DNA from: Patescibacteria group bacterium
GTDB taxonomy: Bacteria > Patescibacteriota > UBA1384 > XYA2-FULL-43-10 > 1-14-0-10-43-13
Assembly (NCBI GenBank): GCA_038078835.1
Contig: JBBTQI010000004.1
Coordinates: 3,352 to 67,351, forward strand
DNA: 64,000 nt
Direction: 5' to 3'
The position numbers and the translations under genes were made by a program. Numbering within the stretch: the first letter of the stretch is position 1; every line of letters starts with the position of its first letter. Below are positions 1 through 64,000 of this stretch, piece after piece. Below the pieces are notes generated by a model. It was not told the origin of the DNA. It did no database searches and saw only the letters and a list, made by a program, of their open reading frames with translations.

Positions 1-210
1 GGCAAATTAATTAAAACAGCGATTACCAATGAGATGGGAAAATTCTCCATCTTCGTCGCTAGAGGCATTTACAAAGTTGTTGTTTCTAAAACCGGACATG
101 AAAAAAGGGAGATCGTTCCCTTTGTTGTGTTAGCGCGCAAAAAGGCTTTGGATCATGATATTGAGCTTAAAGCTTCCACTCCTTGGCAACCTCGCAATGA
201 CTATCAGTAG
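1..210 (+). CDS. 3' end of a CDS (C-terminal ~69 aa); carboxypeptidase-regulatory-like beta-sandwich domain (..GKFSIFVARGIYKVVVSKTGHEKREI..); stop TAG at 208-210
   Basis: Frame-1 translation of the window start is open to a stop at 208-210; motif resembles the CarbopepD_reg fold. Confidence 0.35.
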   Translation, partial: GKLIKTAITNEMGKFSIFVARGIYKVVVSKTGHEKREIVPFVVLARKKALDHDIELKASTPWQPRNDYQ

Positions 211-260
211 ATTTCTGTTTCCACAGGAATGACAGACGCGGGAAGTGTGTGGACGATTTG

Positions 261-812
261 CTACTCAAGACAACAATCGATGGCGCGTTTGACGAGAGAG
301 TTCAGTTTGCCAAAGACGCCGGATTTAGTGGAGTCCTCTTTGTCAATTTTTTTGTCATCGATCTTATTAATCTTATCGATATCGACGGCTTTTAAGTTGA
401 TGCCCCAGAAAAGCGAGTAGAGGTTATAAGCCTTATTAAAAAAATCTTCTGCTTCCTTTTTCTTGCCGCGTCCAAGCTCTTTGGTACCGACCTCCATTAG
501 TCTCATCGAAGCGGCTAAGAGATGTTTGGAAATGCACCAGACCTCACCATCATAATCCTTCACAATCCGTTTTAAGAGATCTTTGCGCATTTCGCGGACC
601 TCTTTCAACAGGTCGAAGTATTTGTCCTTACCGGTCTTCTTGGCGGTAAAAAAGAAGTGCTCCTCAATGGAGATAAGATTCATAATAGCAATGGAGAGGT
701 CTTCGTCGGCCGAGAGATCAAGCTTATTCTCTTTGCTAAAGTTTATTTTTTTAAGTAGTTCATCCGGGTTGGCGATCATGGGATTCCTAAAGTACCAAGT
801 TTCAATATTCAA
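261..812 (-). CDS. hypothetical protein (183 aa), K/E/D-rich, no recognisable domain
   Basis: Long ORF with coding-like composition and no competing ORF. Confidence 0.45.
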   Translation of the reverse strand: MNIETWYFRNPMIANPDELLKKINFSKENKLDLSADEDLSIAIMNLISIEEHFFFTAKKTGKDKYFDLLKEVREMRKDLLKRIVKDYDGEVWCISKHLLAASMRLMEVGTKELGRGKKKEAEDFFNKAYNLYSLFWGINLKAVDIDKINKIDDKKIDKEDSTKSGVFGKLNSLVKRAIDCCLE

Positions 813-899
813 TGTTCAGTTAATGTTCAAGTCTCAATTCCTCAATTGATAATTGGTTACTTGATACTTAATTGATTATTGATATTTGATCATTGAAAA

Positions 900-1535
900 T
901 TATTTTGTGATTAGATACGCGATCACGCTTAAGATTAACAATGTTCCAATCGGCATAACAATCTTCTGGAAGGGGAACCGGGCGCGGCCGCCATTTTTAG
1001 CTTTAATTTTTTCATACCATTTGACGGCAAAGACAAAGGAGATTGTACCGACGATGATGGCAAGAATCAGTTTGTCAATGCCAATATAAGTGTTGCCGAG
1101 ATATTTGTTGCCGGGGTGATTAACAAGGTCGGAGTAGTAGAGAGGAATGACAACCAAGCCGTAATAAAGCAAGGCAACCAGAATTTTTCTGCCCTTAAAT
1201 CTGATTTCTTTGGCGTTGAGCCAGCTAATCGTCCAGCCGGTGACGGAGGCGAGGGCGCCGCCTATCCAGAGCCCGGAGACAAGATCATCAATGCCCAGCC
1301 AGCGCGACAGCCCGACTCCGCCGATAGCAGCGGCGGTGCAGACGGGACAGATAGCAGACGCAGGAGCAGCAAATAAAAAGTTGAAAGTTAAAAGTAAAAA
1401 GAGACAAAAAAGATATATCAATGTTTTAGTCTGCCTTGCCGCCAGGCGGACACGTTTAAAGCCACCGCCAAAAGAACTTTTCGTTTTGACCGAAGGATGT
1501 TTGGGATGGTTTTTCATATCTCCGATTATATACAA
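900..1535 (-). CDS. hypothetical integral membrane protein (several hydrophobic helices); start uncertain
   Basis: ORF with multiple hydrophobic segments (LIYLFCLFLLLTFNFLF.., ILVALLYYGLVVIPL.., LILAIIVGTISFVFAV..). Confidence 0.4.
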   Translation of the reverse strand: MYIIGDMKNHPKHPSVKTKSSFGGGFKRVRLAARQTKTLIYLFCLFLLLTFNFLFAAPASAICPVCTAAAIGGVGLSRWLGIDDLVSGLWIGGALASVTGWTISWLNAKEIRFKGRKILVALLYYGLVVIPLYYSDLVNHPGNKYLGNTYIGIDKLILAIIVGTISFVFAVKWYEKIKAKNGGRARFPFQKIVMPIGTLLILSVIAYLITK

Positions 1536-1653
1536 AGGAGCGGTTTTTTGCTAGAATTAAAAAGAATTGCGGCTGGAAATATAGTCGGGAGTGACAAAAC
1601 TGGGCACATCTTGCCGTGTTTTGGCTTTCAAGTTGCAAGATATTGGTATATGA

Positions 1654-1743
1654 GGAGAGATGGCTGAGTGGCCGAAAGCGCCTCACTGCTAACGAGGTAG
1701 GGGAGCAATCCTCTCGTGGGTTCAAATCCCACTCTCTCCGCCA
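1654..1743 (+). tRNA. tRNA-Ser (anticodon GCU), long variable arm, encoded CCA
   Basis: GGAGAGATGGCTGAGTGG...GGTTCAAATCCCACTCTCTCCGCCA; acceptor 7 bp, anticodon loop CTGCTAA, long extra arm, T-loop GGTTCAAATCC. Confidence 0.85.
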
Positions 1744-1779
1744 TGTACCGCGGCAAAACCTTCGGTTTTGACCTGGTAC

Positions 1780-2016
1780 ATGGCGACGCCACCGTTTTAC
1801 TATGCATACGTTCTGCTTTCTCGAAAAGACAATCTATTTTATATTGGCTCAACATCCAACCTCAAAACAAGACTTAGACAACACGAAAAAGGTTGGGTTA
1901 ATGCGACAAAAGGAAGATTACCAATTGAGCTGATATTCTATGAGGCCTATCTTAATAAATTTGATGCTTTGCGCAGAGAGGATTATTTAAAATCAGCTAA
2001 GGGTAAACAGACTTAA
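1780..2016 (+). CDS. GIY-YIG nuclease superfamily protein (UPF0213-like small endonuclease); alternative TTG start at 1768
   Basis: ..PFYYAYVLLSRKDNLFYIGSTSNLKTRLRQHEKG...IELIFYEAY... matches the GIY-YIG small-protein family; lies immediately 3' of tRNA-Ser. Confidence 0.7.
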   Translation: MATPPFYYAYVLLSRKDNLFYIGSTSNLKTRLRQHEKGWVNATKGRLPIELIFYEAYLNKFDALRREDYLKSAKGKQT

Positions 2017-2058
2017 GAAATATGCTGAAAGAATATCTGGATAAATTAAGGAGGGAGG

Positions 2059-2559
2059 ATGGCAGAGACAAAGGAGAAAAACAAGACTAAGCCGATTGGC
2101 AGCCGGCCGGTTTTTTCCTGGGAGTCGCCCGAATATGTTCATTACACTAAAGGTGCAGGCTGGTTTGTTGCGGTAGGCGCGGTTGCATTGGCGATCGCCG
2201 GTTTGCTTTACTGGCAGGGATTGGCCAGCGGTGCCATTGTGGCGGTTGCCGCCGGGGCCGTTTTTATGATAATATCCAAAGTTAAACCTAAACCGCTTCG
2301 TCTGGCTGTCTATCCCGACGGAGTGGTGGTTGGCGACAGGGTTTATCGCTACGGCCAATTTAAGTCTTTTGGTATTATCCGCGGCGAGATTGCCAAAGCC
2401 AAGCTTGATCTGGTGGGGCGATTTTCCGGCGAGGTCGTGCTGCCCCTGAAAAATATTGATCCGGAGCAGATCCGGCTGTATCTCAAGAAGCATTTGCCCG
2501 AGAACGAAGATATTAACGAAGATTTATCCGACATCGTCAATCGTCTGTTTAAGTTTTAA
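2059..2559 (+). CDS. hypothetical membrane protein (two N-terminal TM helices, soluble C-terminal domain)
   Basis: ORF with RBS GGAGGGAGG upstream of ATG; hydrophobic GWFVAVGAVALAIAGLLYW / AIVAVAAGAVFMII. Confidence 0.55.
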   Translation: MAETKEKNKTKPIGSRPVFSWESPEYVHYTKGAGWFVAVGAVALAIAGLLYWQGLASGAIVAVAAGAVFMIISKVKPKPLRLAVYPDGVVVGDRVYRYGQFKSFGIIRGEIAKAKLDLVGRFSGEVVLPLKNIDPEQIRLYLKKHLPENEDINEDLSDIVNRLFKF

Positions 2560-2566
2560 TATCTAG

Positions 2567-2604
2567 GCCCCTATAGCTCAGTGGATAGACCTGCCTGTCA
2601 TAAT
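2567..2604 (+). other. tRNA-like 5' fragment (acceptor + D-arm-like: GGCCCCTATAGCTCAGTGGATAGA...) directly abutting the next tRNA; probable tRNA remnant or partial duplication
   Basis: Sequence matches the D-arm of the downstream tRNA (TAGCTCAATGGATAGAGC) but cannot be folded into a complete cloverleaf. Confidence 0.3.
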
Positions 2605-2680
2605 GCCCTGGTAGCTCAATGGATAGAGCATCGGCTTGCGGAGCCGGAGGTTGGCCGTTCGAATCGGCCCCAGGGTACCA
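2605..2680 (+). tRNA. tRNA-Arg (anticodon read as GCG; Arg-like D-loop with A20, C35), encoded CCA; G1-U72 wobble at the acceptor end
   Basis: GCCCTGGTAGCTCAATGGATAGAGCATCGGCTTGCGGAGCCGGAGGTTGGCCGTTCGAATCGGCCCCAGGGTACCA folds as a cloverleaf (7/4/5/5 bp stems, T-loop TTCGAAT). Confidence 0.6.
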
Positions 2681-2711
2681 TCAATTCTATGTTACTTTAA
2701 GGAACGTCTTT

Positions 2712-3980
2712 ATGGTCGAAAAAGAGATACTGGATAACGGTTTACGTGTTATACTTATTCCAAATCAAGCCACTAATGTCCTCTCGGCTATGGTGATGTT
2801 TGGGGTGGGCAGCCGCTATGAATCGGATGAGCTGGCGGGAATCTCTCATATTCTTGAGCATATGAGTTACAAGGGAACTTCGAGGCGGCCGACACCGATC
2901 GAGGTGGCCGAAGCAATCGAGTCTGTCGGCGGGGAGCATAACGCCTTTACCGGCAAGGAGTACACAGGCTACTATACCAAGGTTGCCCCGAGGCATCTGG
3001 AGACGGCACTTGATTTTCTATCGGACATCTTGCTCAATTCCAACTATCACGAATCGGATTTAGAGCGGGAAAAGGGCGTCATCATCGAAGAGGTGAATAT
3101 GTATGAGGATACGCCCATGGACCTTGTCGGTAATAAATTCGAGGAGGCCCTCTTTGGGGCCAATGCTCTCGGGCGCGATGTTATTGGCACCAAGGAAACT
3201 ATTTCGGCTGTTACCCGGGCCGATCTGGTCAGCTATCGACAATCGCATTACACCGGGCCTAACACGACGCTGGTTCTGGCCGGCAACTTCGGTTCTCGCA
3301 CTCCGGCTGATCTGATGAGGCTAATCACCAAGTACTTTGCTTTTGCCGGCAAGACATCAGTCGATCTGTCGCCACTGACCTTTGCAGAGAAGAAGTCCTC
3401 GAAGATTATCACAAAAAAAACGGAGCAGTCGCATCTCGTCCTCGGTTTTTACGGCGCCCCCTTTGCCCACCCCGATCTCTATAAGCTCAAACTTTTGGCT
3501 GTTATTCTGGGCGGCTCAATGAGTTCGCGTATGTTTATCGAAATCAGGGAGAAGCGCGGTTTGGCTTATGCGGTCAGGACAACGGCGAACGGTTATAGTG
3601 ATACGGGAACGATTGAGACCCAGATCGGCGTCCCGCACAATAAGGTGGCCGAGACTATTAAGGCCGTCTTGGCTGAGTACCGCAAGATCAAACAGGAGTC
3701 AGTTGGCGAGGCGGAACTCAAAAAGGCCAAGGAAATCGCTCTAGGGCGAATGCTTATCTCCTTTGAAGATTCGCTAAACCTGGCGATGCATTATGCTACA
3801 GGCGAGACGATTGCCCGAGAGGTCGTGACGCCGGAGGAGTTGGCTCGTCTCTTCGAAAAAATCTCCTCACGTGATATAATGGATACGGCCAAGAAGTATT
3901 TGCGGGATGACCGAATGGCCCTGGCCTATATTGGACCGTCTTTATCTCAAGTCGAGCTAGAACCGATATTTACACTATAA
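2712..3980 (+). CDS. M16-family zinc metallopeptidase (pitrilysin/insulinase-like), HxxEH motif (HILEH); the upstream part of ORF 2619 overlaps the tRNA, so start at 2712
   Basis: Inverted zinc-binding motif HILEHMSYKGT; M16 N- and C-domain-like sequence; ATG 2712 (MVEKEILDNG). Confidence 0.75.
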   Translation: MVEKEILDNGLRVILIPNQATNVLSAMVMFGVGSRYESDELAGISHILEHMSYKGTSRRPTPIEVAEAIESVGGEHNAFTGKEYTGYYTKVAPRHLETALDFLSDILLNSNYHESDLEREKGVIIEEVNMYEDTPMDLVGNKFEEALFGANALGRDVIGTKETISAVTRADLVSYRQSHYTGPNTTLVLAGNFGSRTPADLMRLITKYFAFAGKTSVDLSPLTFAEKKSSKIITKKTEQSHLVLGFYGAPFAHPDLYKLKLLAVILGGSMSSRMFIEIREKRGLAYAVRTTANGYSDTGTIETQIGVPHNKVAETIKAVLAEYRKIKQESVGEAELKKAKEIALGRMLISFEDSLNLAMHYATGETIAREVVTPEELARLFEKISSRDIMDTAKKYLRDDRMALAYIGPSLSQVELEPIFTL

Positions 3981-3999
3981 TTTGATTTAGGAGAGCATT

Positions 4000-4605
4000 A
4001 TGTCTAAGGATCGAATTCCAAGCGTTGTCCTGGAACGGACATTTGTTATGATCAAGCCCGATGGGGTTGAGCGGGGGCTGGTCGGCGAGATTGTCAAGCG
4101 GTTTGAGTCGAGAGGACTAAAGATTATCGCTCTAAAGATGGTCAAACCTTCAGTCGAACACATCGATCTGCACTATCCCAAAGACGAGAGTTGGATTGAG
4201 CGCTTGGGTGAAAAGGGTTTTAATGTTTTTGCCGAGTACGGCTTAGACCCCAAGGAGTATATGGGTACCGGCGACAAGAAAGAGGCGGGAAAAATGGTGC
4301 GGGACTGGCTGGTGCAGTATATTGCCGATGCGCCGGTTGTGGCAATGGTGATCCAGGGGATTCATGCCGTTGATATGGTGCGCAAGATCGTGGGTTCAAC
4401 GTTGCCCAATAAAGCAGATATTGGTACCATTAGAGGTGATTACTCTATTGATTCACCTGCCGCCGCGAATTTAAGCAAAAGAGCGGTGAAGAACCTGATC
4501 CATGCTTCTGAAAACGCCGCTGAGGCCAAAAATGAGATCTCGCACTGGTTCTCGCAGGAGGAGATCTATGATTACGAGCGTGCCGACCACCGCTCTATGT
4601 TTTAG
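4000..4605 (+). CDS. ndk: nucleoside diphosphate kinase with an ~45-aa internal insertion
   Basis: ERTFVMIKPDGVERGLVGEIVKRFESRGLKI.. is the canonical NDK N-terminus; RBS AGGAGAG upstream. Confidence 0.85.
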   Translation: MSKDRIPSVVLERTFVMIKPDGVERGLVGEIVKRFESRGLKIIALKMVKPSVEHIDLHYPKDESWIERLGEKGFNVFAEYGLDPKEYMGTGDKKEAGKMVRDWLVQYIADAPVVAMVIQGIHAVDMVRKIVGSTLPNKADIGTIRGDYSIDSPAAANLSKRAVKNLIHASENAAEAKNEISHWFSQEEIYDYERADHRSMF

Positions 4606-4762
4606 CTGTAGCTAAAACATAGAAAGTCCGAAATCTTAAATCCGAAGGTCGAAACAATAATTGAATGCTCAAAATGCAAACAACAGGTCTTTTTGGAAAT
4701 TTGAGATTTTGGTCATTTGAATTTGTTTAGGGTTTAGAGATTAGATATTCGGATTTTTAATT

Positions 4763-5893
4763 GTGTTTTACATCCTGCCCTTTATCTTTTCTTTCCTGAT
4801 ATCGGTCTTTCTGACGGGAGTTGCCCGGCGGCTCGGTTGCTATTTTGGCATTGTTTCGGTGCCCCGGCCGCGCGATGTGCACAAAGTGCCGGTGCCCCGA
4901 ATCGGCGGTTTGGCAATATTTACAACGTTTATTCTGGTTGCCCTGGTTTATTTTTTGTACGTCGTGCCGGAGTGGGCCTTTGCTACTGGAAAAATTTGGG
5001 GCATCGACTATAGGCTGGGAGGCATAGCTGTCGGCGGGTTGATATTGGTTGTGGCGATGCTGGTTGATGATGTCCGGGGTCTTGGAGTGCGGCAAAAGTT
5101 TCTCTTCCAGTTCTTGAGTGTGGTTGCCGTGATTGGAGGGGGTGTCGGTATCGATTTCCTTTCCAACCCCTTTGGGGGAGTGATTAATCTTAATTCAGTT
5201 TATCTTCCAATTATGACAGTTGGAGGTACAACCTACCACTTTTCTCTCTGGTCTGATCTGTTAACGCTAGTCTGGTTGGTTGGAATGATGAATGTGATGA
5301 ACTTTATTGACGGTGTCGACGGCTTGGCGGGAGGGATCTCTATTATTGCCGCCTTCACGGTTTTTCTTCTCTCGGTCAGCATTATGGTTAATCAGCCGGG
5401 GACGGCGCTGTTGGCTATTATTCTGGCCGGAGCAACGGCGGGCTTCCTGGTCTGGAACTTTCCCCCGGCTAAGATCTTTATGGGTGATACCGGCAGCATG
5501 TTTCTGGGTTATATGCTGGGAACCCTGGCCTTAATCTCGGGGGGGAAATTGGCCACCGCCTTTCTGGTAATGGGCTTTCCGATTATCGACGGCATTCTGG
5601 TGGCCGGAGCGCGAATCATTCGGAGGCAAAACCCCTTTACCACGCCGGATAAAACCCATCTCCATCATCGTTTTCTGCGGGCCGGTTTCACGCCGCGCCA
5701 GGCCATCCTTTCGCTTTATATGATCGCCGTCGCCTTCGGTTATATGGCTATTTTCTTCAAGACAATGGACAAGGTTTTTGCCGCTTTTGTTCTGGTGGTG
5801 CTGGTGGTGGTGCTGGCCAAATTCTTAAATTATCTGGCCAATAAGAGACTTCAGATACAGGGCGCGGAGGGCGGCGATTGGTGTAAAAAATAG
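4763..5893 (+). CDS. glycosyltransferase family 4 (MraY/WecA-like polyprenyl-phosphate sugar-1-phosphate transferase), GTG start
   Basis: Multi-TM protein with the NFIDGVDGLAGG and DDV.GL motifs typical of MraY/WecA. Confidence 0.75.
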   Translation: MFYILPFIFSFLISVFLTGVARRLGCYFGIVSVPRPRDVHKVPVPRIGGLAIFTTFILVALVYFLYVVPEWAFATGKIWGIDYRLGGIAVGGLILVVAMLVDDVRGLGVRQKFLFQFLSVVAVIGGGVGIDFLSNPFGGVINLNSVYLPIMTVGGTTYHFSLWSDLLTLVWLVGMMNVMNFIDGVDGLAGGISIIAAFTVFLLSVSIMVNQPGTALLAIILAGATAGFLVWNFPPAKIFMGDTGSMFLGYMLGTLALISGGKLATAFLVMGFPIIDGILVAGARIIRRQNPFTTPDKTHLHHRFLRAGFTPRQAILSLYMIAVAFGYMAIFFKTMDKVFAAFVLVVLVVVLAKFLNYLANKRLQIQGAEGGDWCKK

Positions 5894-5935
5894 CAAAAAA
5901 GTCGAAAGTTGAAAGTAAGGCTTGGGGGTCAAAAT

Positions 5936-6418
5936 ATGGAGAAAGAATATTCATTTAACGGACAGAGAGCGAGAGAGGGGGTAGTGGCGGTGATTAAGAA
6001 TCACCCCTACGTTCTCTTTTTGCCGGGACTCAAGGCGATTGTTCTCTGGCTTCTGGCCGCCGCCTTAATCTTTTCCTGGTCGAATGAGTACTCTGGTTTA
6101 TTTGCCTTTATTTTGTTTGTTGTGGGTTTAAGTTTTCTGGGGAGGTCTTACTTTGTCTATTCACAAAGCACTCTTTTGATTACCAACCAGCGGGTGATCA
6201 ATATCGGTCAAACCGGTTTTTGGGTGCGGCGCATCACCGAAACCGAGCTGGCCAACATCCAGGATGTTTCTTCTCACACCTCCGGCGTTTTTCGTACCAT
6301 GCTTAAATTCGGCGATCTCATTATTCGCACCTCCGGCGCTGCTCAAGGGAGTGAGATTATCGTCAAAAACATCCCCAATCCCTACGAAGTCCAGCAGGTT
6401 ATTGCGGGGATCAAGTAA
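5936..6418 (+). CDS. bacterial PH-domain (bPH_2/YdbT-like, DUF304) membrane protein
   Basis: Two TM helices followed by a ..LLITNQRVI...IQDV...G.L.F.. pattern of membrane-flanked PH domains. Confidence 0.55.
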   Translation: MEKEYSFNGQRAREGVVAVIKNHPYVLFLPGLKAIVLWLLAAALIFSWSNEYSGLFAFILFVVGLSFLGRSYFVYSQSTLLITNQRVINIGQTGFWVRRITETELANIQDVSSHTSGVFRTMLKFGDLIIRTSGAAQGSEIIVKNIPNPYEVQQVIAGIK

Positions 6419-6436
6419 TCCCGTTTTTGCAGGCTC

Positions 6437-9400
6437 TTAGACCACATTCTCTGTGCCGACAAGTTCTTTGAGTTGCTTTAGGACCACCGGAGTCGGGTGG
6501 GTTTTTTGTTTGATCTTAATTTCTTTGTAACTCGAATCGTTATTGGGAATTTTAAGAATAATGCCGGCCTCGCCCGGGTGCTTGGTGATGACATCCTTGA
6601 TATCAGCTAAGATCGACTTATCGCAACCGGCAGGCAAAATAATGGTTAGCGGTTGGCGGTTAACAGTTAGTAGTTGGGGATTTTCTGCTGAAGGCTCCGG
6701 ACTTGAGGCCGAAGGTCCAAAAGTCCGAGATTCTTGTTTTCTCTCTTGCCTTCGGCCTTCGGCCTTCGGCCTATTGCTAAAAGCTCTAGCCTTTTTGCTT
6801 CGCGGCTCGAAGGCCGGTATTGACTTGCCCTCAGAGAGCTCCCGGATCGTTTCGGCGAGGATTTTGGGAGCGCCGTCCTTAAATGAGACGTATCCGTCAA
6901 CAGCGATAATTTTGTCGGTTTGCCACGGCTCCGGATTTGCTTCAAGCACCTTGGGAAAAGCAAGAACCTCAACATTGCCGGAGAGATCCTCCATTCGGGC
7001 GAAGATCATATTCTGGTTTGAGCGCGTCATTATCTTTTGAATGGTGGTAATGATGCCGGAAACGCGGACAAACTCACCCTCAATCTCCTCTCGGATTTCA
7101 TTTAAGGATTTGTTCCGGTTTGGTTCAAGGAGGTGGCCGACACCGGAGAGGGGATGCTCGGAAACATACATTCCCAGAAGCTCGCGTTCCCAGGAGAGAC
7201 GCTGCTTGCGATCGGCCGGCTTAGTCGGCTCCAGATCGATATTGCTGATCTCGATCTCGTCTCCTTCGCCGAAAAGAGAGCTCTGGCCGGCCACCTTATT
7301 TTTCTGAAAGGTGCCGGCAAAGGAGAGAATCTTATCCATATTATAGAGAAGTTCGGCCCGCTCGCCGAGATCATCCAGCGCGCCGGCCATCACCAGGGAC
7401 TCGAGCGATTTTTTATTGATAACCTTGGGGCCCAGACGGGTAATAAAATTTTTGAGGTCGGGATAGATTCCCTCCCGCTTTCGCTCCTCGACGATTTCCT
7501 CGGCCACGGCCAGGCCGACATTTTTGATGGCGGAGAGGCCAAACCGGACATTACTCGTGTCTTTGACAACACCAAAGTCGACGAACGACTCATTGACCGA
7601 GGGGGGCAAGACTTGAATACCCATGCGCTTGCACTCTTCGATCTCCATCGCCAGCTTGTCCAGATCGTCCTTGTTTGAGGTCATAAGCGCGGACATATAC
7701 TCCGGCGGGTAATTCGACTTGAGATAAGCGGTTTGATAAGCCACAATGCCGTAGCTGGCGGCGTGGGCCTTGTTAAAACCGTAGCCGGCAAAGGTCTCGA
7801 TTTGTTGCCAGAGTTCAGTGGCAACGTGTTTCTCCATTCCGCGCTCGATGATCTGTTTAAAGAACTTCTCTTTCTGGGCGGCCATCTCGGAGACAATTTT
7901 TTTACCGATTGCTTTGCGGAACTTGTCAACCTCCTGCCAGTTGTAGCCGGCCAGCTCGATGGCGATCATTAAAACATCATCTTGATAGACGATGAGGCCG
8001 AGCGATTTATCGAGGATCTTCTCCATCCGCGGATCGGCATAGGTGATGCGAGAAGGATTGTGTTTTCTGGCAACGTATTCGGGGATGAAGGCCATTGGCC
8101 CGGGCCGGTAGAGCGCCACCATCGCCATAATATCGTGAATGGTTGTCGGACGAAGTTCCTTAATATGTTTGCGCATACCCTCGCTTTCCAGCTGGAAGAT
8201 GCCGATTGTTTCGCCGCGCGACAGAAGCTCAAAGGCCTTTTTGTCATCAAGAGGGATCTCGTCCAGTTTGATATCAAGATCATGGGTCTTTCTGATAATG
8301 CGCAAAGCATTTTTGATAATCGAGAGGTTGGCCAGGCCCAAAAAGTCCATCTTGATTAGTCCGACACCATCCTCGCCGACGGCATGCATTTCGTACTGCG
8401 TGATCAGCCGCTCGTTTTTGGTATCCATCATGACGGGAGTGAAGTTGGTAATCTCCTCCGGCGCAATGACAACGCCGGCGGCGTGAACCGAGGCGTGGCG
8501 GACGACACCCTCCAGCTTTTTGGCGATGTCAATACACTCCTTAACCTGGGCGTTGGCGGCATAGAGATCCCGCAGTTCGGCAATGTTCCTCAGAGCCTCC
8601 TTCAGGTTCTGACCAAAGGGAATCAGCTTGGCGATAGCATCAACCTCGGCATAGGTCATACCCAGAACCCGGCCGACATCGCGCACCGCCATACGGGCGG
8701 CCATCGTGCCAAAGGTGATGATCTGGGCGACGTGATCTTTGCCGTATTTGTCAGCAACGTATTGAATAATGGCATCACGGCCGGAGTCGGCAATGTCGGC
8801 ATCAATATCCGGCGCGGAGGGGCGGAAGGGGTTTAAGAACCGCTCAAAGGGGAGGTTGTAGTCAAGCGGGTTTAGCTGCTTGGGTGTGATGCCGAGAGCA
8901 TAGGAGACAAAACAGCCGGCGGCCGACCCTCTGGTGTTGGTGGGGATGCCGTTTTCCTTGGCCCAGTTAAAGAAGTCCTGGACAATAAGAAAATAACCGA
9001 GATATCCTTTTTGCTTAATAACATCAAGCTCGTACTCCAGTCTCTCCTTCATTTGCGGCGTAATCTCCCTAACTCTTTGGGGCAGTCTTTCCCCAATGAG
9101 TTTGCGGAGATAGGTCTCGTAGGTTTCGCCTTGGGGCAGGGGAAATTGGGGAAACTTAAACCTTCCCAGTTCCATTTTAAGATTACATTTTTCGGCGATC
9201 TCCAGGGTGTTGGTGATGGTCTCGGGATGGTCAGAAAAAGCGGCCATCATCTGTTCGGCGGTTTTTAGGGAGTAGTCATCATCCTTCATCGAGAGACGAT
9301 TCGTATCATTCATCGTCCGGCCGGTTTGGAGACAGACAAGAGCGTCTTGGGCGATGGCGTCATCGGGATTGACGTAGTGAGTGTCGCAGGTGGCGACGAC

Positions 9401-10027
9401 CTTTAATTTGAATTCCTCGGCCAGCTTAAAGATGAGCTCGTTGGTCGGATCTTGTTCCGGGATCGAGGGGTGTTTTTGGACCTCAAGATAGAAATCACCC
9501 GGCGCAAAGACATCGAGATACTCTTTGAGCGCTTCCCGACCCTTCTCCAGGCTTTCGCGCGCCTTGTAGGGAATTTCGCCATGAAGGCAGGCCGAGAGAC
9601 CGATGAGACCGGCGGAGTGCTTCTTGAGCGTTGCTTTGTCAACCCGCGGCTTATAGTAATAACCCTCAAGATGAGCAATTGTCGTTAATTTTAAAAGGTT
9701 TCTGTAGCCCTCATCGTTTTTAGCGATGAGAACGAGGTGGTAAGGGTTAGCATCAATCCGCGGTGTTTTGTCCTTGAGTGTCCGCGGCGCAATGTACGTT
9801 TCCACACCGATCAAGGGCTTGACACCCTGTTTCTCGCACTGTTCGTAAAACTCAATCGCCCCGTGCATCACGCCATGATCGGTGAGAGCCAGCGCCGTCT
9901 GTCCGTCCGCCTTGGCCTTTTTGACCAGATCGGGAATCTTCCCCATACCGTCCAGCATCGAAAAATGGCTGTGCACATGGAGATGAACAAATTTATCCTC
10001 ATTTTCTTTTTTTTCGTTATCAGTCAT
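6437..10027 (-). CDS. dnaE: DNA polymerase III alpha subunit (PHP domain, pol core, OB fold) with an in-frame repeat-element insertion near the C-terminus
   Basis: N-terminal FVHLHVHSHFSMLDGMGKIPDLV..LTDHG (PHP); 1196 aa; conserved DnaE core motifs throughout. Confidence 0.92.
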   Translation of the reverse strand: MTDNEKKENEDKFVHLHVHSHFSMLDGMGKIPDLVKKAKADGQTALALTDHGVMHGAIEFYEQCEKQGVKPLIGVETYIAPRTLKDKTPRIDANPYHLVLIAKNDEGYRNLLKLTTIAHLEGYYYKPRVDKATLKKHSAGLIGLSACLHGEIPYKARESLEKGREALKEYLDVFAPGDFYLEVQKHPSIPEQDPTNELIFKLAEEFKLKVVATCDTHYVNPDDAIAQDALVCLQTGRTMNDTNRLSMKDDDYSLKTAEQMMAAFSDHPETITNTLEIAEKCNLKMELGRFKFPQFPLPQGETYETYLRKLIGERLPQRVREITPQMKERLEYELDVIKQKGYLGYFLIVQDFFNWAKENGIPTNTRGSAAGCFVSYALGITPKQLNPLDYNLPFERFLNPFRPSAPDIDADIADSGRDAIIQYVADKYGKDHVAQIITFGTMAARMAVRDVGRVLGMTYAEVDAIAKLIPFGQNLKEALRNIAELRDLYAANAQVKECIDIAKKLEGVVRHASVHAAGVVIAPEEITNFTPVMMDTKNERLITQYEMHAVGEDGVGLIKMDFLGLANLSIIKNALRIIRKTHDLDIKLDEIPLDDKKAFELLSRGETIGIFQLESEGMRKHIKELRPTTIHDIMAMVALYRPGPMAFIPEYVARKHNPSRITYADPRMEKILDKSLGLIVYQDDVLMIAIELAGYNWQEVDKFRKAIGKKIVSEMAAQKEKFFKQIIERGMEKHVATELWQQIETFAGYGFNKAHAASYGIVAYQTAYLKSNYPPEYMSALMTSNKDDLDKLAMEIEECKRMGIQVLPPSVNESFVDFGVVKDTSNVRFGLSAIKNVGLAVAEEIVEERKREGIYPDLKNFITRLGPKVINKKSLESLVMAGALDDLGERAELLYNMDKILSFAGTFQKNKVAGQSSLFGEGDEIEISNIDLEPTKPADRKQRLSWERELLGMYVSEHPLSGVGHLLEPNRNKSLNEIREEIEGEFVRVSGIITTIQKIMTRSNQNMIFARMEDLSGNVEVLAFPKVLEANPEPWQTDKIIAVDGYVSFKDGAPKILAETIRELSEGKSIPAFEPRSKKARAFSNRPKAEGRRQERKQESRTFGPSASSPEPSAENPQLLTVNRQPLTIILPAGCDKSILADIKDVITKHPGEAGIILKIPNNDSSYKEIKIKQKTHPTPVVLKQLKELVGTENVV
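6687..6775. repeat. RPE-like palindromic heptamer-repeat element (arms GAGGCCGAAGGTCC / GCCTTCGGCCTTCGGCCTTCGGCC) inserted in frame in dnaE
   Basis: Three tandem GCCTTCG units plus an inverted partner arm; the same family recurs at 11052, 36416, 61942, 12132 and 33818. Confidence 0.6.
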
Positions 10028-10349
10028 TGGGATTGAATAATTACTCGGAATATGGCAGAATTGACAGTATGGGAGATGAGCTATGACTGAGCAGAAAAGA
10101 GTAGTATCTGCCGCCCTGGCACCGTCAACTCCGCCGGCACTGGTGCGGCGAGACCCCTCTTATGGCTGGGAGGGAGAAGACGAGGAAGACTTGTGGGGAG
10201 GTCCGGGACAACACCCGCTCTACCATCCAACCCGTCGCAACCATAATGTTCCGGCGGGGCAGCCTGCCCCTCACATCGAGACCAGGCCATGATAGGTTTT
10301 GCTCAGGGCTCGGTGGCTGAGTGCTGCCGAGCCTGTTTTTTCTAAACTA

Positions 10350-11738
10350 ATGCTGAAACCAGACAACAAATATTTTTTTGTTTTGGGGCGGGAGCGGGAG
10401 ATTGCCCGGGAGGAGCTGAGGGCGGTTTTGCGCCGCCTTAATTTTGGTTTTGGTGATTTAAATGTAACCGATAATATCGCCTTTGCCAATCTTGACAGGG
10501 ACGAGGCAGAGGTGGCGAAGTTAAGCGGGATATTGGGGGGGACTACAAAGATATTCAGGGCAACCCAATCAAAAATGGACAACGAACAATACGAACAACG
10601 GACAACGGACAGAGAATATTGTTCCAAGTTGATTGCAGGGTTAACTGCCGAGTTGATACGGCGGAAGAAACGGGGTGTGACGGGTAAGATTAACTTCGGA
10701 ATTTCCGATTATTCTAAAACCTTATCCAAGGAAAAGATTAATACCTTGGGATTAGAGGTAAAGCGTGCCTTGAGAGGTGATTTATCTCTCCGCTTTGTGC
10801 CAATTCGAGAAGGCCGGGAACTCTCAACCATCCAATCACTCAAAGGTGACCTTGCCGGCCGAGGGGTTGAGGTTGGTTTATTCGATCAAGGAATCGGTAT
10901 TTTGATTGGTCTGTCAAATCCGGAGGAGTGGGCGCGGCGAGATTACCAAAAGCCGGCCGGGGACAAGTATTCCGGCATGACGCCACCCAAGTTGGCGAGG
11001 ATGATGATCAATTTAGCTTTAAGCCAAAGGCCTAAGGCCGGAAGCAGAAAAGTCGAAGGCCGAAGGCCGAAGGTCGGAGGCCGGATCGGAACTGCCTTCA
11101 GCCTTCAGCCTTCGGCTTGCGTCGTGGTTGATCCCTTTTGCGGTTCGGGAAATATCTTAATGGAAGCCTTGATGCTGGGATGCGATATGATCGGGTCAGA
11201 CATAAGCGAGAAGGCAGTGGCTGATTCAAAAGCCAATGTTGATTGGCTGCTCGAGCAAATCCGAAATTCTAAATCCGAAATCCTAAACAAATCCGAAATC
11301 CAAAATTCAAATGTCAAAATATTTCAAGCTGATGCGACAGAATTAGATTTCCCCCCTCTATTTGAAAATTACGATCACTTTGTGGTCGTTACAGAGCCCT
11401 ACCTTGGTCAACCCAAGAAGATGAAACCGAGTTTCAATGCTGTAAGGGGTGAGTACACTAAGATCAAAAAGTTATATTTAGACTTCTTAAAAAACTTAGC
11501 ACTTTCACACTTTCACACTTTCACACTCTGCCTTGTTTTTCCTCTCGTTGAGAGTGTCGATCGGGGTCGATTTAGCCTTTATGCCGAGTCTGTTGACGAA
11601 ATCAGGAAATTGGGCTATACTGAACTACGTTCACCGCTTGTGTACGGCAGAGACTATCAGGTGGTGAAGAGGGAAATAGTCTTTCTCAATTTCCAAGAAC
11701 CAAATACCAAATCACAAATAAATTCCAATAGCCAATAA
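10350..11738 (+). CDS. class I SAM-dependent RNA methyltransferase (Trm11/COG1041-like, DPFCGSG motif) carrying four distinct in-frame repeat insertions
   Basis: N-terminus KYFFVLGREREIAREELRAVL and ..VVVDPFCGSGNILMEAL...GSDIS.. match the Trm11-like family; start chosen at ATG 10350. Confidence 0.6.
   Translation: MLKPDNKYFFVLGREREIAREELRAVLRRLNFGFGDLNVTDNIAFANLDRDEAEVAKLSGILGGTTKIFRATQSKMDNEQYEQRTTDREYCSKLIAGLTAELIRRKKRGVTGKINFGISDYSKTLSKEKINTLGLEVKRALRGDLSLRFVPIREGRELSTIQSLKGDLAGRGVEVGLFDQGIGILIGLSNPEEWARRDYQKPAGDKYSGMTPPKLARMMINLALSQRPKAGSRKVEGRRPKVGGRIGTAFSLQPSACVVVDPFCGSGNILMEALMLGCDMIGSDISEKAVADSKANVDWLLEQIRNSKSEILNKSEIQNSNVKIFQADATELDFPPLFENYDHFVVVTEPYLGQPKKMKPSFNAVRGEYTKIKKLYLDFLKNLALSHFHTFTLCLVFPLVESVDRGRFSLYAESVDEIRKLGYTELRSPLVYGRDYQVVKREIVFLNFQEPNTKSQINSNSQ
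11052..11116. repeat. palindromic heptamer-repeat element (GTCGAAGGCCGAAGGCCGAAGGTCGGAGGCCGG ...loop... GCCTTCAGCCTTCAGCCTTCGGC), in frame inside the methyltransferase gene
   Basis: About 24 bp imperfect inverted arms of GGCCGAA-type heptamers separated by a 9 nt loop. Confidence 0.6.
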
Positions 11739-11827
11739 TCAAATATTCAGAAATTGATATTTTGGAGCTTGGATCTTATTTGGAATTTGACATTTGAGAT
11801 TCGTGATTTTACTCCAAGGGAGTTATC

Positions 11828-12112
11828 GTGGCTCATAAGAAAGCAGCCGGTAGTACAAGATTGGGTCGGGATTCAGCCGCCAAACGACTTGGCGTTAAGG
11901 TTTTTGGCGGCCAGTTTATCAATGCCGGCGGTATTATTGTCCGTCAGCGCGGGACCAAATTTCACCCCGGTTTGAATGTGGGCCAGGGGAAGGATGACAC
12001 TCTCTATGCCCTGGCAACCGGCAGTGTCAAGTTTCAGGAGAAGCGCGTCACTGCCTTTAACGGCAATAAAGACAAGCGAATGTTCGTTCACATCGTACCC
12101 AGCAATAATTAG
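11828..12112 (+). CDS. rpmA: 50S ribosomal protein L27 (GTG start)
   Basis: [29 protein letters not shown]... is the canonical L27 sequence. Confidence 0.92.
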
Positions 12113-12240
12113 CGATGCTAATTTACCCGTCTCGGCCTTCGGCTGAGCCAAGGTCGGACGAATGCATGTAAATGACGCGAATAAAAAATTAGTATCATTC
12201 GCATAATAATTCGCAATATCCGCATCGGATTTAGGTACTT

Positions 12241-12738
12241 ATGGAAAAGTTACTCGAAAAATATATCAAAAAGAATCCGCCCAAGGTTCAGTCCGGCGAT
12301 ACGGTTCGCGTTCACACTCTGGTACGTGAGGCGGGCAAGGAGCGCGTTCAGGTCTTTGAGGGTCTGGTGATCGCCGTTAAGCACGGTTATGGGCTCGATG
12401 GCGCTTTTACCGTTCGCAAAGAGTCCTTCGGGGTGGGGGTCGAGAGGGTTTTTCCGATCCACTCGCCCAAGATTGTCAAGGTTGAGCGCATTAAGCAGTC
12501 CAAGGTGCGCCGAAGCAAGCTTTACTTTATGCGAGAGCTCACCGGCAAAAACGCTCGTCTTAAGGAGCTAAATCGTACTCACAAAGTTTGGGAGGAGAAG
12601 GAAGCCGAGGAGGAGCTGGCTAAGATTGCCGCCGAGAAAGCCGAGGAAGCGGCTAAAGCCGAAGCCAAGAAGCAGGCCGAGCAGGCGGAGTTGGAGCGAA
12701 AAGCCAAAATGGCCGCCGGTGACCGGATTAAAAAATAG
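12241..12738 (+). CDS. rplS: 50S ribosomal protein L19 with a K/A/E-rich C-terminal extension
   Basis: ..VQSGDTVRVHTLVREAGKERVQVFEGLVIAVKHG..FTVRK.. is the canonical L19. Confidence 0.9.
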   Translation: MEKLLEKYIKKNPPKVQSGDTVRVHTLVREAGKERVQVFEGLVIAVKHGYGLDGAFTVRKESFGVGVERVFPIHSPKIVKVERIKQSKVRRSKLYFMRELTGKNARLKELNRTHKVWEEKEAEEELAKIAAEKAEEAAKAEAKKQAEQAELERKAKMAAGDRIKK

Positions 12739-12869
12739 CTTGCAAGCGAGCAAGCGTATAAGCGAGCAAAAATGCCCGTGAACTCTAATCCGGGTATTTT
12801 TTGTATGCACAAGATCGGCGATCGTATCCCAAGGGGTGTATAATGGTGACAGGAAAAAAGGAAAACAAG

Positions 12870-13232
12870 ATGAAATTTAACCGGCAGGAAAACAAGCGGA
12901 CGGGGAGTGAGGGCGAGGATGAGGCAGAGAGGCACCTTGTCAGTCTCGGCTATAAAATTCTGGGGCGGAATGTGACCCTGTCCTTTGGTGAGATTGATAT
13001 CTTGGTCCGGGACGGCAGGTCGATTGTTGTTGTTGAGGTTAAAACGGTTCGGGGGAGCGGCTTTGGCTTGGCCCAGGAGCTGGTGCGATTTAAAAAACAG
13101 CGAAAATTAAAGCTACTTGGCCGAGCTATCGAACAGCGTTATCCCAACCATCCGGTTCGCATTGATGTTATTGGCATCCATTACGATGCAAATGGGCCGC
13201 AACTTGAACACATAAAAAACGCAGTCTCATGA
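12870..13232 (+). CDS. YraN-family endonuclease (UPF0102); alternative start 12843
   Basis: GSEGEDEAERHL...GEIDILVRDGRSIVVVEVKTV... matches YraN/UPF0102. Confidence 0.7.
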   Translation: MKFNRQENKRTGSEGEDEAERHLVSLGYKILGRNVTLSFGEIDILVRDGRSIVVVEVKTVRGSGFGLAQELVRFKKQRKLKLLGRAIEQRYPNHPVRIDVIGIHYDANGPQLEHIKNAVS

Positions 13233-13366
13233 ACATTAATCGTAAATAGCGTATACATTGACTTCCGATCGGAAGTCAATGTATACATAATTCTACTGTC
13301 TAATATACCGGGGACTCAACAAAATAAGGGGGAGACAGGGGAAGAATGTTTTGCTATTGTAAAGCT

Positions 13367-14812
13367 ATGATACGAACACGATTTGCGCCGAGCCCAACGG
13401 GGGAACTTCACATCGGCGGTGCTCGCACCGCTCTCTTTTCTTATCTCTTTGCCAAGCATCACGGCGGCGAGTTTCTGCTGCGGATTGAGGACACCGATCG
13501 GGAGAGGCTGGTGGAGGGAGCAACAATCCGCATCATCGAGTCGCTTGAATGGCTGGGGCTCTTTCCGGATAACTACCACAGTATCGTTATCCAATCTGAT
13601 AGGCAGGAGATCTATAAAAAATATGCCCTGGAATTGGTGTCAAAGGGGGCGGCTTATCTTTGTACCTGTTCAAAGGAGCGGCTCGAGGAGTTGCGGCGGG
13701 AGCAGGAGGCAAAGAAATTGCCGCCACAGTATGATAGACATTGTAGGAACGTCAAATGTCAAAATCATACCCCCCCTACACCCCCCCTTTCTAAGGGGGG
13801 GGTTGAGAGGGGGTTAGAAGAACTATTAAAGGAGGGGGCGGTGGTTAGGTTGAAGATGCCGGAGACGGGGAGCATTGTTGTTGTTGATTTGATTCGGGGT
13901 AATGTCGAGTTTAGGGCAGATCTTCAGGATGATCCGGTTTTGCTCAAATCCGACGGCTGGCCGACATACCATCTGGCGGCGGTGGTCGATGATCACGAAA
14001 TGGAGATCAGCCACGTCATCCGGGCGGAGGAGTGGCTCTCCTCGACGCCCAAACACCTTACTTTGTATCAAGCATTCGGTTGGGCGGTGCCGCAATTTGC
14101 TCATCTGCCAATGATTTTGGGTCCGGACCGGAGCAAGCTCTCCAAGCGCCACGGCGCCACGGCGGTGCTGGATTATAAAAACCGGGGGTATCTGCCTCAC
14201 GCCATCATTAACTTTATCGCCCTTTTGGGCTGGAGTCCCAAGGATGAGCGGGAGGAGTTCAGCTTGGCTCAACTCATTCGGGATTTCCGGCTCGAACAGG
14301 TGAACCGGGCGCCGGCTGTTTTTAACATTGATAAATTAAACAGCATAAATGCCCGCTACATCCAAAAACGGGATCCCGGCAAACTAAAGCAGGAATTGGC
14401 CGAGTTTGGCCCGAGAGAGCCGCTGGCGGGGGAGATTACCCTGGCCCAGCGAGGCGGATATGCGACATTGGCCGAAATCAAAGAGGCAATTGAAGGTCTG
14501 CGGCAGAAACCAGTGTATAAGGCCGCCTTGCTCGTTTTTAAGAAATCGGATAAGCCCAAAACTCTCAAGGGTTTGCGGCTCGCCCGTCAAAAATTGGCGG
14601 GAGCCAATATCTGGAGCGCGGAGGAGCTGCAAAACGTCCTCGTCGAGGTGGTAAACGATCACAATCTCTCTAGCGGCGATGTTTTTTGGCCGGTGCGTGT
14701 TGCCTTATCGGGCCGGGAAAAGTCGCCCTCGCCGGCGGAACTATTGGTGGCACTAGATCGAGTTGAATCACTTAGACGGATCGACGCGGCGTTGGAAAAA
14801 CTGCAAGGATAG
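13367..14812 (+). CDS. gltX: glutamyl-tRNA synthetase, with an in-frame C7/G8 palindromic homopolymer insertion
   Basis: MIRTRFAPSPTGELHIGGARTALF..HHGGEFLLRIEDTD.. (HIGH region) and KLSKRHG (KMSKS). Confidence 0.92.
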   Translation: MIRTRFAPSPTGELHIGGARTALFSYLFAKHHGGEFLLRIEDTDRERLVEGATIRIIESLEWLGLFPDNYHSIVIQSDRQEIYKKYALELVSKGAAYLCTCSKERLEELRREQEAKKLPPQYDRHCRNVKCQNHTPPTPPLSKGGVERGLEELLKEGAVVRLKMPETGSIVVVDLIRGNVEFRADLQDDPVLLKSDGWPTYHLAAVVDDHEMEISHVIRAEEWLSSTPKHLTLYQAFGWAVPQFAHLPMILGPDRSKLSKRHGATAVLDYKNRGYLPHAIINFIALLGWSPKDEREEFSLAQLIRDFRLEQVNRAPAVFNIDKLNSINARYIQKRDPGKLKQELAEFGPREPLAGEITLAQRGGYATLAEIKEAIEGLRQKPVYKAALLVFKKSDKPKTLKGLRLARQKLAGANIWSAEELQNVLVEVVNDHNLSSGDVFWPVRVALSGREKSPSPAELLVALDRVESLRRIDAALEKLQG

Positions 14813-14829
14813 TTGAGGCAAATGTTTTT

Positions 14830-15963
14830 ATGCACTCCAATCAAGGGCGAAAAATTAAGGTTGTCCAGGTGATCGCTGACTCAGCCCCGGGCGGCGGTCC
14901 CAGTCATGTTTTGGGTCTCCTAAAGCATCTCGACAAACAGCGTTTTGAGTGTTTTTTAATTTGCCCGTCGGGCTATCTGGCCAGGGAGGCCAAAAAGATA
15001 GCGGCGGTTGAAGTAATTAACCTCCCTTTTCGTTCCAAGTTTGATCTCTGGTCGCTCTGGCAATTTAATCGGATATTGCAGCAAATCAGGGTTAAAGGTG
15101 ATCCGTTCGGTTCGATGATTGTTCACAGCCATGGTTCACGGGCCGGCCTGGCGGCCCGCTGGCGGCGCCTGACCTTGGTTAAGTATATCTACACCGAGCA
15201 TCGCTTTGATGCCGATTTTCATCTTAAAAATTCTTTAAACGAGAAAGTTCAACTTTGGCTGTTGGGAGTACTCAATCATAAAACGGATTGGATAGTAGCT
15301 GTTTCCACATCGGTGGCTAATTTTTTACTGAAAAACAATTTGGCTCCGCCGGGTCGTCTGACTGTTATTCCCAACGCAATCGAGGCGGAGAGAATTAAGC
15401 CGCCCAATCTCCATTCATTCGCTAAAGCGCCGGTTATCGGCACGATCGGCAATCTCAACACCCAAAAGGGCCACTGCTACTTGATCAAGGCCTTTGATTT
15501 ATTGTCGCAAAAATATCCGGAGTCGAGATTAGAGATTGTCGGCGGAGGAGATCAGGAGGACAATATCAAATATCAAATATCAAATATCAAAAATAAGAAA
15601 GGAATTACTTTGTTGGGGAGGCGGGAGGAGCCGGAAAAATTTCTGAAAAAGTGGGATGTGTTTGTTTTGCCCTCGGTTGCCGAAGCTTTTGGCATTGTAC
15701 TTCTGGAGGCGATGGCCGCCGGTGTGCCGATCGTTGCCGCCAATGTTGGCGGTATTCCCGATATCATTGAGAACAATAAAAATGGCGTTCTGGTGCCGCC
15801 GCGGCAGCCGGAGGCCCTGGCTAAAGCAATAGGCGAGATACTTGACAATCAGGCAAAAGCGAGAGAACTCTCGCGGAGGGGGTTAGCAAGGGTTCAAGTT
15901 TTCACTTGGCCCAAGATCATTTCCAGGTTCCATAATCTCTACTTTGACACTCTTGCTGGATGA
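14830..15963 (+). CDS. glycosyltransferase family 1 (GT4-type retaining glycosyltransferase) with an in-frame (ATATCAA)x4 repeat
   Basis: C-terminal ..VFVLPSVAEAFGIVLLEAMAAGVPIVAANVGGIPDII.. is the Glycos_transf_1 signature. Confidence 0.75.
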   Translation: MHSNQGRKIKVVQVIADSAPGGGPSHVLGLLKHLDKQRFECFLICPSGYLAREAKKIAAVEVINLPFRSKFDLWSLWQFNRILQQIRVKGDPFGSMIVHSHGSRAGLAARWRRLTLVKYIYTEHRFDADFHLKNSLNEKVQLWLLGVLNHKTDWIVAVSTSVANFLLKNNLAPPGRLTVIPNAIEAERIKPPNLHSFAKAPVIGTIGNLNTQKGHCYLIKAFDLLSQKYPESRLEIVGGGDQEDNIKYQISNIKNKKGITLLGRREEPEKFLKKWDVFVLPSVAEAFGIVLLEAMAAGVPIVAANVGGIPDIIENNKNGVLVPPRQPEALAKAIGEILDNQAKARELSRRGLARVQVFTWPKIISRFHNLYFDTLAG

Positions 15964-16006
15964 TGTATGATAAGATGCTTGCCAGTAATTATGCTAAAGG
16001 AGAGTT

Positions 16007-16273
16007 ATGAGTTGGATCATTGTGATCATCGTTGGCGCGCTTGTCGGTTGGTTGGCCAGTATTATGATGAAAACAGATGAACAGCAGGGACTATTAGCCA
16101 ATGTTATCGTTGGCGTTGTCGGAGCGCTCTTGGCCCAGTTAATTTTTGGTTTAATTTTGGGTATCGGCTCAGCTCAAGCGGCGGGAGATTTCAGTATTTG
16201 GGGCGTGGTTTGGGGTGTAATCGGCGCTGTGATCTTAATCTGGGTTCTTCGAGCCTTGAATTTATTCAAATAA
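16007..16273 (+). CDS. GlsB/YeaQ/YmgE-family stress membrane protein (transglycosylase-associated)
   Basis: [22 protein letters not shown]....[16 protein letters not shown] matches the family. Confidence 0.7.
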
Positions 16274-16295
16274 CCGCCATTAAAGAACAAGAAAA

Positions 16296-16344
16296 ACCAC
16301 CAGCAACCGTAGCGTGTCCATAATTTAGGGACTGGTGGTTTTTT
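16296..16344 (+). terminator. putative intrinsic terminator (CCACCAG...CTGGTGG + TTTTTT) after 16007..16273
   Basis: 7 bp GC-rich inverted repeat followed by a T6 run; loop unusually long (~28 nt). Confidence 0.4.
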
Positions 16345-16538
16345 GGTTACTTCAGGTTAATTTCCGCTTCACCGGCCATACTGCTATCGCCATTCGCCAC
16401 AAGAATACTCTTGGCTAGCGGGTTTATGGTTATCTCCAGGCCCTTGTTTGATTGGAGGGTCTGTTCAAGGTAGTCGTAGAGAGTTTCGGGGACCCTGACC
16501 TGAACCTGACTTAAGTAGGGCCTGGCTAAGCGTTTGTT

Positions 16539-16934
16539 TTAAATGACGAGATAGTCTTGGGGTTGGGCGCGATTCACAACAACAACTTTACGGGCGTATA
16601 TTTCGGTTGGAAAACTTCGCCGCAACCGGATGTTTCGTTTGAGCAAGCCGGCTTGCTCAAAAAGGTTCCTGTCGGTGTAGATTTTGCCTACGGGTGTACT
16701 GGAGCGAAGGGAGCTGATACTGCCCGAACTTGCCGAACGCTTCTTGTAATAATTTGCTTGATTATACTCATTCTTACTTTCATAGCGGCGATAGTGCACG
16801 CTGTCTTCGGCCTTGGTGCTTAGGGCTTGCTTTAAGCCAAAGCGCATAATATATTCTGTCGCCGGAACACTAAAATAGAGGAGCAGAAAGACAATCGCGA
16901 AGATTTTTTTAGTTAATTTGTTGATCTTTATCAC
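16539..16934 (-). CDS. hypothetical secreted protein (N-terminal signal/TM segment)
   Basis: ORF with MIKINKLTKKIFAIVFLLLYFSVPA signal-like N-terminus. Confidence 0.4.
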   Translation of the reverse strand: MIKINKLTKKIFAIVFLLLYFSVPATEYIMRFGLKQALSTKAEDSVHYRRYESKNEYNQANYYKKRSASSGSISSLRSSTPVGKIYTDRNLFEQAGLLKRNIRLRRSFPTEIYARKVVVVNRAQPQDYLVI

Positions 16935-17091
16935 CTCCTTTGCCTTAGTCTGATTTAATTATGGCAAACTCCCGAATCGGGATCATTGGCCAGACCGACC
17001 AAAAAGAGGTGCTTGCAGAAACCGCCAACCAGATAAAAGCAACAAACCGCCCCATCGCTGGCGGCGGTTTGTTCTTGTTCGATCGGTAATC

Positions 17092-17613
17092 TTAGTTGCG
17101 TGTCCTGACAACGATATCGCCGGTAGCCACATCACCGACAAGGAAGTTGCGCGAGACATCGTTGTTGCCGGTGTTGACACTGATGGTGTTAACGATGTTG
17201 TTGTTTACGGTACTGGTAACAATCGGAGTTGTTGTTCTGACGGGCACTGTTGATGTGAGCGGGCGTATTCGCGGGGAGAAGAAAGACTGACTAGCAAATG
17301 GCCGATAGTAGCTGGAGTATGGCTGATAATAGGGATTGAAATAATACGGGTTATAGCTTTGACTGTAGCCGGAATAAAAGAAGGGCGAGAAAGGTCGAAC
17401 AGACTGCCGCTGGAATTGGGTTTGACGTCCCCCTCGCTGCTGCTGGTATTGAAATTGAAAGGCGGTTGGTTGGCTATAGTATGAGCTGCCCGACCAGGCC
17501 AGGGCGCTTGGTACTGCGGTAAAGTTTTGCTCCGGTGTGCCTAATAAGGCAGAAAACACCGCTATCGCCATTGCCGTCAGGCAAAACGCACCTAATGTGA
17601 AAACTTTTTTCAT
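17092..17613 (-). CDS. secreted Tyr/Gln/Ser/Pro-rich low-complexity protein with the conserved C-terminal motif ..NTGNNDVSRNFLVGDVATGDIVVRTRN
   Basis: Signal peptide MKKVFTLGAFCLTAMAIAVFSALLG; strong RBS (AGGAGGTGAAGG) upstream; C-terminal motif shared with 18518..18982. Confidence 0.55.
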   Translation of the reverse strand: MKKVFTLGAFCLTAMAIAVFSALLGTPEQNFTAVPSALAWSGSSYYSQPTAFQFQYQQQRGGRQTQFQRQSVRPFSPFFYSGYSQSYNPYYFNPYYQPYSSYYRPFASQSFFSPRIRPLTSTVPVRTTTPIVTSTVNNNIVNTISVNTGNNDVSRNFLVGDVATGDIVVRTRN

Positions 17614-17868
17614 CTTTAATCCTTCACCTCCTTTACTTCTCTAACCTCACTTTTAATTCTGAACGCTTTCTTAGGGTTGTGTATCCGCAAGCAGAGCCGG
17701 GCGCATAATCCTCTCTGGGGGAGCGGGGAATACTGCTGAAAAAAGACTATTAGGGGGATGGATAATTCTTGAATAAGAATCATTTGTGCCAGCGGTAAAT
17801 AGAAAGCGACAGGAAAACTTGTTCTAATCGGACAAACGGGGTTTTAAGGCCCCGTTTGTGGGGGGCGG

Positions 17869-18432
17869 TTAGCGTCGGATGGTGATGTCGGCCAAAGCAG
17901 TTACAAAGTTGCCGGCGATGTTTTCAAAGGCAATAGTGTCGTTTCTGGCATCAAGGCGGATCTGAAAATCCTGATCGCGGAGGATTCGAGTGCCAAGCCG
18001 GCGATAGAAGTTGTCGCCAACTCTGGCAACGACCGTAACGCCGCCCCGGAATCCATCCTGGCGCTGGCGAATAAGCATATGATCACTGGTGCGATCCGCA
18101 TTTACAATGATCAGCCGGCGCACTGCCAATTGGTCTGTTCCCGGAATATGGAAGCGGTCAAACATTCTGTCGCGGTTCATCTGTTGGAGCCGGCTATCGC
18201 TGATAGTATCGCCCAGCAGGATAATGTCGGGTTCACGACCCTCGCTTTGCCAATTAAAGCGGAGTGTTCCTTGAGTTGCGGTCCGACCGAAAAAGTCACC
18301 ATTATCAAATTGCCCCCTCTCTAAAAGATTATCTTCATATTGAGCCTTGGCATCAGCCGGGTTGATTGCGCCAAGAAGGGCGAGAGTCAACACTACGACG
18401 CTGGCTCGAGCAATTAATTTTTTAATATTCAT
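17869..18432 (-). CDS. secreted hypothetical protein (signal peptide)
   Basis: MNIKKLIARASVVVLTLALLGAINPADA signal peptide; RBS GAGGAG upstream. Confidence 0.5.
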   Translation of the reverse strand: MNIKKLIARASVVVLTLALLGAINPADAKAQYEDNLLERGQFDNGDFFGRTATQGTLRFNWQSEGREPDIILLGDTISDSRLQQMNRDRMFDRFHIPGTDQLAVRRLIIVNADRTSDHMLIRQRQDGFRGGVTVVARVGDNFYRRLGTRILRDQDFQIRLDARNDTIAFENIAGNFVTALADITIRR

Positions 18433-18517
18433 CTTATCTCCTCAAGCTATGATTTTATCCGGCATCACCTCAGGGGGTTTTGTTTGCCCCCGAGGTGATT
18501 TAGCCGGCCTTTTAGTC

Positions 18518-18982
18518 TTACCAGACGCGAACGGAGACATCTCCGGTTATCAGGTCGCCGGCAATGGTATTGCCGTGAACCCTGTTCTTGCCGGTGTTGG
18601 CGCGAATATCGACATCGTTATCTATATCAATGCGATTATCGATATCAACTCGCTTGCGGTAATCTAAATCCAGGCGGTTGTGGCCGTACTCGTAATCTTT
18701 GCCGTGTTTGTAATCCTTGTCATGGTCTTTGCGATACTTCTTATCGTAATCGAAATCTTTGGCATACTTTTTGCTGTGATCGTACTTTTTATAATCGTAA
18801 TCTTTACGGTATTTCTTGTCGTAATCGTGTTTCTTGTATTTAGGGGCGTAAGAAACCTTCTTGTAATCACGGTGGTCCTTGGACTTGGAATAGCTGGCTT
18901 CGGCCTCGCTGACGCCCAAAAGTGCGACACTCACCACCAACCCCAAGGCAACAATTGACATCTTTTTTAATACGTTTGACAT
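18518..18982 (-). CDS. secreted Lys/Asp/Tyr-rich repeat protein (KDYDYKKY-type repeats) with C-terminal motif ..NTGKNRVHGNTIAGDLITGDVSVRVW
   Basis: Signal peptide MSNVLKKMSIVALGLVVSVALLGVSEA; RBS AGGAGGTGAG upstream; the repeat DNA produces long ORFs in several frames. Confidence 0.5.
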   Translation of the reverse strand: MSNVLKKMSIVALGLVVSVALLGVSEAEASYSKSKDHRDYKKVSYAPKYKKHDYDKKYRKDYDYKKYDHSKKYAKDFDYDKKYRKDHDKDYKHGKDYEYGHNRLDLDYRKRVDIDNRIDIDNDVDIRANTGKNRVHGNTIAGDLITGDVSVRVW

Positions 18983-19236
18983 TTATCTCACCTCCTTCTT
19001 TCTTGTACTTAATTTAAGTTTGGCAGAAAGAAGTCGGCTTGGAAGGGCGGCCGGGGCGAGGTGATTAATGCAGGCGCAAGCCAGATCGAATTTGCTTTCA
19101 AAAAGGGCGGGTGCAGGAGAGAACTATTCGGCCAGAAGAATCTAGACCCGTTTTTACTAATTGAATCGATAATATGGCGGACGATTTTTCTTTTTCGGCC
19201 AACAAAAAAAGACCGACTGCGGCCCATTCTTTAACT

Positions 19237-19310
19237 TGGCTGCCAGGGAAGGATTCGAACCTTCGTAAACGGATCCAGAGTCCGTTGTCCTGCCACTAGA
19301 CGACCTGGCA
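19237..19310 (-). tRNA. tRNA-Gln (anticodon CUG), U1-A72, encoded CCA
   Basis: Reverse complement TGCCAGGTCGTCTAGTGGCAGGACAACGGACTCTGGATCCGTTTACGAAGGTTCGAATCCTTCCCTGGCAGCCA folds as a cloverleaf. Confidence 0.8.
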
Positions 19311-19490
19311 ATAATTGGGGCGGGGTGACTTGATGCGACTATAATAGTATCATTAATAGTATCATTTTTCGCCCGATCAGACAAGATCAATGAGGGTCAA
19401 TGAGGGTCAGGGTGGAAATATGGATATTATCTCGAGCTGACAGGGGGTGCCAATGCTGCTACTATATTGATAGTCAACAAAGGAGGCAAG

Positions 19491-19997
19491 ATGGACAAAA
19501 CGGTACTTATGGTTATCGCCAACCAGGACTTTCAGGACACGGAATTTAGTGTGCCCCGGTCAATTTTAGCTGAACATGGCATCGGCATTAGGATCGCGGC
19601 GGCCGTGCCGGGGAATTGTCTCGGCATCAAGGGGACACAGGTGACAACAGATACAACTTTTGACGAGGTTAATGTGGGTGATTATGACGCGATTCTCTAT
19701 GTGGGCGGCGTCGGAGTTGAATCGTATTTTACGAACGAACAAGCTCTAGGGCTGGCGCGGGATTTTCTAGCCGCCGGAAAGCTTGTTTGCGCCATCTGCT
19801 GGGCGCCGGTTATTCTGGCCCGGGCCGGCTTGCTTGAGAGCAAGCGGGTGACAGCCTGGCCGGGGGCAAAGAATGATGTTGAGCGAGCCGGCGCGACCTA
19901 TACCGGCAATCCGGTGACCGTTGACGGTTTAATCGTGACGGCCAACGGGCCGGAGGCGGCCGAGAACTTTACCGAGGTAATTATCGGTTTGCTGTAG
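19491..19997 (+). CDS. DJ-1/PfpI-family protein (class I glutamine amidotransferase-like fold)
   Basis: ..VLMVIANQDFQDTEF.....AICWAPVILARAGLL.. with conserved Cys nucleophile elbow; RBS AAGGAGG upstream. Confidence 0.8.
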   Translation: MDKTVLMVIANQDFQDTEFSVPRSILAEHGIGIRIAAAVPGNCLGIKGTQVTTDTTFDEVNVGDYDAILYVGGVGVESYFTNEQALGLARDFLAAGKLVCAICWAPVILARAGLLESKRVTAWPGAKNDVERAGATYTGNPVTVDGLIVTANGPEAAENFTEVIIGLL

Positions 19998-20077
19998 GTT
20001 GTATTATGCAAGTGTGTATCGAGTAGGTGGGTTGTCTAAATTGGGATTTTTTGCTATCATAATCTTTGTATTAATAT

Positions 20078-20154
20078 GCCGCGTTCGTCTAGTGGTCCAG
20101 GACGCCGCCCTCTCACGGCGGAAATCATGGGTTCGACTCCCATACGCGGTACCA
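20078..20154 (+). tRNA. tRNA-Glu (anticodon CUC), encoded CCA; G1-U72 wobble
   Basis: GCCGCGTTCGTCTAGTGGTCCAGGACGCCGCCCTCTCACGGCGGAAATCATGGGTTCGACTCCCATACGCGGTACCA folds as a cloverleaf. Confidence 0.75.
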
Positions 20155-20200
20155 TCCCACGTTGCTCCACCGCGCCTTAATTTCATGTAAATGTAAAATT

Positions 20201-20503
20201 ATGAGCCAAGAAGAAATTATTTCAAAAGTTAAACAAGCAATTGAGACAGATCCGGATAAGGACTATATCCAGAGCGTTAGTCTTTTCGGTTCTTTTTTGC
20301 ATGGCAATACCAAATCTGATAGTGATGTCGACCTCTTTTTTGAGCAGCGCAAAGCCATGGGGTACTTCAAGCTTTTTGATATCCAACAGCGCTTAAAAGA
20401 AAAACTGGGCTGTGAAGTCGACTTAGTTCCTAAGGATTCACTCGATAAATATATCAGAGATGAAATAATTGCCGAAGGCAAGAAAATTTACGAACATGAA
20501 TAG
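20201..20503 (+). CDS. mntA: MntA-type minimal nucleotidyltransferase (Pol-beta superfamily) antitoxin
   Basis: ..VSLFGSFLHGNTKSDSDVDLFF.. is the GS...D.D nucleotidyltransferase motif; ATG at 20201. Confidence 0.7.
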   Translation: MSQEEIISKVKQAIETDPDKDYIQSVSLFGSFLHGNTKSDSDVDLFFEQRKAMGYFKLFDIQQRLKEKLGCEVDLVPKDSLDKYIRDEIIAEGKKIYEHE

Positions 20504-20831
20504 AGATAAATTACACTTGCTTCATATCAGAGATGATTTAGCCAAAATTGAGGAATACTCAAAGAGTTTAGACTGTACTAAATTTGCCGAGCGCGATCGA
20601 GAATTTGACGCTATCATGATGAGAGTAATAAAAATCGGCGAAGAAGTTAATTCCTTAAGTGAAGAACTCAAGGAAAAATATCGTGACTTGCCTTGGCATA
20701 AAGCCGTTGGTTTTAAGAACCAGGTTGCTCATGGTTATTTAGATATCAAACCAAGCCTTGCCTGGGAAACGATCACAAAGGATTTGCCTATTCTCAAGAA
20801 AGACATTGAGAATATTCTCAAGCAATATTAA
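20496..20831 (+). CDS. hepT: HepT/DUF86 HEPN-domain toxin (R-x4-6-H motif: FKNQVAHGY); start overlaps mntA stop (ATGAATAG)
   Basis: DUF86-like sequence with RxxxxH HEPN motif; 8 nt overlap with the upstream gene, typical of TA operons. Confidence 0.7.
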   Translation: MNRDKLHLLHIRDDLAKIEEYSKSLDCTKFAERDREFDAIMMRVIKIGEEVNSLSEELKEKYRDLPWHKAVGFKNQVAHGYLDIKPSLAWETITKDLPILKKDIENILKQY

Positions 20832-20907
20832 AGCTTTTTCTGATAGTATACTTGCCGTTTCTTGAATAGTTTCTCCAAGCACTTATTTTTGTGTTATTTG
20901 ATGTTTA

Positions 20908-21835
20908 CTATTGTACGGCGCGGGCGGCGTTGACGAGACCGGCGCCAAAGTTAGCATCCGGGCCGGGTTGTCCCAGGTCACTAGCTGAGGATTTCAGTTT
21001 ATTTTTGACCTCGGCGGCATCCCAGCGGCCATTGCCGTTATCGTCACTGCCGCCAACGGGGCGGGAGATAACCAGCGCGGCGACAACAGTGGCGCCGGCG
21101 TTATTGGCTCTGATGATGGCATCGCGGAAGGACTGGACCGGTGTGGGCGAGCCCAAGCTCAAGTTAATAACCTGCATCCTGTTGGCGACGGCCCAGTCAA
21201 TGCTGTCAATTAAATCGGAAAGATTGCCGGAACCGTTGCTGCCCCGGGCTTAGAGCGTTGTAGCCGCCCTTGATGTTGGCACTCAGGTCGGGGTGGCGCA
21301 GGTCAATACCGGTATCAATCACGGCGACTCTGACCGATTCGCCCGAGGTGGTGTTCCAGGCGGAGTTAGCGCCAATTTTGCTCACACCCCAGGGGACATT
21401 CTCATTGCCGGGCTGGGGTGTCGGGGTTGGTTGGGGCTCTGGTGTCGGCTCTGGAGTCGGATTGGGTTGAGGATAGGGTGACGGCCAAGGCCAGCGCCGA
21501 TGGCGGAGACTTTCGGCATTATCAGTTTCGAATGTCTTGATGACAATATCGTCATCCAGGCGCAGCACCTCCGGTTTTTGGGCCAGTTGGCGCTCGGTGT
21601 GACGATTGGCATAGACCGTTTTGCTGCGGCGGTGCCTCATATTCCTGATCTTTCGGGCTCCGGCCTGACTCAGGATTTCATCCTGAGCTTTTTCGTCGAG
21701 TGAGTTTTCCCGAAAGACTACTATCTTGCGTCGAGGCATCTCTTCCTCTGCTTGGGCCGCCAGAGGCAGGGCGCCAAGAATCATCGTAATCAAAAGAAGG
21801 AGGGAGAGGGCCAGTCGAGATTTGCTGTAGCTCAT
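20908..21835 (-). pseudogene. degraded subtilisin-like (S8) serine peptidase: signal peptide, Pro/Thr linker, Asp box (VAVIDTGID) retained; a frameshift near 21245 removes the His-box region and the Gly-Thr-Ser-Met-Ala catalytic Ser region is absent
   Basis: Two ORF fragments (21206..21835 and ~20908..21240) in different frames; ..GSNGSGNLSDLIDSIDWAVAN.. and ..NLSLGSP.. (oxyanion Asn) are present but the His and Ser motifs are missing. Confidence 0.55.
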
Positions 21836-21988
21836 ACTTCTCCAAGACTAATAATAGACTGTTCCCTCCGGTATCTCCGGCGATAATATCGCCATCGATC
21901 TTTGTGCAAATCACAATCGAGATTACAGCGAGGCTCAGCCCTTGTCAATGGAGTCTGGGATTGAGGACCTTAGACGCGAGAGTAGTAT

Positions 21989-22034
21989 TGAAAATAATAA
22001 AAAATATGTTCCAATTAGGCACAAGGAACATATT
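21989..22034 (-). terminator. intrinsic terminator for the minus-strand HK-RR operon (AATATGTTCC/GGAACATATT 10 bp stem + T-rich tract on the minus strand)
   Basis: Perfect 10 bp inverted repeat immediately downstream of the 22045 stop, followed on the minus strand by TTTTTATTATTTT. Confidence 0.5.
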
Positions 22035-22044
22035 TCTCTTGGGA

Positions 22045-22425
22045 TTAGGCTGGCCGGGTCGTTTGAGAGAAGATCTGGTTGGTCTTTTCAGCAATCCTTT
22101 CCGGGGTATTGTCCACTTTAACAAAGTAATCCCTAGCACCCAGAGAAGTCGCTTTGTCGGCCGAAGCCTCTTTGGGTAAATTTGTGAGCAGAATAACGGG
22201 GATATTTTGTGTTTCCTTGTTTTCCTTAAGCTTTTTTAAAACATCGAGACCATTAAGATGAGGCATAATAATGTCGAGATAGATAAGGTCGGGTTTTTCT
22301 TTCCTGGCTGTCTCGATGCCGCTCTCGCCGTCTTTGGCCGTCACAACCTGATATTTATCGGTGAGGGTGGCGGAGTACATCTTGAGGATGGGTTCTTCGT
22401 CATCGATGATAAGGATTTTTTTCAT
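22045..22425 (-). CDS. single-domain response regulator (CheY-like receiver)
   Basis: MKKILIIDDEEPILKMY...PDLIYLDIIMP..NGLDVLKKLK.. with phospho-accepting Asp. Confidence 0.8.
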   Translation of the reverse strand: MKKILIIDDEEPILKMYSATLTDKYQVVTAKDGESGIETARKEKPDLIYLDIIMPHLNGLDVLKKLKENKETQNIPVILLTNLPKEASADKATSLGARDYFVKVDNTPERIAEKTNQIFSQTTRPA

Positions 22426-22446
22426 CTTTCTCTCTCTATTTACTTT

Positions 22447-23730
22447 TTACTTTAGCGGAATTGAAATGATGAAGGTTGTGCCCTTGCCGACGACACTCTT
22501 TATCTCAAAGGCGCCGCCGTGCCTTTCGGTAATGGTTTTGGCAATAAACACACCCAGGCCGGTGCCATGGTTGTCAAGATCAATGGCGCTTTGTGAGCGG
22601 TAAAACTTATCGCCGACGTGTGGCTTATCTTCATCTGAGATGCCAATGCCTGTGTCGGCAATCTTGAAAACAGCATTTTCTTTAATGCTCTCAAAGCTGA
22701 CTGAAACACTGCCCTTGGGAGTGTATTTTAGGGCATTGTCAATCAGGTTTGATAGGGCCTGAAAGAGCTTGTCTTCATCAGCGTAGGCTAGGGCATTGCT
22801 GGCAACTTCGGAAAAAGCAAGTTTGAGGCCACGCTTATCGGCAGTATGAGCATAGATATGGTCAAGATTCTTAAACAGTTCAGCCACACTGATATCATTC
22901 TTCTCGAGCTTGATACTCTCTTGTTCGATGCGGGAAATTGAAAGCATATTGCCGGTAAGATTGATCATCTTAGAGACAGCGGCCTCAATTTCTCGCATAT
23001 AATTCTCCTGCTTTGGGGAGATTTTGCCGACTTTGCCCGAGAGAAAGAGAGAAACAAAGCCATTGATGATTGATAAGGGGGTGTTAAGTTGATGGGATGT
23101 TAGCGCAATAAACTCTTTATCTCGCCGGACAAGCTCATTTTCATAGGTAACATCTCGAATAATGGCCAGCGCCTTTTTGCCCTCACGGTCACTGCTGACC
23201 AGAGTTGAGCTTGCCTCAATGTCGATTAGATTGCCCTGTTTTGTTATTAACGAGTTCTTGACATAGGGTTGCTTTTTGAGGTTGGCGGGTAGAAACATAA
23301 TATCAGGCAAGAGACTGTTTTCGGAGTCGCCTTTAAATTTCAGAACGTCTTTGACCGGCTTATTTAAAACCTCATCAGTCTCGAAGCCGGAGATGCGCTC
23401 GAGTCCGGGAGAAAAGCTGATAATTTTTTGAAATTCATCAAGAATGATAATACCGTCAGCCGAATGTTCATAAATTAAGTCAAAAGTTTTTTGACGGCTG
23501 GCAAGCTCCCGTTGCTGGGAGGCAATGGCCCGATTTTTTTCCTGTGTTTCCAGATAGAGGCGGTTGCTCCTCAAATACCAAAACCCGCCGGCAATAATAC
23601 CGGCCGCCGCGAGATACCTCAACATACTTTCGGCTATATACCAGGGAAAGAAATAAATGGTGATAAAGGTGGCAATAATAATGAGCGACCAGGTTAGGAT
23701 CTCTAGCGGAGTACCTTGTTGCTTAATCAT
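22447..23730 (-). CDS. sensor histidine kinase (N-terminal TM, PAS domain, HisKA, HATPase_c)
   Basis: ..LTSHQLNTPLSII.. (H box) and ..ADTGIGIS....GTGLGVFIAKTITERHGG.. (G boxes). Confidence 0.8.
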   Translation of the reverse strand: MIKQQGTPLEILTWSLIIIATFITIYFFPWYIAESMLRYLAAAGIIAGGFWYLRSNRLYLETQEKNRAIASQQRELASRQKTFDLIYEHSADGIIILDEFQKIISFSPGLERISGFETDEVLNKPVKDVLKFKGDSENSLLPDIMFLPANLKKQPYVKNSLITKQGNLIDIEASSTLVSSDREGKKALAIIRDVTYENELVRRDKEFIALTSHQLNTPLSIINGFVSLFLSGKVGKISPKQENYMREIEAAVSKMINLTGNMLSISRIEQESIKLEKNDISVAELFKNLDHIYAHTADKRGLKLAFSEVASNALAYADEDKLFQALSNLIDNALKYTPKGSVSVSFESIKENAVFKIADTGIGISDEDKPHVGDKFYRSQSAIDLDNHGTGLGVFIAKTITERHGGAFEIKSVVGKGTTFIISIPLK

Positions 23731-23833
23731 ACGATCCCCTCAGTTAGTTTTAATTTTACAAACTAATTATACGCGATTTGGCCTGATTGGTGCAAACCTG
23801 ATATAATGGTGGGAGTAAAACCGGGGGCAAGAA

Positions 23834-24787
23834 ATGAAGAGGGGCTCGGCCATCATAATCTCTATTTTTTTGATCAGCGCTGCCACCAGTGTTATCTTTG
23901 GTGTCGGCCGCTTGATGTTTCAGGAAATTTCGACAGTGCCAATCTACGAAAAGGGTATAGCCGCTTATTATGCCGCCGAATCGGGGATAGAGGAGGGTTT
24001 TCTGCGCTATCGTTATAATAACGAAAACGAGGTGCCGATACAAGAGTGGAGTTTGGCAGAGTCGTCTCGAGTTTATCGAAGCAATATCAGTACCGGTGTT
24101 GTTGAGACCGGTGTTAATCTTGGCGGTATCAACCGGACCGTCAATCTTTCGAACAACAGAGATCAAATTTACGACCTCAGGATGGGCTCACAATCCGAGA
24201 GTTATGGTACCCTCACTGATCTTGGAGCGGGCTCCGATTCGCCTTACTATTTACCTCGAGATGAAGCGCGGAAGTTTAAAATACTTTTTCCCGCTCGTGA
24301 CATCGATCTTGCCTTTAGGCCAAGAGGCAATACCGGCGGCGGTGCGGCAACATTAAGAAATCAGAATTGTGTTCTTTTGGAGGCAAAGTTGGTTGGCCGG
24401 TTGACTCTGGCTGACTCACTCGAGGAACATAAGGCAATTTTTGGCAACAACACCTGTGATTACACCGGCTTGCTTGCCGCTGGTACTTATAAAACATATG
24501 ATCTTCAGGTTAGCGGCAATGCTGTCATCGATAACATGAGGGCTCAAATTTGGAACTCGGGTGATTTGGCGGAAGCCGAACTGATCCTAAAGCCAATCGG
24601 AGCCGATATCGGTTTTACCTTTGCCGACTCGGTTGACCCCGCCCGCTATCCCCTTTACGGTCCCTATTCAATCATCCAATCATATGGTTATTACGGCGGG
24701 GTGAGCCGACGCCTTGAAGCAAAGGTTGACCGGCAGTCGGGAACACTGTATGATTTATTTGATTATGTTGTCTATCAAAAGGAATAG
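23834..24787 (+). CDS. hypothetical protein with a single N-terminal hydrophobic anchor; possibly a non-canonical minor (pseudo)pilin-like protein
   Basis: MKRGSAIIISIFLISAATSVIFGVG... followed by a Gly/Thr/Asn-rich soluble domain; located beside the pilus and TCS genes. Confidence 0.35.
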   Translation: MKRGSAIIISIFLISAATSVIFGVGRLMFQEISTVPIYEKGIAAYYAAESGIEEGFLRYRYNNENEVPIQEWSLAESSRVYRSNISTGVVETGVNLGGINRTVNLSNNRDQIYDLRMGSQSESYGTLTDLGAGSDSPYYLPRDEARKFKILFPARDIDLAFRPRGNTGGGAATLRNQNCVLLEAKLVGRLTLADSLEEHKAIFGNNTCDYTGLLAAGTYKTYDLQVSGNAVIDNMRAQIWNSGDLAEAELILKPIGADIGFTFADSVDPARYPLYGPYSIIQSYGYYGGVSRRLEAKVDRQSGTLYDLFDYVVYQKE

Positions 24788-24835
24788 CGGACTAATTGGC
24801 TGTTCAATGGATAATTTAAAAGCAAGGAGGCGTTT

Positions 24836-25222
24836 ATGGCAAGTCCAGCGAAGATCTTAATCGTCGATGACGATATGATTTTGCGTGAAATGTATGAAGC
24901 GCGGCTCAAAGAGGAGGGTTACGAGATAAGTGTTGCCTCTGACGGCGAAGAGGCAATACAAAAAGTGGAGAAGGAACAGCCCGATCTCATCATTCTCGAT
25001 ATCATGATGCCCAAGATAAACGGTATCGATGTGATGAGAAAAATTCGCAGCAACGACGCGATTGCGAACATTCCGATTATTCTACTCACGGCGCTGGTTC
25101 GGGAAATCGATAAAGTCAAGGAGATGATGAAGGAGTACGACTCCTATCTTATCAAGAGTGATATTATGCCCGGCGAGGTTGTCGAAAAGATCAAGGCCGC
25201 TCTTGAAAAAACGCAGTCCTAA
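24836..25222 (+). CDS. single-domain response regulator (CheY-like receiver)
   Basis: KILIVDDDMILREMY...PDLIILDIMMPKINGIDVMRKIR.. Confidence 0.8.
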   Translation: MASPAKILIVDDDMILREMYEARLKEEGYEISVASDGEEAIQKVEKEQPDLIILDIMMPKINGIDVMRKIRSNDAIANIPIILLTALVREIDKVKEMMKEYDSYLIKSDIMPGEVVEKIKAALEKTQS

Positions 25223-25247
25223 CTCTACTCCGGCGATGTTTTCCAAA

Positions 25248-25280
25248 TAAAAAAACCGCCGGTTTATGAGGCGGTTTTTT
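25248..25280. terminator. bidirectional intrinsic terminator between convergent genes (AAAAAACCGCC...GGCGGTTTTTT)
   Basis: GC stem CCGCC/GGCGG flanked by an A-tract and a T-tract. Confidence 0.55.
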
Positions 25281-25530
25281 ATTTGTAATCGCTAAAGGGG
25301 TTGTCACGGCCATATCCATCAGAGTCTTTGGGCTTTTCGGGTAAGCCTCGTTCTTTGATAAGGCGCTCGTAAACGTTTCTCTTTACTTTGAGTGTCGGAG
25401 CAGAAGTTACGGATACCTCTTTGTTTACTTTGGGTTTTAAAAAATAAAAGTAACTAAAAACGCCGGCACTGATTAAGATGCAGATAAAGGCTATCGTTAG
25501 AGTAAGGCTGATTTTCTTTTCACTTTGCAT
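25279..25530 (-). CDS. small single-pass membrane protein at the distal end of the pil operon (function unknown)
   Basis: 83 aa ORF with TM segment LTLTIAFICILISAGVFSYFYFL; overlaps the pilO stop. Confidence 0.4.
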   Translation of the reverse strand: MQSEKKISLTLTIAFICILISAGVFSYFYFLKPKVNKEVSVTSAPTLKVKRNVYERLIKERGLPEKPKDSDGYGRDNPFSDYK

Positions 25531-26137
25531 AAAATTGTCCGTTAATTTTAAGACTTAGACCGTCTGTATTTGAGCTTCGGCCGATAGTGAGAGTGTCGAG
25601 GGAGTTAAAACGAGGGAAATTCTCCAGGTCGAGCATAATTTGCGTTAAGGTGTTGTAGCTGGCTGAGGTATCAAAGGAGAATTTCGTTCCGGCCTCGGTT
25701 TTAGCTTGGGTTTTTGGGGTTGCGGCATCACTATTTTTACCGGTTCCCTCCTCCTCTTTTGTTTCAGTACCCGTTGATTTGGTTTCCTTAACGATTGACT
25801 CGGTAATGGAGAGGCTATTTAAAATAACCCCGTTCTTTTGGGCCATTGCCTCAAGTTGGACAATAAAGTCGCTCACATTATCCTGGTCGGGCCACATCTT
25901 ATCAACCCTGTCAATCATCTCTTGGGTGGTATTCCAGTTTTTCTTTGTGTTCTCCAGAATGGCCAGTTTATCTTTGTGCTGGTTCAAGTTATATTGTTTT
26001 TCGTTGAGGGTGTTTTGGCGGGCGTTAAAGGTCTTAATCTGGGGCAGGAGACCAAACCAGATAACCATCCCGGCCAGACCAAAAGAGAGGAGTAGCTTAA
26101 CAAATATTTTTTCCATAAAAGCGGTACTTGAATTCAT
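25520..26137 (-). CDS. pilO: type IV pilus assembly protein PilO-like
   Basis: N-terminal TM + coiled coil + C-terminal domain; immediately downstream of pilN with a 4 nt overlap. Confidence 0.55.
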   Translation of the reverse strand: MNSSTAFMEKIFVKLLLSFGLAGMVIWFGLLPQIKTFNARQNTLNEKQYNLNQHKDKLAILENTKKNWNTTQEMIDRVDKMWPDQDNVSDFIVQLEAMAQKNGVILNSLSITESIVKETKSTGTETKEEEGTGKNSDAATPKTQAKTEAGTKFSFDTSASYNTLTQIMLDLENFPRFNSLDTLTIGRSSNTDGLSLKINGQFYAK

Positions 26138-26691
26138 TGAACTTTCTCCAATTGGGCGGTTAGGGAGAAGGTGTAGTTGCCGCCCTGTTCGCTATACGAA
26201 GAGGTTGTGAATCGGACGGATTTAAAATAATCGGAATTCTCAAGTTTGTCCTTGAATTTAGCGATCTCTTGGCGGCTTTCCGCTTTACCGGTGATGCTTA
26301 CCGCCTGTTGCTCGCCGGTGAAACTGACACTTTCGATTACAAGTTGCTTGGGGGTGGAGTAGGCGAGCTGGGCCATGATTGTGCTCCAGTAGACCTTTTT
26401 CTTGTTAACGGCATCTACCTTGTCAAGCTTGGCATTAAGGTCGTTAATGGCTTTTTCGACATCACTCAGGGCAATAATTCTTTTTTCGGTTTCACTCGTT
26501 TCCTCCTCAATGCGTTTTACCTGAGCTTTTTTTGTATTGTTAAAACCGTAGAGGGAGAGAGCGCCTAAGCCAATCAAGAAGGCCAGGACAACAACACCGC
26601 CGCAAAAACTGCCGACGATTCTCTTGGTCTTGTTTTGTCTCTTTAGTTCCGGAGGAATAAGATTGATCGCCATTTGAATTCTTCCTGACAT
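26134..26691 (-). CDS. pilN: type IV pilus assembly protein PilN (INLIPPE motif)
   Basis: MAINLIPPELKRQ.. followed by a TM helix and a coiled-coil region, typical of PilN. Confidence 0.65.
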   Translation of the reverse strand: MSGRIQMAINLIPPELKRQNKTKRIVGSFCGGVVVLAFLIGLGALSLYGFNNTKKAQVKRIEEETSETEKRIIALSDVEKAINDLNAKLDKVDAVNKKKVYWSTIMAQLAYSTPKQLVIESVSFTGEQQAVSITGKAESRQEIAKFKDKLENSDYFKSVRFTTSSYSEQGGNYTFSLTAQLEKVQ

Positions 26692-26769
26692 TCTACGTTG
26701 TTGGTTTTGTTAGCGTTGATACCATCTGGCTGTGGCACAGTATCGGTGCCGGTACGAGAGGCAGCGGCA

Positions 26770-27762
26770 TTAATCACTGCGCCACAGAGCGAGTCCGTAA
26801 GCAGTACTAAAATCAGTGTTTAGATGATGTTTCCCGGCTAGTTTCGGAACGACAACTTCACAATTTATTCCAATTTGCTCAGTCATTATCTGATCGATCT
26901 TGGCAAGACAGGCGCCGGATCCGCAGAGTATAATCTTACTCACCGGTTTTGGCTGATAATCACGGTTCTGGTGGTATTTGATTGCATTTAAGGCCTCCTC
27001 AACTATTGGCGCAACCGTCTTGGCGCTGATTGCGGTTTCGGTTGCGCCCGAGTCAGCCTTATTTTCAGTCGGTAGGGCCTCACTTTTGGCGGGAGTTTCT
27101 TGCAGTTGGTTTTTGCCGACACTTACGGTTGTAATGAGCCTGATGCTGCCCATATCCCAGATTGAGATGCGTGTTATCTCCGTTCCGATCTGGGCGACAA
27201 GAAAACAATCCTTGCTGTTGGCGGGAATAAGGGCTCGCCCAACCGCTAACGGTTTGGTTTCCAGGGCAGCTAACTCAAGGTTGGCCATTCGCGCCATCTC
27301 CGCATAATCGTCAACAAGTTTATTGGGAGCGGCTACCACCAGGATATCGACCAGCGATTCATTGGGATGAACGATCAGGACCTGATAATCAAGATAGACC
27401 TCATCAACTGACACGGGCAGGAACTGAGCGACTTCGGCGGCAATGGCGGAGTTATAATCGCCATTTTCCCGTTTTGGAATTTGGATAGTTTTTGAAAAGA
27501 CAAAGGTTTCGGGCAGTGTTGAGACGATCTGCCGCGCCCGGATGGGGTTTGGCTGGGCCCGGCGGCAGGCCTCAATAATTATTTTGGCGGTTGTTGCCTT
27601 GTCTTTAAAGTGGTCCTTTTCCAGAATGCGATCAGAGAGGATAAAATTGCAGGCACCATGGAGATAATGGCTGCTCCCGGCAATATCAAGCTGAACAAGC
27701 TTTAGGGTCTCAAAGCCGATATCAAGGCCAAAAACTTCACTTTTGTTCGCCAGAGGCCACAT
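26770..27762 (-). CDS. pilM: type IV pilus assembly protein PilM (actin-like ATPase fold)
   Basis: ..FGLDIGFETLKLVQLD... N-terminus and length/organisation typical of PilM. Confidence 0.75.
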   Translation of the reverse strand: MWPLANKSEVFGLDIGFETLKLVQLDIAGSSHYLHGACNFILSDRILEKDHFKDKATTAKIIIEACRRAQPNPIRARQIVSTLPETFVFSKTIQIPKRENGDYNSAIAAEVAQFLPVSVDEVYLDYQVLIVHPNESLVDILVVAAPNKLVDDYAEMARMANLELAALETKPLAVGRALIPANSKDCFLVAQIGTEITRISIWDMGSIRLITTVSVGKNQLQETPAKSEALPTENKADSGATETAISAKTVAPIVEEALNAIKYHQNRDYQPKPVSKIILCGSGACLAKIDQIMTEQIGINCEVVVPKLAGKHHLNTDFSTAYGLALWRSD

Positions 27763-27815
27763 TGGCAGTCCGCTCCTTAATCATCTCTTATAATTATATA
27801 AGATCGTTCACAATC

Positions 27816-29039
27816 TTACAAAGCATTAACAAGGCCATAGATTGGCTGAAGTACGGAAATAATAATTCCGCCAATGCCAATACCCATCATTATCATCAAA
27901 AACGGTTCAAGCAGAGTGGAGAGATTGGAGGTAATGGTGTCAACATCACGATCGAAAAAATCGGCCATATTTTCAAAAACCGTATCCAGGCTGCCGGATT
28001 TTTCTCCGACTGACGCCAATTGCCCGATAACCTTTGGGAACAGCTTGCTTTCTTTGAGTGTCGCGGAAACAAGGGCGCCGTTTTTGACCTTGGCTGACAT
28101 CGCGACGATCTCTTCCTGGTAGAGAACATTTCCCACGACGTTGCTGGAGGTTCTAAAAACCTCAAGCAACGGCAAGCCGGAAGCGGTAAGGGAAGAGAAT
28201 GTCCGGGTAAATCTCGCCATGTAAGTTTTTTTCATAAGGAGACCGATAATGGGTATCTTTAAGATAAGTCTGTCAAAGAAGCGCCGTCCCAGGGCAGTTT
28301 TTTTCCAGCGAAGGATCAATACGGATGCGATGGCCGCCCCAAAGGCAACAAAAACACCAAAATCCTTAATGACGGAGCTTATAAAAAGAACGATTCTGGT
28401 TGAGAGGGGTAGGGGAACGCCTGTTTCCTCAAAGATTGCTTGGAGTTGAGGAATGATAATTACCAAGACTAGAACGGTAACGGCAATCAGGGCAATTGTC
28501 ACCAGTATGGGATACGCCATAGCGCTGCGAACTTTACGATTTAATTCATAATCTTTTTGGAGCTGCTGAGTCATACGCCGGAGAACCATGTCAACATTAC
28601 CCGACTTTTCGCCCGAACGGATCATATTGACATAAATCTCGTTAAAATCCTGAGGGTTCTTGGCCAGTGCTGTTGAAAGCGGGGTTCCACCACTGACATC
28701 GTCAATTACCTGATCAAGCAATTTGGCGAAATGTTTGTTTTCGGTTTCGTCTCGAAGCGATTTGAGAGCGTCGATTATTGAAAGGCCGGAACGAATCATA
28801 ATCTCCATCTGTTCCGTAAAGATGATTTTATCTTTTAGTGAAAGTTTATTTTCAAAAACCGAGAGAAAACTTCGCTTTGAGGAAGTTCCTGTCGGATTTC
28901 GCTTTGGTTCTGTGCCGATGACCGGTTTGGGCTGTGCCTCCACCTTGGCATCAGCTGTTTCAGCCAAAGAGAGTCCGTCCTTGCCGGTTGCGGCGCTGTT
29001 TGATTCCGGTATTTTGATAAAGTTTTTTACATCTTCCAT
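27816..29039 (-). CDS. pilC: type IV pilus inner-membrane platform protein PilC (GspF family, two T2SSF domains)
   Basis: ..MIRSGLSIIDAL.... and ..MIRSGEKSGNVDMVL.. repeated GspF motifs, 3 TM segments. Confidence 0.8.
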   Translation of the reverse strand: MEDVKNFIKIPESNSAATGKDGLSLAETADAKVEAQPKPVIGTEPKRNPTGTSSKRSFLSVFENKLSLKDKIIFTEQMEIMIRSGLSIIDALKSLRDETENKHFAKLLDQVIDDVSGGTPLSTALAKNPQDFNEIYVNMIRSGEKSGNVDMVLRRMTQQLQKDYELNRKVRSAMAYPILVTIALIAVTVLVLVIIIPQLQAIFEETGVPLPLSTRIVLFISSVIKDFGVFVAFGAAIASVLILRWKKTALGRRFFDRLILKIPIIGLLMKKTYMARFTRTFSSLTASGLPLLEVFRTSSNVVGNVLYQEEIVAMSAKVKNGALVSATLKESKLFPKVIGQLASVGEKSGSLDTVFENMADFFDRDVDTITSNLSTLLEPFLMIMMGIGIGGIIISVLQPIYGLVNAL

Positions 29040-29047
29040 CTTTATTC

Positions 29048-31723
29048 CTAATCTTTAGTAACGCGCCAGATCTCTTCGAGGGAGGTCAGTCCTTTGGAGG
29101 CCTTTAGTATGCCGTCTTGAATCATTGTGACCATACCGTTCTCGACGGCCGCTTCCTGAATTTTGGAGGCGGAGACTTTTTGGATGACCAGGCTTTTTAT
29201 CTCCTCGGTAATGCCTAAAACCTCAAATAAGCCGACTCGGCCCCGATAGCCGGTATCCTCGCAAACTTTACACCCCTTGCTTTTGCTGAATTTGGTTTCA
29301 TGATCTCTAAACAACTTCTTCTCATTCTCCGGCATCCTCTCGATGATTTCATTTACCCTTTGCATCTCAATATCGCCGGGTTTGTACTCCTGCCGACATT
29401 CGTCGCAAAGACGCCGGGCGAGGCGTTGGGCAATAATAATGTTTGTTGATGACGTCAACAGGAAAGGTTCGACGCCCATATCGATTAAGCGCGGCGCCGC
29501 GCCGGCCGCATCATTGGTGTGCAGGGTGGAGAGAACGATATGACCGGTTAGGGCTGACTGTACTGCCATCTCTGCCGTTTCTCCGTCGCGAATCTCGCCG
29601 ATCATAATTATGTCGGGATCCTGGCGCACAATCGAGCGTAAACCGGAAGCAAAGGTGTAGTTGATTTCCGGATTGACCTGGCTTTGATTAACGCCGGGCA
29701 TTTGATATTCAATCGGGTCCTCGAGGGTAACGATATTAACACCCTCATGGAAGAGGCGATCGATTAAGGCGTAAAGCGTTGTCGTTTTGCCGGAGCCGGT
29801 TGGGCCGGTCACCAGAATCATTCCGTGAGATCGATCGAGGTTTGCCTCAAGATTTTTTAGGCCGATTCCGTCCAGTCCGAGTTGCTCGATGGTCAATATA
29901 CCCTGAGACTTATCCAGGAGGCGCATCACAACTTTTTCGCCGTAAGCAGTAGGCATGGTCGAGACGCGAAAGTCAACTCTGCGGGTATCTATATTAATAC
30001 TGAAGCGGCCATCTTGAGGAACTCTTTGTTCATCAATTTTGAGCTCTGAAAGAATCTTGATGCGAGAAACAACTGCCAGCTGTACATCTTTCGGCAGGGC
30101 GACCTTCTTGCGAAGCACGCCATCAACGCGAAAGCGAACAGTTACCTCGCCCTCAAGCGGCTCAATGTGGATATCGGAGGCTTTGTCGCGAATTGCTCGT
30201 CTGAGGAGAGAGGTGACGATACGGGCCGCCGGCGCGTCGTCAGAGGCCGACTCCATTAGCGCTTTGGTTACCTCTTCCTTTTTCTCTCCCCCCTCCTCAT
30301 TAACTTCTTCGATCGCTTTTTCAACTTCAGATTCGAGGCCCTGATATTGGTCCAGGATATGACTCAAGTCGCTCTCAGTCGTTATCTTTGTTACCAGCGG
30401 CATCTGAGCATTTTTCTTGATTATCTCTTTGGCTTCAATATCCTCGGGATCGATCATGGCGATTACAAGCTTGTTCTCTTCGCGCGCCACCGGAACCGTC
30501 TTGTAGCGTCTGGCAATCTTTTCCGGAATCAGTTGGAGAATTTCTTTTGGCACGGTTGTCTTAGACAGGTCAATATAGGAGATTTCCGATTTCGGCATAG
30601 GAAAGGGTCCCATCTCAGAGCTAACAAGCATTTTTTCAATTCCAGGAACACCGGTTTTGCTTACCGGGGATGTTGTGTCGCTTTGGCCTGGTTTTGTCTC
30701 AGTCTCAATTTTTGCCGCATTTTTATTGTCTTTTTCGTTTTTCGCCCCGGCAACTTCGCCGTTTTGTTTTGCGGGCAGTTGAGGCAGAAGTTCGGCCGGT
30801 ATGGGACCATTTTGCTGATGGGGCGCTGAGGCGGGAATTTGCGCCCGGCTTGTATCAAGGGGGTTAGAACTTTTCACGTCAAAAAAGCCTTCCCCGATGG
30901 TCGAGCCCTTCTCTTCCGGTTTGGGGACGATCGGGTGATCCTTTGGTTTATTTTCAACTGATTTAGCTGTCTCCTTTACGGGTGGCGGAGCTTCAACCTT
31001 GATTGTTTCTTCCTCTTTTTTCTCCAACTTTTTCTTGGCTGATTCTTCGCCTTCTTTTTCCGCCGGGCCGAAGATCCGTGCCCAAAAAGATTGGCGATCT
31101 TTTTTCGGAACCCGAATGACGCCATTAAAAGTTGATTCCTCTTTTGTGCCGTCGCCCATCAACTCCTCGTAGATACTAATCCGCTCACTATCTTTTTCTG
31201 CCGCCCGAACGGCGCCGGTTGACTTTCCTTTATCCAGGGAGGACTCTTTCTTTTCTTTCTTGGGTGTCGGAGGCAGGAGGGAGGCCTGATCTTTTGAGTG
31301 GTTCACTATAATAGGAATGGCAATATTGTTTTTGGCCGGCACATTTTTATCTTGCCCCAGAACAACCGATGTGTTGGCGGGTTTTGTTAACTGCCGGTTC
31401 TTTTTGCGGGTGCCGTGGAGAGTAATTCCCTCGACGCTCCGGCCGGTTTTCACTGCCTGTTTGATGTTGTCTGCCGGCATCCATTTAGCGACATTTGTCG
31501 GCAACATGATCATCTTTTTGGCCTTGCCCAATTTGGGATGGGTGATCACCCGGGAGGGATAATGAACAGTATAAAAAGTGCCAAAGTTGGAGTAAATTAC
31601 TTTGTCACTTTTATCTAGAGCACCGGTGATTGTTTCTTCAAGCGCAACAATTAAATCTTCCGCTTGAGCAATAGTCAAACGAACCTTTTTGGCCACTATG
31701 CGAGCCAACTCTTTGCGTGTCAC
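29048..31723 (-). CDS. pilB: PilB/GspE-family pilus extension ATPase (T2SSE_N + Walker A GPTGSGKTTT + Asp/His boxes) fused in frame to an N-terminal HU/IHF-like DNA-binding domain via an ~450 aa low-complexity K/E/P-rich linker; GTG start with GGAGGGG RBS
   Basis: N-terminal MTRKELARIVAKKVRLTIAQAEDLIVALEETITGAL..GDKV....FGTF is the HU/IHF fold; C-terminal ILVTGPTGSGKTTTLYAL...GEIRD.ETA is GspE; one uninterrupted ORF. Confidence 0.8.
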   Translation of the reverse strand: MTRKELARIVAKKVRLTIAQAEDLIVALEETITGALDKSDKVIYSNFGTFYTVHYPSRVITHPKLGKAKKMIMLPTNVAKWMPADNIKQAVKTGRSVEGITLHGTRKKNRQLTKPANTSVVLGQDKNVPAKNNIAIPIIVNHSKDQASLLPPTPKKEKKESSLDKGKSTGAVRAAEKDSERISIYEELMGDGTKEESTFNGVIRVPKKDRQSFWARIFGPAEKEGEESAKKKLEKKEEETIKVEAPPPVKETAKSVENKPKDHPIVPKPEEKGSTIGEGFFDVKSSNPLDTSRAQIPASAPHQQNGPIPAELLPQLPAKQNGEVAGAKNEKDNKNAAKIETETKPGQSDTTSPVSKTGVPGIEKMLVSSEMGPFPMPKSEISYIDLSKTTVPKEILQLIPEKIARRYKTVPVAREENKLVIAMIDPEDIEAKEIIKKNAQMPLVTKITTESDLSHILDQYQGLESEVEKAIEEVNEEGGEKKEEVTKALMESASDDAPAARIVTSLLRRAIRDKASDIHIEPLEGEVTVRFRVDGVLRKKVALPKDVQLAVVSRIKILSELKIDEQRVPQDGRFSINIDTRRVDFRVSTMPTAYGEKVVMRLLDKSQGILTIEQLGLDGIGLKNLEANLDRSHGMILVTGPTGSGKTTTLYALIDRLFHEGVNIVTLEDPIEYQMPGVNQSQVNPEINYTFASGLRSIVRQDPDIIMIGEIRDGETAEMAVQSALTGHIVLSTLHTNDAAGAAPRLIDMGVEPFLLTSSTNIIIAQRLARRLCDECRQEYKPGDIEMQRVNEIIERMPENEKKLFRDHETKFSKSKGCKVCEDTGYRGRVGLFEVLGITEEIKSLVIQKVSASKIQEAAVENGMVTMIQDGILKASKGLTSLEEIWRVTKD

Positions 31724-32190
31724 TATCCCCTCCAAGCAATTTTCTGCCGCTTTGTTTAATTGTATCACTATTAACCAAAAAGAAACAAGGCACAACTTAA
31801 CCGGTCCGGTCGGGAACGGATAGCTTGCCTGGTTGGACTGTGTGTAACTATGTGGACAGAGTGTGGACAAGATCGGGCAATTTTAACCGGTCAGCAATGT
31901 TATCATCGCCAGAACTTATAAAGTTGATAAAGTTTTCGAGGTGTGGCCAATGCCGATATAATACAATTAGCTCACCTTACGCACCAGAGAACAAACTTTA
32001 GTTTGTTAGGATAAAATATACTTTCTGCGTGCCAGCCCTGCTTTCACGTGCTAAAGCGTGGTCTCTGAGTGGTGCGTAAGGTGACACAGTTAATTCAAAT
32101 GTTAGATGTCAGAAGCCAAATTTACATCAAGGATTTTTGGTCTGTGTCTTTGTCTTTGACATTTAACATTTAATTTTTGACTTAACCGTG

Positions 32191-33786
32191 ATGTCTTTTT
32201 ACCAAAAATATCGTCCGCAAAAGTTCGCCGATCTGGTGGGGCAGGATCATATCAGTCAAACCCTTCGGGAGTCAATCAAGAGGGACTGTTTAACTCATGC
32301 CTATCTTCTGACCGGCCCCCGCGGTATTGGCAAGACCACAACAGCGCGCCTCTTAGCCAAAGCAATTAATTGCCGGGACTCAACTGACCGGGCCAAGAGC
32401 GGCGAACCCTGCAATCAATGTGATTACTGCGTATCGATAAGCGGCGGTCGGGCCTTGGATGTTATTGAGATTGATGCCGCGTCTCACACAAGTGTTGACG
32501 ACATTCGGGACCTGATCGAAAAGGCTCGGCTGGCGCCGGCCAGTGCCAGAAAAAAAGTCTATATTATTGATGAGGTTCATATGCTCTCCAAGAGCGCTTT
32601 TAATGCCCTGCTCAAAACACTGGAGGAGCCGCCCCCCCATGTTGTTTTTATCCTGGCGACAACCGAAGTCCAGCGTTTGCCGGAGACGATCCTGTCCCGG
32701 ACTCAACGCTATGATTTTCGCCGGGCCAGCCAGAGTGATATTATAGCCAACTTGAAGCGGGTGGCGGCGGCAGAGGACATTGCGGTCGATACTGAGTCGC
32801 TCGAAATTCTGGCCGTGTTGGCTCGCGGAGCACAGCGTGATGCCGTTGGCTTGCTGGAGCAGGTCGCCGGCTACACAAATCAAATTACGATTGCAAGCAC
32901 CAGGGCAATTCTTGGGCTATCAAGCCAAGAGGAGACCTTTTCTTACTTGCGAGCTGTTTTTAATAACTTGACGGAGGAGGGATTAAAAATTGCTCATCGG
33001 CTCTACGATCAGGGAAGCGATATGGCCGTCTTTTATGCTGATGTTCTGGAGTTGCTCCGAAAAATCCTCCTGTATCGAGCCAGCGGTGAAGTGCTCTTTG
33101 AGGAGACCGAATCCAACGTGAAAAAGATCAAGGAACTGGGCGGTCGCGTCGCGACGGCAAATTTGATCAAGGCGGTCGGGTGCTTTATTGCTAACAGCAA
33201 ACTTCTCAAAGAGGTGTCTAACCCAGTCTTGCCGCTCGAGATGGCGACAGTGGAGGCGGCGCAGTTTTTCTCGGAACCCGGAACTCAGAATATCGAACTC
33301 AGATCGAACTCAGAACGAACTCAGAACACAGGGGCCGAAAAGAAGGAGACCAAATTGGAAACCCGGGCTCCAAGCGCCAAGTCTCGGACTCCTGAGCCGG
33401 CGATTCCGGATCCGGGAACGGCGGTAGACGAGAGTGTGGTGAAATCTCCTGCTCCGACACCGGTTTTAGAGATGACCGATGATCTTTGGTTGAGGCTTAC
33501 CCAAGCGGTTAAAGAGAAAAATTCAACACTGGCGGCCCTCTTGCGTGATGCCAAGCCGATTGAGGTTAGTCAGAAGAAGATGGTGCTGGGTGTTAAATTC
33601 CCCTTTCATCGGGATCGGATTTCGGACGCTAAGAATCGCCAAGTGTTGGAGAGTATTTTAAAGGATGCTGTCGGTGCGGAGTATCATCTGGAGTGCCGCT
33701 TAGTTGCGCCGGAGAAAAGAAAGTCGACCAAGACGGATGACCTTAATCTGGAGAAAGCGGTAGGGGAGGTGTTTGAGACGGAATAG
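32191..33786 (+). CDS. dnaX: DNA polymerase III subunit gamma/tau, with an in-frame (CGAACTCAGA)x4 repeat
   Basis: MSFYQKYRPQKFADLVGQDHI...LLTGPRGIGKTTTARLLAKAINC (AAA+ clamp loader, zinc module CxxC). Confidence 0.88.
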   Translation: MSFYQKYRPQKFADLVGQDHISQTLRESIKRDCLTHAYLLTGPRGIGKTTTARLLAKAINCRDSTDRAKSGEPCNQCDYCVSISGGRALDVIEIDAASHTSVDDIRDLIEKARLAPASARKKVYIIDEVHMLSKSAFNALLKTLEEPPPHVVFILATTEVQRLPETILSRTQRYDFRRASQSDIIANLKRVAAAEDIAVDTESLEILAVLARGAQRDAVGLLEQVAGYTNQITIASTRAILGLSSQEETFSYLRAVFNNLTEEGLKIAHRLYDQGSDMAVFYADVLELLRKILLYRASGEVLFEETESNVKKIKELGGRVATANLIKAVGCFIANSKLLKEVSNPVLPLEMATVEAAQFFSEPGTQNIELRSNSERTQNTGAEKKETKLETRAPSAKSRTPEPAIPDPGTAVDESVVKSPAPTPVLEMTDDLWLRLTQAVKEKNSTLAALLRDAKPIEVSQKKMVLGVKFPFHRDRISDAKNRQVLESILKDAVGAEYHLECRLVAPEKRKSTKTDDLNLEKAVGEVFETE

Positions 33787-33891
33787 TTAAATCTTTCGCG
33801 GGAAATTAAATCACATATTCGGCCTTCGGCTGATTATCTGTGAGGCGAAGCTTTTGACTTACTATTCATAATTTCACGGTAGGGGAGTTGA

Positions 33892-35328
33892 ATGGCGAGG
33901 GATTCAGCCAAAAAAGGTCGAGGGGAGGAGCGGGATAGGAGATCTCAATTTTCCGGTGTGCGCATTCCGCCCCAGAATACCGAAACAGAACGGAGCGTTT
34001 TGGGGTCGGTACTGATCGATCCGGAGGCATTAGTGAAGGTTGTTGACATTGTCACCCCCGATGATTTTTATGATGAACGTCATGCTCTCGTTTACGGTGC
34101 TATGCTTCGCCTCTTTGACAAGCGGGTGCCGATTGATCTTGTGACGCTCTCGGAGGCGCTTGAGGCGGAGGGCAAGATTAAAGCTGTCGGCGGCACAACC
34201 CATCTGGTGGAGATAGTTAACACGACGCCATCGGCTTCGAACATTATTCCTTACGCCCAAATTGTCAGGGAAAAGGCGGTCTTGCGCCGGCTGATCTCGG
34301 CCGGGAGCAACATTGCCGAGATGGGCTACGATGAGGAGGGCGAGTTAGCGGAGACGCTGGACAGGGCGGAGCAGTCGCTCTTTGCCGTCTCGCAAAAGTT
34401 TTTGAAGAATAAATTTATTCCGATTCGGGAGATCGTTGGCGAGGCCTTTGATCGCATTGATCGCATTCATCAGGATCGCGACAAGGGGGCATTGCGCGGG
34501 GTATCGAGCGGATTTCGCGATTTGGATAATATGACAGCCGGTTTTCAGAAGTCGGATTTAATTATTTTGGCGGCTCGTCCCTCGATGGGCAAAACCTCCT
34601 TTGCTCTTAATCTGGCGGAGTATGCCTCAATTGAGAACAAGGTTCCCGTCGCCGTTTTCTCACTGGAGATGAGCAAGGAACAGCTGGTTGACCGCTTGCT
34701 CTGCTCCCAGGCCGGTGTTGATTCCTGGAAGTTGCGGACCGGCAATCTGAGCGAGGATGATTTTCATCGCCTGGGACCGGCGATGGGCTACCTTTCGGAG
34801 GCGCCACTCTACATTGACGACTCGCCGGGTTGTAACGTGATGGAGGTGCGGGCCAAGTCTCGCCGGCTTCAGATGGAGCATGGCCTCGGCCTTGTCATTG
34901 TCGATTATCTTCAGTTGATGGAGGGCCGGGCTCGGTCGGGGGATTTTAATCGTGTCCAGGAGATCTCGGAGATCTCGCGCGGGCTCAAGAGTTTGGCCCG
35001 GGAGTTGGAGGTACCGGTGATCGCTCTCTCTCAGCTCTCTCGGGCGGTCGAGCATCGCGATAATAAACGGCCCCAGCTGTCCGATTTGCGGGAATCTGGC
35101 TCGATCGAACAGGACGCCGACCTGGTGATGTTTCTCTACCGCGAGGACTACTACAAGCCGGAGACGGAGAACAAGGGGATCACCGAGGTTCTTCTGCGCA
35201 AACACCGCAACGGCCCGACCGGCGAGGTCAAGGTCTTCTTTACTCCGGCCCAGATGCGCTTTGCTAATCTGGAACTCAACCGCTCCCACACCGGCAACAC
35301 GCCGGTGATGGAGATGAACGTGGGATAG
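33892..35328 (+). CDS. dnaB: replicative DNA helicase DnaB
   Basis: N-terminal DnaB domain (ERSVLGSVLIDPEAL..), Walker A (ARPSMGKTSFAL), H4 motif LSQLSR. Confidence 0.88.
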   Translation: MARDSAKKGRGEERDRRSQFSGVRIPPQNTETERSVLGSVLIDPEALVKVVDIVTPDDFYDERHALVYGAMLRLFDKRVPIDLVTLSEALEAEGKIKAVGGTTHLVEIVNTTPSASNIIPYAQIVREKAVLRRLISAGSNIAEMGYDEEGELAETLDRAEQSLFAVSQKFLKNKFIPIREIVGEAFDRIDRIHQDRDKGALRGVSSGFRDLDNMTAGFQKSDLIILAARPSMGKTSFALNLAEYASIENKVPVAVFSLEMSKEQLVDRLLCSQAGVDSWKLRTGNLSEDDFHRLGPAMGYLSEAPLYIDDSPGCNVMEVRAKSRRLQMEHGLGLVIVDYLQLMEGRARSGDFNRVQEISEISRGLKSLARELEVPVIALSQLSRAVEHRDNKRPQLSDLRESGSIEQDADLVMFLYREDYYKPETENKGITEVLLRKHRNGPTGEVKVFFTPAQMRFANLELNRSHTGNTPVMEMNVG

Positions 35329-35387
35329 GCTTGTTTTCTGGACGCAAGGTGAGATAATAGGAGTGCAATTAGCGCTCCTATTATAGT

Positions 35388-36536
35388 ATGAAAAAATTGG
35401 TTTTAATTGATTCCAATGCCATTATCCATCGGGCATATCATGCCCTGCCGGCAAACCTCTCAAACTCCAAGGGCGAGCCGACCAATGTTACCTATGGTTT
35501 TGCCCTGGCCCTCATTAAAATCCTTGAGGAGATCAAGCCGGATTACATCGCCGCCGCCTTTGATCTGGCTGGCCCGACCTTCCGGCACATTGAATATAAA
35601 GAATATAAGGCCAAGCGGGTCAAAGCCCCTCAGGAGCTCTACGATCAGATTCCCAGAGTCAAGGAGATGCTTTCGGTTTTCGGCGTGCCCATTTATGCTG
35701 TGGCGGGATTCGAGGCTGATGATGTGATTGGAACGATTGTAGAACAGTGTAAGGATGGGGACACAATGGTCTATATCGCTTCAGGTGACCGTGATGTCTA
35801 TCAATTGTTAAATGGTCATGTTAGGGTTTTAATGCTTCATCGTGGCTTTTCGGAAGCGGAGATTTTTGACCACGACCACCTGCGGGAGAAATATAACTTA
35901 GACCCGGAGGACTTTATCGATCTCAAGGCCTTGATGGGCGATGCATCCGATAATATCCCCGGTGTGCCGGGAATTGGACCGAAAACTGCCACGGACTTGA
36001 TACAAAAATTTGATACGTTAGAAAAGCTTTATGTTGCTCTAGATTGTCATTCTGAACCCATTCGACAAGCTCAGGGCAAGCTCCGCGAAGAATCTAGCGG
36101 AGTGTCCGATGCGGTCGCCAAAGGCGACCTAGATCCTTCGGCTACGCCTCAGGATGACAGCGGTAAAAGATTGAGTGACACATATATTAAAGAAACCTCT
36201 AAACGGTTGGGTATCAAGGAAAGAATAGTGCGATTACTATGCCAACACGAAAACCAGGCTTTTCAGTCGAAGATGCTGGCTACTATCCGGCGAGATGTGC
36301 CGATTGAGTTTGATCTGGCCAAGGCCCGCTGGGGGCAGTATGATAAGGACAAAGTCCGCCGATTATTCGAAGAGCTGGAGTTCAAGTCATTGCTGAGAAG
36401 ATTTTCCAAGGATTATGAAGAGGCCGAAGGCCCAAGGCCTGTCCTGAGCGGAGTCGAAGGGCCGAAGGCTGAAGATGAGAAAAAGATCACCGAAGAGCAA
36501 AAGAAAAAAGATGAGCAGTTGAAGTTAGAATTATAA
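35388..36536 (+). CDS. polA: DNA polymerase I 5'-3' exonuclease domain (FEN-like) - first of two polA pieces; ends in a low-complexity tail containing GGCCGAA-type repeats
   Basis: MKKLVLIDSNAIIHRAYHALP....IAAAFD...FRHIEYKEYKAKR.. and LEFKSLLRRF match the PolA N-terminal nuclease. Confidence 0.8.
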   Translation: MKKLVLIDSNAIIHRAYHALPANLSNSKGEPTNVTYGFALALIKILEEIKPDYIAAAFDLAGPTFRHIEYKEYKAKRVKAPQELYDQIPRVKEMLSVFGVPIYAVAGFEADDVIGTIVEQCKDGDTMVYIASGDRDVYQLLNGHVRVLMLHRGFSEAEIFDHDHLREKYNLDPEDFIDLKALMGDASDNIPGVPGIGPKTATDLIQKFDTLEKLYVALDCHSEPIRQAQGKLREESSGVSDAVAKGDLDPSATPQDDSGKRLSDTYIKETSKRLGIKERIVRLLCQHENQAFQSKMLATIRRDVPIEFDLAKARWGQYDKDKVRRLFEELEFKSLLRRFSKDYEEAEGPRPVLSGVEGPKAEDEKKITEEQKKKDEQLKLEL

Positions 36537-36965
36537 CCAAAGTCAAAGATCAAAACGATAGTCTAAAAAGCAAAAAGAAAAGGGCGACCGAATGAGTGAT
36601 CGCCCGATGAGTGCAGCCGCCGCCGAAGGCGGCGACCGGTCGTTCGTGTTCAGGGCCTGAGCCGAGGCTTGCAGAGGATGCTTGTCCGAGCTTCATTGGG
36701 AATTTCGTAAGAACCCAATTATTGCCCGGACAGCTGTAATGTAACAAAATCTGGCAATAATGTCAAATTTTTTCTTCTGCCTTTATCAATTTTGACTTTT
36801 AACTTTTGATAGTTGACCTCATACATATGTGGAGTCATTTGAAGGAAAAGGGTATTGGTTTGACTAAAATAGCATAGCCAAAGAGGCACCGATAAATAAA
36901 TCAAATTGGTTTTATGAATCAATTTCAATATTGACATTGTTAACCATCGTATATACAATGTAAAT

Positions 36966-37256
36966 ATGAAAAAGATGAAGACAATCATTAATATTAAAAC
37001 TGATGCAGAGACAAAGAAAAAGGCTCAGGAACTGGCTAATGAGCTTGGCGTGCCTCTGAGTACTGTTATCAATGTTTATTTGCGCCAGTTTATCCGAACA
37101 CGCGAATTTTCCTTCTCCCTGGCTTATTCGATGAGCCCCAAACTGGAAAAGATTATCGCCGAAGCGGAGAGAGACATAGCTGAAGACAAAAATCTTTCTC
37201 CGACTTTTACTAAAGCTGACGAGGCGATCAACTGGCTAAAGAATGCCAAGGGATGA
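36966..37256 (+). CDS. RelB/DinJ-family (ribbon-helix-helix) type II antitoxin
   Basis: ..INIKTDAETKKKAQELANELGVPLSTVINVYLRQFIRTREFSF.. matches DinJ/RelB; 4 nt overlap with the downstream toxin. Confidence 0.7.
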   Translation: MKKMKTIINIKTDAETKKKAQELANELGVPLSTVINVYLRQFIRTREFSFSLAYSMSPKLEKIIAEAERDIAEDKNLSPTFTKADEAINWLKNAKG

Positions 37257-37513
37257 AAGTTCGTTTTCGTAAAAGTTTTTCCAAAGATTTTGCTTGTCTC
37301 GACTCAAAAATTAGTCACGCTTTTGAAATGCGGCTGAAGGTTTTTTTTCAAAATCCTTATGATGCCAAATTGAGTAATCATCCTCTAAAAGGAAGATGGC
37401 AAGGCTATCGCAGCATTAATATTTCCGGCGACTTTCGGGCGGTTTATAAAGAAATTGATGATGAAACAGTCATTTTTGCGGCCATCGGCAGCCACAGTCA
37501 ACTTTATGGCTAA
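37253..37513 (+). CDS. RelE/ParE-superfamily (YafQ-like) type II toxin
   Basis: ..LKGRWQGYRSINISGDFRAVYKEIDDETVIFAAIGSHSQLYG matches YafQ/RelE. Confidence 0.7.
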   Translation: MKVRFRKSFSKDFACLDSKISHAFEMRLKVFFQNPYDAKLSNHPLKGRWQGYRSINISGDFRAVYKEIDDETVIFAAIGSHSQLYG

Positions 37514-38820
37514 TGGGTTGGTTATCTGTTATGTGGTCACATCTTAAGGAAAAGGGTGTGGTTTTGCCCAAAATAACGGCGGAGGAGATCTCCAAAAAGG
37601 TGGAGCCGGTTTTGCGTGAGATGGAGAGAGTTGGCGTGATGATCGATGCTTCGATTCTTGAGGGGCTAGAAGATAAACTCGAGACTCGGATATCGAAACT
37701 CGAAACTAAAGTACATAGGTTGGCGGGCCGGGAGTTTAACATCAATTCACCGCTGCAGCTGGCAGAGGTGTTGTTTCGAGATCTTCGTTTACCCTCAACC
37801 GATCTCAAACGGACCAAGACGGGCGTCTCCACGGCGGCGGGCGAACTGTTAAAGCTTAAAAGCCGCCATCCGATTATCGAGCCGATCCTGGAGTATCGGG
37901 AATTAGCTAAGCTGGTCTCAACATATTTAAAGCCCCTGCCCCGGATGGTTGATGCCGACTCCCGGATTCACACCACCTACGGCCAGGAGACCTCGACCGG
38001 CCGCATCACCTCGGCCAACCCGAATCTGCAGAACATCCCCATCAAGGGGGAATACGGCCCGGAGATCCGGCGGGCTTTTGTGGCGGCGCCGGGATGCAAG
38101 CTGGTGGCAGGGGATTACTCTCAGATTGAGTTGAGGATTGTGGCTTGCCTGGCCCAGGACAAGACAATGATGGCGGCTTTTGCCGGCGGCGAAGATATTC
38201 ACGCCCAAACTGCCTCGGAGATATTTAATGTGCCGCTAAATAGAGTCACTTCGGATCAGCGCCGGGTAGCCAAGACCGTTAACTTTGGTGTTCTCTATGG
38301 TATGAGCGCTTATGGCCTCGCACAGGCGCTGGGCATCTCGCGCGAACAGGCGGCTGATTATATTAAACGCTACTTTGAGATTCATGAAGGTATTAAAAAG
38401 TATTGCCATGATGTTATTGCCAAGGTCGCTAAGGATAAGTACACTGAGACTCTCTTTGGCTTCCGCCGGTCATTTGAAAACTTTAACCGCTACAATCACA
38501 ATTTGGTTGAGGCGGAGGAGCGGATGGCGATCAATGCGCCGGTTCAGGGGACAGCGGCGGAGATTCTCAAATTGGCGATGGTTGAATTGATCAAGAAACT
38601 GAAGGAAGTCCCTCACCCCAACCCTCTCCCTGCAGACAGGGCGAGGGAGTCTGCAAGGTTGATATTGACGGTGCATGATGAGATCGTTGTCGAGGTGCCG
38701 GCAAGGTCTGCGGAAGAGATGGCAAGACTTGTTAAAGAGACAATGGAGAGCGTGGTAAAATTATGTGTTCCGCTCAAGGCGGAGGTTGGTATCGGTCGGA
38801 ATTGGGCGGAAACTAAATAG
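37513..38820 (+). CDS. polA: DNA polymerase I polymerase (palm/fingers/thumb) domain - second polA piece; start ATG 37513 (overlaps the toxin stop, TAATG) or 37531; contains an in-frame palindromic insert
   Basis: ..DYSQIELRIVA.. (motif A), ..RRVAKTVNFGVLYG.. (motif B), ..VHDEIVVEV.. (motif C). Confidence 0.8.
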   Translation: MGWLSVMWSHLKEKGVVLPKITAEEISKKVEPVLREMERVGVMIDASILEGLEDKLETRISKLETKVHRLAGREFNINSPLQLAEVLFRDLRLPSTDLKRTKTGVSTAAGELLKLKSRHPIIEPILEYRELAKLVSTYLKPLPRMVDADSRIHTTYGQETSTGRITSANPNLQNIPIKGEYGPEIRRAFVAAPGCKLVAGDYSQIELRIVACLAQDKTMMAAFAGGEDIHAQTASEIFNVPLNRVTSDQRRVAKTVNFGVLYGMSAYGLAQALGISREQAADYIKRYFEIHEGIKKYCHDVIAKVAKDKYTETLFGFRRSFENFNRYNHNLVEAEERMAINAPVQGTAAEILKLAMVELIKKLKEVPHPNPLPADRARESARLILTVHDEIVVEVPARSAEEMARLVKETMESVVKLCVPLKAEVGIGRNWAETK

Positions 38821-38880
38821 AGTACTAAGTGTGAAAGTGAATACCGTCCCCTTTCACACTTAGTACTTTCACACTTTCAC
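38821..38880 (+). terminator. 17 bp perfect hairpin (AGTACTAAGTGTGAAAG...CTTTCACACTTAGTACT) followed by TTTCACAC heptamer repeats, immediately after polA
   Basis: Perfect inverted repeat 38821-38837 / 38851-38867; the heptamer TTCACAC also occurs in frame in the methyltransferase gene (11500-11530). Confidence 0.4.
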
Positions 38881-38891
38881 ACTTGTAAACC

Positions 38892-39851
38892 ATGTATTAC
38901 TTATTCTACGGCGAGGATACTTACTCAATACAGGAAAAGGCTTGGGCACTGGCGGCAAAGCTGCGTCAAAATCCCCAAGGTGAGTTTGGTATTGAAAAGA
39001 TTGAGGGCGTTTCTCTGACCCGCGAGATTTTCCTCGGGGCCGTTCTCTCAACCTCGCTTTTTACCGCAAAAAAATTAATCATCATTAAGAGTTTTCTCAG
39101 AGAGAATCCGGATAACGACCTGAAAAAATTTGTGGCGGAGAATCTGGGTCGAATTCCTAAAGAGACTGTTGTTCTTTTTTGGGAGGAGGGAGTTCCCGAC
39201 AAGCGGAGTGCGCTTTGGCGCGCCCTGAACCGGCCTGGACGCACCCAGTATTTCCCGGCTGTAAGCGGCACGGCGCTCAGCCAATGGATTAAAAAAAATG
39301 TCGAGATGCAGGGAGTTAAAATTTCTCCGGCGGCGGTGACAAAACTGGAGGTTTTTGTCGGCGGCGATCTCTGGCGGCTGAATCAGGAGATTCAGAAGAC
39401 GGCAAATTATTGCCGATCGGCCGGCCGGGACAAAATTGAAGTAGAGGATGTTGAGATTCTGGTAGCGGCGGCGGACAATACTACCGTTTTTAACTTAACC
39501 GATGCGGCGGCGGCAAGAGATTTGGCTCGAGCACTCCGGTCAATGTATCAGTTGCTTCGGGCCGGGGAGGATGAGATTAAGATTTTGGCGATGATTGTCT
39601 ATCAATTTCGGAACCTTCTTATTGTCTCTGATTTAGTAGCGGCCGGCTGTCAGCCGGCCGAGATCGCCAAAAAGGCCGGCTTGCACCCCTATGTGGTCCA
39701 AAAAGCTCAAGCCGCGCTTCGCGATTATCGCTCCGGAGATCTGGAGGCGATTTACCGCCGGCTGGAACAGTGCGATATTGATATCAAGAGCGGGGTGGCC
39801 TCGCCGAACCTCCTGCTTGACTTGTTGGTGACAGAGATTTGCGAAAAATGA
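38892..39851 (+). CDS. holA: DNA polymerase III delta subunit (HolA-like clamp-loader subunit)
   Basis: MYYLFYGEDTYSIQEKA... N-terminus and AAA+-like lid organisation typical of delta. Confidence 0.65.
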   Translation: MYYLFYGEDTYSIQEKAWALAAKLRQNPQGEFGIEKIEGVSLTREIFLGAVLSTSLFTAKKLIIIKSFLRENPDNDLKKFVAENLGRIPKETVVLFWEEGVPDKRSALWRALNRPGRTQYFPAVSGTALSQWIKKNVEMQGVKISPAAVTKLEVFVGGDLWRLNQEIQKTANYCRSAGRDKIEVEDVEILVAAADNTTVFNLTDAAAARDLARALRSMYQLLRAGEDEIKILAMIVYQFRNLLIVSDLVAAGCQPAEIAKKAGLHPYVVQKAQAALRDYRSGDLEAIYRRLEQCDIDIKSGVASPNLLLDLLVTEICEK

Positions 39852-39873
39852 TAAAATAAAAGCGATAATAGGG

Positions 39874-41373
39874 GTGGAGGGTGTTTTGGTTGAGACAAAA
39901 TATAAAAAGTCGGGTATTTTTGGCTTCTATCGGCGGAAAGCGATTTTCTTTGCCATCGTATTAGCCGCCGGCTTTTTGGGTTGGCGAGGTTTAACCGGCA
40001 ATCTCTTTTTGGCCGACAGGAACGCAACTCTGACTTCCACCATCAGCCAGGAAGCGGCAATTTTAGTGACGGTTGATCATAGCGGCCAAATCTTCATCAA
40101 TGGTAAAAGGTCCGGCAAGCGGGTCTCGGCTCTTAGTGACTATGATGAGGTTCGATTACCTGTCGTTGATGAATCGGGCCAATACTACGATCGGGTGGTT
40201 ATTACTCTCAAGCTGCCCGCCGCCGTTGCTTACGAAACCGAGCATGAGCTTCTGGTGATTCATGGTGTCGACAATAGCCGCTCCTACACTTCTGACGGCA
40301 GCACAATCGTTTATGAGGCAAACGGTGTCTCGGGTTACGCCACCCTCTCAATTGTCGCCAAACTTCCCAAGGGCTATATTGATTTTCCCCTGACCGAGAA
40401 AGCAAAACAGGTTCTCCTAAGGATTCAAGCCAATGTTTGGGTTGGCATTGCAATTGCCTTGCCGCTTCTGACGCTAATCTTTATGCTTCTCTTTATTTTG
40501 CGGCAGCGGAGATCGGGGCGGATTGATTTGCCCGGCGAAGAAATTACGGCGCCGCCAATGCTTATCCCGCCGGCAATTGTGGGTGTGTTAATGAATCAGC
40601 ACGTACGGGCACGCGAGGTAGCGGCAACGCTGGTTGATTTGGCCGTCAGGGGCGATATCGTTATTCTGGATAGAGATCGCGACTTTGCTTTTGGCAAGGG
40701 CAGGTTTGACCAGCGCTTGCTTGGCTATGAGAAGATTTTGTTGACAAAAATTTTCCGGGAAAGCTTGAGCTCCGATCGTCTTGAAATTGAGAAGCGAATC
40801 AATAACCATTTCTACAGCAAGAAGATCTCTCTGGTTTCTGCCGGTGTTTATGCCGTGGCGACGCGCCTGGGGTATTTTAAAGTGAATCCTCAGCGTCTTT
40901 TTGCCCAATATCGGCTGATCGGTATACTTGCCTTCTTGGTTGGCGCCGGCGGTTTTGCCCTGAGCTTACTTTATATGGCTCAGCCGCCGTATATTATTTT
41001 CTTCTGGGCAGGGATGATGATCTCGGCCCTGGTGGTTGCTTTTAGTGCCTCCAGTATTCCAATCAGGACCCCTCTGGGTCGGGAAACGATGAGCAACTGG
41101 CTGGCTTTCAAAAGATATCTCTCAAGCGCCGAGCCCATTCCATATTCAGAGAATCTGCCCCGGATTTTTGAAAAATATCTGCCCTATGCTATCGTGATGG
41201 ATTGCGAGGCGGCCTGGGCAAGGCGCTTTATTGAGCACAACTTTACTCTTCCCGGTTGGTTTCTGACTGACAAATCTGGCCTGGGGCTGGATGATTTTTG
41301 TCTCTCGCTCTTTCCCATTATCTCTTATGTCAGTCGAAGCCTGGTTGCCTTGCGCGAGCCGGGGTTTGAGTAA
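39874..41373 (+). CDS. DUF2207-family membrane protein
   Basis: N-terminal TM, extracytoplasmic domain, multi-TM C-terminal region with ..YLPYAIVMDCEAAWARRF.. as in DUF2207. Confidence 0.55.
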   Translation: MEGVLVETKYKKSGIFGFYRRKAIFFAIVLAAGFLGWRGLTGNLFLADRNATLTSTISQEAAILVTVDHSGQIFINGKRSGKRVSALSDYDEVRLPVVDESGQYYDRVVITLKLPAAVAYETEHELLVIHGVDNSRSYTSDGSTIVYEANGVSGYATLSIVAKLPKGYIDFPLTEKAKQVLLRIQANVWVGIAIALPLLTLIFMLLFILRQRRSGRIDLPGEEITAPPMLIPPAIVGVLMNQHVRAREVAATLVDLAVRGDIVILDRDRDFAFGKGRFDQRLLGYEKILLTKIFRESLSSDRLEIEKRINNHFYSKKISLVSAGVYAVATRLGYFKVNPQRLFAQYRLIGILAFLVGAGGFALSLLYMAQPPYIIFFWAGMMISALVVAFSASSIPIRTPLGRETMSNWLAFKRYLSSAEPIPYSENLPRIFEKYLPYAIVMDCEAAWARRFIEHNFTLPGWFLTDKSGLGLDDFCLSLFPIISYVSRSLVALREPGFE

Positions 41374-41384
41374 CACAAACACAG

Positions 41385-41933
41385 ATGAAATCTTCTTTGC
41401 CAAGTAAAATTCTGTACAGTAGCGGAGTGATTTTCGACGTGGCGCGCTGGGTGATTTTGATTGCCGTTATTTTGGCCTTAGTGAATACTTTCTGGTTAAC
41501 CCTGTTTTTTGTTGACGGCGTCTCGATGGAAACAAATATGCATGACGGGGAGTTGGCCCTCTTGCAGAAGAACGGTTACGCCGGCAAGAGCGAGCCGGCG
41601 CGCGGCGACATTGTTGTCGTTCAGTATCCGGGCGACCCGGAGCATCGGCGTTATGTCAAGCGGGTAGTCGGCTTACCGGGGGAGGCATTGTCTGTTTCTG
41701 CCGGCCGCGTTCTTGTTAACAACAAGGAGATCGACGAAGATTATTTGCCGGTGGATGTCACAACCGAACCGGCGGGCAGCTGGACAATTGGACCGAATGA
41801 ATATTTCCTAATGGGCGACAACCGTTTTGCCTCAAATGACAGCCGCTACTTTGGTTCGGTGGAGAAGCGTTTCTTTTTGGGCAAGGTTCTTGCCGTTGTC
41901 TTTCCGCGATTGAGATCGGCTGATGATCTGTAA
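41385..41933 (+). CDS. lepB: signal peptidase I (S26 family)
   Basis: ..VDGVSMETNMHDGELAL.. (Ser box), ..YVKRVVGLPGE.. (Lys box), ..FLMGDNRFASNDSRYFG.. Confidence 0.82.
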   Translation: MKSSLPSKILYSSGVIFDVARWVILIAVILALVNTFWLTLFFVDGVSMETNMHDGELALLQKNGYAGKSEPARGDIVVVQYPGDPEHRRYVKRVVGLPGEALSVSAGRVLVNNKEIDEDYLPVDVTTEPAGSWTIGPNEYFLMGDNRFASNDSRYFGSVEKRFFLGKVLAVVFPRLRSADDL

Positions 41934-41982
41934 AAAATGAGAACCTTATAAGTATTTAAGTTTTTAGCATTGGTTTAGAGCT

Positions 41983-42465
41983 ATGTCCAATACTACACTG
42001 GTTATTATCGCGGCACTGCTGATGCTGCCGGGGGTGGCCGGAGTTTTCCTGCCCATTTTGCCGAGCATACCGTTTATGTTTATTGTTGCCCTGATCTTTG
42101 GCGCGATTGATCACTTTGTTCATCTCTCCGGCCGGGAACTCTCAATTCTGGGAGCGATAGCTATTTTCTCGCTTGTCGTAGATTACCTCTCCGGCGTTAT
42201 CGGCGCCAAGCTGGGCGGTGCTTCGCGAGAGGCGATCTTTTACGGCCTCGCCGGTTTAATTATCGGCCTGGTTATCTTTCCGCCGCTTGGCGGCATTGCC
42301 GGTCTCTTACTTGGAGTCATCTTTGCCGAACTCCGCCGCACCGGTAATCGGCAGAAAGCACTCCGGGCCGCCGCCGGCAGTCTTATCGGCACGTTGACCG
42401 GCATGGTCATTAACTTTATTCTTGCCGTCACCTTCATCGTCCTCTTTATCTGGTTTGCAATATAG
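41983..42465 (+). CDS. DUF456-family membrane protein
   Basis: Four TM helices with the LPGVAGVFLPILP / GxxGxxxG pattern of DUF456. Confidence 0.6.
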   Translation: MSNTTLVIIAALLMLPGVAGVFLPILPSIPFMFIVALIFGAIDHFVHLSGRELSILGAIAIFSLVVDYLSGVIGAKLGGASREAIFYGLAGLIIGLVIFPPLGGIAGLLLGVIFAELRRTGNRQKALRAAAGSLIGTLTGMVINFILAVTFIVLFIWFAI

Positions 42466-42609
42466 GGCAACAACGCAAAAAGTTCCCGGTAAGGGAACTT
42501 TTTGCAATAGGTTATGTTAATAATATTGTTCGAAGCGAAGTCGAGAACTCTAAGCTAAAAACTTCTCGGCCGTCGCCGACCTCGAAGAATATTCACGAGC
42601 CTAAATGAC

Positions 42610-42957
42610 CTATTTGGCTGGTTTCCGGCGGGTGGTTTTCTTCGCCGCAGTTTTCTTCGCGACTGTCTTTTTAACAATCTTTTTGGTTTCAGACGGTAAT
42701 TCGGCTTTGGCCAAAGATTGGGCGAGTCGTGATTTCAGGCGGGCGGCTTTATTTTTGTGGATGACATGTTTCTTGGCGGCAATATCGAGCTCGTGATAAG
42801 CCTGACCAAGCTTGCTTGCCATGCCATCTTCACCCAGGCGAATACCGATTTTAACCGCCTTGGTTGCACCCTTAACCTTGGCTCGAACGAGATCATTTTC
42901 GGCTTTGCGACGATGCGAAACGATTAAAGCTTTTTTGGCTGATTTTGTTAGAGGCAT
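42610..42957 (-). CDS. rpsT: 30S ribosomal protein S20 with a Lys-rich C-terminal extension
   Basis: MPLTKSAKKALIVSHRRKAEN....HKNKAARLKSRLAQ.. matches S20. Confidence 0.85.
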   Translation of the reverse strand: MPLTKSAKKALIVSHRRKAENDLVRAKVKGATKAVKIGIRLGEDGMASKLGQAYHELDIAAKKHVIHKNKAARLKSRLAQSLAKAELPSETKKIVKKTVAKKTAAKKTTRRKPAK

Positions 42958-43045
42958 AAGACTCCTTCGGAGTAAAATTCAAAATCCAAATTACAAATGT
43001 CAAATTGTGGAGATTTAAACATTAGTTAGATTAACACAGATTGAT

Positions 43046-43074
43046 TTGACAATCAAGTCCGCATTAGCTATATT
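43046..43074 (+). promoter_or_regulatory. sigma70-like promoter (TTGACA - 17 nt - TATATT) ~135 nt upstream of the DHH phosphoesterase gene
   Basis: Near-consensus -35 and -10 hexamers with ideal 17 nt spacing. Confidence 0.4.
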
Positions 43075-43210
43075 AGAGCATCCGCGATTGTCTCTACACC
43101 TTAATTCCAATGTAAGCCACCCGATTTGCGATGCCTCTTTTAAGAGAGATAGCGGTTACTTAAAAACTATATGGTGTAACGGTGCGAGGGGTCTAGCAGG
43201 AGATTCCGCG

Positions 43211-44428
43211 ATGGAGCTCACACCAAAACAACAGGTTGTCGATATTTTTCGCAGTAAAAACAAGTTCTTACTATTGACCCATAAAAATCCCGATGGCGAC
43301 GCCATCGGTAGCTTGTTGGCGCTAAGCCTTTCTTTGCGCAAGCTGGGCAAGGAGGCAATCGCGATTTGCGGCGATACGATTCCATCTGTATATAATTATC
43401 TGCCGCAAACCGGGGAGATAGCTTGCGATCTTGGCAATATCCGGGACTTTATTATCGCTCTCGACATCAGCAAAGTGGCGGCCGACAAGGTGATGTACAA
43501 GGTGAGAGATAGCATCTTGGAGATTGTCGTTACGCCCAAATCCGGCCGTTTTGAATCTAAAATGGTTTCCTTTCCGGAGGGAAACTTGTGTTACGACGCC
43601 ATTATTGTTCTGGACGCTCCCGATCTGGAGAGGTTGGGGCCGATTTGCGAGAAGAACGCTGACGTTTTTTACGAGTTGCCGGTGGTGAATATTGACCACC
43701 ATGCCACCAACAGCCACTTCGGCCAAATCAATCTGGTGGATATTACCGCCACCTCAACCTCGGAGATTCTTGTTTCACTGCTCGAGGCGTTAACCGGCGA
43801 CCCCAAATTTATTACCGAGGAGATCGCCACGGCGCTTCTGACCGGCATCATCTCCGACACCAATTCGTTTCAGAACGCCAACACCACGCCCAAATCTCTC
43901 ACCGTGGCGGCGCAGTTGGTCGCCGCCGGCGGGCGCCAGCAGGAGATTATTCGCCATATCTACAAGACCAAGCCGCTCTCCACTTTGCGCTTGTGGGGCC
44001 GGGCCCTCTCCAATCTTCATGACGAGAAGGATTACCGCTTTGTCTGGTCGGTGCTGCACAAAAAGGATTATCTTGAAGTTGGGGCTTCTGAGGCCGAATC
44101 GGGCGGGGTGATTGACGAGCTCTTAAAAACTGCTTCCGGTATTGATTTTGCCCTCCTGCTCTCAGAGAAGAACGGCGATCTGCACGGCTCGCTTCGTTCC
44201 ACCAATCCGACCACTGATGTTTCCGAGGTTGCCAAGCTCTTCTCGGGCGGAGGCCACCCGATGGCGGCCGCTTTTCAGTTGGAGAAGACTAATCTCTTAG
44301 AGAGTGCTAACATTGTCATCCAACGGATTCGAGAATTCCAGCAGGAGCGCTACAAAGCAAATCGTTTACCGAACCTGGGAGACCAGTCTATGATTGAGCA
44401 GACGCAATCTGCCAAAGAGTCAGCGTAA
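43211..44428 (+). CDS. nrnA: DHH/DHHA1 phosphoesterase (NrnA-like oligoribonuclease / pAp phosphatase)
   Basis: ..THKNPDGDAIGS.. (DHH motif I), ..NIDHHATN.. (DHH), ..GGGHPMAAAF.. (DHHA1). Confidence 0.75.
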   Translation: MELTPKQQVVDIFRSKNKFLLLTHKNPDGDAIGSLLALSLSLRKLGKEAIAICGDTIPSVYNYLPQTGEIACDLGNIRDFIIALDISKVAADKVMYKVRDSILEIVVTPKSGRFESKMVSFPEGNLCYDAIIVLDAPDLERLGPICEKNADVFYELPVVNIDHHATNSHFGQINLVDITATSTSEILVSLLEALTGDPKFITEEIATALLTGIISDTNSFQNANTTPKSLTVAAQLVAAGGRQQEIIRHIYKTKPLSTLRLWGRALSNLHDEKDYRFVWSVLHKKDYLEVGASEAESGGVIDELLKTASGIDFALLLSEKNGDLHGSLRSTNPTTDVSEVAKLFSGGGHPMAAAFQLEKTNLLESANIVIQRIREFQQERYKANRLPNLGDQSMIEQTQSAKESA

Positions 44429-44492
44429 AATCACTCTTGTTTTTTTAGGGGCAATGTTGTAATATTCATAGTGTTGATAAAAAGGAAGAAGA

Positions 44493-44765
44493 ATGACAGA
44501 GAAGAAGACAACTGGCAAAGAGGACCTTGTTAGCAAATATCAGACTCACAAGAATGATACCGGTTCAACCGAGGTTCAGGTTGCCGTTATGACCAAAAAG
44601 ATCTCTGATTTAACCAAGCACCTAAAGGAGCACCAGAAGGACTTTGATTCGCGGCGCGGTCTTTTGATGATGGTGGGCAAACGGCGGCGTCTTTTAAACT
44701 ACCTCCACAAAATCGGCGCTGAGAATTACGCGAAAATCATCACTGATTTGGGTTTAAGAAAATAA
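44493..44765 (+). CDS. rpsO: 30S ribosomal protein S15
   Basis: ..HKNDTGSTEVQVAVMTKKISDLTKHLKEHQKDFDSRRGLLMMVGKRRRLLNYL.. is canonical S15. Confidence 0.9.
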   Translation: MTEKKTTGKEDLVSKYQTHKNDTGSTEVQVAVMTKKISDLTKHLKEHQKDFDSRRGLLMMVGKRRRLLNYLHKIGAENYAKIITDLGLRK

Positions 44766-44772
44766 TTACAAG

Positions 44773-44882
44773 AATGGATAGCAGATTGTAACAGATAGCA
44801 GATAATCTCTCTCCTGGGATGGGGAGGCAAGGCGGGGTATGAATATTCGTTATCTGTCATCTGTGATATTTGCCATCCATTC
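44773..44882 (+). promoter_or_regulatory. long imperfect hairpin (~34 bp arms) in the rpsO-pnp intergenic region; candidate RNase III processing / pnp autoregulatory leader
   Basis: GAATGGATAGCAGATTGTAACAGATAGCAGATAATC ... GTTATCTGTCATCTGTGATATTTGCCATCCATTC are near-reverse-complements. Confidence 0.45.
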
Positions 44883-44896
44883 CTGGTTGGGATGCA

Positions 44897-47029
44897 ATGA
44901 TAAAGAAAAAGGAATTTGATATCAAAAGTTATGAGATTGATTTTGCCGGCAAAAAACTTGTTCTCGAAACCGGCAAGCTGGCTGAGTTTGCTGACGGTTC
45001 AGTTACCGCTATCTGCAATGATACTGTTGTGTTAGCGACGGTCGTGGTGGCGGATGAACCCAAAGATGGGGCCGACTTCTTCCCCCTCCTCGTTGACTTT
45101 GAGGAGCGTTTTTACGCCGCCGGGAAGATCTCCGGCAGCCGTTTCATTAAGCGGGAGGGCCGGCCCTCCGATGCCGCCGTTCTGGCGGCGCGCAAGATTG
45201 ATCGGCCGCTGCGTCCCTTGTTCCCGAAGAGCTACCGTAACGACATTCAGGTTGTTATTACCGTTCTCTCTTATGACGGCTCGGTTGATCCGGACATTTT
45301 GGCGATAATTGCTTCATCGGCTGCTCTCCAGCAGACCAAGGCGCCCTTTGCCGGTCCCATCGGCGCGCTTCAGGTTGGCATCGTTCACGGCGAATTTGTT
45401 TTCAACCCCACGGATGCTGAACTTGAGCAGTCTGACCTTAATCTCTCTCTGGCCGCTACTTCCGACCGGGTGATGATGCTGGAAGTGGAGTCCAAGGAGG
45501 TTCCGGAGGAGAAGATTATTGCCGCCATCGAACAGTCACTGGCCAAAATCGCGCCCCAAATCGATGTTCAAAACCGGATCAGGGCCGACCACGTCACCGA
45601 AGAGGCTGCTGAAACACCGGCCGAGGTGATTCTGGATCAGGTGCACGCCGATGTTTCAGCCTTGATCAGCGAGAAGATCAAAACGGCAATGACGGAGATG
45701 GAGAAGTCAGCCCGAGAGGAGATGTTGCGCCAGTTTGAAGAGCAGGTCCTCTCCCAGCTTGAGGGCACCTATAAGCAGGTGGATATTAAGGGTGCCTTTG
45801 CTAAAATTGTCGAAAAAGAAGTACGTAATCTTATCTTGGACAAAGGGATTCGTCCCGACGGGCGGACTACTGATGAAATCAGGCCGCTCAGTATTGAGGT
45901 TGGCTTACTGCCCCGGACTCACGGCTCCGCGCTCTTTACCCGCGGCCAAACCCAGGCGCTAACGGTCGCCACCCTGGCTTCGCCCGGCATGGAGCAGTTT
46001 ATTGACACAATGGAGGGCGAATCAACCAAGCGTTTTATGCACCACTATAATTTCCCGCCCTTCTCCACCGGCGAGGTTAAGCCTCTGCGCGGTGCCGGCC
46101 GGCGGGAGATCGGTCACGGTTATCTAGCCGAAAAGGCGCTTAAGCCGGTTATCCCGTCTCAGGATGAATTTCCCTATACGATTCGTTTGGTGTCCGAGAT
46201 CTTGAGCTCCAACGGTTCGAGTTCGATGGCGGCAACTTGCGGCGGAACCCTGGCTCTTATGGATGCCGGTGTGCCGATCAAGAAGCCGATCACCGGCATC
46301 GCTATGGGCTTAGTCGCTAACGGGGACGCCAGCCAGTACCGGATTTTAACTGATCTTCAGGGCATCGAAGATTTCGCCGGCGATATGGATTTTAAGGTGG
46401 CCGGGACAAAAGACGGCGTGACGGCTGTTCAGATGGATACCAAGATCACCGGTCTTACGATGACGATTATTCGTGAAACCTTTGCCCAAGCTCACGCCGG
46501 ACGAATGGAGATTCTGGCCGCGATGCAGGCGGTTATCAGCCAGCCCAGAGAGGAGATCAGTCAGTTTGCCCCGAAGATCGAGGTAATCAAGATTAATCCG
46601 GACAAGATCGGCGAATTGATTGGGCCGGGCGGCAAAAATATTAAAAAAATTGTTGATGCGAGTGGCGGCAGAGAGGTAATATCAATTGACATCGAGGATG
46701 ATGGCAGCGTAATGATCTCCTCAATCGATCCCAAACAGGCGGAGAAAGCGATATCGACCATCAAGGCGATGACGCGCGAGATTGTTCCGGGTGAGACGAT
46801 CACCGGAGAGGTCATCGAGATTAAGAGGGACCGGATGACCGGCAAAGAGATCGGGGCGATTGTTGCTATTACGCCGAGAATTGACGGCATGGTTCACATT
46901 TCTCAAATTTCAAAACAGCGGGTCGAGAGAGTTTCTCAAGTGCTCAAGGTGGGTGATGTTGTCACGGCTAAGGTAGTTGATGTTGATCCGGAGAAGGGTC
47001 GCATCAGCTTATCAATGAAGGATGCTTGA
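44897..47029 (+). CDS. pnp: polynucleotide phosphorylase (two RNase PH domains, KH, S1)
   Basis: ..FDIKSYEIDFAGKKLVLETGKLAEFADGSV.., ..FSTGEVKPLRGAGRREIGHG.. and the C-terminal KH/S1 region. Confidence 0.9.
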   Translation: MIKKKEFDIKSYEIDFAGKKLVLETGKLAEFADGSVTAICNDTVVLATVVVADEPKDGADFFPLLVDFEERFYAAGKISGSRFIKREGRPSDAAVLAARKIDRPLRPLFPKSYRNDIQVVITVLSYDGSVDPDILAIIASSAALQQTKAPFAGPIGALQVGIVHGEFVFNPTDAELEQSDLNLSLAATSDRVMMLEVESKEVPEEKIIAAIEQSLAKIAPQIDVQNRIRADHVTEEAAETPAEVILDQVHADVSALISEKIKTAMTEMEKSAREEMLRQFEEQVLSQLEGTYKQVDIKGAFAKIVEKEVRNLILDKGIRPDGRTTDEIRPLSIEVGLLPRTHGSALFTRGQTQALTVATLASPGMEQFIDTMEGESTKRFMHHYNFPPFSTGEVKPLRGAGRREIGHGYLAEKALKPVIPSQDEFPYTIRLVSEILSSNGSSSMAATCGGTLALMDAGVPIKKPITGIAMGLVANGDASQYRILTDLQGIEDFAGDMDFKVAGTKDGVTAVQMDTKITGLTMTIIRETFAQAHAGRMEILAAMQAVISQPREEISQFAPKIEVIKINPDKIGELIGPGGKNIKKIVDASGGREVISIDIEDDGSVMISSIDPKQAEKAISTIKAMTREIVPGETITGEVIEIKRDRMTGKEIGAIVAITPRIDGMVHISQISKQRVERVSQVLKVGDVVTAKVVDVDPEKGRISLSMKDA

Positions 47030-47233
47030 CAAAATATTTTCTCTCTGCTATAATCTGATTAAATAAAGGTAGGGGTGCGAACTATTTACATAGAAATGCC
47101 GGAGAAGGACTCTTAAATAAATGTTTTTGGTGTTCTCTTTCGGCTCGCAACTGATCAACAATTATTGAAAGAACTTTTTTTGTTCTACGACTCGGCCTTG
47201 TTTTTAATATTTAAGGTCGCAAGAAAGGAAAAA

Positions 47234-49120
47234 ATGAATAGAACTAAGACAAATGCTTCGCCTGAAATTGCGACGAATGGGCGAGCGGACGCACTGCGTC
47301 ACATTAGAGATCACAGCAAGAGAGCGTCGCGCCGCCCCAAAAGCGTCGTCGCTTCCCGACGGGAAGCACCCGCAGAGAGGCGCGAAGAGCCGCGCTATAC
47401 GGCGCAGAGAGCGCCGGCAATTCAGGGCAAGGGATTCTTTGAGTCTCGGCTTCGTATTATCCCGCTGGGCGGCGTTGAGGAAACCGGCGGCAAAAACACG
47501 ACTGTGATCGAGTATAAAAACGACATCATTATAATCGATATGGGTTTTATGTTTCCGGATGAGACGATGCCGGGAGTTGATTATGTTATTCCCGATGTTT
47601 CTTATTTGGAGCAAAACAAGCACAAGATTCGCGGTTTGGTTGTGACTCACGGCCACCTCGATCACATTGGCGGTATCCCTTATGTTTATGAGCGAATCGG
47701 TTCACCAACCATCTACTCCGCACCCCTCTCTATCGGCCTGATTCGAAGCAAGTTGGAGGAGATGGGGCTTGATCGCGGGGCGAAACTCCAGACGCTAAAG
47801 ATCGGCGAGGATGTTTTGCAGTTGGGTGTTTTTCGAGTTTCGACCTTTCGTCTAACTCACAGCATTCCTCAAGCGATGGGTCTGGCAATTGAAACGCCGG
47901 AGGGTCTCTTGGTTTATGCTACAGACTGGAAATTTGACCACACACCGGCCGATGGCAAGCCGGCCGATTTCTCAACTCTGGCAATGTTGGGCGCCCAAAA
48001 GCCCCTGGCTCTGTTTTCGGAGTCAACCAATGTTGAAAAGCCCGGCATTTCTATCTCCGAGCGCGAGATTGAGGATTCACTTTTCAAGATTATAGAACGG
48101 GCCAGGGGCCGGGTGATTGTTTCCACCTTCTCCACGCAAATCTCGCGGCTCCAGCAGGTTATCAATGTTTCCCGGCGACTCAATCGTAAGGTGGTTTTTG
48201 TCGGGCGGAGTATGGTTTCAACGGTGGAGATCGCCCTCTCGCTCGAGGCCCTGATAGTGCCGCCGGACATTCTGGTCGATATTAAAGACATCGGCAAATA
48301 TGCCGACGACCGCATCACCATAATGTGTACCGGCAGTCAGGGGGAGGATAAGGCGGCTCTGACGCGGATTGCTGCCGGCGAGCATCACCAGATTCGCATC
48401 AAAAAGGGTGATTTGGTCATTCTCTCCTCCTCGCCGATTCCGGGCAATGAACGGAGTGTTTCTGGTCTGATGGACAATCTTTATCGCCAGGGTGCCCGGG
48501 TGATCTATCAGAAACTGATGGATGTTCACACCTCCGGCCACGCTAACCAGGAGGACTTAAAGCTGATGCTGGCTCTGATCCGGCCGCAGTACTTTATTCC
48601 GATTCACGGCGAGCGGCACCGCTTAATGCTGCACTCCCAGATCGCCCAGGATATGGGTATTGTTGATGAGGATCACTGTTTGGTGGTCGATGACGGCCAA
48701 GTAATTGAATTTGCCAATGGTCGCGGCGAGGTGACAAACAAGCGCGTGCCCGCTTCCTATGTCATGGTTGATGGTCTGGGCGTGGGTGATGTCGGCAACA
48801 TTGTTTTGCGCGACCGCAAAGCGATGGCGCAGGATGGCATCTTTGTGATTATTGTTACCGTCGATCATGAGACGGGGGAGGTTGTCACTTCGCCTGATAT
48901 TATCTCGCGGGGTTTCATCTATATGCGGGAGAACGAACAATTGGTTCACAAGGCTCGCGCGGAGATCAAAAAAATCTTTGGCCGGCATGCGCCGGAGCGA
49001 ACCGGCCCCAAGGTAGACTGGGGTTTGGTTAAGCAGAAACTGCGCGACGAGATGGGCGAGTTCCTCTTTACCGAGACCGAACGCCGCCCCATGGTAATCC
49101 CGGTAGTGATTGAAGTCTAG
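47234..49120 (+). CDS. rnj: ribonuclease J (metallo-beta-lactamase / beta-CASP family) with an Arg-rich N-terminal extension
   Basis: ..VVTHGHLDHIGGIPYV.. (HxHxDH), beta-CASP and C-terminal domain organisation. Confidence 0.85.
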   Translation: MNRTKTNASPEIATNGRADALRHIRDHSKRASRRPKSVVASRREAPAERREEPRYTAQRAPAIQGKGFFESRLRIIPLGGVEETGGKNTTVIEYKNDIIIIDMGFMFPDETMPGVDYVIPDVSYLEQNKHKIRGLVVTHGHLDHIGGIPYVYERIGSPTIYSAPLSIGLIRSKLEEMGLDRGAKLQTLKIGEDVLQLGVFRVSTFRLTHSIPQAMGLAIETPEGLLVYATDWKFDHTPADGKPADFSTLAMLGAQKPLALFSESTNVEKPGISISEREIEDSLFKIIERARGRVIVSTFSTQISRLQQVINVSRRLNRKVVFVGRSMVSTVEIALSLEALIVPPDILVDIKDIGKYADDRITIMCTGSQGEDKAALTRIAAGEHHQIRIKKGDLVILSSSPIPGNERSVSGLMDNLYRQGARVIYQKLMDVHTSGHANQEDLKLMLALIRPQYFIPIHGERHRLMLHSQIAQDMGIVDEDHCLVVDDGQVIEFANGRGEVTNKRVPASYVMVDGLGVGDVGNIVLRDRKAMAQDGIFVIIVTVDHETGEVVTSPDIISRGFIYMRENEQLVHKARAEIKKIFGRHAPERTGPKVDWGLVKQKLRDEMGEFLFTETERRPMVIPVVIEV

Positions 49121-49152
49121 TATTCAGAAATGGACGACAGATATTTTACACG

Positions 49153-49190
49153 AAAAACGACCCGAGATAGCATCAAAGGTCGTTTTTTTA
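49153..49190 (+). terminator. intrinsic terminator after rnj (ACGACC...GGTCGT + TTTTTT)
   Basis: Stem-loop followed by a T-run directly after the stop codon. Confidence 0.55.
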
Positions 49191-49242
49191 AAAAAACAGA
49201 CGGGAGAATCCCGCCTGTGGGTACGGACTGTTGCGAGTGATT

Positions 49243-49683
49243 TCACTCACAGTAATCGAAGGGGAGGCGCATCTGGCCGATCGCCTCGAGTTCGGACGGG
49301 GTGATGGCCAGCGGGCCGTAAAAGTCCTCAATATCACCCCCGTCCTGATGAGAACAAGGGCTTGCTGTAATAGAGATGACTATACCATCTCCAAAAGAAA
49401 GGTAGCCTCCAGGCCAGGAGAAGTCAGGTGGCGGACACCCCCGAGCCAGGACACAGCCCCCAAAGAGATGCTGGCAGTTACCGCAGTGGCGGTGCAGTTG
49501 AACTTGCCGCAGGCGGCTCCGATAGAGTATCCTCGCCTCATTCGGATCCCGAAGAGGACGGAGGAGCAAGGTCAAGACGGACTGCTTGCCTTCATCGTAG
49601 ATATCGACTCGATAGACGTCATCGATGCCGGATTCAACCCGGGGGAATTCTTCATGGGTGTCGCCATATTCGTCAGCGAACAT
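49243..49683 (-). CDS. hypothetical protein (146 aa, Cys/His-containing, GC-rich)
   Basis: ORF preceded by a strong RBS (AAGGAGGGAAGTA-ATG); overlapping plus-strand ORFs are judged spurious. Confidence 0.45.
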   Translation of the reverse strand: MFADEYGDTHEEFPRVESGIDDVYRVDIYDEGKQSVLTLLLRPLRDPNEARILYRSRLRQVQLHRHCGNCQHLFGGCVLARGCPPPDFSWPGGYLSFGDGIVISITASPCSHQDGGDIEDFYGPLAITPSELEAIGQMRLPFDYCE

Positions 49684-49811
49684 TACTTCCCTCCTTGTTG
49701 CTTTAAAGTATAAGAACTGGGGCAGAAGAAGTAAAGGGCGGTAAAGTTTGCGCCCCTAAGTGGTATGGCGTATAATAGTGGCAGAATGAACATCCGATTT
49801 CTGTTTTTGGC

Positions 49812-52100
49812 GTGAATTCGCGGGTCTTATTCGTGATTATTAGTGTTCTTGGAGGGCAGGTGGGACGGAAGCGGAAACACCCGAAACACAAGCAAAAGAA
49901 ACCAAAGTGGTACCAGCGGGAAAACGACTGGGGTGATTATGTCTTTGACTGGTCGCTCGGCCTCTCGGGCGAAGCCTGGCGGGAGATCTTTGCTTTTTTG
50001 ATTGTTATCGCCGCCTCTGTTGTCTTGCTGGGTTTCTTTGATTCGGCCGGAGTCGTGGGAGAGCGGGCCGTTGCGGTTACCCGCGGACTCTTTGGGCCGA
50101 TTGGCGCTTATATTTTTACCCTCATCTTTCTTTATGCGGGGATAATTATGGTTATTCCCCAAAAGAGGTATCGACTCTCTAAGTTTATCGGCCTCTTTCT
50201 TTTCGTGGCGGCGATCACAACTTTTATCCACCTTTTTATTCCGGTTGAGGAGTCGGCGGGAGCGGCGGCGGAGTCGCGCGGCGGAGGGTACTTGGGCTAT
50301 TTGGTCTCAACGCCGCTGCGTCAGGCTATCGGTCTTTTCCCCACCTTCCTTTTCTCTATCTCTCTTCTGGTTATCTCTTTTCTGCTGACTTTTAATTTTT
50401 CCATCAGTCAGTATCTGGGTTGGGACAAAAAGAAGAGTGAGGAGGAGGAAGGGGCTGAGACCCGGTCTCAGGTTCACGCTTCGACGCGGGTTTCTGTCTT
50501 TGAGGCGGTCCGGCGGCGGATTACGGCTATTCGCCAGGCCCACGGCAGTCGGGCCAAGGCGCCGGTTCTTGAGGTTGAAAACCCGCTTGAACGCCGCTTG
50601 CCGGCGGGAAGGCAGAATCTGGCTTGGGAGTATCCGCCGATCGAGATGCTCAAGGACTCCGATGAGGTTGCCAGCTCGGGCAACATTCAGAAGAATGCTG
50701 AGACTATCGGCAAGACCTTGAAGAATTTTAATATTGAGACAACGATGGGTGATGTTAACATCGGTCCGACCGTTACCCAGTACACCTTAAAGCCGAGTGA
50801 GGGGGTGAAGTTAAACCAGATCGTTGCCCGTCAGAATGATCTCGCCTTGGCCCTCTCGGCCAAGAGTATCCGGGTCGAAGCGCCAATCCCGGGTAAAAAT
50901 GCTGTCGGCATCGAGATCCCCAACAAAGTGGCAGCCAAGGTAACTTTGCGCGAAGTGTTGATCTCCAAGGAGTTTAAAAATATTAAAAGCAAATTGGCAC
51001 TCTCGCTCGGCCGGGATGTGGCGGGTGAACCTGTGGCCATTGACTTGGATCGGATGCCGCATCTTCTTATTGCCGGCGCGACCGGATCGGGCAAATCGGT
51101 TTGTATTAACTCGATTATTATTACTCTGCTCTACAACAATGCCCCGGATGATTTGCGCCTGCTTTTGGTCGATCCCAAACGGGTAGAGCTGACCGGATAT
51201 AATGGTATACCGCATTTGCTGGCACCGGTTGTGACAGAGGTCGACAAGACGGTTTCAACCCTAAAGTGGGCAGTGCACGAGATGGAGCGGCGCTATGACC
51301 TCTTCTCTCGACTTGGGCGGCGCAACATTGCCGCTTACAACACCGCACCCGCGCCCGAGGAGGGTCCTCTGCCCTACATTGTGATCGTTATCGATGAGTT
51401 GGCTGATCTGATGGCCAGTTCAGCCAAGGAGGTTGAGGGTTCAATTGTCAGACTGGCTCAGATGGCGCGGGCAATTGGGATTCATCTGATTGTCGCCACC
51501 CAGCGTCCCTCGGTTGATGTGATTACCGGTTTAATCAAGGCCAATATCCCTTGCCGCGTTGCCTTTGCGACCGCCTCCCAGGTTGATTCCCGGACGATTT
51601 TGGATGTAACCGGCGCCGAGAAGTTGTTGGGCAATGGCGATATGCTCTTTATGGGCAACGGTGTCGAAAAACCGCGGCGCGTTCAGGGCTGCTATGTTTC
51701 CGATAATGAGATTGAGGAGGTTAACAGTTTTCTGCGGAGCAAGGGAGAGGCGCAATACGATGAATCGATACTGACTTTCAGGACCGGCAGCAAGAGCGTC
51801 GGTGCCTTTGGCGGCGATGGTTCAGCCGAGGATGGTCTCTATGACGAAGCAATTGAAACGGTGCTGAACGCCGGCAAAGCCTCTGCTTCGCTCTTGCAGC
51901 GGCGCTTGCGTATTGGCTATGCCCGGGCGGCGCGCTTGCTTGATATACTCGAAGAAGCCGGAGTAATCGGTCCGGCCGAGGGCGCCAAGCCGCGCGATGT
52001 CCTGATCGCCGGCACCGGCCGGGAGACGTTCCAGCCGCACGGGGAGGGGGCGGCGCTTAACAATTCGGATTATGGCCGAGACAACAGTGAGTACATGTAG
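49812..52100 (+). CDS. ftsK: DNA translocase FtsK/SpoIIIE (basic N-terminus, 4 TM, linker, motor domain, C-terminal winged-helix gamma domain); exact start uncertain (GTG 49812 or 49857)
   Basis: ..LLIAGATGSGKSVCINSIIITLLY.. (Walker A), ..VIVIDELADLM.. (Walker B), gamma domain ..LLQRRLRIGYARAARLLDILE.. Confidence 0.85.
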   Translation: MNSRVLFVIISVLGGQVGRKRKHPKHKQKKPKWYQRENDWGDYVFDWSLGLSGEAWREIFAFLIVIAASVVLLGFFDSAGVVGERAVAVTRGLFGPIGAYIFTLIFLYAGIIMVIPQKRYRLSKFIGLFLFVAAITTFIHLFIPVEESAGAAAESRGGGYLGYLVSTPLRQAIGLFPTFLFSISLLVISFLLTFNFSISQYLGWDKKKSEEEEGAETRSQVHASTRVSVFEAVRRRITAIRQAHGSRAKAPVLEVENPLERRLPAGRQNLAWEYPPIEMLKDSDEVASSGNIQKNAETIGKTLKNFNIETTMGDVNIGPTVTQYTLKPSEGVKLNQIVARQNDLALALSAKSIRVEAPIPGKNAVGIEIPNKVAAKVTLREVLISKEFKNIKSKLALSLGRDVAGEPVAIDLDRMPHLLIAGATGSGKSVCINSIIITLLYNNAPDDLRLLLVDPKRVELTGYNGIPHLLAPVVTEVDKTVSTLKWAVHEMERRYDLFSRLGRRNIAAYNTAPAPEEGPLPYIVIVIDELADLMASSAKEVEGSIVRLAQMARAIGIHLIVATQRPSVDVITGLIKANIPCRVAFATASQVDSRTILDVTGAEKLLGNGDMLFMGNGVEKPRRVQGCYVSDNEIEEVNSFLRSKGEAQYDESILTFRTGSKSVGAFGGDGSAEDGLYDEAIETVLNAGKASASLLQRRLRIGYARAARLLDILEEAGVIGPAEGAKPRDVLIAGTGRETFQPHGEGAALNNSDYGRDNSEYM

Positions 52101-52103
52101 CTT

Positions 52104-52190
52104 AAAGCTTGAAACCTGAAACTTGAAACCTGAAGAGATAAAGTTTCAAATATTAAGCTACAAGTTTCAAGTTTCAGGTTTTAACTATTT
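52104..52190 (+). terminator. long imperfect inverted repeat built from GAAACYTGAAAC units after ftsK (hairpin/terminator-like)
   Basis: CTTGAAACCTGAAACTTGAAACCTGAAG ... CAAGTTTCAAGTTTCAGGTTTT. Confidence 0.4.
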
Positions 52191-52222
52191 GACTTGAGTT
52201 CAAGTTTAGACTAACCTGATTA

Positions 52223-52942
52223 ATGATGATCCCCGGTTTCTCAACGCGAAAAATTGCCAGTTTTGATTCACTTGGGGAAAGGCTAAAGAAGGCAAGAGAG
52301 GAGAAGGGTGTTTCCCTGGTTGAAGCGGAGGGCGCGACAAAGGTCCGGGCGAAGTTTTTGGCGGCTTTGGAAAATGGCAACTGGGAAATTTTGCCCCAAA
52401 GAGTCTATACGCGCGGCTTTCTTTTGGCTTACATTCGCTTTCTGAGCTTGTCGTTCCAAAAAACCATACCCTTATTTGAGCACGAGGCAAATAACTTTGC
52501 CCTAAAAGAATCAAGAAGCTTGGTTTATAATCAGTCGATTCGTGAAAACCGCGTTTTGATCACACCCAAACTTCTGGCTTACTCTGCCGTCTCGCTTTTT
52601 GTGGTTTTGATGTTTTCCTATATCATCTACCAGGTTGCCGGTTTTACCGGGAGCCCCGAGCTTAAAATTATCAAGCCAAACAACAACATACTGGTTGAGA
52701 TTGATACGGTTGAACTTGAGGGATTAACGGACAACGACTCATTTATAACCATCAATGATGAGCGTGTTCCGGTTACCGGCGAGGGAAAATTTGCTCTGCC
52801 GCTAAAGCTCCATCGTGGTGTTAATGTGATCAGTATCCGGGCGACGAATAAGGCCAAAAAGGAGAGCACGGCTACGTACACTATCGAGTACCAGCCCAAG
52901 ACGGCCGCGGCATCCGAGAACAGACTTGATAATAGTTTTTAG
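52223..52942 (+). CDS. RodZ-like protein (N-terminal XRE-type HTH, TM segment, C-terminal DUF4115-like domain)
   Basis: ..LGERLKKAREEKGVSLVEAEGATKVRAKFLAALENGNWEILP..VYTRGFL..Y.. matches the RodZ HTH; TM helix AYSAVSLFVVLMFSYIIY. Confidence 0.6.
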   Translation: MMIPGFSTRKIASFDSLGERLKKAREEKGVSLVEAEGATKVRAKFLAALENGNWEILPQRVYTRGFLLAYIRFLSLSFQKTIPLFEHEANNFALKESRSLVYNQSIRENRVLITPKLLAYSAVSLFVVLMFSYIIYQVAGFTGSPELKIIKPNNNILVEIDTVELEGLTDNDSFITINDERVPVTGEGKFALPLKLHRGVNVISIRATNKAKKESTATYTIEYQPKTAAASENRLDNSF

Positions 52943-52951
52943 GGAGAATTT

Positions 52952-54028
52952 ATGCCCAAGAAAATGACTGAGAAGGAGGGAGTTGCGGTGGGAGTGGCGG
53001 AGGGTAATGTTGGCGGTCGGGGCGAGGCGTTGAAGGCGGCGCTGGTGTCGATTGAAAAACAGTTTGGCAAGGGTGCGATTATGAGTCTGGGGGGGTCAGC
53101 CAGACTCAAGGTAGATACAGTTCCAACCGGCTCTCTCTCGCTTGATTTGGCCTTGGGCGTCGGCGGTTTTCCCCGCGGTCGCGTCGTTGAGATTTACGGT
53201 CCCGAGTCATCGGGCAAGACAACTCTGGCTCTCCATGCGATCGCTGAGGCTCAGCGGAGGGGCGGGAATGCCGCATTTATCGATGCTGAGCACGCCTTTG
53301 ATCCGGACTACGCCAGAAAGCTGGGTTTGGATTTGGACAACCTCTTAATCTCGCAGCCGGACACAGGAGAGCAGGCCCTGGAGATTACGGAAACACTGGT
53401 CCGGTCCAATGCGCTCGATGTCATTGTGATTGACTCGGTGGCCGCTCTGGTGCCGCGGGCGGAAATTGAGGGCGAAATGGGCGACGCCATGATGGGGGTG
53501 CAGGCTCGTCTGATGAGTCAGGCTCTACGGAAGCTGACCGGCATTGTGGCTAAATCAAAAACCATTCTGATTTTTATTAACCAGATTCGGATGAAGATTG
53601 GCGTGATGTTTGGCAATCCCGAGACCACAACGGGAGGGAACGCACTGAAATTCTACTCCTCCGTTCGTCTTGACATCCGTCGCAAAGCCGTCCTAAAACG
53701 CGGGGACGAAGTTGTCGGCAGCCATGTTGCGGTCAAGGTGGTGAAAAATAAAGTTGCTCCGCCGTTTCGGATAGCGGAATTCGATATTTTATACAATGGC
53801 ATTGACCGGATCGGCGAATTGGTTGACTTAGGGGTGCATTTCAATATTATCGAAAAAGCCGGCTCCTGGCTTTCTTATCGCGGTGAAAAGATCGGTCAGG
53901 GTCGGGAGAGCGCTAAAGTCTTTCTCGGGGATCATCCGGAGATCGCCGCGGAAATTGAAAAAACGGTTGTGAGCGGAGAAGGACAGGGAGGTGGAGATGT
54001 TGAGGCGGCGGTGGAGGCTCACTCTTAG
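52952..54028 (+). CDS. recA: recombinase RecA
   Basis: ..[17 protein letters not shown].. (Walker A), ..IDAEHAFDP.., ..IVIDSVAAL.., L2 loop ..[15 protein letters not shown].. Confidence 0.95.
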
Positions 54029-54212
54029 TACTCTGGCTATAATCTTTGGCGGGGCGTTGGCGGCCTTGGGTCAGAGTATCGCCGGCGCCGACCAAACGGT
54101 GATTTCGAGCGGAGTGGATCCGGTATTGCTGGCGTTTATCGTTATGATGGCAGGCTCGATACTTTTTATGGTGGGTTTTTTTGCTCTCGTGATTGTGGTA
54201 ACATCAAAGTAG
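53991..54212 (+). CDS. possible small two-TM membrane protein overlapping the recA 3' end by 38 nt
   Basis: 73 aa ORF filling the recA-recX gap with two hydrophobic helices; no homology recognised. Confidence 0.25.
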
Positions 54213-54215
54213 AAT

Positions 54216-54695
54216 ATGCCCAGAAAACAACCCCTTGATTACGCCTTCTCGCTGTTGGAATTGCGTGACCGGAGTACGGGAGAGATCCGTCGCAAGATGC
54301 AGCAGAAGGGTTATTTGGAGGTGGAGATAAACGCCGCTGTCGAGCGGCTGTCCGAGTTAGATTTTCTTAACGACCGCCGTTTTGCCGAAAGTTACCTAAG
54401 GGCGCAACTGGGAATCAGACCGCGCGGTCGTTTTGAGCTTCAGGCTAAATTGCGCCAACTCTATCTGCCCGAGGATCTGATTATGGAGACGCTCGAGGGC
54501 TACGGCAGCGAAGCGGAGGAGGTACAGGCACGGGAAGCGGCCCGGCGCTGGCTCTCTCGCAAAAGTGATCTGCCGCCGCCGGAGCAACGGGAGAAGCTGG
54601 CTCGTTTTCTGGCCGGCCGGGGGTTTGGCTGGGAAGTCATTAAGAGAACGTTAGATCAAATGTTAAGCGTCAAAGATCAAAATGGTAAAGGATAA
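54216..54695 (+). CDS. recX: RecA regulator RecX
   Basis: ..DYAFSLLELRDRSTGEIRRKMQQKGY....RFAESYLRAQL.. matches RecX three-helix repeats; conserved recA-recX synteny. Confidence 0.8.
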   Translation: MPRKQPLDYAFSLLELRDRSTGEIRRKMQQKGYLEVEINAAVERLSELDFLNDRRFAESYLRAQLGIRPRGRFELQAKLRQLYLPEDLIMETLEGYGSEAEEVQAREAARRWLSRKSDLPPPEQREKLARFLAGRGFGWEVIKRTLDQMLSVKDQNGKG

Positions 54696-54878
54696 ATCAA
54701 TAAATCCTAAATCCTAATTTCTAAATCCTAAAGAAATCCAAATGTTCAAATTCCTAAACTTTAAAAAACCTTTGGTTATTGGAAATTGTTTAGGATTTAG
54801 TGCTTGGAATTTAGGGTTTTAACTGTTTATCATTTTGCATTTTGACTTTTGCATTTTGATTTAATACTAGGAGGGTTT

Positions 54879-57242
54879 GTGCTGAACAAAAAGAGGAGAG
54901 GGGACCAACATATTTTATGGTTCTCTGAGATAGACCGGGATGACATACCGCTGGTTGGCGGCAAGGGGGCAAATTTAGGTGAGCTGATCAAGGCCGGTAT
55001 TCCCGTTCCTAACGGTTTTTGCGTGACGGCGGCGGCTTACTATTACTTTTTGGAGAAATCGGGACTCAAAAAGGCGATTGCCCGGCTGTTGGCCAACTTA
55101 AACCCGGAGGATTCAAAGAAACTAAACCAGGTCTCCAAGGAGATCAAGAAGAAGATTATGGCGGCCAAGATGCCGGCTGATCTCTTGCGAGAGATTGGCG
55201 AGGCTTACAAGAAGCTCGGTGGCGGCTTACTGGTGGCGGTTCGCTCCTCGGCTACGGCCGAGGATTTGCCCGATGCTTCATTTGCCGGCCAGCAGGCAAC
55301 ATTTCTCAATATCCAGGGATATACGGAGGTGGCCGATGCGGTCCAGCGTTGTTACGCCTCGCTCTTTGAGGCGCGAGCAATCTATTATCGCATTGTCAAC
55401 AAGTTTGATCATATGAAGGTTGGCATTGCCGTGCCCGTGCAGAGTATGGTCGAGTCGGAACAGTCGGGGATTCTCTTTACGGTTGACCCGGTGACGGAGG
55501 AACAGAATCATCTGGTAATCGAGGCCGGCTTTGGTTTGGGTGAGGCGATTGTTTCCGGCTCTGTCACACCCGATCGTTATATTGTTGACAAGGCGGCGCA
55601 GGGGATTGTTGATAGGGAGATCAACAGCCAAGAGTGGAAAATCGTTCGGGACCCCAAGGGCGGCGACCGCCACGTGAATGTGCCGCCGGCGGACCGGAGG
55701 GCGCAAAAAATCAGCGATGATCTGATTTTAGCCTTGGCTAAGATTGGCACTAACATCGAAAAGCATTACGGCAAACCGCAAGACACGGAGTGGGCGGTAG
55801 AGGGCGGCAAGATCTACTTTGTTCAGAGCCGGCCGATCACGACACTGGGGAAAAGCAAGACAGCTGGGGATGAATATTCTTCGAACAATAACAATGCTGA
55901 CCTGCTAGCTAGCTTACCTGCTGATCAGCTGAAATTCGAAGTTTTGCTTAAAGGGGCGGCGGCCTCGATGGGGCAAGCGGCCGGCCCCGTTAAAATTATT
56001 TACAAACCGACGGAGATTGACAAGATCTTGGCGGGTGATGTTCTGGTGACGGAGATGACAACCCCTGATTATGTTCCGGCGATGCGCCGGGCGGCGGCAA
56101 TTGTCACCGATACCGGCGGACGCACCTGTCATGCCGCCATCGTCTCGCGCGAGTTGGGGATTCCCTGCGTTGTTGGCACCGGCACGGCCACCAGCGTGCT
56201 TAAAACCGGCCAAATGGTGACGGTAGACGGGGGCAAGGGCCTGGTCTACAAAGGCAAGGTGGCAGTGGCGGCAAAGCCGGAGGAGATTGCGCCGGCTAAA
56301 AGCGGAATAAGCGGTTCGGCGCTGGCAGAGGAGGTGCCGGTCACCGGCACTAAAGTCTACGTCAATTTAGGCGAGCCTCACCTGGCGGCGGAGGTGTCAA
56401 AGATGCCGGTAGATGGTGTCGGCTTGCTTCGGGCCGAGTTTATGATTGCCGAGATTGGCGAGCATCCCCGAGCGATGGTGGAGGCCGGCCGGGGGGAGGA
56501 TTATGTGAAAAAGCTGGCCGAAGGTTTGGAGACAATTGCCGCCGCCTTTGCGCCCCGCCCCGTGGTTTATCGCGCCACCGATTTTAAAACCAACGAATAC
56601 CGCAACCTAAAAGGCGGCGACAAATATGAGCCGCGGGAGAACAACCCGATGATCGGTTATCGCGGCGCCTCGCGGTATGTTAAGGAGCCGGATCTCTTTG
56701 CCCTGGAGCTGGAGGCGATTAAGCGGGTGCGGGAAACACTTGATTTGAAAAACCTCTGGCTAATGATTCCCTTTGTCCGAACCGTGGACGAAATGCGCCA
56801 GGTGATTGCTCTGGTTGAGAGCAATGGTCTTAAGCGCTCGCCCGACTTTAAACTCTGGATGATGGTTGAGATCCCCTCCAACGTTATCTTGCTGGAGAAA
56901 TTTATAGCGCTGGGCATTGACGGTGTTTCAATCGGTTCAAACGATCTGACCCAATTAACACTCGGTGCCGATCGCGACAATGAAACCCTGGCCAAAGTTT
57001 TTGATGAACGCGATGAATCGGTTGTGCTCTCTATTCAATATGTGATCAAAACTTGCCGCAAGCACAACATCACCTGTTCAATTTGCGGCCAGGCACCCTC
57101 AGTCTACCCCGAGATTACCGAGATGATGGTGAGGGCGGGGACAACCTCGGTTTCGGTTAGTCCCGATATGATCATCGGGAGCCGCAAACTGATTGCCTCG
57201 GTTGAGAAAAGACTGATGCTCTCCCGCGTCATTGATCGATAA
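54879..57242 (+). CDS. ppsA: phosphoenolpyruvate synthase (pyruvate, water dikinase); GTG start after RBS AGGAGGG
   Basis: ..ILWFSEIDRDDIPLVGGKGANLGEL.. (ATP-grasp N-domain), ..TDTGGRTCHAAIVSRELGIPCVVGTG.. (phospho-His domain), C-terminal PEP-utilising TIM barrel. Confidence 0.85.
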   Translation: MLNKKRRGDQHILWFSEIDRDDIPLVGGKGANLGELIKAGIPVPNGFCVTAAAYYYFLEKSGLKKAIARLLANLNPEDSKKLNQVSKEIKKKIMAAKMPADLLREIGEAYKKLGGGLLVAVRSSATAEDLPDASFAGQQATFLNIQGYTEVADAVQRCYASLFEARAIYYRIVNKFDHMKVGIAVPVQSMVESEQSGILFTVDPVTEEQNHLVIEAGFGLGEAIVSGSVTPDRYIVDKAAQGIVDREINSQEWKIVRDPKGGDRHVNVPPADRRAQKISDDLILALAKIGTNIEKHYGKPQDTEWAVEGGKIYFVQSRPITTLGKSKTAGDEYSSNNNNADLLASLPADQLKFEVLLKGAAASMGQAAGPVKIIYKPTEIDKILAGDVLVTEMTTPDYVPAMRRAAAIVTDTGGRTCHAAIVSRELGIPCVVGTGTATSVLKTGQMVTVDGGKGLVYKGKVAVAAKPEEIAPAKSGISGSALAEEVPVTGTKVYVNLGEPHLAAEVSKMPVDGVGLLRAEFMIAEIGEHPRAMVEAGRGEDYVKKLAEGLETIAAAFAPRPVVYRATDFKTNEYRNLKGGDKYEPRENNPMIGYRGASRYVKEPDLFALELEAIKRVRETLDLKNLWLMIPFVRTVDEMRQVIALVESNGLKRSPDFKLWMMVEIPSNVILLEKFIALGIDGVSIGSNDLTQLTLGADRDNETLAKVFDERDESVVLSIQYVIKTCRKHNITCSICGQAPSVYPEITEMMVRAGTTSVSVSPDMIIGSRKLIASVEKRLMLSRVIDR

Positions 57243-57243
57243 A

Positions 57244-57280
57244 CAAAAAAGAACCCCGCCTAAGCGGGGTTCTTTTTTTA
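57244..57280. terminator. bidirectional intrinsic terminator (GAACCCCGC-CTAA-GCGGGGTTC flanked by an A-tract and a T-tract)
   Basis: Perfect 9 bp GC-rich stem, 4 nt loop, T7 tract; lies between convergent genes. Confidence 0.65.
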
Positions 57281-57284
57281 TCAA

Positions 57285-57971
57285 TCAAGCGGCGTTAGGG
57301 ACAAGATCGGCTTGGCTGATTTGGGCCGGACCCGTTGTCTCTGCCGGTTCGGATGCCGCTCCGAGCTGGCGATAAATATGAGCGCCGGCGAGAGCGGCGA
57401 TCGGTATGGTTACGATAACGCCGACAATAGTGAGAATACCGTAGAGATTCAAAAGGCCGATAATGATAAAGAAGAAGAGGAGGTCGCCGGTGTGGCCGCG
57501 CGTCATAATCCAGCTTTCCCGGAGAGCCTCATCGGCTTTGAGATTTTTTTCAATGACCAGATAACCGTACTGGCTGAACCTTAGGGCGGCGATGACGCCG
57601 GGGACAATAAAAAGGATTGTGCCGGCGACGACCAGGGAGAGATAGGCGGCGGAGGCAACCAGATAGCGGAACCAGACGCCGCCGATATCAAAGAGGTCAA
57701 GCGGTTTGACCTTCTTTTCATCGATGATTTTAAGCGCAAGCTTGAGCAGGCCGACGGAGACAATAAAGCTCGCCGCATAAAGCAGGGTGTTCATGCCAAA
57801 GTAGGCCGGTATCGAGAGCAGATGTTCATATGTCTCGGTGAGAGAGGCGACAACCTGGATGGAGATAGTCGCGATGACGGCTAGCAGAATAGGCTGCCAA
57901 TTTTGCTTGGACAACTGCCAGCCCGCCCGCAGAGCGCTAAGTGTCGAGAAATTTCTATTTTTCATTCCCAC
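57285..57971 (-). CDS. multi-TM membrane protein (DUF975-like)
   Basis: 228 aa ORF with ~5 TM helices; no catalytic motif recognised. Confidence 0.5.
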   Translation of the reverse strand: MGMKNRNFSTLSALRAGWQLSKQNWQPILLAVIATISIQVVASLTETYEHLLSIPAYFGMNTLLYAASFIVSVGLLKLALKIIDEKKVKPLDLFDIGGVWFRYLVASAAYLSLVVAGTILFIVPGVIAALRFSQYGYLVIEKNLKADEALRESWIMTRGHTGDLLFFFIIIGLLNLYGILTIVGVIVTIPIAALAGAHIYRQLGAASEPAETTGPAQISQADLVPNAA

Positions 57972-58075
57972 TCCTTACCTCTTAACTTGGAGTATTTTAT
58001 ACCAAGCGATAGGTTTTTAGTTCATTAATTTAATACTGTTATAATTATAGCAAATTGTTTTTGCGATGCAAATTC

Positions 58076-58813
58076 TCAGATGTAATACCTCTGAATTAAG
58101 GGGTTGAGGCGGGTGAGGAGTTCGTAGTGGGAGACTCCGGCGAGTCCGGATAATTCCGGGGCGGTGACCGTGTTGTTCTCGTCCTTGCCAATCAGCGTCG
58201 CAACATCGCCAACCTTAATATCACCGGCATCAGTCACATCAACTGTTACCATATTCATACAAACGCGGCCCAGGACGGGGCATTGTCGCCCGTTGATCAG
58301 AACGGCGCCCTTGTTTGAGAGCGCGCGGGGAAGGCCATGCCAGTAACCAATGGGCAGAACCGCGATTGTGGAATCCCGCTTTAATTCGGCAGTTAGATCA
58401 TAACCGATTTTCACTCCCTTGGACAAATTTTTTACCTCCGAGACGATTGTCCGCCAGGATAGTATCGGCCAAAGGTTGAAGGCTAGAGGCTGAAGGTCGG
58501 GGGATGGTTTTACTCCAAACAGGCCAATCCCGATCCTAACCATATCAAAGTAAGCTTTAGGATAATAAAGCGTTCCGGCCGTGGCTGCGGCGTGTTTGGT
58601 CAATTGAGGGTAATCGGCCAGGAGGCGGTCGCATACTATATTAAACCGGTCGACTTGTTTTTCGGTATAACTCCGGTTGCGGTTGTCTGTGGCGGCGGCA
58701 AAGTGAGTATAGACGCCCTGAACCTCAATCTGAGGCAGATCTCTTAGTCTCAGGATTAACCGGTCAACGTCGGACAATAAAAACCCCTGGCGGTGCAGTC
58801 CGGTATCGATTTT
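58076..58813 (-). pseudogene. alr: 5'-truncated alanine racemase: retains ..KIDTGLHRQGF.. onward and the C-terminal beta domain but lacks the N-terminal ~125 aa including the PLP-binding Lys; in-frame stop upstream
   Basis: Translation aligns with alanine racemase from the KxDTGMxRxGF motif to the C-terminus; the upstream frame hits a stop at 58814-58816 and no N-terminal alr sequence is found. Confidence 0.55.
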
Positions 58814-58970
58814 TAAGCAAAGAAGGGGAGAGGCAGGTTAGCTCGGGACAGGTGGAAAAAGATTAATTATTTTGTTTGCTTGTCCTTAAATCGGAGACAT
58901 TAAAATAGCCACTGAAACCTCGCTTTAATCGGCTTGGTTTTTTTAGTGCCGTCGGTCTCCCCCGTTCCAA

Positions 58971-59333
58971 TTAGAACTTGAAGTTCTCGGCGTACTGGCC
59001 GATGAGCGGCAGGGGCTGCTCCTTGCCATTGAGGGCGTTGACAATACCCAGAATAAAGAGAATTAGGGCAATAAGACTGCCGATCGGCGCAATAATAAAC
59101 CAGCCGAGAACCGGTATGACACTGCCCAAGACGGAGACCAAAATCGAGAAGATGAGCAATGTTAGCCCCTGCTTCACATGGAACTTCACAAAGGGGTCAT
59201 CTTTGGCATCAGTCAAGAGCGGCAGGAAAAAGATGATATAGGCGATGACCGCCATACCAATATTTTTGCCGCTACTCGACTTTGTCTTCGGTTTTGCCTC
59301 CGACTTGACCTCGGTTTTCTCCTCTTCTGCCAT
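58971..59333 (-). CDS. DUF4870-family small membrane protein
   Basis: ..IGMAVIAYIIFFLPLLTDAKDDPFVKFHVKQGLTLLIF.. matches DUF4870. Confidence 0.6.
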   Translation of the reverse strand: MAEEEKTEVKSEAKPKTKSSSGKNIGMAVIAYIIFFLPLLTDAKDDPFVKFHVKQGLTLLIFSILVSVLGSVIPVLGWFIIAPIGSLIALILFILGIVNALNGKEQPLPLIGQYAENFKF

Positions 59334-59678
59334 ACTCTCCTTTCTTTAATGTTAATTCCATCTTATCACTTCTTGTTTGGCTTATCTAGCCGGGAGTTGA
59401 AAAAAAGATGGTTATAGTGTAACATTGAGCGGTGGAGGTGGAGGATGAGCCAGGGGGTTGATCGCGAGGATGTTCTGGGCTGGCCGCTGAAATGTCCCAC
59501 AGTCAGTGTCACTTTCGCTGTTACTTGGCAAGAGCTGGAGAGCTCTCGGGTAGTCGACGAATTCGACCGCCGCCATATCGAGATGTCCTGTCCGCACTGC
59601 CCGGCTCTGATCCGCTTTAAACGGTGCATCGTCAATGGAGCGAGGTACAGCGAACACATCGGGTCCGCTTGAGCATTA

Positions 59679-60248
59679 TCAGGCGGACTTATCTTTTAGC
59701 AACAACATCGCGGCTTTGTGCTTGGGCTCAATTATTTTTTTCGACTTGGCAAAGTGGAGCTGCTGCCACTTGCGTTCCAGTTTCTGCCGGACGGAGTCCC
59801 GGGCTTCGCCTTGGGTTTTACCCTCGTAGACGAGAGCGGCTTTGAATAAACCGGCAAAGTTATCAAAAGCGCTCATGGCATCGGCCTCGGCGATAATCTG
59901 TTCTTCGATGTTTCCCCTCTCGCTCGCTTGCGAGCCGCGGTGGTTTAAGATGCATTTTACAACTTGAGTGATTTTTTCCGGCGGATAATTTAGTTCCTGC
60001 AGTTTTTGCTTGGCAATGCGAGCGCCGCTTAAGTGATGGTTTCCCCGGCCCTCTATAATGGAGCCGATGTCGTGAAGCCAGGCGGCGAGGAGAACGACTT
60101 CCCTGTCCCCACCTAATTCATCAACTAATTTGGCGGCGTATTCCACCACCGGGGCGAAGTGATAAGCAAAGGGCTCGGCGCCGTACTTACTCCCCGGCTT
60201 CTCGCATTCGCTTCGGACAAACTCTTTTATCTCTTCGACAATGTTCAT
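59679..60248 (-). CDS. HD-domain metal-dependent phosphohydrolase
   Basis: ..LLAAWLHDIGSII..GNHHLSGARIA.. (H..HD motif). Confidence 0.7.
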   Translation of the reverse strand: MNIVEEIKEFVRSECEKPGSKYGAEPFAYHFAPVVEYAAKLVDELGGDREVVLLAAWLHDIGSIIEGRGNHHLSGARIAKQKLQELNYPPEKITQVVKCILNHRGSQASERGNIEEQIIAEADAMSAFDNFAGLFKAALVYEGKTQGEARDSVRQKLERKWQQLHFAKSKKIIEPKHKAAMLLLKDKSA

Positions 60249-60366
60249 ACTAAAACCCTCTATAACCCCGTCGTTTTTTGGCCAGGTTTTCGCTGCAGCC
60301 GCCTGGTTTTTTATTGGCCAAATTAGATATATTGATCAATCGGTCTTATTGGACTTATTAAATTAT

Positions 60367-60456
60367 TGGCGGAAGGGGCGAGATTCGAACTCGCGGGCCG
60401 ATTGCTCGGCCACAGTCTTTCCAGGACTGCCAGTTAAACCACTCCTGCACCCTTCC
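60367..60456 (-). tRNA. tRNA-Ser (anticodon GGA), long variable arm, encoded CCA
   Basis: Reverse complement GGAAGGGTGCAGGAGTGGTTTAACTGGCAGTCCTGGAAAGACTGTGGCCGAGCAATCGGCCCGCGAGTTCGAATCTCGCCCCTTCCGCCA folds as a cloverleaf. Confidence 0.78.
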
Positions 60457-60523
60457 GCGATGAGATCATATTAGCAAATTTTGAGGCTAAAAGATAGAGA
60501 TTGGACTTTACCGGCAAGACGAA

Positions 60524-61072
60524 TCAATCTTGCCCCTTCCTTAAAAAACTTAAACAGAAGATAACACCAGAAAAAAGTATTAGATTTGGCAACAGGGAAG
60601 GCGAGTTGGAGAGATAAAAAAGGCCCGGCGGCGGAGGCCGTCGGGCGCAGATGGAGTATCGGTGGTGCGCCAAGACGCTACCGGTACTCGACGGTGAGGC
60701 AGTAGATGGTTCGGTCACCGAACCCTCCCGATCATACTCGACGGTGCGCCGCTTGACCTTGCCTGGCGACTTGGCCAGCCTCTCGGTATGTCTTTTCTCG
60801 GTATACCGGAGAGTGGCGTCAACCGACGCCTCGCCTAGGTAATCCTGGTGCTCTGTCCAGAAGCGGCAAATCTTGCCGCCCGGCTCCGCTTCGACGTTGG
60901 GCCGTTCGGGGTCCCAGGTCTGCAGGTCGGCCAGCCTGGCCGATACCGGCACGGCTTGCCTCTTAACCTCTTTGTGGAACCGGTCGTAGACCAGGAATAC
61001 GGGGAGACTGGTAATAACTATGATCACCACTACTGCCCCCAGCTCTACCAGTGTGAAACCCCTCTTCTTCAT
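60524..61072 (-). CDS. type IV pilin / pseudopilin (prepilin N-terminal cleavage-methylation motif GFTLVEL); the annotated C-terminal tail reads through a terminator-like hairpin, so the true 3' end is doubtful
   Basis: MKKRGFTLVELGAVVVIIVITSLPVFLV.. is a class III signal peptide; start ATG overlaps the upstream gene stop (ATGA). Confidence 0.5.
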   Translation of the reverse strand: MKKRGFTLVELGAVVVIIVITSLPVFLVYDRFHKEVKRQAVPVSARLADLQTWDPERPNVEAEPGGKICRFWTEHQDYLGEASVDATLRYTEKRHTERLAKSPGKVKRRTVEYDREGSVTEPSTASPSSTGSVLAHHRYSICARRPPPPGLFYLSNSPSLLPNLILFSGVIFCLSFLRKGQD

Positions 61073-61581
61073 TTCTCGTTTCCTTCCGTTTGTAGCTCCT
61101 CCCCTGCCCAGAAGAACCAGAGAGCAGAGAAGAGAAGGCCGGACCAGACAGTACTGATTAGGGCTACTGATGCCGCGCGCCTCGCGATCTCGGATCGCCG
61201 CCATCTTTTCTCTTTTGCTGTTTGCTCGCAGTCGATAGTCCAGAGCGTTATAGCGCAGATAAAGACAAACTGGACATAGTAGTGGAGTGACATACTGGCG
61301 GCAAGGAAGAAGGTCATCACTGTCAGGAAGACCCCAAGGTAGCGGAAAATGGTCTCGTTGTTAGACCACTGGTCCTGGATTGTCTCGTTTATCACATACC
61401 ATGTAGCCAGGAAGAGACTAGCGATAATTGCCACCCACCAAGGGGTAACTACCAGTTCGAAAAGCTGGACCGTGATCGCCATGATCACAACCAGCTCAAC
61501 CATCAATGCCGCTTTGAGCCAGATACGGTATTCCAAACTGATGTCTTCCAGCTTGGTGCTGAGCATTGACCAGGTCTTCAT
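61069..61581 (-). CDS. hypothetical 5-TM membrane protein, translationally coupled to the pilin gene
   Basis: ORF with several hydrophobic helices; locally higher GC than surrounding genes. Confidence 0.45.
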   Translation of the reverse strand: MKTWSMLSTKLEDISLEYRIWLKAALMVELVVIMAITVQLFELVVTPWWVAIIASLFLATWYVINETIQDQWSNNETIFRYLGVFLTVMTFFLAASMSLHYYVQFVFICAITLWTIDCEQTAKEKRWRRSEIARRAASVALISTVWSGLLFSALWFFWAGEELQTEGNEK

Positions 61582-61752
61582 CTCGATCTCCTTGTTGGTG
61601 TGCGTCTGGGGCACTCTTGGCGCCACAGTTGATATGATAGTATCATAATTTGAAAATAATGCAAGGCAGGAAAGCTCGATCGATTGGCAAGTTGGCCTGA
61701 AACGTGTAGCATCGAACATAGAACATAGAACACTAAATATAGTGGAGATATT

Positions 61753-63027
61753 ATGGCTGAAGTGGAAAAGCTACGAATTATCTGTCCCAAATGCCAAGCG
61801 GAGATCTCTATTGACGAGGCTTTGCGGGGCCAGTTGGTTCAAGGCGAAAAAGACAAAGCCGAAAAGGAATATCAGGGTAAGCTGGAAGCGGAGAAGAAAA
61901 AGCTCTGGGCGATGGCGCTTGTGAAAGCGGAGGAAAGATCAAAGGCCGAAGGCCGAAGGCAGAATAAGGAGCTGGAATTTTTAAAGGAACAACTGGAGAT
62001 CCAGAAGAAGAAAAGAACCGAGGCAGAGGAGGTAGAGCGGAAACTTCGAAAGGAAAAGTTAGAACTTGAAGAGTCTAAAAAATCATTTGAGCTAGAGAAA
62101 CAGCGCCAACTAGATGAGGAGCGGGCGAAAATTCGGGAGGAGACATCAAAGAAAGCTGACGAAGATCATCGCTTGAAAGAGGCCGAGTGGCAGAAAAAAT
62201 TTGAAGATATGAAAAAGTCATACGACGATGTTAAGCGTAAAATGGAACAGGGTTCCCAGCAGACCCAGGGTGAGGTGTTGGAGCTGGAACTCGAGGAGAT
62301 GCTCCGGGCCGAATTTGCTATCGACGAGATCACGCCGGTGTCCAAGGGGATCACCGGCGCCGATATCATTCAGGTTGTCCGCGATCAGACCGGACACCGT
62401 TGCGGGCTTATTGCCTGGGAACTCAAGCGGACTAAGGCTTGGAGCGAGGGGTGGGTAATCAAGCTAAAGGATGATATGCGCAAAGTCCGGGCGGAGATTG
62501 CCATTCTGGTGACGGAGGTTCTACCCGATGGTATTGTCGAGTCGGGCTATTATAATGGTATCTACGTGAGTGTGCCGCGGTCAGCTCTCTCGTTGGCGAA
62601 GATGCTCCGCCTTTATATCATCAAACTCTCCGCTCTCTCGGCAATTGAGGAGGGTAAGAGCGAAAAAAAGGATGTGATCTATAACTACCTTTGCGGGACG
62701 GAGTTCCGGGGGCGAGTCGAGGCGATCGTCGAATCAACCGTTGCCCTCAAGGAGTCGTTGGATCGGGAGAGGCGGGCATATCAAAAGCTGTGGTCGGAGC
62801 GGGAGAAGCAGATTGAGCGGGTCGAGAGCAATATGATCGGGATGTACGGCGATATGCAGGGCATTGCCGGCCGAACCCTGCCCCAGATTAAAAGCCTGGA
62901 GCTGGAACCGGAGCGAGATCCAAAGATGATAGCAGCCAAGCCGGTGAAGCAAGATAGGCCCAAAGAAAGCGGGACCGCCCAGCAGCTGCACTTTGCGCAG
63001 CCAGGAATGGACGACGAACAATACTAA
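61753..63027 (+). CDS. DUF2130-family protein (N-terminal zinc ribbon CPKC, long coiled coil, C-terminal nuclease-like domain), with an in-frame GGCCGAA repeat
   Basis: MAEVEKLRIICPKCQAEISIDEAL.. plus K/E-rich coiled coil and ..GADIIQVVRDQTGHRCGLIAWELKRTKAWSEGWVIKLKDD.. as in DUF2130. Confidence 0.65.
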   Translation: MAEVEKLRIICPKCQAEISIDEALRGQLVQGEKDKAEKEYQGKLEAEKKKLWAMALVKAEERSKAEGRRQNKELEFLKEQLEIQKKKRTEAEEVERKLRKEKLELEESKKSFELEKQRQLDEERAKIREETSKKADEDHRLKEAEWQKKFEDMKKSYDDVKRKMEQGSQQTQGEVLELELEEMLRAEFAIDEITPVSKGITGADIIQVVRDQTGHRCGLIAWELKRTKAWSEGWVIKLKDDMRKVRAEIAILVTEVLPDGIVESGYYNGIYVSVPRSALSLAKMLRLYIIKLSALSAIEEGKSEKKDVIYNYLCGTEFRGRVEAIVESTVALKESLDRERRAYQKLWSEREKQIERVESNMIGMYGDMQGIAGRTLPQIKSLELEPERDPKMIAAKPVKQDRPKESGTAQQLHFAQPGMDDEQY

Positions 63028-63151
63028 CGACGAATCGCTAACCAAATAACCTAATTTCTAATTGACCTGATTGATCTAAACAAATCCTAAAATCTTAGAT
63101 AGGGTTAGAAACTGGAGCTTGGAAATCGTTTAGATTAATTAGAAATTAGAG

Positions 63152-63324
63152 TAATTACCAGTGTTGCGCAATTAATTGGCGATTCCTCGAATTGTCATCT
63201 CGAATCCGCCAACCGGCGGATGAGAGATCTCCGCTGTAGCAGCAAACTAATTCGAAGATTTCTCGCCTCCAAGGCCTCGAAATGACAGATTGTGGGCAGG
63301 ATTGCGCAACACTGGTAGTAATTA
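63152..63324. repeat. ~175 bp element bounded by ~22 bp terminal inverted repeats (TAATTACCAGTGTTGCGCAAT / ATTGCGCAACACTGGTAGTAATTA) with internal hairpins; MITE-like element or structured ncRNA upstream of dnaG
   Basis: 15 bp perfect + 7 bp imperfect TIR; flanking direct AT-rich TAATTAGAAATT on both sides; internal stems TCCGCC-AACC-GGCGGA and CGGA...TCCG. Confidence 0.45.
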
Positions 63325-63383
63325 GAAATTGTCTTAGTTGTTCGTTGTTGGAACGATTAGTTGTTCCTTTATGGTTGGTAAAC

Positions 63384-64000
63384 ATGGATGAAGTCCAAGA
63401 GATAAAACACCGCCTTGATATCGTCGAGGTGATATCAAGCTATCTTACCTTAAAGAAAGCCGGAGTGAACTATAAAGGGCTCTGTCCTTTTCACAATGAA
63501 AAAACACCCTCCTTTATGGTCTCGCCCGAGCGCCAGACCTTTAAGTGTTTCGGCTGTTCCGAGGGCGGCGACATTTTTACCTTTATTGAAAAAATGGAGG
63601 GTTTGGACTTCTATAACGCCTTGAAGATCTTGGCCGACCGGGCCGGGGTTCAGCTCAAGAGCCGGTCGGTGCGCCGGGGCGAGCAGGAGCACAAGGCCGA
63701 TCGCAAAACCCGCCTCTTTGAAATTAATGACTGGGCAAGGCGGGTTTATTATAAGCTGCTTCTCGATCATCCCAAGGCCGACACCGCCCGCTCTTACTTA
63801 AAAAAACGCGGCTTAGACCAAAAGACGATTACCGATTTTCAGATCGGCTATGCTCCGGACTCCTGGGATTTCTTAATCAGATTTCTAAAGAGCAAGGAGT
63901 ATACCGAGGAGGAGATGCTGCAGGCAGGCCTGGTTGTCCGCAACGATCGGGGCAAATATTACGACCGCTTCCGCGGCCGGGTGATGTTTCCGATTAGCAA
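63384..64000 (+). CDS. dnaG: DNA primase DnaG, N-terminal zinc-binding and TOPRIM portion (continues beyond the window)
   Basis: ..IVEVISSYLTLKKAGVNYKGLCPFHNEKTPSFMVSPERQTFKCFGCSEGGDIFTF.. is the canonical DnaG zinc ribbon. Confidence 0.92.
   Translation, partial: MDEVQEIKHRLDIVEVISSYLTLKKAGVNYKGLCPFHNEKTPSFMVSPERQTFKCFGCSEGGDIFTFIEKMEGLDFYNALKILADRAGVQLKSRSVRRGEQEHKADRKTRLFEINDWARRVYYKLLLDHPKADTARSYLKKRGLDQKTITDFQIGYAPDSWDFLIRFLKSKEYTEEEMLQAGLVVRNDRGKYYDRFRGRVMFPIS

What the first reader, a model, noticed from the sequence alone, without database searches (positions are those of the whole stretch)
36537..37575. polA is split into two ORFs by an inserted RelB/DinJ-YafQ/RelE toxin-antitoxin cassette flanked by a recoded duplicate of the polA junction
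The 5'-3' exonuclease part of DNA polymerase I (35388..36536) and the polymerase part (37513..38820) are separate ORFs. Between them sit an RHH antitoxin (36966..37256) and a YafQ/RelE-like toxin (37253..37513), and the toxin's stop overlaps the ATG of the polymerase piece (TAATG). The first 16 codons of the polymerase piece (MWSHLKEKGVVLPKIT, 37531..) recur as a short dead ORF at 36836..36886 (MWSHLKEKGIGLTKIA*). The two copies are conserved at the protein level but use different synonymous codons (AGT vs TCA for Ser, TTG vs CTT for Leu). That pattern suggests an element carrying its own copy of the target-gene segment, or gene conversion, rather than a simple target-site duplication. The cassette has its own promoter (TTGACA-17-TACAAT at ~36934) embedded in an ACATTGT/ACAATGT palindrome, which is a plausible antitoxin operator. 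Whether PolA works as two polypeptides, or the split is ancestral in this lineage, is open.
Basis: partly seen in the sequence, partly recalled or inferred. Interest (0 to 1): 0.8.

Follow-up and report, generated by a model that had tools for sequence, protein, structure and literature searches.

The report
Toxin-antitoxin cassette beside ancestrally split PolA
A small toxin-antitoxin gene pair sits just in front of the polymerase half of DNA polymerase I in a groundwater Patescibacterium, but it did not split the gene: the two-gene polymerase is shared by all its closest relatives, and the duplicated, "recoded" gene start is most likely a scar of recombination with foreign DNA.

Summary
The sequence features are real, with small corrections. 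The dead copy is 36827-36877, not 36836-36886. The polymerase most likely starts at 37531, not 37513. The headline interpretation is wrong. In all 11 closest genomes (52-67% aa identity) the 5'-3' exonuclease (FEN) and the polymerase are already separate ORFs, cut at the same point. The FEN ends ...KDEQLKL(E)L* and the polymerase begins MWSHLKEKG. None of these genomes carries the TA cassette. More distant relatives are fused. The split is therefore ancestral to the clade.

The RelB/DinJ-YafQ/RelE cassette is a later, low-GC insertion. It is a discrete promoter-to-stop module (36931-37513) that occurs at unrelated sites in other Patescibacteria. Next to tRNA-Ser(GGA) it is three times followed by a diverged partial or degenerate tRNA copy.

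The 46-nt, 78%-identical repeat of the polymerase start is significant (z=10.6). It keeps 12 of 16 residues despite 12 substitutions (P~0.002 under random decay), so one copy probably came from another lineage. The best reading is an attL/attR-type scar (compare e14/icd and Rac/ttcA) or one-sided homologous recombination; which of the two is unresolved. No recombinase lies within this 64-kb window. The arrangement is in at least 11 contigs, from at least four separate assemblies, so it is not an artefact. Interest is moderate to low.

The parts
35388..36536 (+). Stand-alone 5'-3' exonuclease/flap endonuclease (FEN) half of PolA, 382 aa
   Evidence: PF02739 and PF01367. It matches PolA model positions 1-229 of 889. 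It is a separate ORF with the same end point in 11 relatives.
36516..36533 (+). C-terminal QLKLEL, the end of the clade-conserved tail K(K/E)D(E/S/Q)QL(K/R)L(E)L*. It fits the beta-clamp-binding motif consensus.
   Evidence: The tail is conserved in all 12 split FENs and absent from the linkers of fused relatives. The motif consensus QLxLF/QLxLxL comes from PMC4564189. Binding to the clamp is inferred, not tested.
36537..36825 (.). FEN-pol intergenic spacer upstream of the dead copy. It contains a GC-rich structured block.
   Evidence: Relatives have 1-130 nt here when the gap is empty. The fold z-score is -3.7.
36572..36766 (-). Candidate small RNA unit on the minus strand. Promoter-like TTGACA-17-TACATT with TG (36766->36738); hairpin plus T-run terminator (36605-36582).
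   Evidence: z=-4.35. No Rfam family matches it. No other copy occurs in the window or in the fetched loci. Side observation; its function is unknown.
36826..36877 (+). Copy A: dead 16-codon copy of the polymerase start (MWSHLKEKGIGLTKIA*). ATG at 36827, stop at 36875-36877.
36878..36930 (.). 53-nt AT-rich spacer between copy A and the cassette promoter. It is not homologous to the other cassette loci.
   Evidence: Six-cassette alignment; GC 28-34%.
36931..36959 (+). Cassette promoter TTGACA-N12-GTATATACAAT (-35 at 36931-36936, -10 TACAAT at 36954-36959). An imperfect palindrome CATCGTATATACAATG lies at 36945-36960.
   Evidence: The exact motif is present in all but one (L176) of the homologous cassettes checked, but also in front of an unrelated BrnT/BrnA pair and in 3 viral contigs.
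36966..37256 (+). RelB/DinJ-family antitoxin, 96 aa (93 aa if the start is 36975, as in homologues)
37253..37513 (+). YafQ/RelE-family toxin, 86 aa. GC3 is 0.32 against 0.52-0.67 in neighbouring genes.
37514..37530 (.). 17-nt junction between the toxin stop and the polymerase ATG. No terminator.
37530..37575 (+). Copy B: the live polymerase start (MWSHLKEKGVVLPKI...)
   Evidence: It matches the clade consensus KGV.LPKIT.
37531..38820 (+). Stand-alone polymerase half of PolA, 429 aa. It lacks any 3'-5' exonuclease domain.
   Evidence: PF00476 covers residues 48-433 of the 435-aa ORF. It matches PolA model positions 487-889 of 889. Motifs DYSQIELR, RRVAKTVNFG..YG and HDE are read directly in the translation. 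NCBI annotates the 429-aa form.

Best explanation
The locus reflects two separate events.

(1) Ancestral split. In this Patescibacteria clade (Berkelbacteria-like) PolA has lost the 3'-5' exonuclease domain and is encoded as two adjacent genes. One is a FEN that ends in a conserved clamp-binding-like tail, ...KDEQLKL(E)L. The other is a ~420-aa polymerase that begins MWSHLKEKG. The enzyme therefore works as two polypeptides in the whole clade, and nothing in this window caused that.

(2) Later insertion. A horizontally acquired, low-GC RelB/DinJ-YafQ/RelE module entered at the 5' boundary of the polymerase gene. The module has sharp borders, from its own -35 box to the toxin stop. The insertion went through recombination with DNA that carried a foreign (xenologous) copy of the first 15-16 polymerase codons.

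Most likely this was an attP x attB type site-specific integration. In that model the element carries a surrogate gene end, and the crossover lies in or near the identical 12-mer AAGGAAAAGGGT. The event left a dead stub (copy A, attL-like) and a reconstituted live start (copy B, attR-like). The recombinase and any other cargo have since been lost or act in trans, and the addictive TA pair is the survivor.

Consequence (inferred). The polymerase gene now lies 17 nt behind the toxin with no terminator between them. It is therefore probably co-transcribed from the strong, presumably antitoxin-autoregulated TA promoter.

Shown: the ancestral split, the secondary and foreign nature of the cassette, the cassette borders, and the significance and coding-constrained divergence of the repeat. 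Inferred: the recombination mechanism, the co-transcription, and clamp binding.
For: Ancestral split:
- All 11 relatives with 52-67% polymerase identity are split at the same point. All but 2 of the loci at <=49% identity are fused (129 fused ORFs in all): about 720-816 aa without a proofreading domain, or about 840-1059 aa.
- FEN tails and polymerase starts are conserved.
- The top 120 homologues are stand-alone proteins of 414-483 aa.
- The PolA model is matched at 1-229 and 487-889 only.
- In relatives the gap holds other small genes: Ham1 (L001), GIY-YIG (L009), DUF559 (L087). None holds a TA cassette.

Cassette is secondary and foreign:
- GC is 28-45% over 36700-37500 against about 50-60% in the flanks. 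GC3 is 0.47 (antitoxin) and 0.32 (toxin) against 0.52-0.67 in neighbours.
- Toxin homologues of 55-73% identity sit at unrelated loci in other Patescibacteria.
- DNA homology among six cassettes begins at the -35 box and ends at the toxin stop.
- One cassette lies directly behind a large serine recombinase gene, with a Replic_Relax gene upstream (L185). Another lies next to IS21 istA/istB (L176).

Repeat is xenologous:
- 46 nt at 78% identity, z=10.6.
- 12 nt differences but 12 of 16 identical residues. P~0.002 if one copy had decayed at random.
- Relatives use both Ser codon classes at this position.
- Only this population carries two copies.

Parallel cases:
- In L169 and L172 a homologous cassette is followed, within 12 nt of the toxin stop, by a diverged (about 75-79%) copy of the 3' half of tRNA-Ser(GGA). 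The copy begins in the anticodon loop and keeps a compensated variable-arm stem. L172 also shows the intact tRNA upstream, whereas L169 shows only the tRNA's 3' part at the contig end.
- In L167 the copy, 14 nt after the toxin stop, is a near-full-length degenerate tRNA-Ser.

Precedents:
- e14 in icd leaves a 163-bp pseudo-icd. Rac integrates at the 5' end of ttcA (PMC6379469).

Polarity:
- All 5 nt differences left of the identical 12-mer are synonymous. All 7 to its right change the residue, and a stop follows. This is what hybrid attL/attR sites would give.
Against: - The regex scan found no clear recombinase; its three weak hits (ORFs of 108, 148 and 1240 aa) were not followed up, and no HMM search was run over all ORFs.
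- Only 4 of 9 distinct cassette loci have significant flanking repeats. The three tRNA-Ser cases could descend from a single event.
- The polarity argument is weak. The chance of that arrangement is about 1/15, and three of the four changed residues lie at positions that also vary among relatives.
- In L167 the copy after the cassette is a near-full-length tRNA-Ser. That fits a Campbell-type or one-sided homologous event better than a classical anticodon-loop att site.
- No relative closer than 68% exists in the collections searched. No empty site could be examined.
- The conserved promoter motif is generic, so autoregulation is only assumed.
Confidence: 0.55

Rival explanations
1. One-sided homologous (homology-facilitated illegitimate) recombination. 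A related donor already carried the TA cassette in its own FEN-pol spacer. Incoming donor DNA recombined homologously inside pol on the right and joined illegitimately after codon 16 of the recipient's pol on the left. Copy A is then the recipient's native start. Copy B, and some length of pol behind it, is donor-derived.
For: - The FEN-pol spacer accepts small genes in relatives.
- The event is topologically a simple double crossover and needs no recombinase.
- It explains the coding-constrained divergence.
- Three of the four residue differences in copy A lie at naturally variable positions.
- L167 shows a near-full-length foreign-type tRNA-Ser behind a homologous cassette.
Against: - None of the 11 relatives has a TA cassette in the spacer. 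Only one contig length (37,969 bp) appears in both the toxin-homologue and polymerase-homologue tables, and on it the cassette lies at a tRNA-Ser locus rather than beside pol.
- GC3 of the first 60 polymerase codons is host-like (0.63-0.67), and no mosaic signal runs along pol.
- Copy A has Thr where every sequenced relative that keeps the MWSHL-type start, and copy B, have Pro.
Confidence: 0.3
2. In-situ duplication (a target-site or tandem duplication made on insertion), followed by neutral decay of the unused copy.
For: Direct repeats flank an insertion. Copy A carries a stop and a Pro->Thr change at a conserved position.
Against: - The chance of keeping at least 12 of 16 residues after 12 random substitutions is about 0.002. 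AGT<->TCA needs three changes through non-Ser intermediates.
- 46 nt is far longer than a transposon target-site duplication.
- There are no terminal inverted repeats and no transposase.
Confidence: 0.07
3. One reading: an intact polA was split by insertion of the TA cassette.
For: The cassette lies between the two halves.
Against: - The same split, without the cassette, is present in all 11 closest genomes. The FEN stop and polymerase start are clade-conserved.
- The 3'-5' exo domain is missing altogether, not displaced.
Confidence: 0.01
4. Assembly artefact: a chimeric join or collapsed repeat created the duplicate.
For: None.
Against: The 1300 nt around the locus are identical on four fetched loci that come from two contigs of separate assemblies. 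Both copies are present on at least 11 contigs from several samples. The copies are only 78% identical, so they cannot be collapsed by an assembler.
Confidence: 0.01

Closest known systems
Type II toxin-antitoxin systems of the DinJ-YafQ / RelBE group
   Same: A small antitoxin gene lies upstream, and its stop overlaps the toxin start (ATGA). The RelB/DinJ and RelE/StbE models are met above their cut-offs. The toxin keeps the HPLxGxWxGYR and C-terminal G(S/T)H..L(F/Y)G features that I recall from E. coli YafQ (own knowledge). A strong promoter with a palindrome at the -10 precedes the pair.
   Different: The score is below NCBI's YafQ subfamily cut-off (54 vs 87.25). There is no terminator, and an essential replication gene starts 17 nt behind the toxin. 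Activity and autoregulation are untested.
Prophage/element integration that restores a protein-gene end: e14 (and phage 21) in icd; Rac at the 5' end of ttcA in E. coli
   Same: The insertion is flanked by direct repeats made of the target gene's end. One repeat is part of the working gene and the other is a truncated pseudo-copy. The two copies differ by substitutions compatible with coding (PMC6379469).
   Different: The insert here is only about 650 nt and holds nothing but a TA pair. No integrase is present, excision has not been shown, and the repeats are more diverged (78%).
Integrase-less, att-flanked elements (CIME-type) and decayed tRNA-gene islands (own knowledge)
   Same: Cargo is bracketed by att-like repeats without a recombinase. 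Homologous cassettes at tRNA-Ser(GGA) are followed by a partial or degenerate tRNA copy; in L169 and L172 it is a 3' half that starts in the anticodon loop.
   Different: The target here is the 5' end of a protein-coding gene. Mobilisation in trans is undemonstrated.
Naturally separate 5'-3' exonuclease and polymerase genes in some bacteria, for example an Aquifex PolA lacking the 5' nuclease domain and the stand-alone FENs ExoIX/YpcP (own knowledge, not checked here)
   Same: FEN and polymerase activities lie on two polypeptides.
   Different: Here the two genes remain adjacent at the old domain boundary. The proofreading-like domain is absent altogether. The FEN has a conserved C-terminal QLKL(E)L tail. 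I found no description of this clade's arrangement in the held literature.

Membership tests
Type II TA, RelB/DinJ antitoxin + RelE/YafQ toxin | Antitoxin matches the RelB/DinJ family model above its curated cut-off | tested here: met
   TIGR02384 scores 46.2 bits against a cut-off of 45.65. PF04221 scores 27.7 against 22.4.
Type II TA, RelB/DinJ antitoxin + RelE/YafQ toxin | Toxin matches the RelE/StbE or YafQ family model above its curated cut-off | tested here: met
   TIGR02385 scores 47.3 against 27.9. PF15738 (YafQ_toxin) scores 45 against 30. NCBI's narrower YafQ subfamily TIGR00053 scores 54 against 87.25 and is not met.
Type II TA, RelB/DinJ antitoxin + RelE/YafQ toxin | Two small co-oriented genes, antitoxin first, with overlapping or abutting stop and start | tested here: met
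   ORFs 36966-37256 and 37253-37513 overlap in ATGA.
Type II TA, RelB/DinJ antitoxin + RelE/YafQ toxin | Autoregulated promoter with an antitoxin operator | tested here: inconclusive
The promoter is strong and conserved, with a palindrome at the -10. The same motif precedes unrelated genes.
Type II TA, RelB/DinJ antitoxin + RelE/YafQ toxin | Toxin is a ribosome-dependent mRNA endonuclease neutralised by the antitoxin | not testable with these tools
   This needs expression and biochemistry.
Canonical DNA polymerase I (PolA) | Single polypeptide carrying the 5'-3' exo, 3'-5' exo(-like) and polymerase domains | tested here: not met
   There are two ORFs. PolA model positions of about 230-486 are unmatched. 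The equivalog cut-offs are not reached: 316 and 528 bits against TIGR00593's 600, and 314 and 542 against NF004397's 720. The same holds in 11 relatives.
Canonical DNA polymerase I (PolA) | Family A polymerase motifs A, B and C intact | tested here: met
   DYSQIELR, RRVAKTVNFGVLYG and VHDE are read in the translation. PF00476 E=5.7e-140.
Site-specific integrative element that restores a gene end (e14/icd type) | Insert flanked by direct repeats consisting of the target gene's end, one of them in the working gene and one a truncated copy | tested here: met
Site-specific integrative element that restores a gene end (e14/icd type) | Recombinase (tyrosine or serine) encoded in the element | tested here: not met
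   The roughly 650-nt insert holds only the TA pair. A motif scan of the 64-kb window found no clear recombinase; its three weak hits were not followed up. A related cassette does lie next to a large serine recombinase elsewhere.
Site-specific integrative element that restores a gene end (e14/icd type) | Excision to a circle and an empty attB | not testable with these tools
   This needs raw reads or experiments. No relative closer than 68% is available.
Transposon / IS insertion | Short identical target-site duplication, terminal inverted repeats, transposase | tested here: not met
   The repeat is 46 nt at 78% identity. No terminal inverted repeats bracket the insert, and there is no transposase.
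Integron gene cassette | attC recombination site downstream of the cassette ORF; promoterless cassette | tested here: not met
   Only 17 nt separate the toxin stop from the polymerase ATG, and the cassette has its own promoter.

The most novel reading that the evidence does not exclude
The promoter-to-stop RelB/YafQ module may be a minimal integrative unit that is mobilised in trans. In this reading it inserts at the ends of essential genes (tRNA-Ser 3' end, polymerase 5' end) and brings a recoded surrogate gene end. Here it would have captured transcription of the polymerase gene, so that an essential replication enzyme is expressed from, and held hostage by, a toxin-antitoxin promoter. This would be a second layer of addiction on top of post-segregational killing.
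Probability: 0.1. Interest if true: 0.7.

Novelty: new member of a known kind. Interest (0 to 1): 0.35.

Why it matters
It corrects an attractive but wrong story. A selfish cassette did not break an essential gene. It settled in a spacer that already existed, because in this clade PolA is naturally encoded as two genes.

Two things remain of some value.

1. The work documents a Patescibacteria clade in which Pol I is a two-gene enzyme without any proofreading-like domain. Its FEN carries a conserved C-terminal QLKL(E)L tail. That gives a testable prediction that the bacterial flap endonuclease is tethered to the sliding clamp, as FEN1 is to PCNA.

2. It gives a clean example of a TA pair as the sole survivor or sole cargo between att-like, xenologous gene-end repeats, with parallel cases at tRNA-Ser. 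This bears on how chromosomal TA modules move, and on why they persist after the elements that carried them decay.

Tried and rejected
- Search for an empty site or close relative. The genome-contig scan gave a best hit of 67%, the metagenome-contig scan 55%, and the 5.8-billion protein search 68%. None is close enough, so the native sequence of the polymerase start could not be read.
- Sliding-window nearest-neighbour analysis along the polymerase, and a GC3 profile, to find a recombination breakpoint. No signal.
- Rfam on the window and, permissively, on 36450-37600. Only four tRNAs elsewhere and a sub-threshold MicX hit (23 vs 75 bits), taken as chance.
- A viral-contig scan with the promoter motif gave 3 hits in front of an unrelated phage gene. 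A second scan with the toxin protein gave none. No intact element carrying the cassette was found.
- Regex scan of all window ORFs of at least 100 aa for tyrosine- and serine-recombinase motifs. Three weak matches (108-, 148- and 1240-aa ORFs), none followed up and none taken as a recombinase.
- The idea that the polymerase site is a secondary site of a tRNA-Ser-specific element (GGAAAAGGGTGT vs GGAAAGCGTGT) was rejected. Both repeat copies are polymerase-like on both sides of the core.
- Integron attC and transposon target-site-duplication models were rejected (see the membership table).
- Two ORFs on the minus strand (36550-36747 and 36719-36988) have no Pfam hit and are treated as spurious.
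- Literature searches for a described split PolA in CPR/Patescibacteria found nothing relevant in the held library.
Full report
**What is in the sequence**

The four ORFs are as described.
- A 382-aa 5'-3' exonuclease (FEN; 35388-36536; PF02739 and PF01367).
- A 96-aa RelB/DinJ-type antitoxin (36966-37256).
- An 86-aa YafQ/RelE-type toxin (37253-37513). Its start overlaps the antitoxin stop in ATGA.
- A family-A polymerase ORF running to 38820.

The promoter TTGACA(36931)-17-TACAAT(36959) matches 11 of 12 positions and is the best match in 35200-39000.

The direct repeat 36826-36871 / 37530-37575 is 46 nt at 78% identity. It is the largest repeat in the region and is far above chance: score 52 against a shuffle maximum of 37, z=10.6.

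Two corrections apply.
- The polymerase almost certainly starts at ATG 37531 (MWSHL...), not at the TAATG at 37513. All relatives start at MWSHL, two of them with a stop codon directly upstream, and NCBI annotates the 429-aa form.

The window comes from a Hainich groundwater Patescibacterium. The same arrangement, with both repeat copies, is on at least 11 contigs, drawn from at least four separate assemblies. It is not an assembly artefact.

**The split is ancestral**

I fetched 80 genome loci and 80 metagenome loci that encode relatives of the polymerase piece. For each I asked whether the FEN and polymerase hits lie in one ORF.
- All 11 relatives with 52-67% polymerase identity are split at the same point (L001-L006, L008-L010, L067, L087).
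- All but two of the loci at <=49% identity are fused. Some are about 840-1059 aa. Others are a short form of about 720-816 aa whose FEN and polymerase hits lie less than 200 nt apart.

Every split FEN ends K(K/E)D(E/S/Q)QL(K/R)L(E)L*. The fused linkers have no such motif. Most split polymerases begin MWSHLKEKG..LPKI or a close variant.

The protein database gives the same picture. The best 120 homologues are stand-alone proteins of 414-483 aa, and none is closer than 68%.

The two pieces match a PolA model at positions 1-229 and 487-889 of 889. The proofreading-like domain is absent rather than displaced.

None of the relatives has the TA cassette between the genes. Their spacers are 1-130 nt, or they hold other small genes: Ham1 in L001, GIY-YIG in L009, and DUF559 plus an unknown ORF in L087.

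The tail QLKL(E)L fits the beta-clamp-binding consensus QLxLF/QLxLxL (PMC4564189). This suggests the free FEN is tethered to the clamp. That step is inference.

**The cassette is a later, foreign, discrete module**
- GC falls to 28-45% over 36700-37500. GC3 is 0.47 for the antitoxin and 0.32 for the toxin, against 0.52-0.67 in neighbouring genes. The first polymerase codons are host-like at 0.63-0.67.
- Seventy-five toxin homologues were found, nearly all from metagenomic Patescibacteria.
- Their contexts differ. Three lie at tRNA-Ser(GGA) loci (L167/L168, L169, L172/L173). The others lie between DUF1653 and an unknown gene (L170), after a DNA_binding_1 gene (L175), next to IS21 istA/istB (L176), and between a T2SSE ATPase and NDK (L177). 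More lie among other TA pairs (L181, L182). One lies directly behind a large serine recombinase gene and an antisense tRNA-Ser(TGA), with a Replic_Relax gene upstream (L185/L186).
- In an alignment of six cassettes, DNA homology starts at the -35 box and ends at the toxin stop codon.
- The motif TTGACA-N12-GTATATACAAT is exact in all but one (L176) of the cassettes checked. It also precedes a BrnT/BrnA pair and an unrelated phage gene. It is therefore a generic strong promoter, not proof of an operator.

**The repeat**

The two copies differ at 12 of 48 nt but share 12 of 16 residues. Ser is AGT in one and TCA in the other; Leu is TTG and CTT. If one copy had simply decayed, at least 12 identical residues would be kept in about 0.2% of simulations.

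Relatives use both Ser codon classes at this position. The simplest reading is that the two copies evolved as working polymerase starts in different lineages, so one of them is xenologous. Only this population has two copies.

A parallel is seen for the homologous cassettes at tRNA-Ser(GGA). In L169 and L172 the toxin stop is followed within 12 nt by a 56-59-nt copy of the tRNA's 3' half. That copy is about 75-79% identical, begins in the anticodon loop, and keeps a variable-arm stem through compensatory changes. In L167, 14 nt after the toxin stop, there is a near-full-length degenerate tRNA-Ser whose D arm resembles this window's own tRNA-Ser(GGA).

Flanking repeats are not universal. They are significant in 4 of 9 distinct cassette loci.

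**Mechanism**

Two models fit, and I cannot separate them.

(a) Att-type integration. The element carries a surrogate gene end, as with e14 in icd (which leaves a 163-bp pseudo-icd) and Rac at the 5' end of ttcA (PMC6379469).
- Copy A would be attL (native left part plus element right part). Copy B would be attR.
- This fits the polarity of the differences. All five changes left of the identical 12-mer AAGGAAAAGGGT are synonymous. All seven to its right change residues, and a stop follows.
- The chance of that arrangement is only about 1/15, and three of the four changed residues lie at positions that vary among relatives.
- No recombinase lies within the insert, and a motif scan of the window found no clear one. 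The cassette would be a relic kept by addiction, or mobilised in trans.

(b) One-sided homologous recombination with a donor that already carried the cassette in its FEN-pol spacer. Copy A would then be the native stub.
- Against this, no such donor is seen among the relatives.
- Only one contig length (37,969 bp) appears in both the toxin and polymerase homologue tables, and on it the cassette lies at a tRNA-Ser locus rather than beside pol.
- No mosaic signal is visible along pol.

Simple target-site or tandem duplication followed by drift is disfavoured. Transposon and integron models fail their defining features.

**Consequence (inferred)**

Seventeen nucleotides separate the toxin stop from the polymerase start, and no terminator lies between them. 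The polymerase is therefore probably transcribed from the TA promoter as well as by read-through from the FEN gene. Whether that matters physiologically is unknown.

**Novelty and verdict**

The TA pair is an ordinary member of the RelB/DinJ-RelE/YafQ group. The flanking scar has known precedents. The headline claim is refuted.

What remains new is modest. It is a TA-only insert between xenologous gene-end repeats at a new target. As context, there is a clade-wide two-gene PolA without a proofreading-like domain and with a clamp-motif tail on its FEN. I found no description of that arrangement in the held literature.

Interest is 0.35. Classification: new member of a known kind.

Noticed in passing
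window 36516-36533 (FEN C-terminus); also the FEN ends in L001-L006, L008-L010, L067, L087: All split FENs end in a conserved K(K/E)D(E/S/Q)QL(K/R)L(E)L* tail. It fits the beta-clamp-binding motif (QLxLF/QLxLxL) and is absent from the linkers of fused PolA relatives. This suggests that the stand-alone bacterial FEN is clamp-tethered, as FEN1 is tethered to PCNA.
   Followed up: partly
window 36572-36766, minus strand: Candidate small RNA of about 160 nt in the FEN-pol spacer. It has a promoter-like TTGACA-17-TACATT with an upstream TG, three strong hairpins (z=-4.35), and a hairpin plus T-run terminator. It has no Rfam family and no other copy in the window or in any fetched locus.
   Followed up: partly
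window ~36043-36168 (inside the FEN gene, residues ~219-261): In-frame GC-rich insertion (DCHSEPIRQAQGKLREESSGVSDAVAKGDLDPSATPQDDSGK) with inverted ends TGTCATTCTGA...TCAGGATGACA. Relatives carry different repeat-like insertions at the same two hypervariable sites of the FEN (for example ...IPAKAGIQALDPLVKPEDD... in L006). These look like palindromic mini-elements tolerated in frame.
   Followed up: partly
window 38608-38661 (polymerase, loop before motif C): A short GC-rich palindromic stretch encodes VPHPNPLPADRARESARL, in a loop whose length and sequence vary among all relatives.
   Followed up: partly
L001 5389-5973; L009 4546-4830; L087 1828-2817: The FEN-pol spacer is an insertion hot spot in this clade. 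It holds a Ham1-family gene (L001), a GIY-YIG gene bracketed by the inverted repeat TTGTCATTGCGAG...CTCGCAATGACAA (L009), and a DUF559 endonuclease-like gene plus an unknown 131-aa ORF (L087).
   Followed up: partly
L167 2840-5363; L169 17-1219; L172 ~2310-3160: tRNA-Ser(GGA) loci in related Patescibacteria carry the homologous TA cassette, followed by a diverged copy of the tRNA (a 3' half in L169 and L172, near full length in L167). L167 also has short tRNA 3'-end copies at 3377-3400 and 4631-4654 and a thrice-repeated 34-nt motif GTYCNAGACCCGAGTGTCCCGCCA. This suggests serial accretion of small islets.
   Followed up: partly
L185/L186 1010-3261: A large serine recombinase ORF has no stop before an antisense tRNA-Ser(TGA) and reads on into the RelB gene of a homologous cassette. 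The same TTGACA-N12-GTATATACAAT promoter also precedes the adjacent BrnT/BrnA pair.
   Followed up: partly
window 38821-38884 (between pol and holA): A perfect 17-nt inverted repeat, AGTACTAAGTGTGAAAG / CTTTCACACTTAGTACT, lies directly after the polymerase stop. Extra CTTTCACACTT copies follow. It could be a terminator or a protein-binding site; this was not examined.
   Followed up: no
window 35354-35384 (upstream of the FEN start): A 13-nt inverted repeat, ATAATAGGAGTGC / GCGCTCCTATTAT, lies immediately before the FEN ATG. It could occlude the ribosome-binding region.
   Followed up: no
window 60367-60456 (minus strand) and 59679-60248: This genome's own tRNA-Ser(GGA) is followed directly by an HD-domain gene, with no TA cassette or partial tRNA copy. 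Its D arm and variable arm resemble the foreign tRNA-Ser copies that follow the cassettes in L167 and L169.
   Followed up: partly

Follow-up and report, generated by a model that had tools for sequence, protein, structure and literature searches.

The closest described systems to the element reported here are the CGTC-tagged REPs, which are known from five phyla (PMC3733652, Di Nocera, De Gregorio and Rocco 2013). These repeats carry a terminal CGTC tag, often found as TGTC and with a CCTC variant allowed, and fold into hairpins whose stems of 8-9 bp open with A-T pairs and enclose a loop of 4-5 nt, followed by a 3-nt tail with the consensus CCA (PMC3733652). They occur mainly as inverted dimers with spacers of 20-100 nt, are sited within genes for replication and repair and lack a dedicated transposase; dimers regularly set in longer palindromes are reported from Halothiobacillus neapolitanus and Anabaena variabilis (PMC3733652). 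The Neisseria repeat dRS3 and the Rickettsia conorii repeat RPE-6 are both CGTC-1, and RPE-4 of the latter organism is CGTC-4 (PMC3733652). The arrangement dRS3-RS-dRS3 is known as NIME and was said in 2007 to be absent outside Neisseria (PMC1797815).

A second point of comparison is QMITE2 of Coxiella burnetii, whose full-size copies of ~190 bp have terminal inverted repeats (TIRs) of 23-29 bp and direct repeats of 7-9 bp (PMC5896051, Wachter et al. 2018). The small copies are more numerous, are without TIRs or direct repeats and have been called 'essentially REP elements' (PMC5896051; review PMC10969869).

Here we describe a 160-bp element located upstream of dnaG in a 64-kb stretch of Patescibacteria DNA (64,000 nucleotides, referred to as the window), in which an outer shell of TIRs flanked by target-site duplications encloses a core built as an inverted REP dimer. 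Loci collected for comparison are given L numbers.

Structure of the element

The sequence of 63152-63324 matches the description in the initial annotation. Verification of the boundaries base by base places the element at 63157-63316, with the following features (position, strand, description).

63150-63156, no strand: left target-site duplication AGTAATT, an exact 7-bp direct repeat touching the terminus
63157-63172, no strand: left TIR ACCAGTGTTGCGCAAT, 16/16 complementary to 63301-63316
63173-63192, no strand: left spacer TAATTGGCGATTCCTCGAAT, 20 nt, present only in the window and L080 copies
63193-63287, plus strand: core, an inverted dimer of TGTC-tagged hairpins (REP dimer), arranged as TGTC, hairpin a, spacer hairpin, hairpin b, GACA
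63197-63228, plus strand: hairpin a, ATCTC-GA-ATCCGCC-AACC-GGCGGAT-GA-GAGAT, read from the sequence
63229-63257, plus strand: central spacer of the core, 29 nt, with complementary ends CTCCG...CGAAG
63258-63283, plus strand: hairpin b, ATTTC...GCC-TCCAA-GGC...GAAAT, read from the sequence
63288-63300, no strand: right spacer GATTGTGGGCAGG, 13 nt; a spacer of 11-13 nt stands here in five of five copies
63301-63316, no strand: right TIR ATTGCGCAACACTGGT, the mate of 63157-63172
63317-63323, no strand: right target-site duplication AGTAATT, exact and touching the terminus

The tag TGTC occupies 63193-63196 and its complement GACA 63284-63287. Terminal inverted repeats of about 22 bp had been proposed for this locus. 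The repeat itself is real, but its exact part is 16-17 bp long (17/17, E = 7e-4, by blastn-short and a repeat finder; 63156/63157-63172 against 63301-63316/63317), and it is the sole strong inverted self-match in the 64-kb window. The additional TAATTA counted into the longer repeat is part of the flanking AGTAATT direct repeat and not of the TIR. Similarly, TAATTAGAAATT, which had been taken for the target-site duplication in place of AGTAATT, is a distinct AT-rich 12-mer with three occurrences in the intergenic spacer (63051-63063 as reverse complement, 63136-63147 and 63319-63330) and is older than the insertion of the element. The TIR contains TGTTGC..AA, which we take to resemble IS6/IS26-like ends, a resemblance on which no claim is based; the IS6/IS26 family makes 8-bp duplications.

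The predicted folding of the element is well beyond chance. As RNA, the 173-nt stretch 63152-63324 folds at -79.3 kcal/mol on the plus strand (z = -8.0, with none of 200 shuffles as low) and at -76.0 kcal/mol on the minus strand (z = -7.9), and the 160-nt element as single-stranded DNA folds at -40.1 kcal/mol (z = -6.6). The predicted RNA fold is multi-branched with a GC-rich outer stem of ~20 bp. The interior pairings listed in the initial annotation (TCCGCC-AACC-GGCGGA, GTCAT/ATGAC and GAGAGATC/GATTTCTC) are all present, and its statement that nothing protein-coding lies inside is upheld, the only coding potential being an antisense ORF of 76 aa and a false extension of dnaG, in frame from ATG 63282. 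The initial annotation had not recognised the interior as a repeat in itself, a TGTC-tagged REP dimer. A fold of such stability would suit a structured RNA, yet the stability is about equal on both strands, which counts against a dedicated transcript.

In two independent assemblies of this organism the sequence is broken off within the element, with L003 ending at the window equivalent of 63224 and L004 at 63199. Such breaks are expected in de Bruijn assembly at repeats or strong palindromes.

Copies with the shell at other loci

MITEs are defined by TIRs together with site-specific flanking duplications at unrelated loci. The first additional copy, in L025, was found by nhmmer through 20 identical terminal bases and lies far from the dnaG of the L025 genome. 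A metagenome scan with the 17-mer TACCAGTGTTGCGCAAT gave 41 stretches, most of them chance matches, with a second inverted arm at four independent loci. The resulting five copies and their abutting direct repeats are as follows.

Window copy, 160 bp: AGTAATT (7 bp)
L080 copy, 205 bp: ATTAATATT (9 bp)
L025 copy (the locus also represented by L070, L074, L076, L079, L086 and L107), 111 bp: ATGATATT (8 bp)
L097 copy, 139 bp: ATGGTTCT (8 bp)
L098 copy, 171 bp: decayed, with only a shifted 5-bp ATCAA

The direct repeats are exact in the window, L080, L025 and L097 copies and differ in sequence at each site. The same 16-mer ACCAGTGTTGCGCAAT terminates all five independent copies (111-205 bp), an invariance of the left TIR that is partly an ascertainment effect of finding the other copies through one exact TIR arm. 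The copies adjoin unrelated housekeeping genes (polysaccharide deacetylase, LigB/Memo, FtsX/ABC and HisRS), and no transposase adjoins any of them. Differing duplications that abut the same termini at unrelated loci constitute a MITE signature, and the MITE candidacy raised in the initial annotation is supported. Besides the four copies at other Patescibacteria loci, one shell-bearing copy lies in the window and its 9 kb extension.

Of the 160 positions that the L080 and window copies share, 155 are identical (~97%), and L080 has one 45-nt insertion in addition. The L080 copy comes from the same aquifer well as the window organism, and the flanks of the two copies are unrelated. The left spacer is down to 1-2 nt in the L025, L097 and L098 copies. 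The polarity of the core is constant in all five copies, as is the asymmetric spacing between TIR and core (0-21 nt on the left, 11-13 nt on the right). The right TIR of the L025, L097 and L098 copies shows three or four substitutions that are uncompensated on the left, which speaks against the outer stem being selected as an RNA helix and, with it, against the small RNA gene that had been listed among the candidates.

No autonomous relative was found. A search of 1 Mb of collected loci for inverted TIR pairs at most 6 kb apart gave none, and neither an autonomous element nor a transposase with these TIRs was seen among the collected loci, plasmids, phages and viral contigs. The composite element had no blastn match in plasmids or phages, and a scan of viral contigs for the TIR-core junction returned seven chance matches and no element. 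L089 and L101 have a 22-mer in common with the left end; they contain no second arm or long ORFs and were rejected as chance matches.

Further palindromic inserts were observed in the loops of the core hairpins. In the L080 copy, hairpin b (~590-640) contains an extra 45-nt palindromic insert with TCGC on both sides, and small palindromes of the type TTCGAC...CTGAG...GTCGAA occur in hairpin loops of the exonuclease module of the window (described below) and of the L011 and L097 modules. These loop palindromes suggest that the nesting extends to a third tier, in which the loops of the hairpins are the insertion sites. A degenerate relative of the core was also observed at L005 1700-1866, reading GCCATCTCGA...TCGAAATGACAGATT..GGGGA with TTAATTAG on each side; TIRs are not recognisable there, and the sequence may be the decayed remains of an old composite.

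The core module family

Searches of the loci with AATGACAGA and with GTCAT...ATGAC palindromes revealed many modules that resemble the core and have no shell. They were found in L005, L006 (several), L011, L017, L036, L040 (two), L044 and L049, and at 36045-36159 of the window. The window core and 14 other modules from Patescibacteria loci (15 in total) have the common frame GTC-AT..AT-C..G-AT..AT-GAC, or in full (T/C)GTC, an AT...AT hairpin, C, a complementary-ended spacer, G, a second AT...AT hairpin and GAC(A).

The A-T start of the stems (ATCTC...GAGAT and ATTTC...GAAAT in the window) is found in 15 of 15 modules. Stem position 3 is C-G in the 5' arm and T-A in the 3' arm in 11 of the 15, including the window, where hairpin a has C-G and hairpin b T-A. 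Pairing from arm to arm would leave a C.A mismatch and a G.T wobble at this position. At the four pairs that close the centre, Watson-Crick pairing was observed in 46 of 58 cases across the modules and G-U in 4 more; past 5 bp in the arm stems, only 18 of 60 pairings are Watson-Crick. The compensation within each arm indicates that each arm is selected for self-folding, as in a four-way junction, and that the module has a polarity. Such compensatory changes in the stems of the core family are also what a structured RNA would be expected to show. Three core subtypes were distinguished among the shell-bearing copies, namely ATCTC/ATTTC in the window and L080, ATTGC/ATTGC in L025 and ATCCT/ATTCT in L097.

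A link to described repeats is seen in the L011 module (3551-3665), one arm of which is the Neisseria dRS3 consensus ATTCCC-N8-GGGAAT. This arm, ATTCCCGC-CTGC-GCGGGAAT, has an 8-bp stem and a 4-nt loop. By blastn the module matches dozens of sites in Neisseria gonorrhoeae, and the same 25-30-nt arm occurs in replicons of Cupriavidus, Azospirillum, Photobacterium, Aeromonas and Sphingomonas, so that distant phyla have the hairpin unit in common. The canonical module of L040 had no match in plasmids. Right after dnaG in L006 (4571-4740), two tandem modules form a NIME-like mini-array.

Modules inside protein-coding genes

A second module of the window lies within a gene.

36045-36159, minus strand: TGTC-tagged REP dimer without TIR shell, in frame in the 5'-3' exonuclease gene 35388-36536

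This module encodes a 38-aa insert (CHSEPIRQAQGKLREESSGVSDAVAKGDLDPSATPQDD) in the exonuclease (Pol I N-terminal/FEN-like). Alignments with the Taq and M. smegmatis Pol I structures (PDB) jump across the insert site, and the Pfam 5_3_exonuc SAM-fold domain is interrupted there. Further REP dimers were found in frame in an alanine racemase gene (L017 2833-2912), in a prepilin peptidase (A24) gene (L040 614-685) and in a UvrD-type helicase gene (L040 10707-10782), each with Pfam domains on both sides, and REP-like inserts occur in the C-terminal tails of DUF2130 orthologues (L006 2595-2678 and L005 5760-5830).

The intragenic modules are found in both orientations and use two reading frames, which indicates that the modules were inserted as DNA and that open frames were then selected. 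Rickettsia palindromic elements likewise insert in genes with open frames kept. The modules account for otherwise unexplained inserts of 24-38 aa in the 5'-3' exonuclease, UvrD helicase, alanine racemase and prepilin peptidase.

Genomic context and the RNA question

The neighbouring genes of the element are as follows.

61753-63027, same orientation as dnaG: DUF2130 gene, the upstream neighbour
63384-64000, plus strand: dnaG with its true start at 63384, Pfam Zn_ribbon_DnaG aligning from residue 3; a neighbour and not part of the element

The upstream gene had been named recX initially and is the DUF2130 gene; rpoD lies downstream of dnaG. The element ends 67 nt upstream of the dnaG start and is co-oriented with both neighbours. 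In the public gene calls (record GCA_964364305.1, a Berkelbacteria-like Patescibacteria (CPR) MAG from Hainich groundwater), dnaG starts at ATG 63282, within the element, and gives a 609-aa product. Because the Zn_ribbon_DnaG alignment begins at residue 3 of the ORF at 63384 and the relatives start at the same MDEVQEIK as this ORF, the start is placed at 63384, and the 34-codon DnaG extension in the public calls is an artefact of the open frame of the element.

The DUF2130-dnaG spacer measures 356 nt in the window against ~28 nt in L005 and ~66 nt in L006, both of which are without the element; these two loci were the only ones to keep this gene order among the 62 related dnaG loci fetched. 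The element was found by nhmmer upstream of dnaG in none of the 62 loci. A search of the protein database for a sister strain with an empty site gave no DUF2130 homologue at 68%-100% identity; the predicted sequence of the empty target site is TTAGATTAATTAGAAATTAGAGTAATTAGAAATTGTCTTAG.

Rfam 15 contains no curated RNA family matching the element region at gathering score, and only noise was obtained at E <= 10. On the window and six module-carrying loci, Rfam returned only tRNAs and noise matches to miRNA-precursor-like hairpins. No sigma-70-like promoter was found on the plus strand between 62900 and 63500. Retron msr-msd, hammerhead-like ribozymes and integron attC sites were rejected by inspection, with no reverse transcriptase gene nearby, no CUGANGA...GAAA core and no GTTRRRY core, respectively, and Rfam silent on all three.

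A structured RNA, either a cis-regulatory leader of dnaG (the riboregulator proposed initially) or an independent small RNA gene, would account for the stable multi-branched fold (z = -8), the position 67 nt upstream of a co-oriented dnaG and the compensated core stems, but is very improbable, given the silence of Rfam, the lack of a promoter, the equal folding of the minus strand, the uncompensated right-TIR substitutions, the lack of the element in the orthologous spacer and ahead of dnaG in relatives, and the occurrence of copies beside unrelated genes and of core modules within genes in both orientations.

Directly upstream of the element, an AT-rich foldback of ~99 nt was observed at 63051-63149, with arms CTAATTTCTAATT..ATCTAAAC and GTTTAGAT..TAATTAGAAATTAG and an RNA fold z of -3.65. 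This foldback could be the decayed remains of a second such element or a group of sites bound by protein.

Comparison with known systems

The window core has several features of the CGTC-tagged REPs, namely the TGTC tag, the A-T stem starts and the inverted dimer with a 29-nt spacer of complementary ends. In both, the arms can fold separately or as one long hairpin, and in-frame copies lie in replication and repair genes, represented here by the 5'-3' exonuclease and the UvrD helicase. There are also differences. The window hairpins are longer (32 and 26 nt); each is closed by a 5-bp stem, beyond which come an internal loop and another stem, and they thus depart from the rule of an 8-9-bp stem and a 4-5-nt loop, to which the L011 arm conforms. 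The window tails read CTC and CTT rather than CCA, although the L006, L011 and L049 copies have CCA. Finally, Patescibacteria/CPR lie outside the five phyla listed in 2013, and the window copy is enclosed in a TIR/TSD shell.

The N. gonorrhoeae unit L108, a NIME, has the same frame as the modules described here, GTC-ATTCCCGTGAAAACGGGAAT-C...G-ATTCCCGCCTGCGCGGGAAT-GAC, its arms being GTC-ATTCCCG..CGGGAAT-C...G-ATTCCCGC..GCGGGAAT-GAC, and the tandem modules of L006 are a further likeness. However, the window arms are off the 20-bp dRS3 consensus ATTCCC-N8-GGGAAT and have only the frame in common with L108, no long arrays occur in the window, and NIMEs are without a TIR shell or duplication.

In architecture, which was compared here rather than sequence, QMITE2 resembles the present system in its two tiers, its very stable predicted fold and its copies overlapping gene ends, but has TIRs of 23-29 bp against 16 bp in the window element. 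REPINs with their RAYT genes are likewise non-autonomous doublets, in which inverted hairpin units end in a conserved tag and together form a long hairpin; the tag is GTAG instead of TGTC, however, and REPINs have no target-site duplication. No RAYT gene was seen at the loci of the copies. The GGGGWSAS motif of TIRs associated with Y1 transposases (PMC3733652) was also considered and does not fit the right spacer. Classical MITEs (Correia, ERIC, RUP and Nezha) are similarly small, non-coding and AT-flanked, with TIRs, duplications, a stable fold and, as proposed for the element, mobilisation in trans, but show no sequence similarity to the element via Rfam. A literature search with DNA strings of the element returned only primers and unrelated sequences, and nothing was returned with peptide strings encoded by the repeats.

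Origin of the element

We consider it about 80% probable that the element is selfish, non-autonomous mobile DNA, consisting of a MITE shell that carries a REP dimer. This reading builds on the TIRs with their duplications, on the occurrence at independent sites, on an orthologous spacer that lacks the element, on the membership of the core in a wider family and on the intragenic copies. In the outer tier, a transposase supplied in trans, probably of the DDE type, would bind the 16-bp TIRs and make staggered cuts of ~8 bp, and integration in AT-rich intergenic DNA would duplicate 7 bp at the window site and 8-9 bp at the others. As a counterpoint, the length of the duplication varies (7, 8, 8 and 9 bp) and L098 retains only its shifted 5-bp repeat. 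In the inner tier, the TGTC-tagged dimer can adopt either a single long hairpin or a four-way junction, whether as RNA or as single-stranded DNA, and it spreads without the shell as well, including in frame into protein-coding genes.

Tentatively, and with low probability, the TIR/TSD shell could be the missing vehicle of CGTC-type REP dimers, moved within and between Patescibacteria genomes by a transposase that duplicates ~8 bp; shell-less dimers would then be decayed descendants or the product of a second mode of propagation.

It is also conceivable, though improbable, that the shell is a separate foldback or 'target palindrome' (TACCAGTGTTGCGCAAT facing ATTGCGCAACACTGGTA) into the centre of which resident REP dimers insert, so that composites arise independently in each genome. 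The core subtype differs between copies with an identical left TIR, the two TIRs would make one near-perfect palindrome if the core were removed, and REP dimers are known within longer palindromes in H. neapolitanus and A. variabilis (PMC3733652). No empty palindrome was seen, however, and among the 41 metagenome matches to the 17-mer every one with a second arm had a core. Independent insertions are likewise difficult to reconcile with the constant polarity and asymmetric spacing of the core in all five copies. In either case, the direct repeats flank the shell, so that the shell itself is mobile.

The MITE shell with its REP dimer would also be compatible with a later co-option, in which an element of mobile origin came to serve as a terminator, RNase III site or mRNA stabiliser separating DUF2130 from dnaG-rpoD. 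A GC-rich outer stem of ~20 bp between two co-directional genes fits this proposal, and REPs and MITEs are reported mostly downstream of ORFs, where they act at the RNA level (PMC3733652; PMC10969869). Against it, there is no T-run after the stem, the only terminator-like site on the plus strand is a separate hairpin downstream (63350-63367), and there is no sign of conservation at the dnaG site, which leaves co-option unlikely here. If DUF2130 and dnaG are co-transcribed, the element would contribute at most a very stable hairpin to the intercistronic transcript. A dedicated role in dnaG regulation is not expected, and the meaning of the element for dnaG biology is most likely none.

Significance

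Genomes of Patescibacteria are very small and streamlined, and to our knowledge few mobile repeats have been described in them. No papers on REPs or MITEs in Patescibacteria were found in the literature searched. The element is ordinary in kind and apparently not yet described in candidate-phyla-radiation bacteria. Points of modest interest are the shell with its target-site duplications, the putative nested inserts of a third tier and the annotation artefacts caused by the repeats, such as the DnaG extension and the gene inserts. With these modules, the CGTC-tagged REP superfamily, which includes dRS3/NIME of Neisseria and the RPEs of Rickettsia, gains another phylum, and a REP copy packaged in a TIR/TSD shell, in two tiers like those of QMITE2, bears on the question of how CGTC REPs move.
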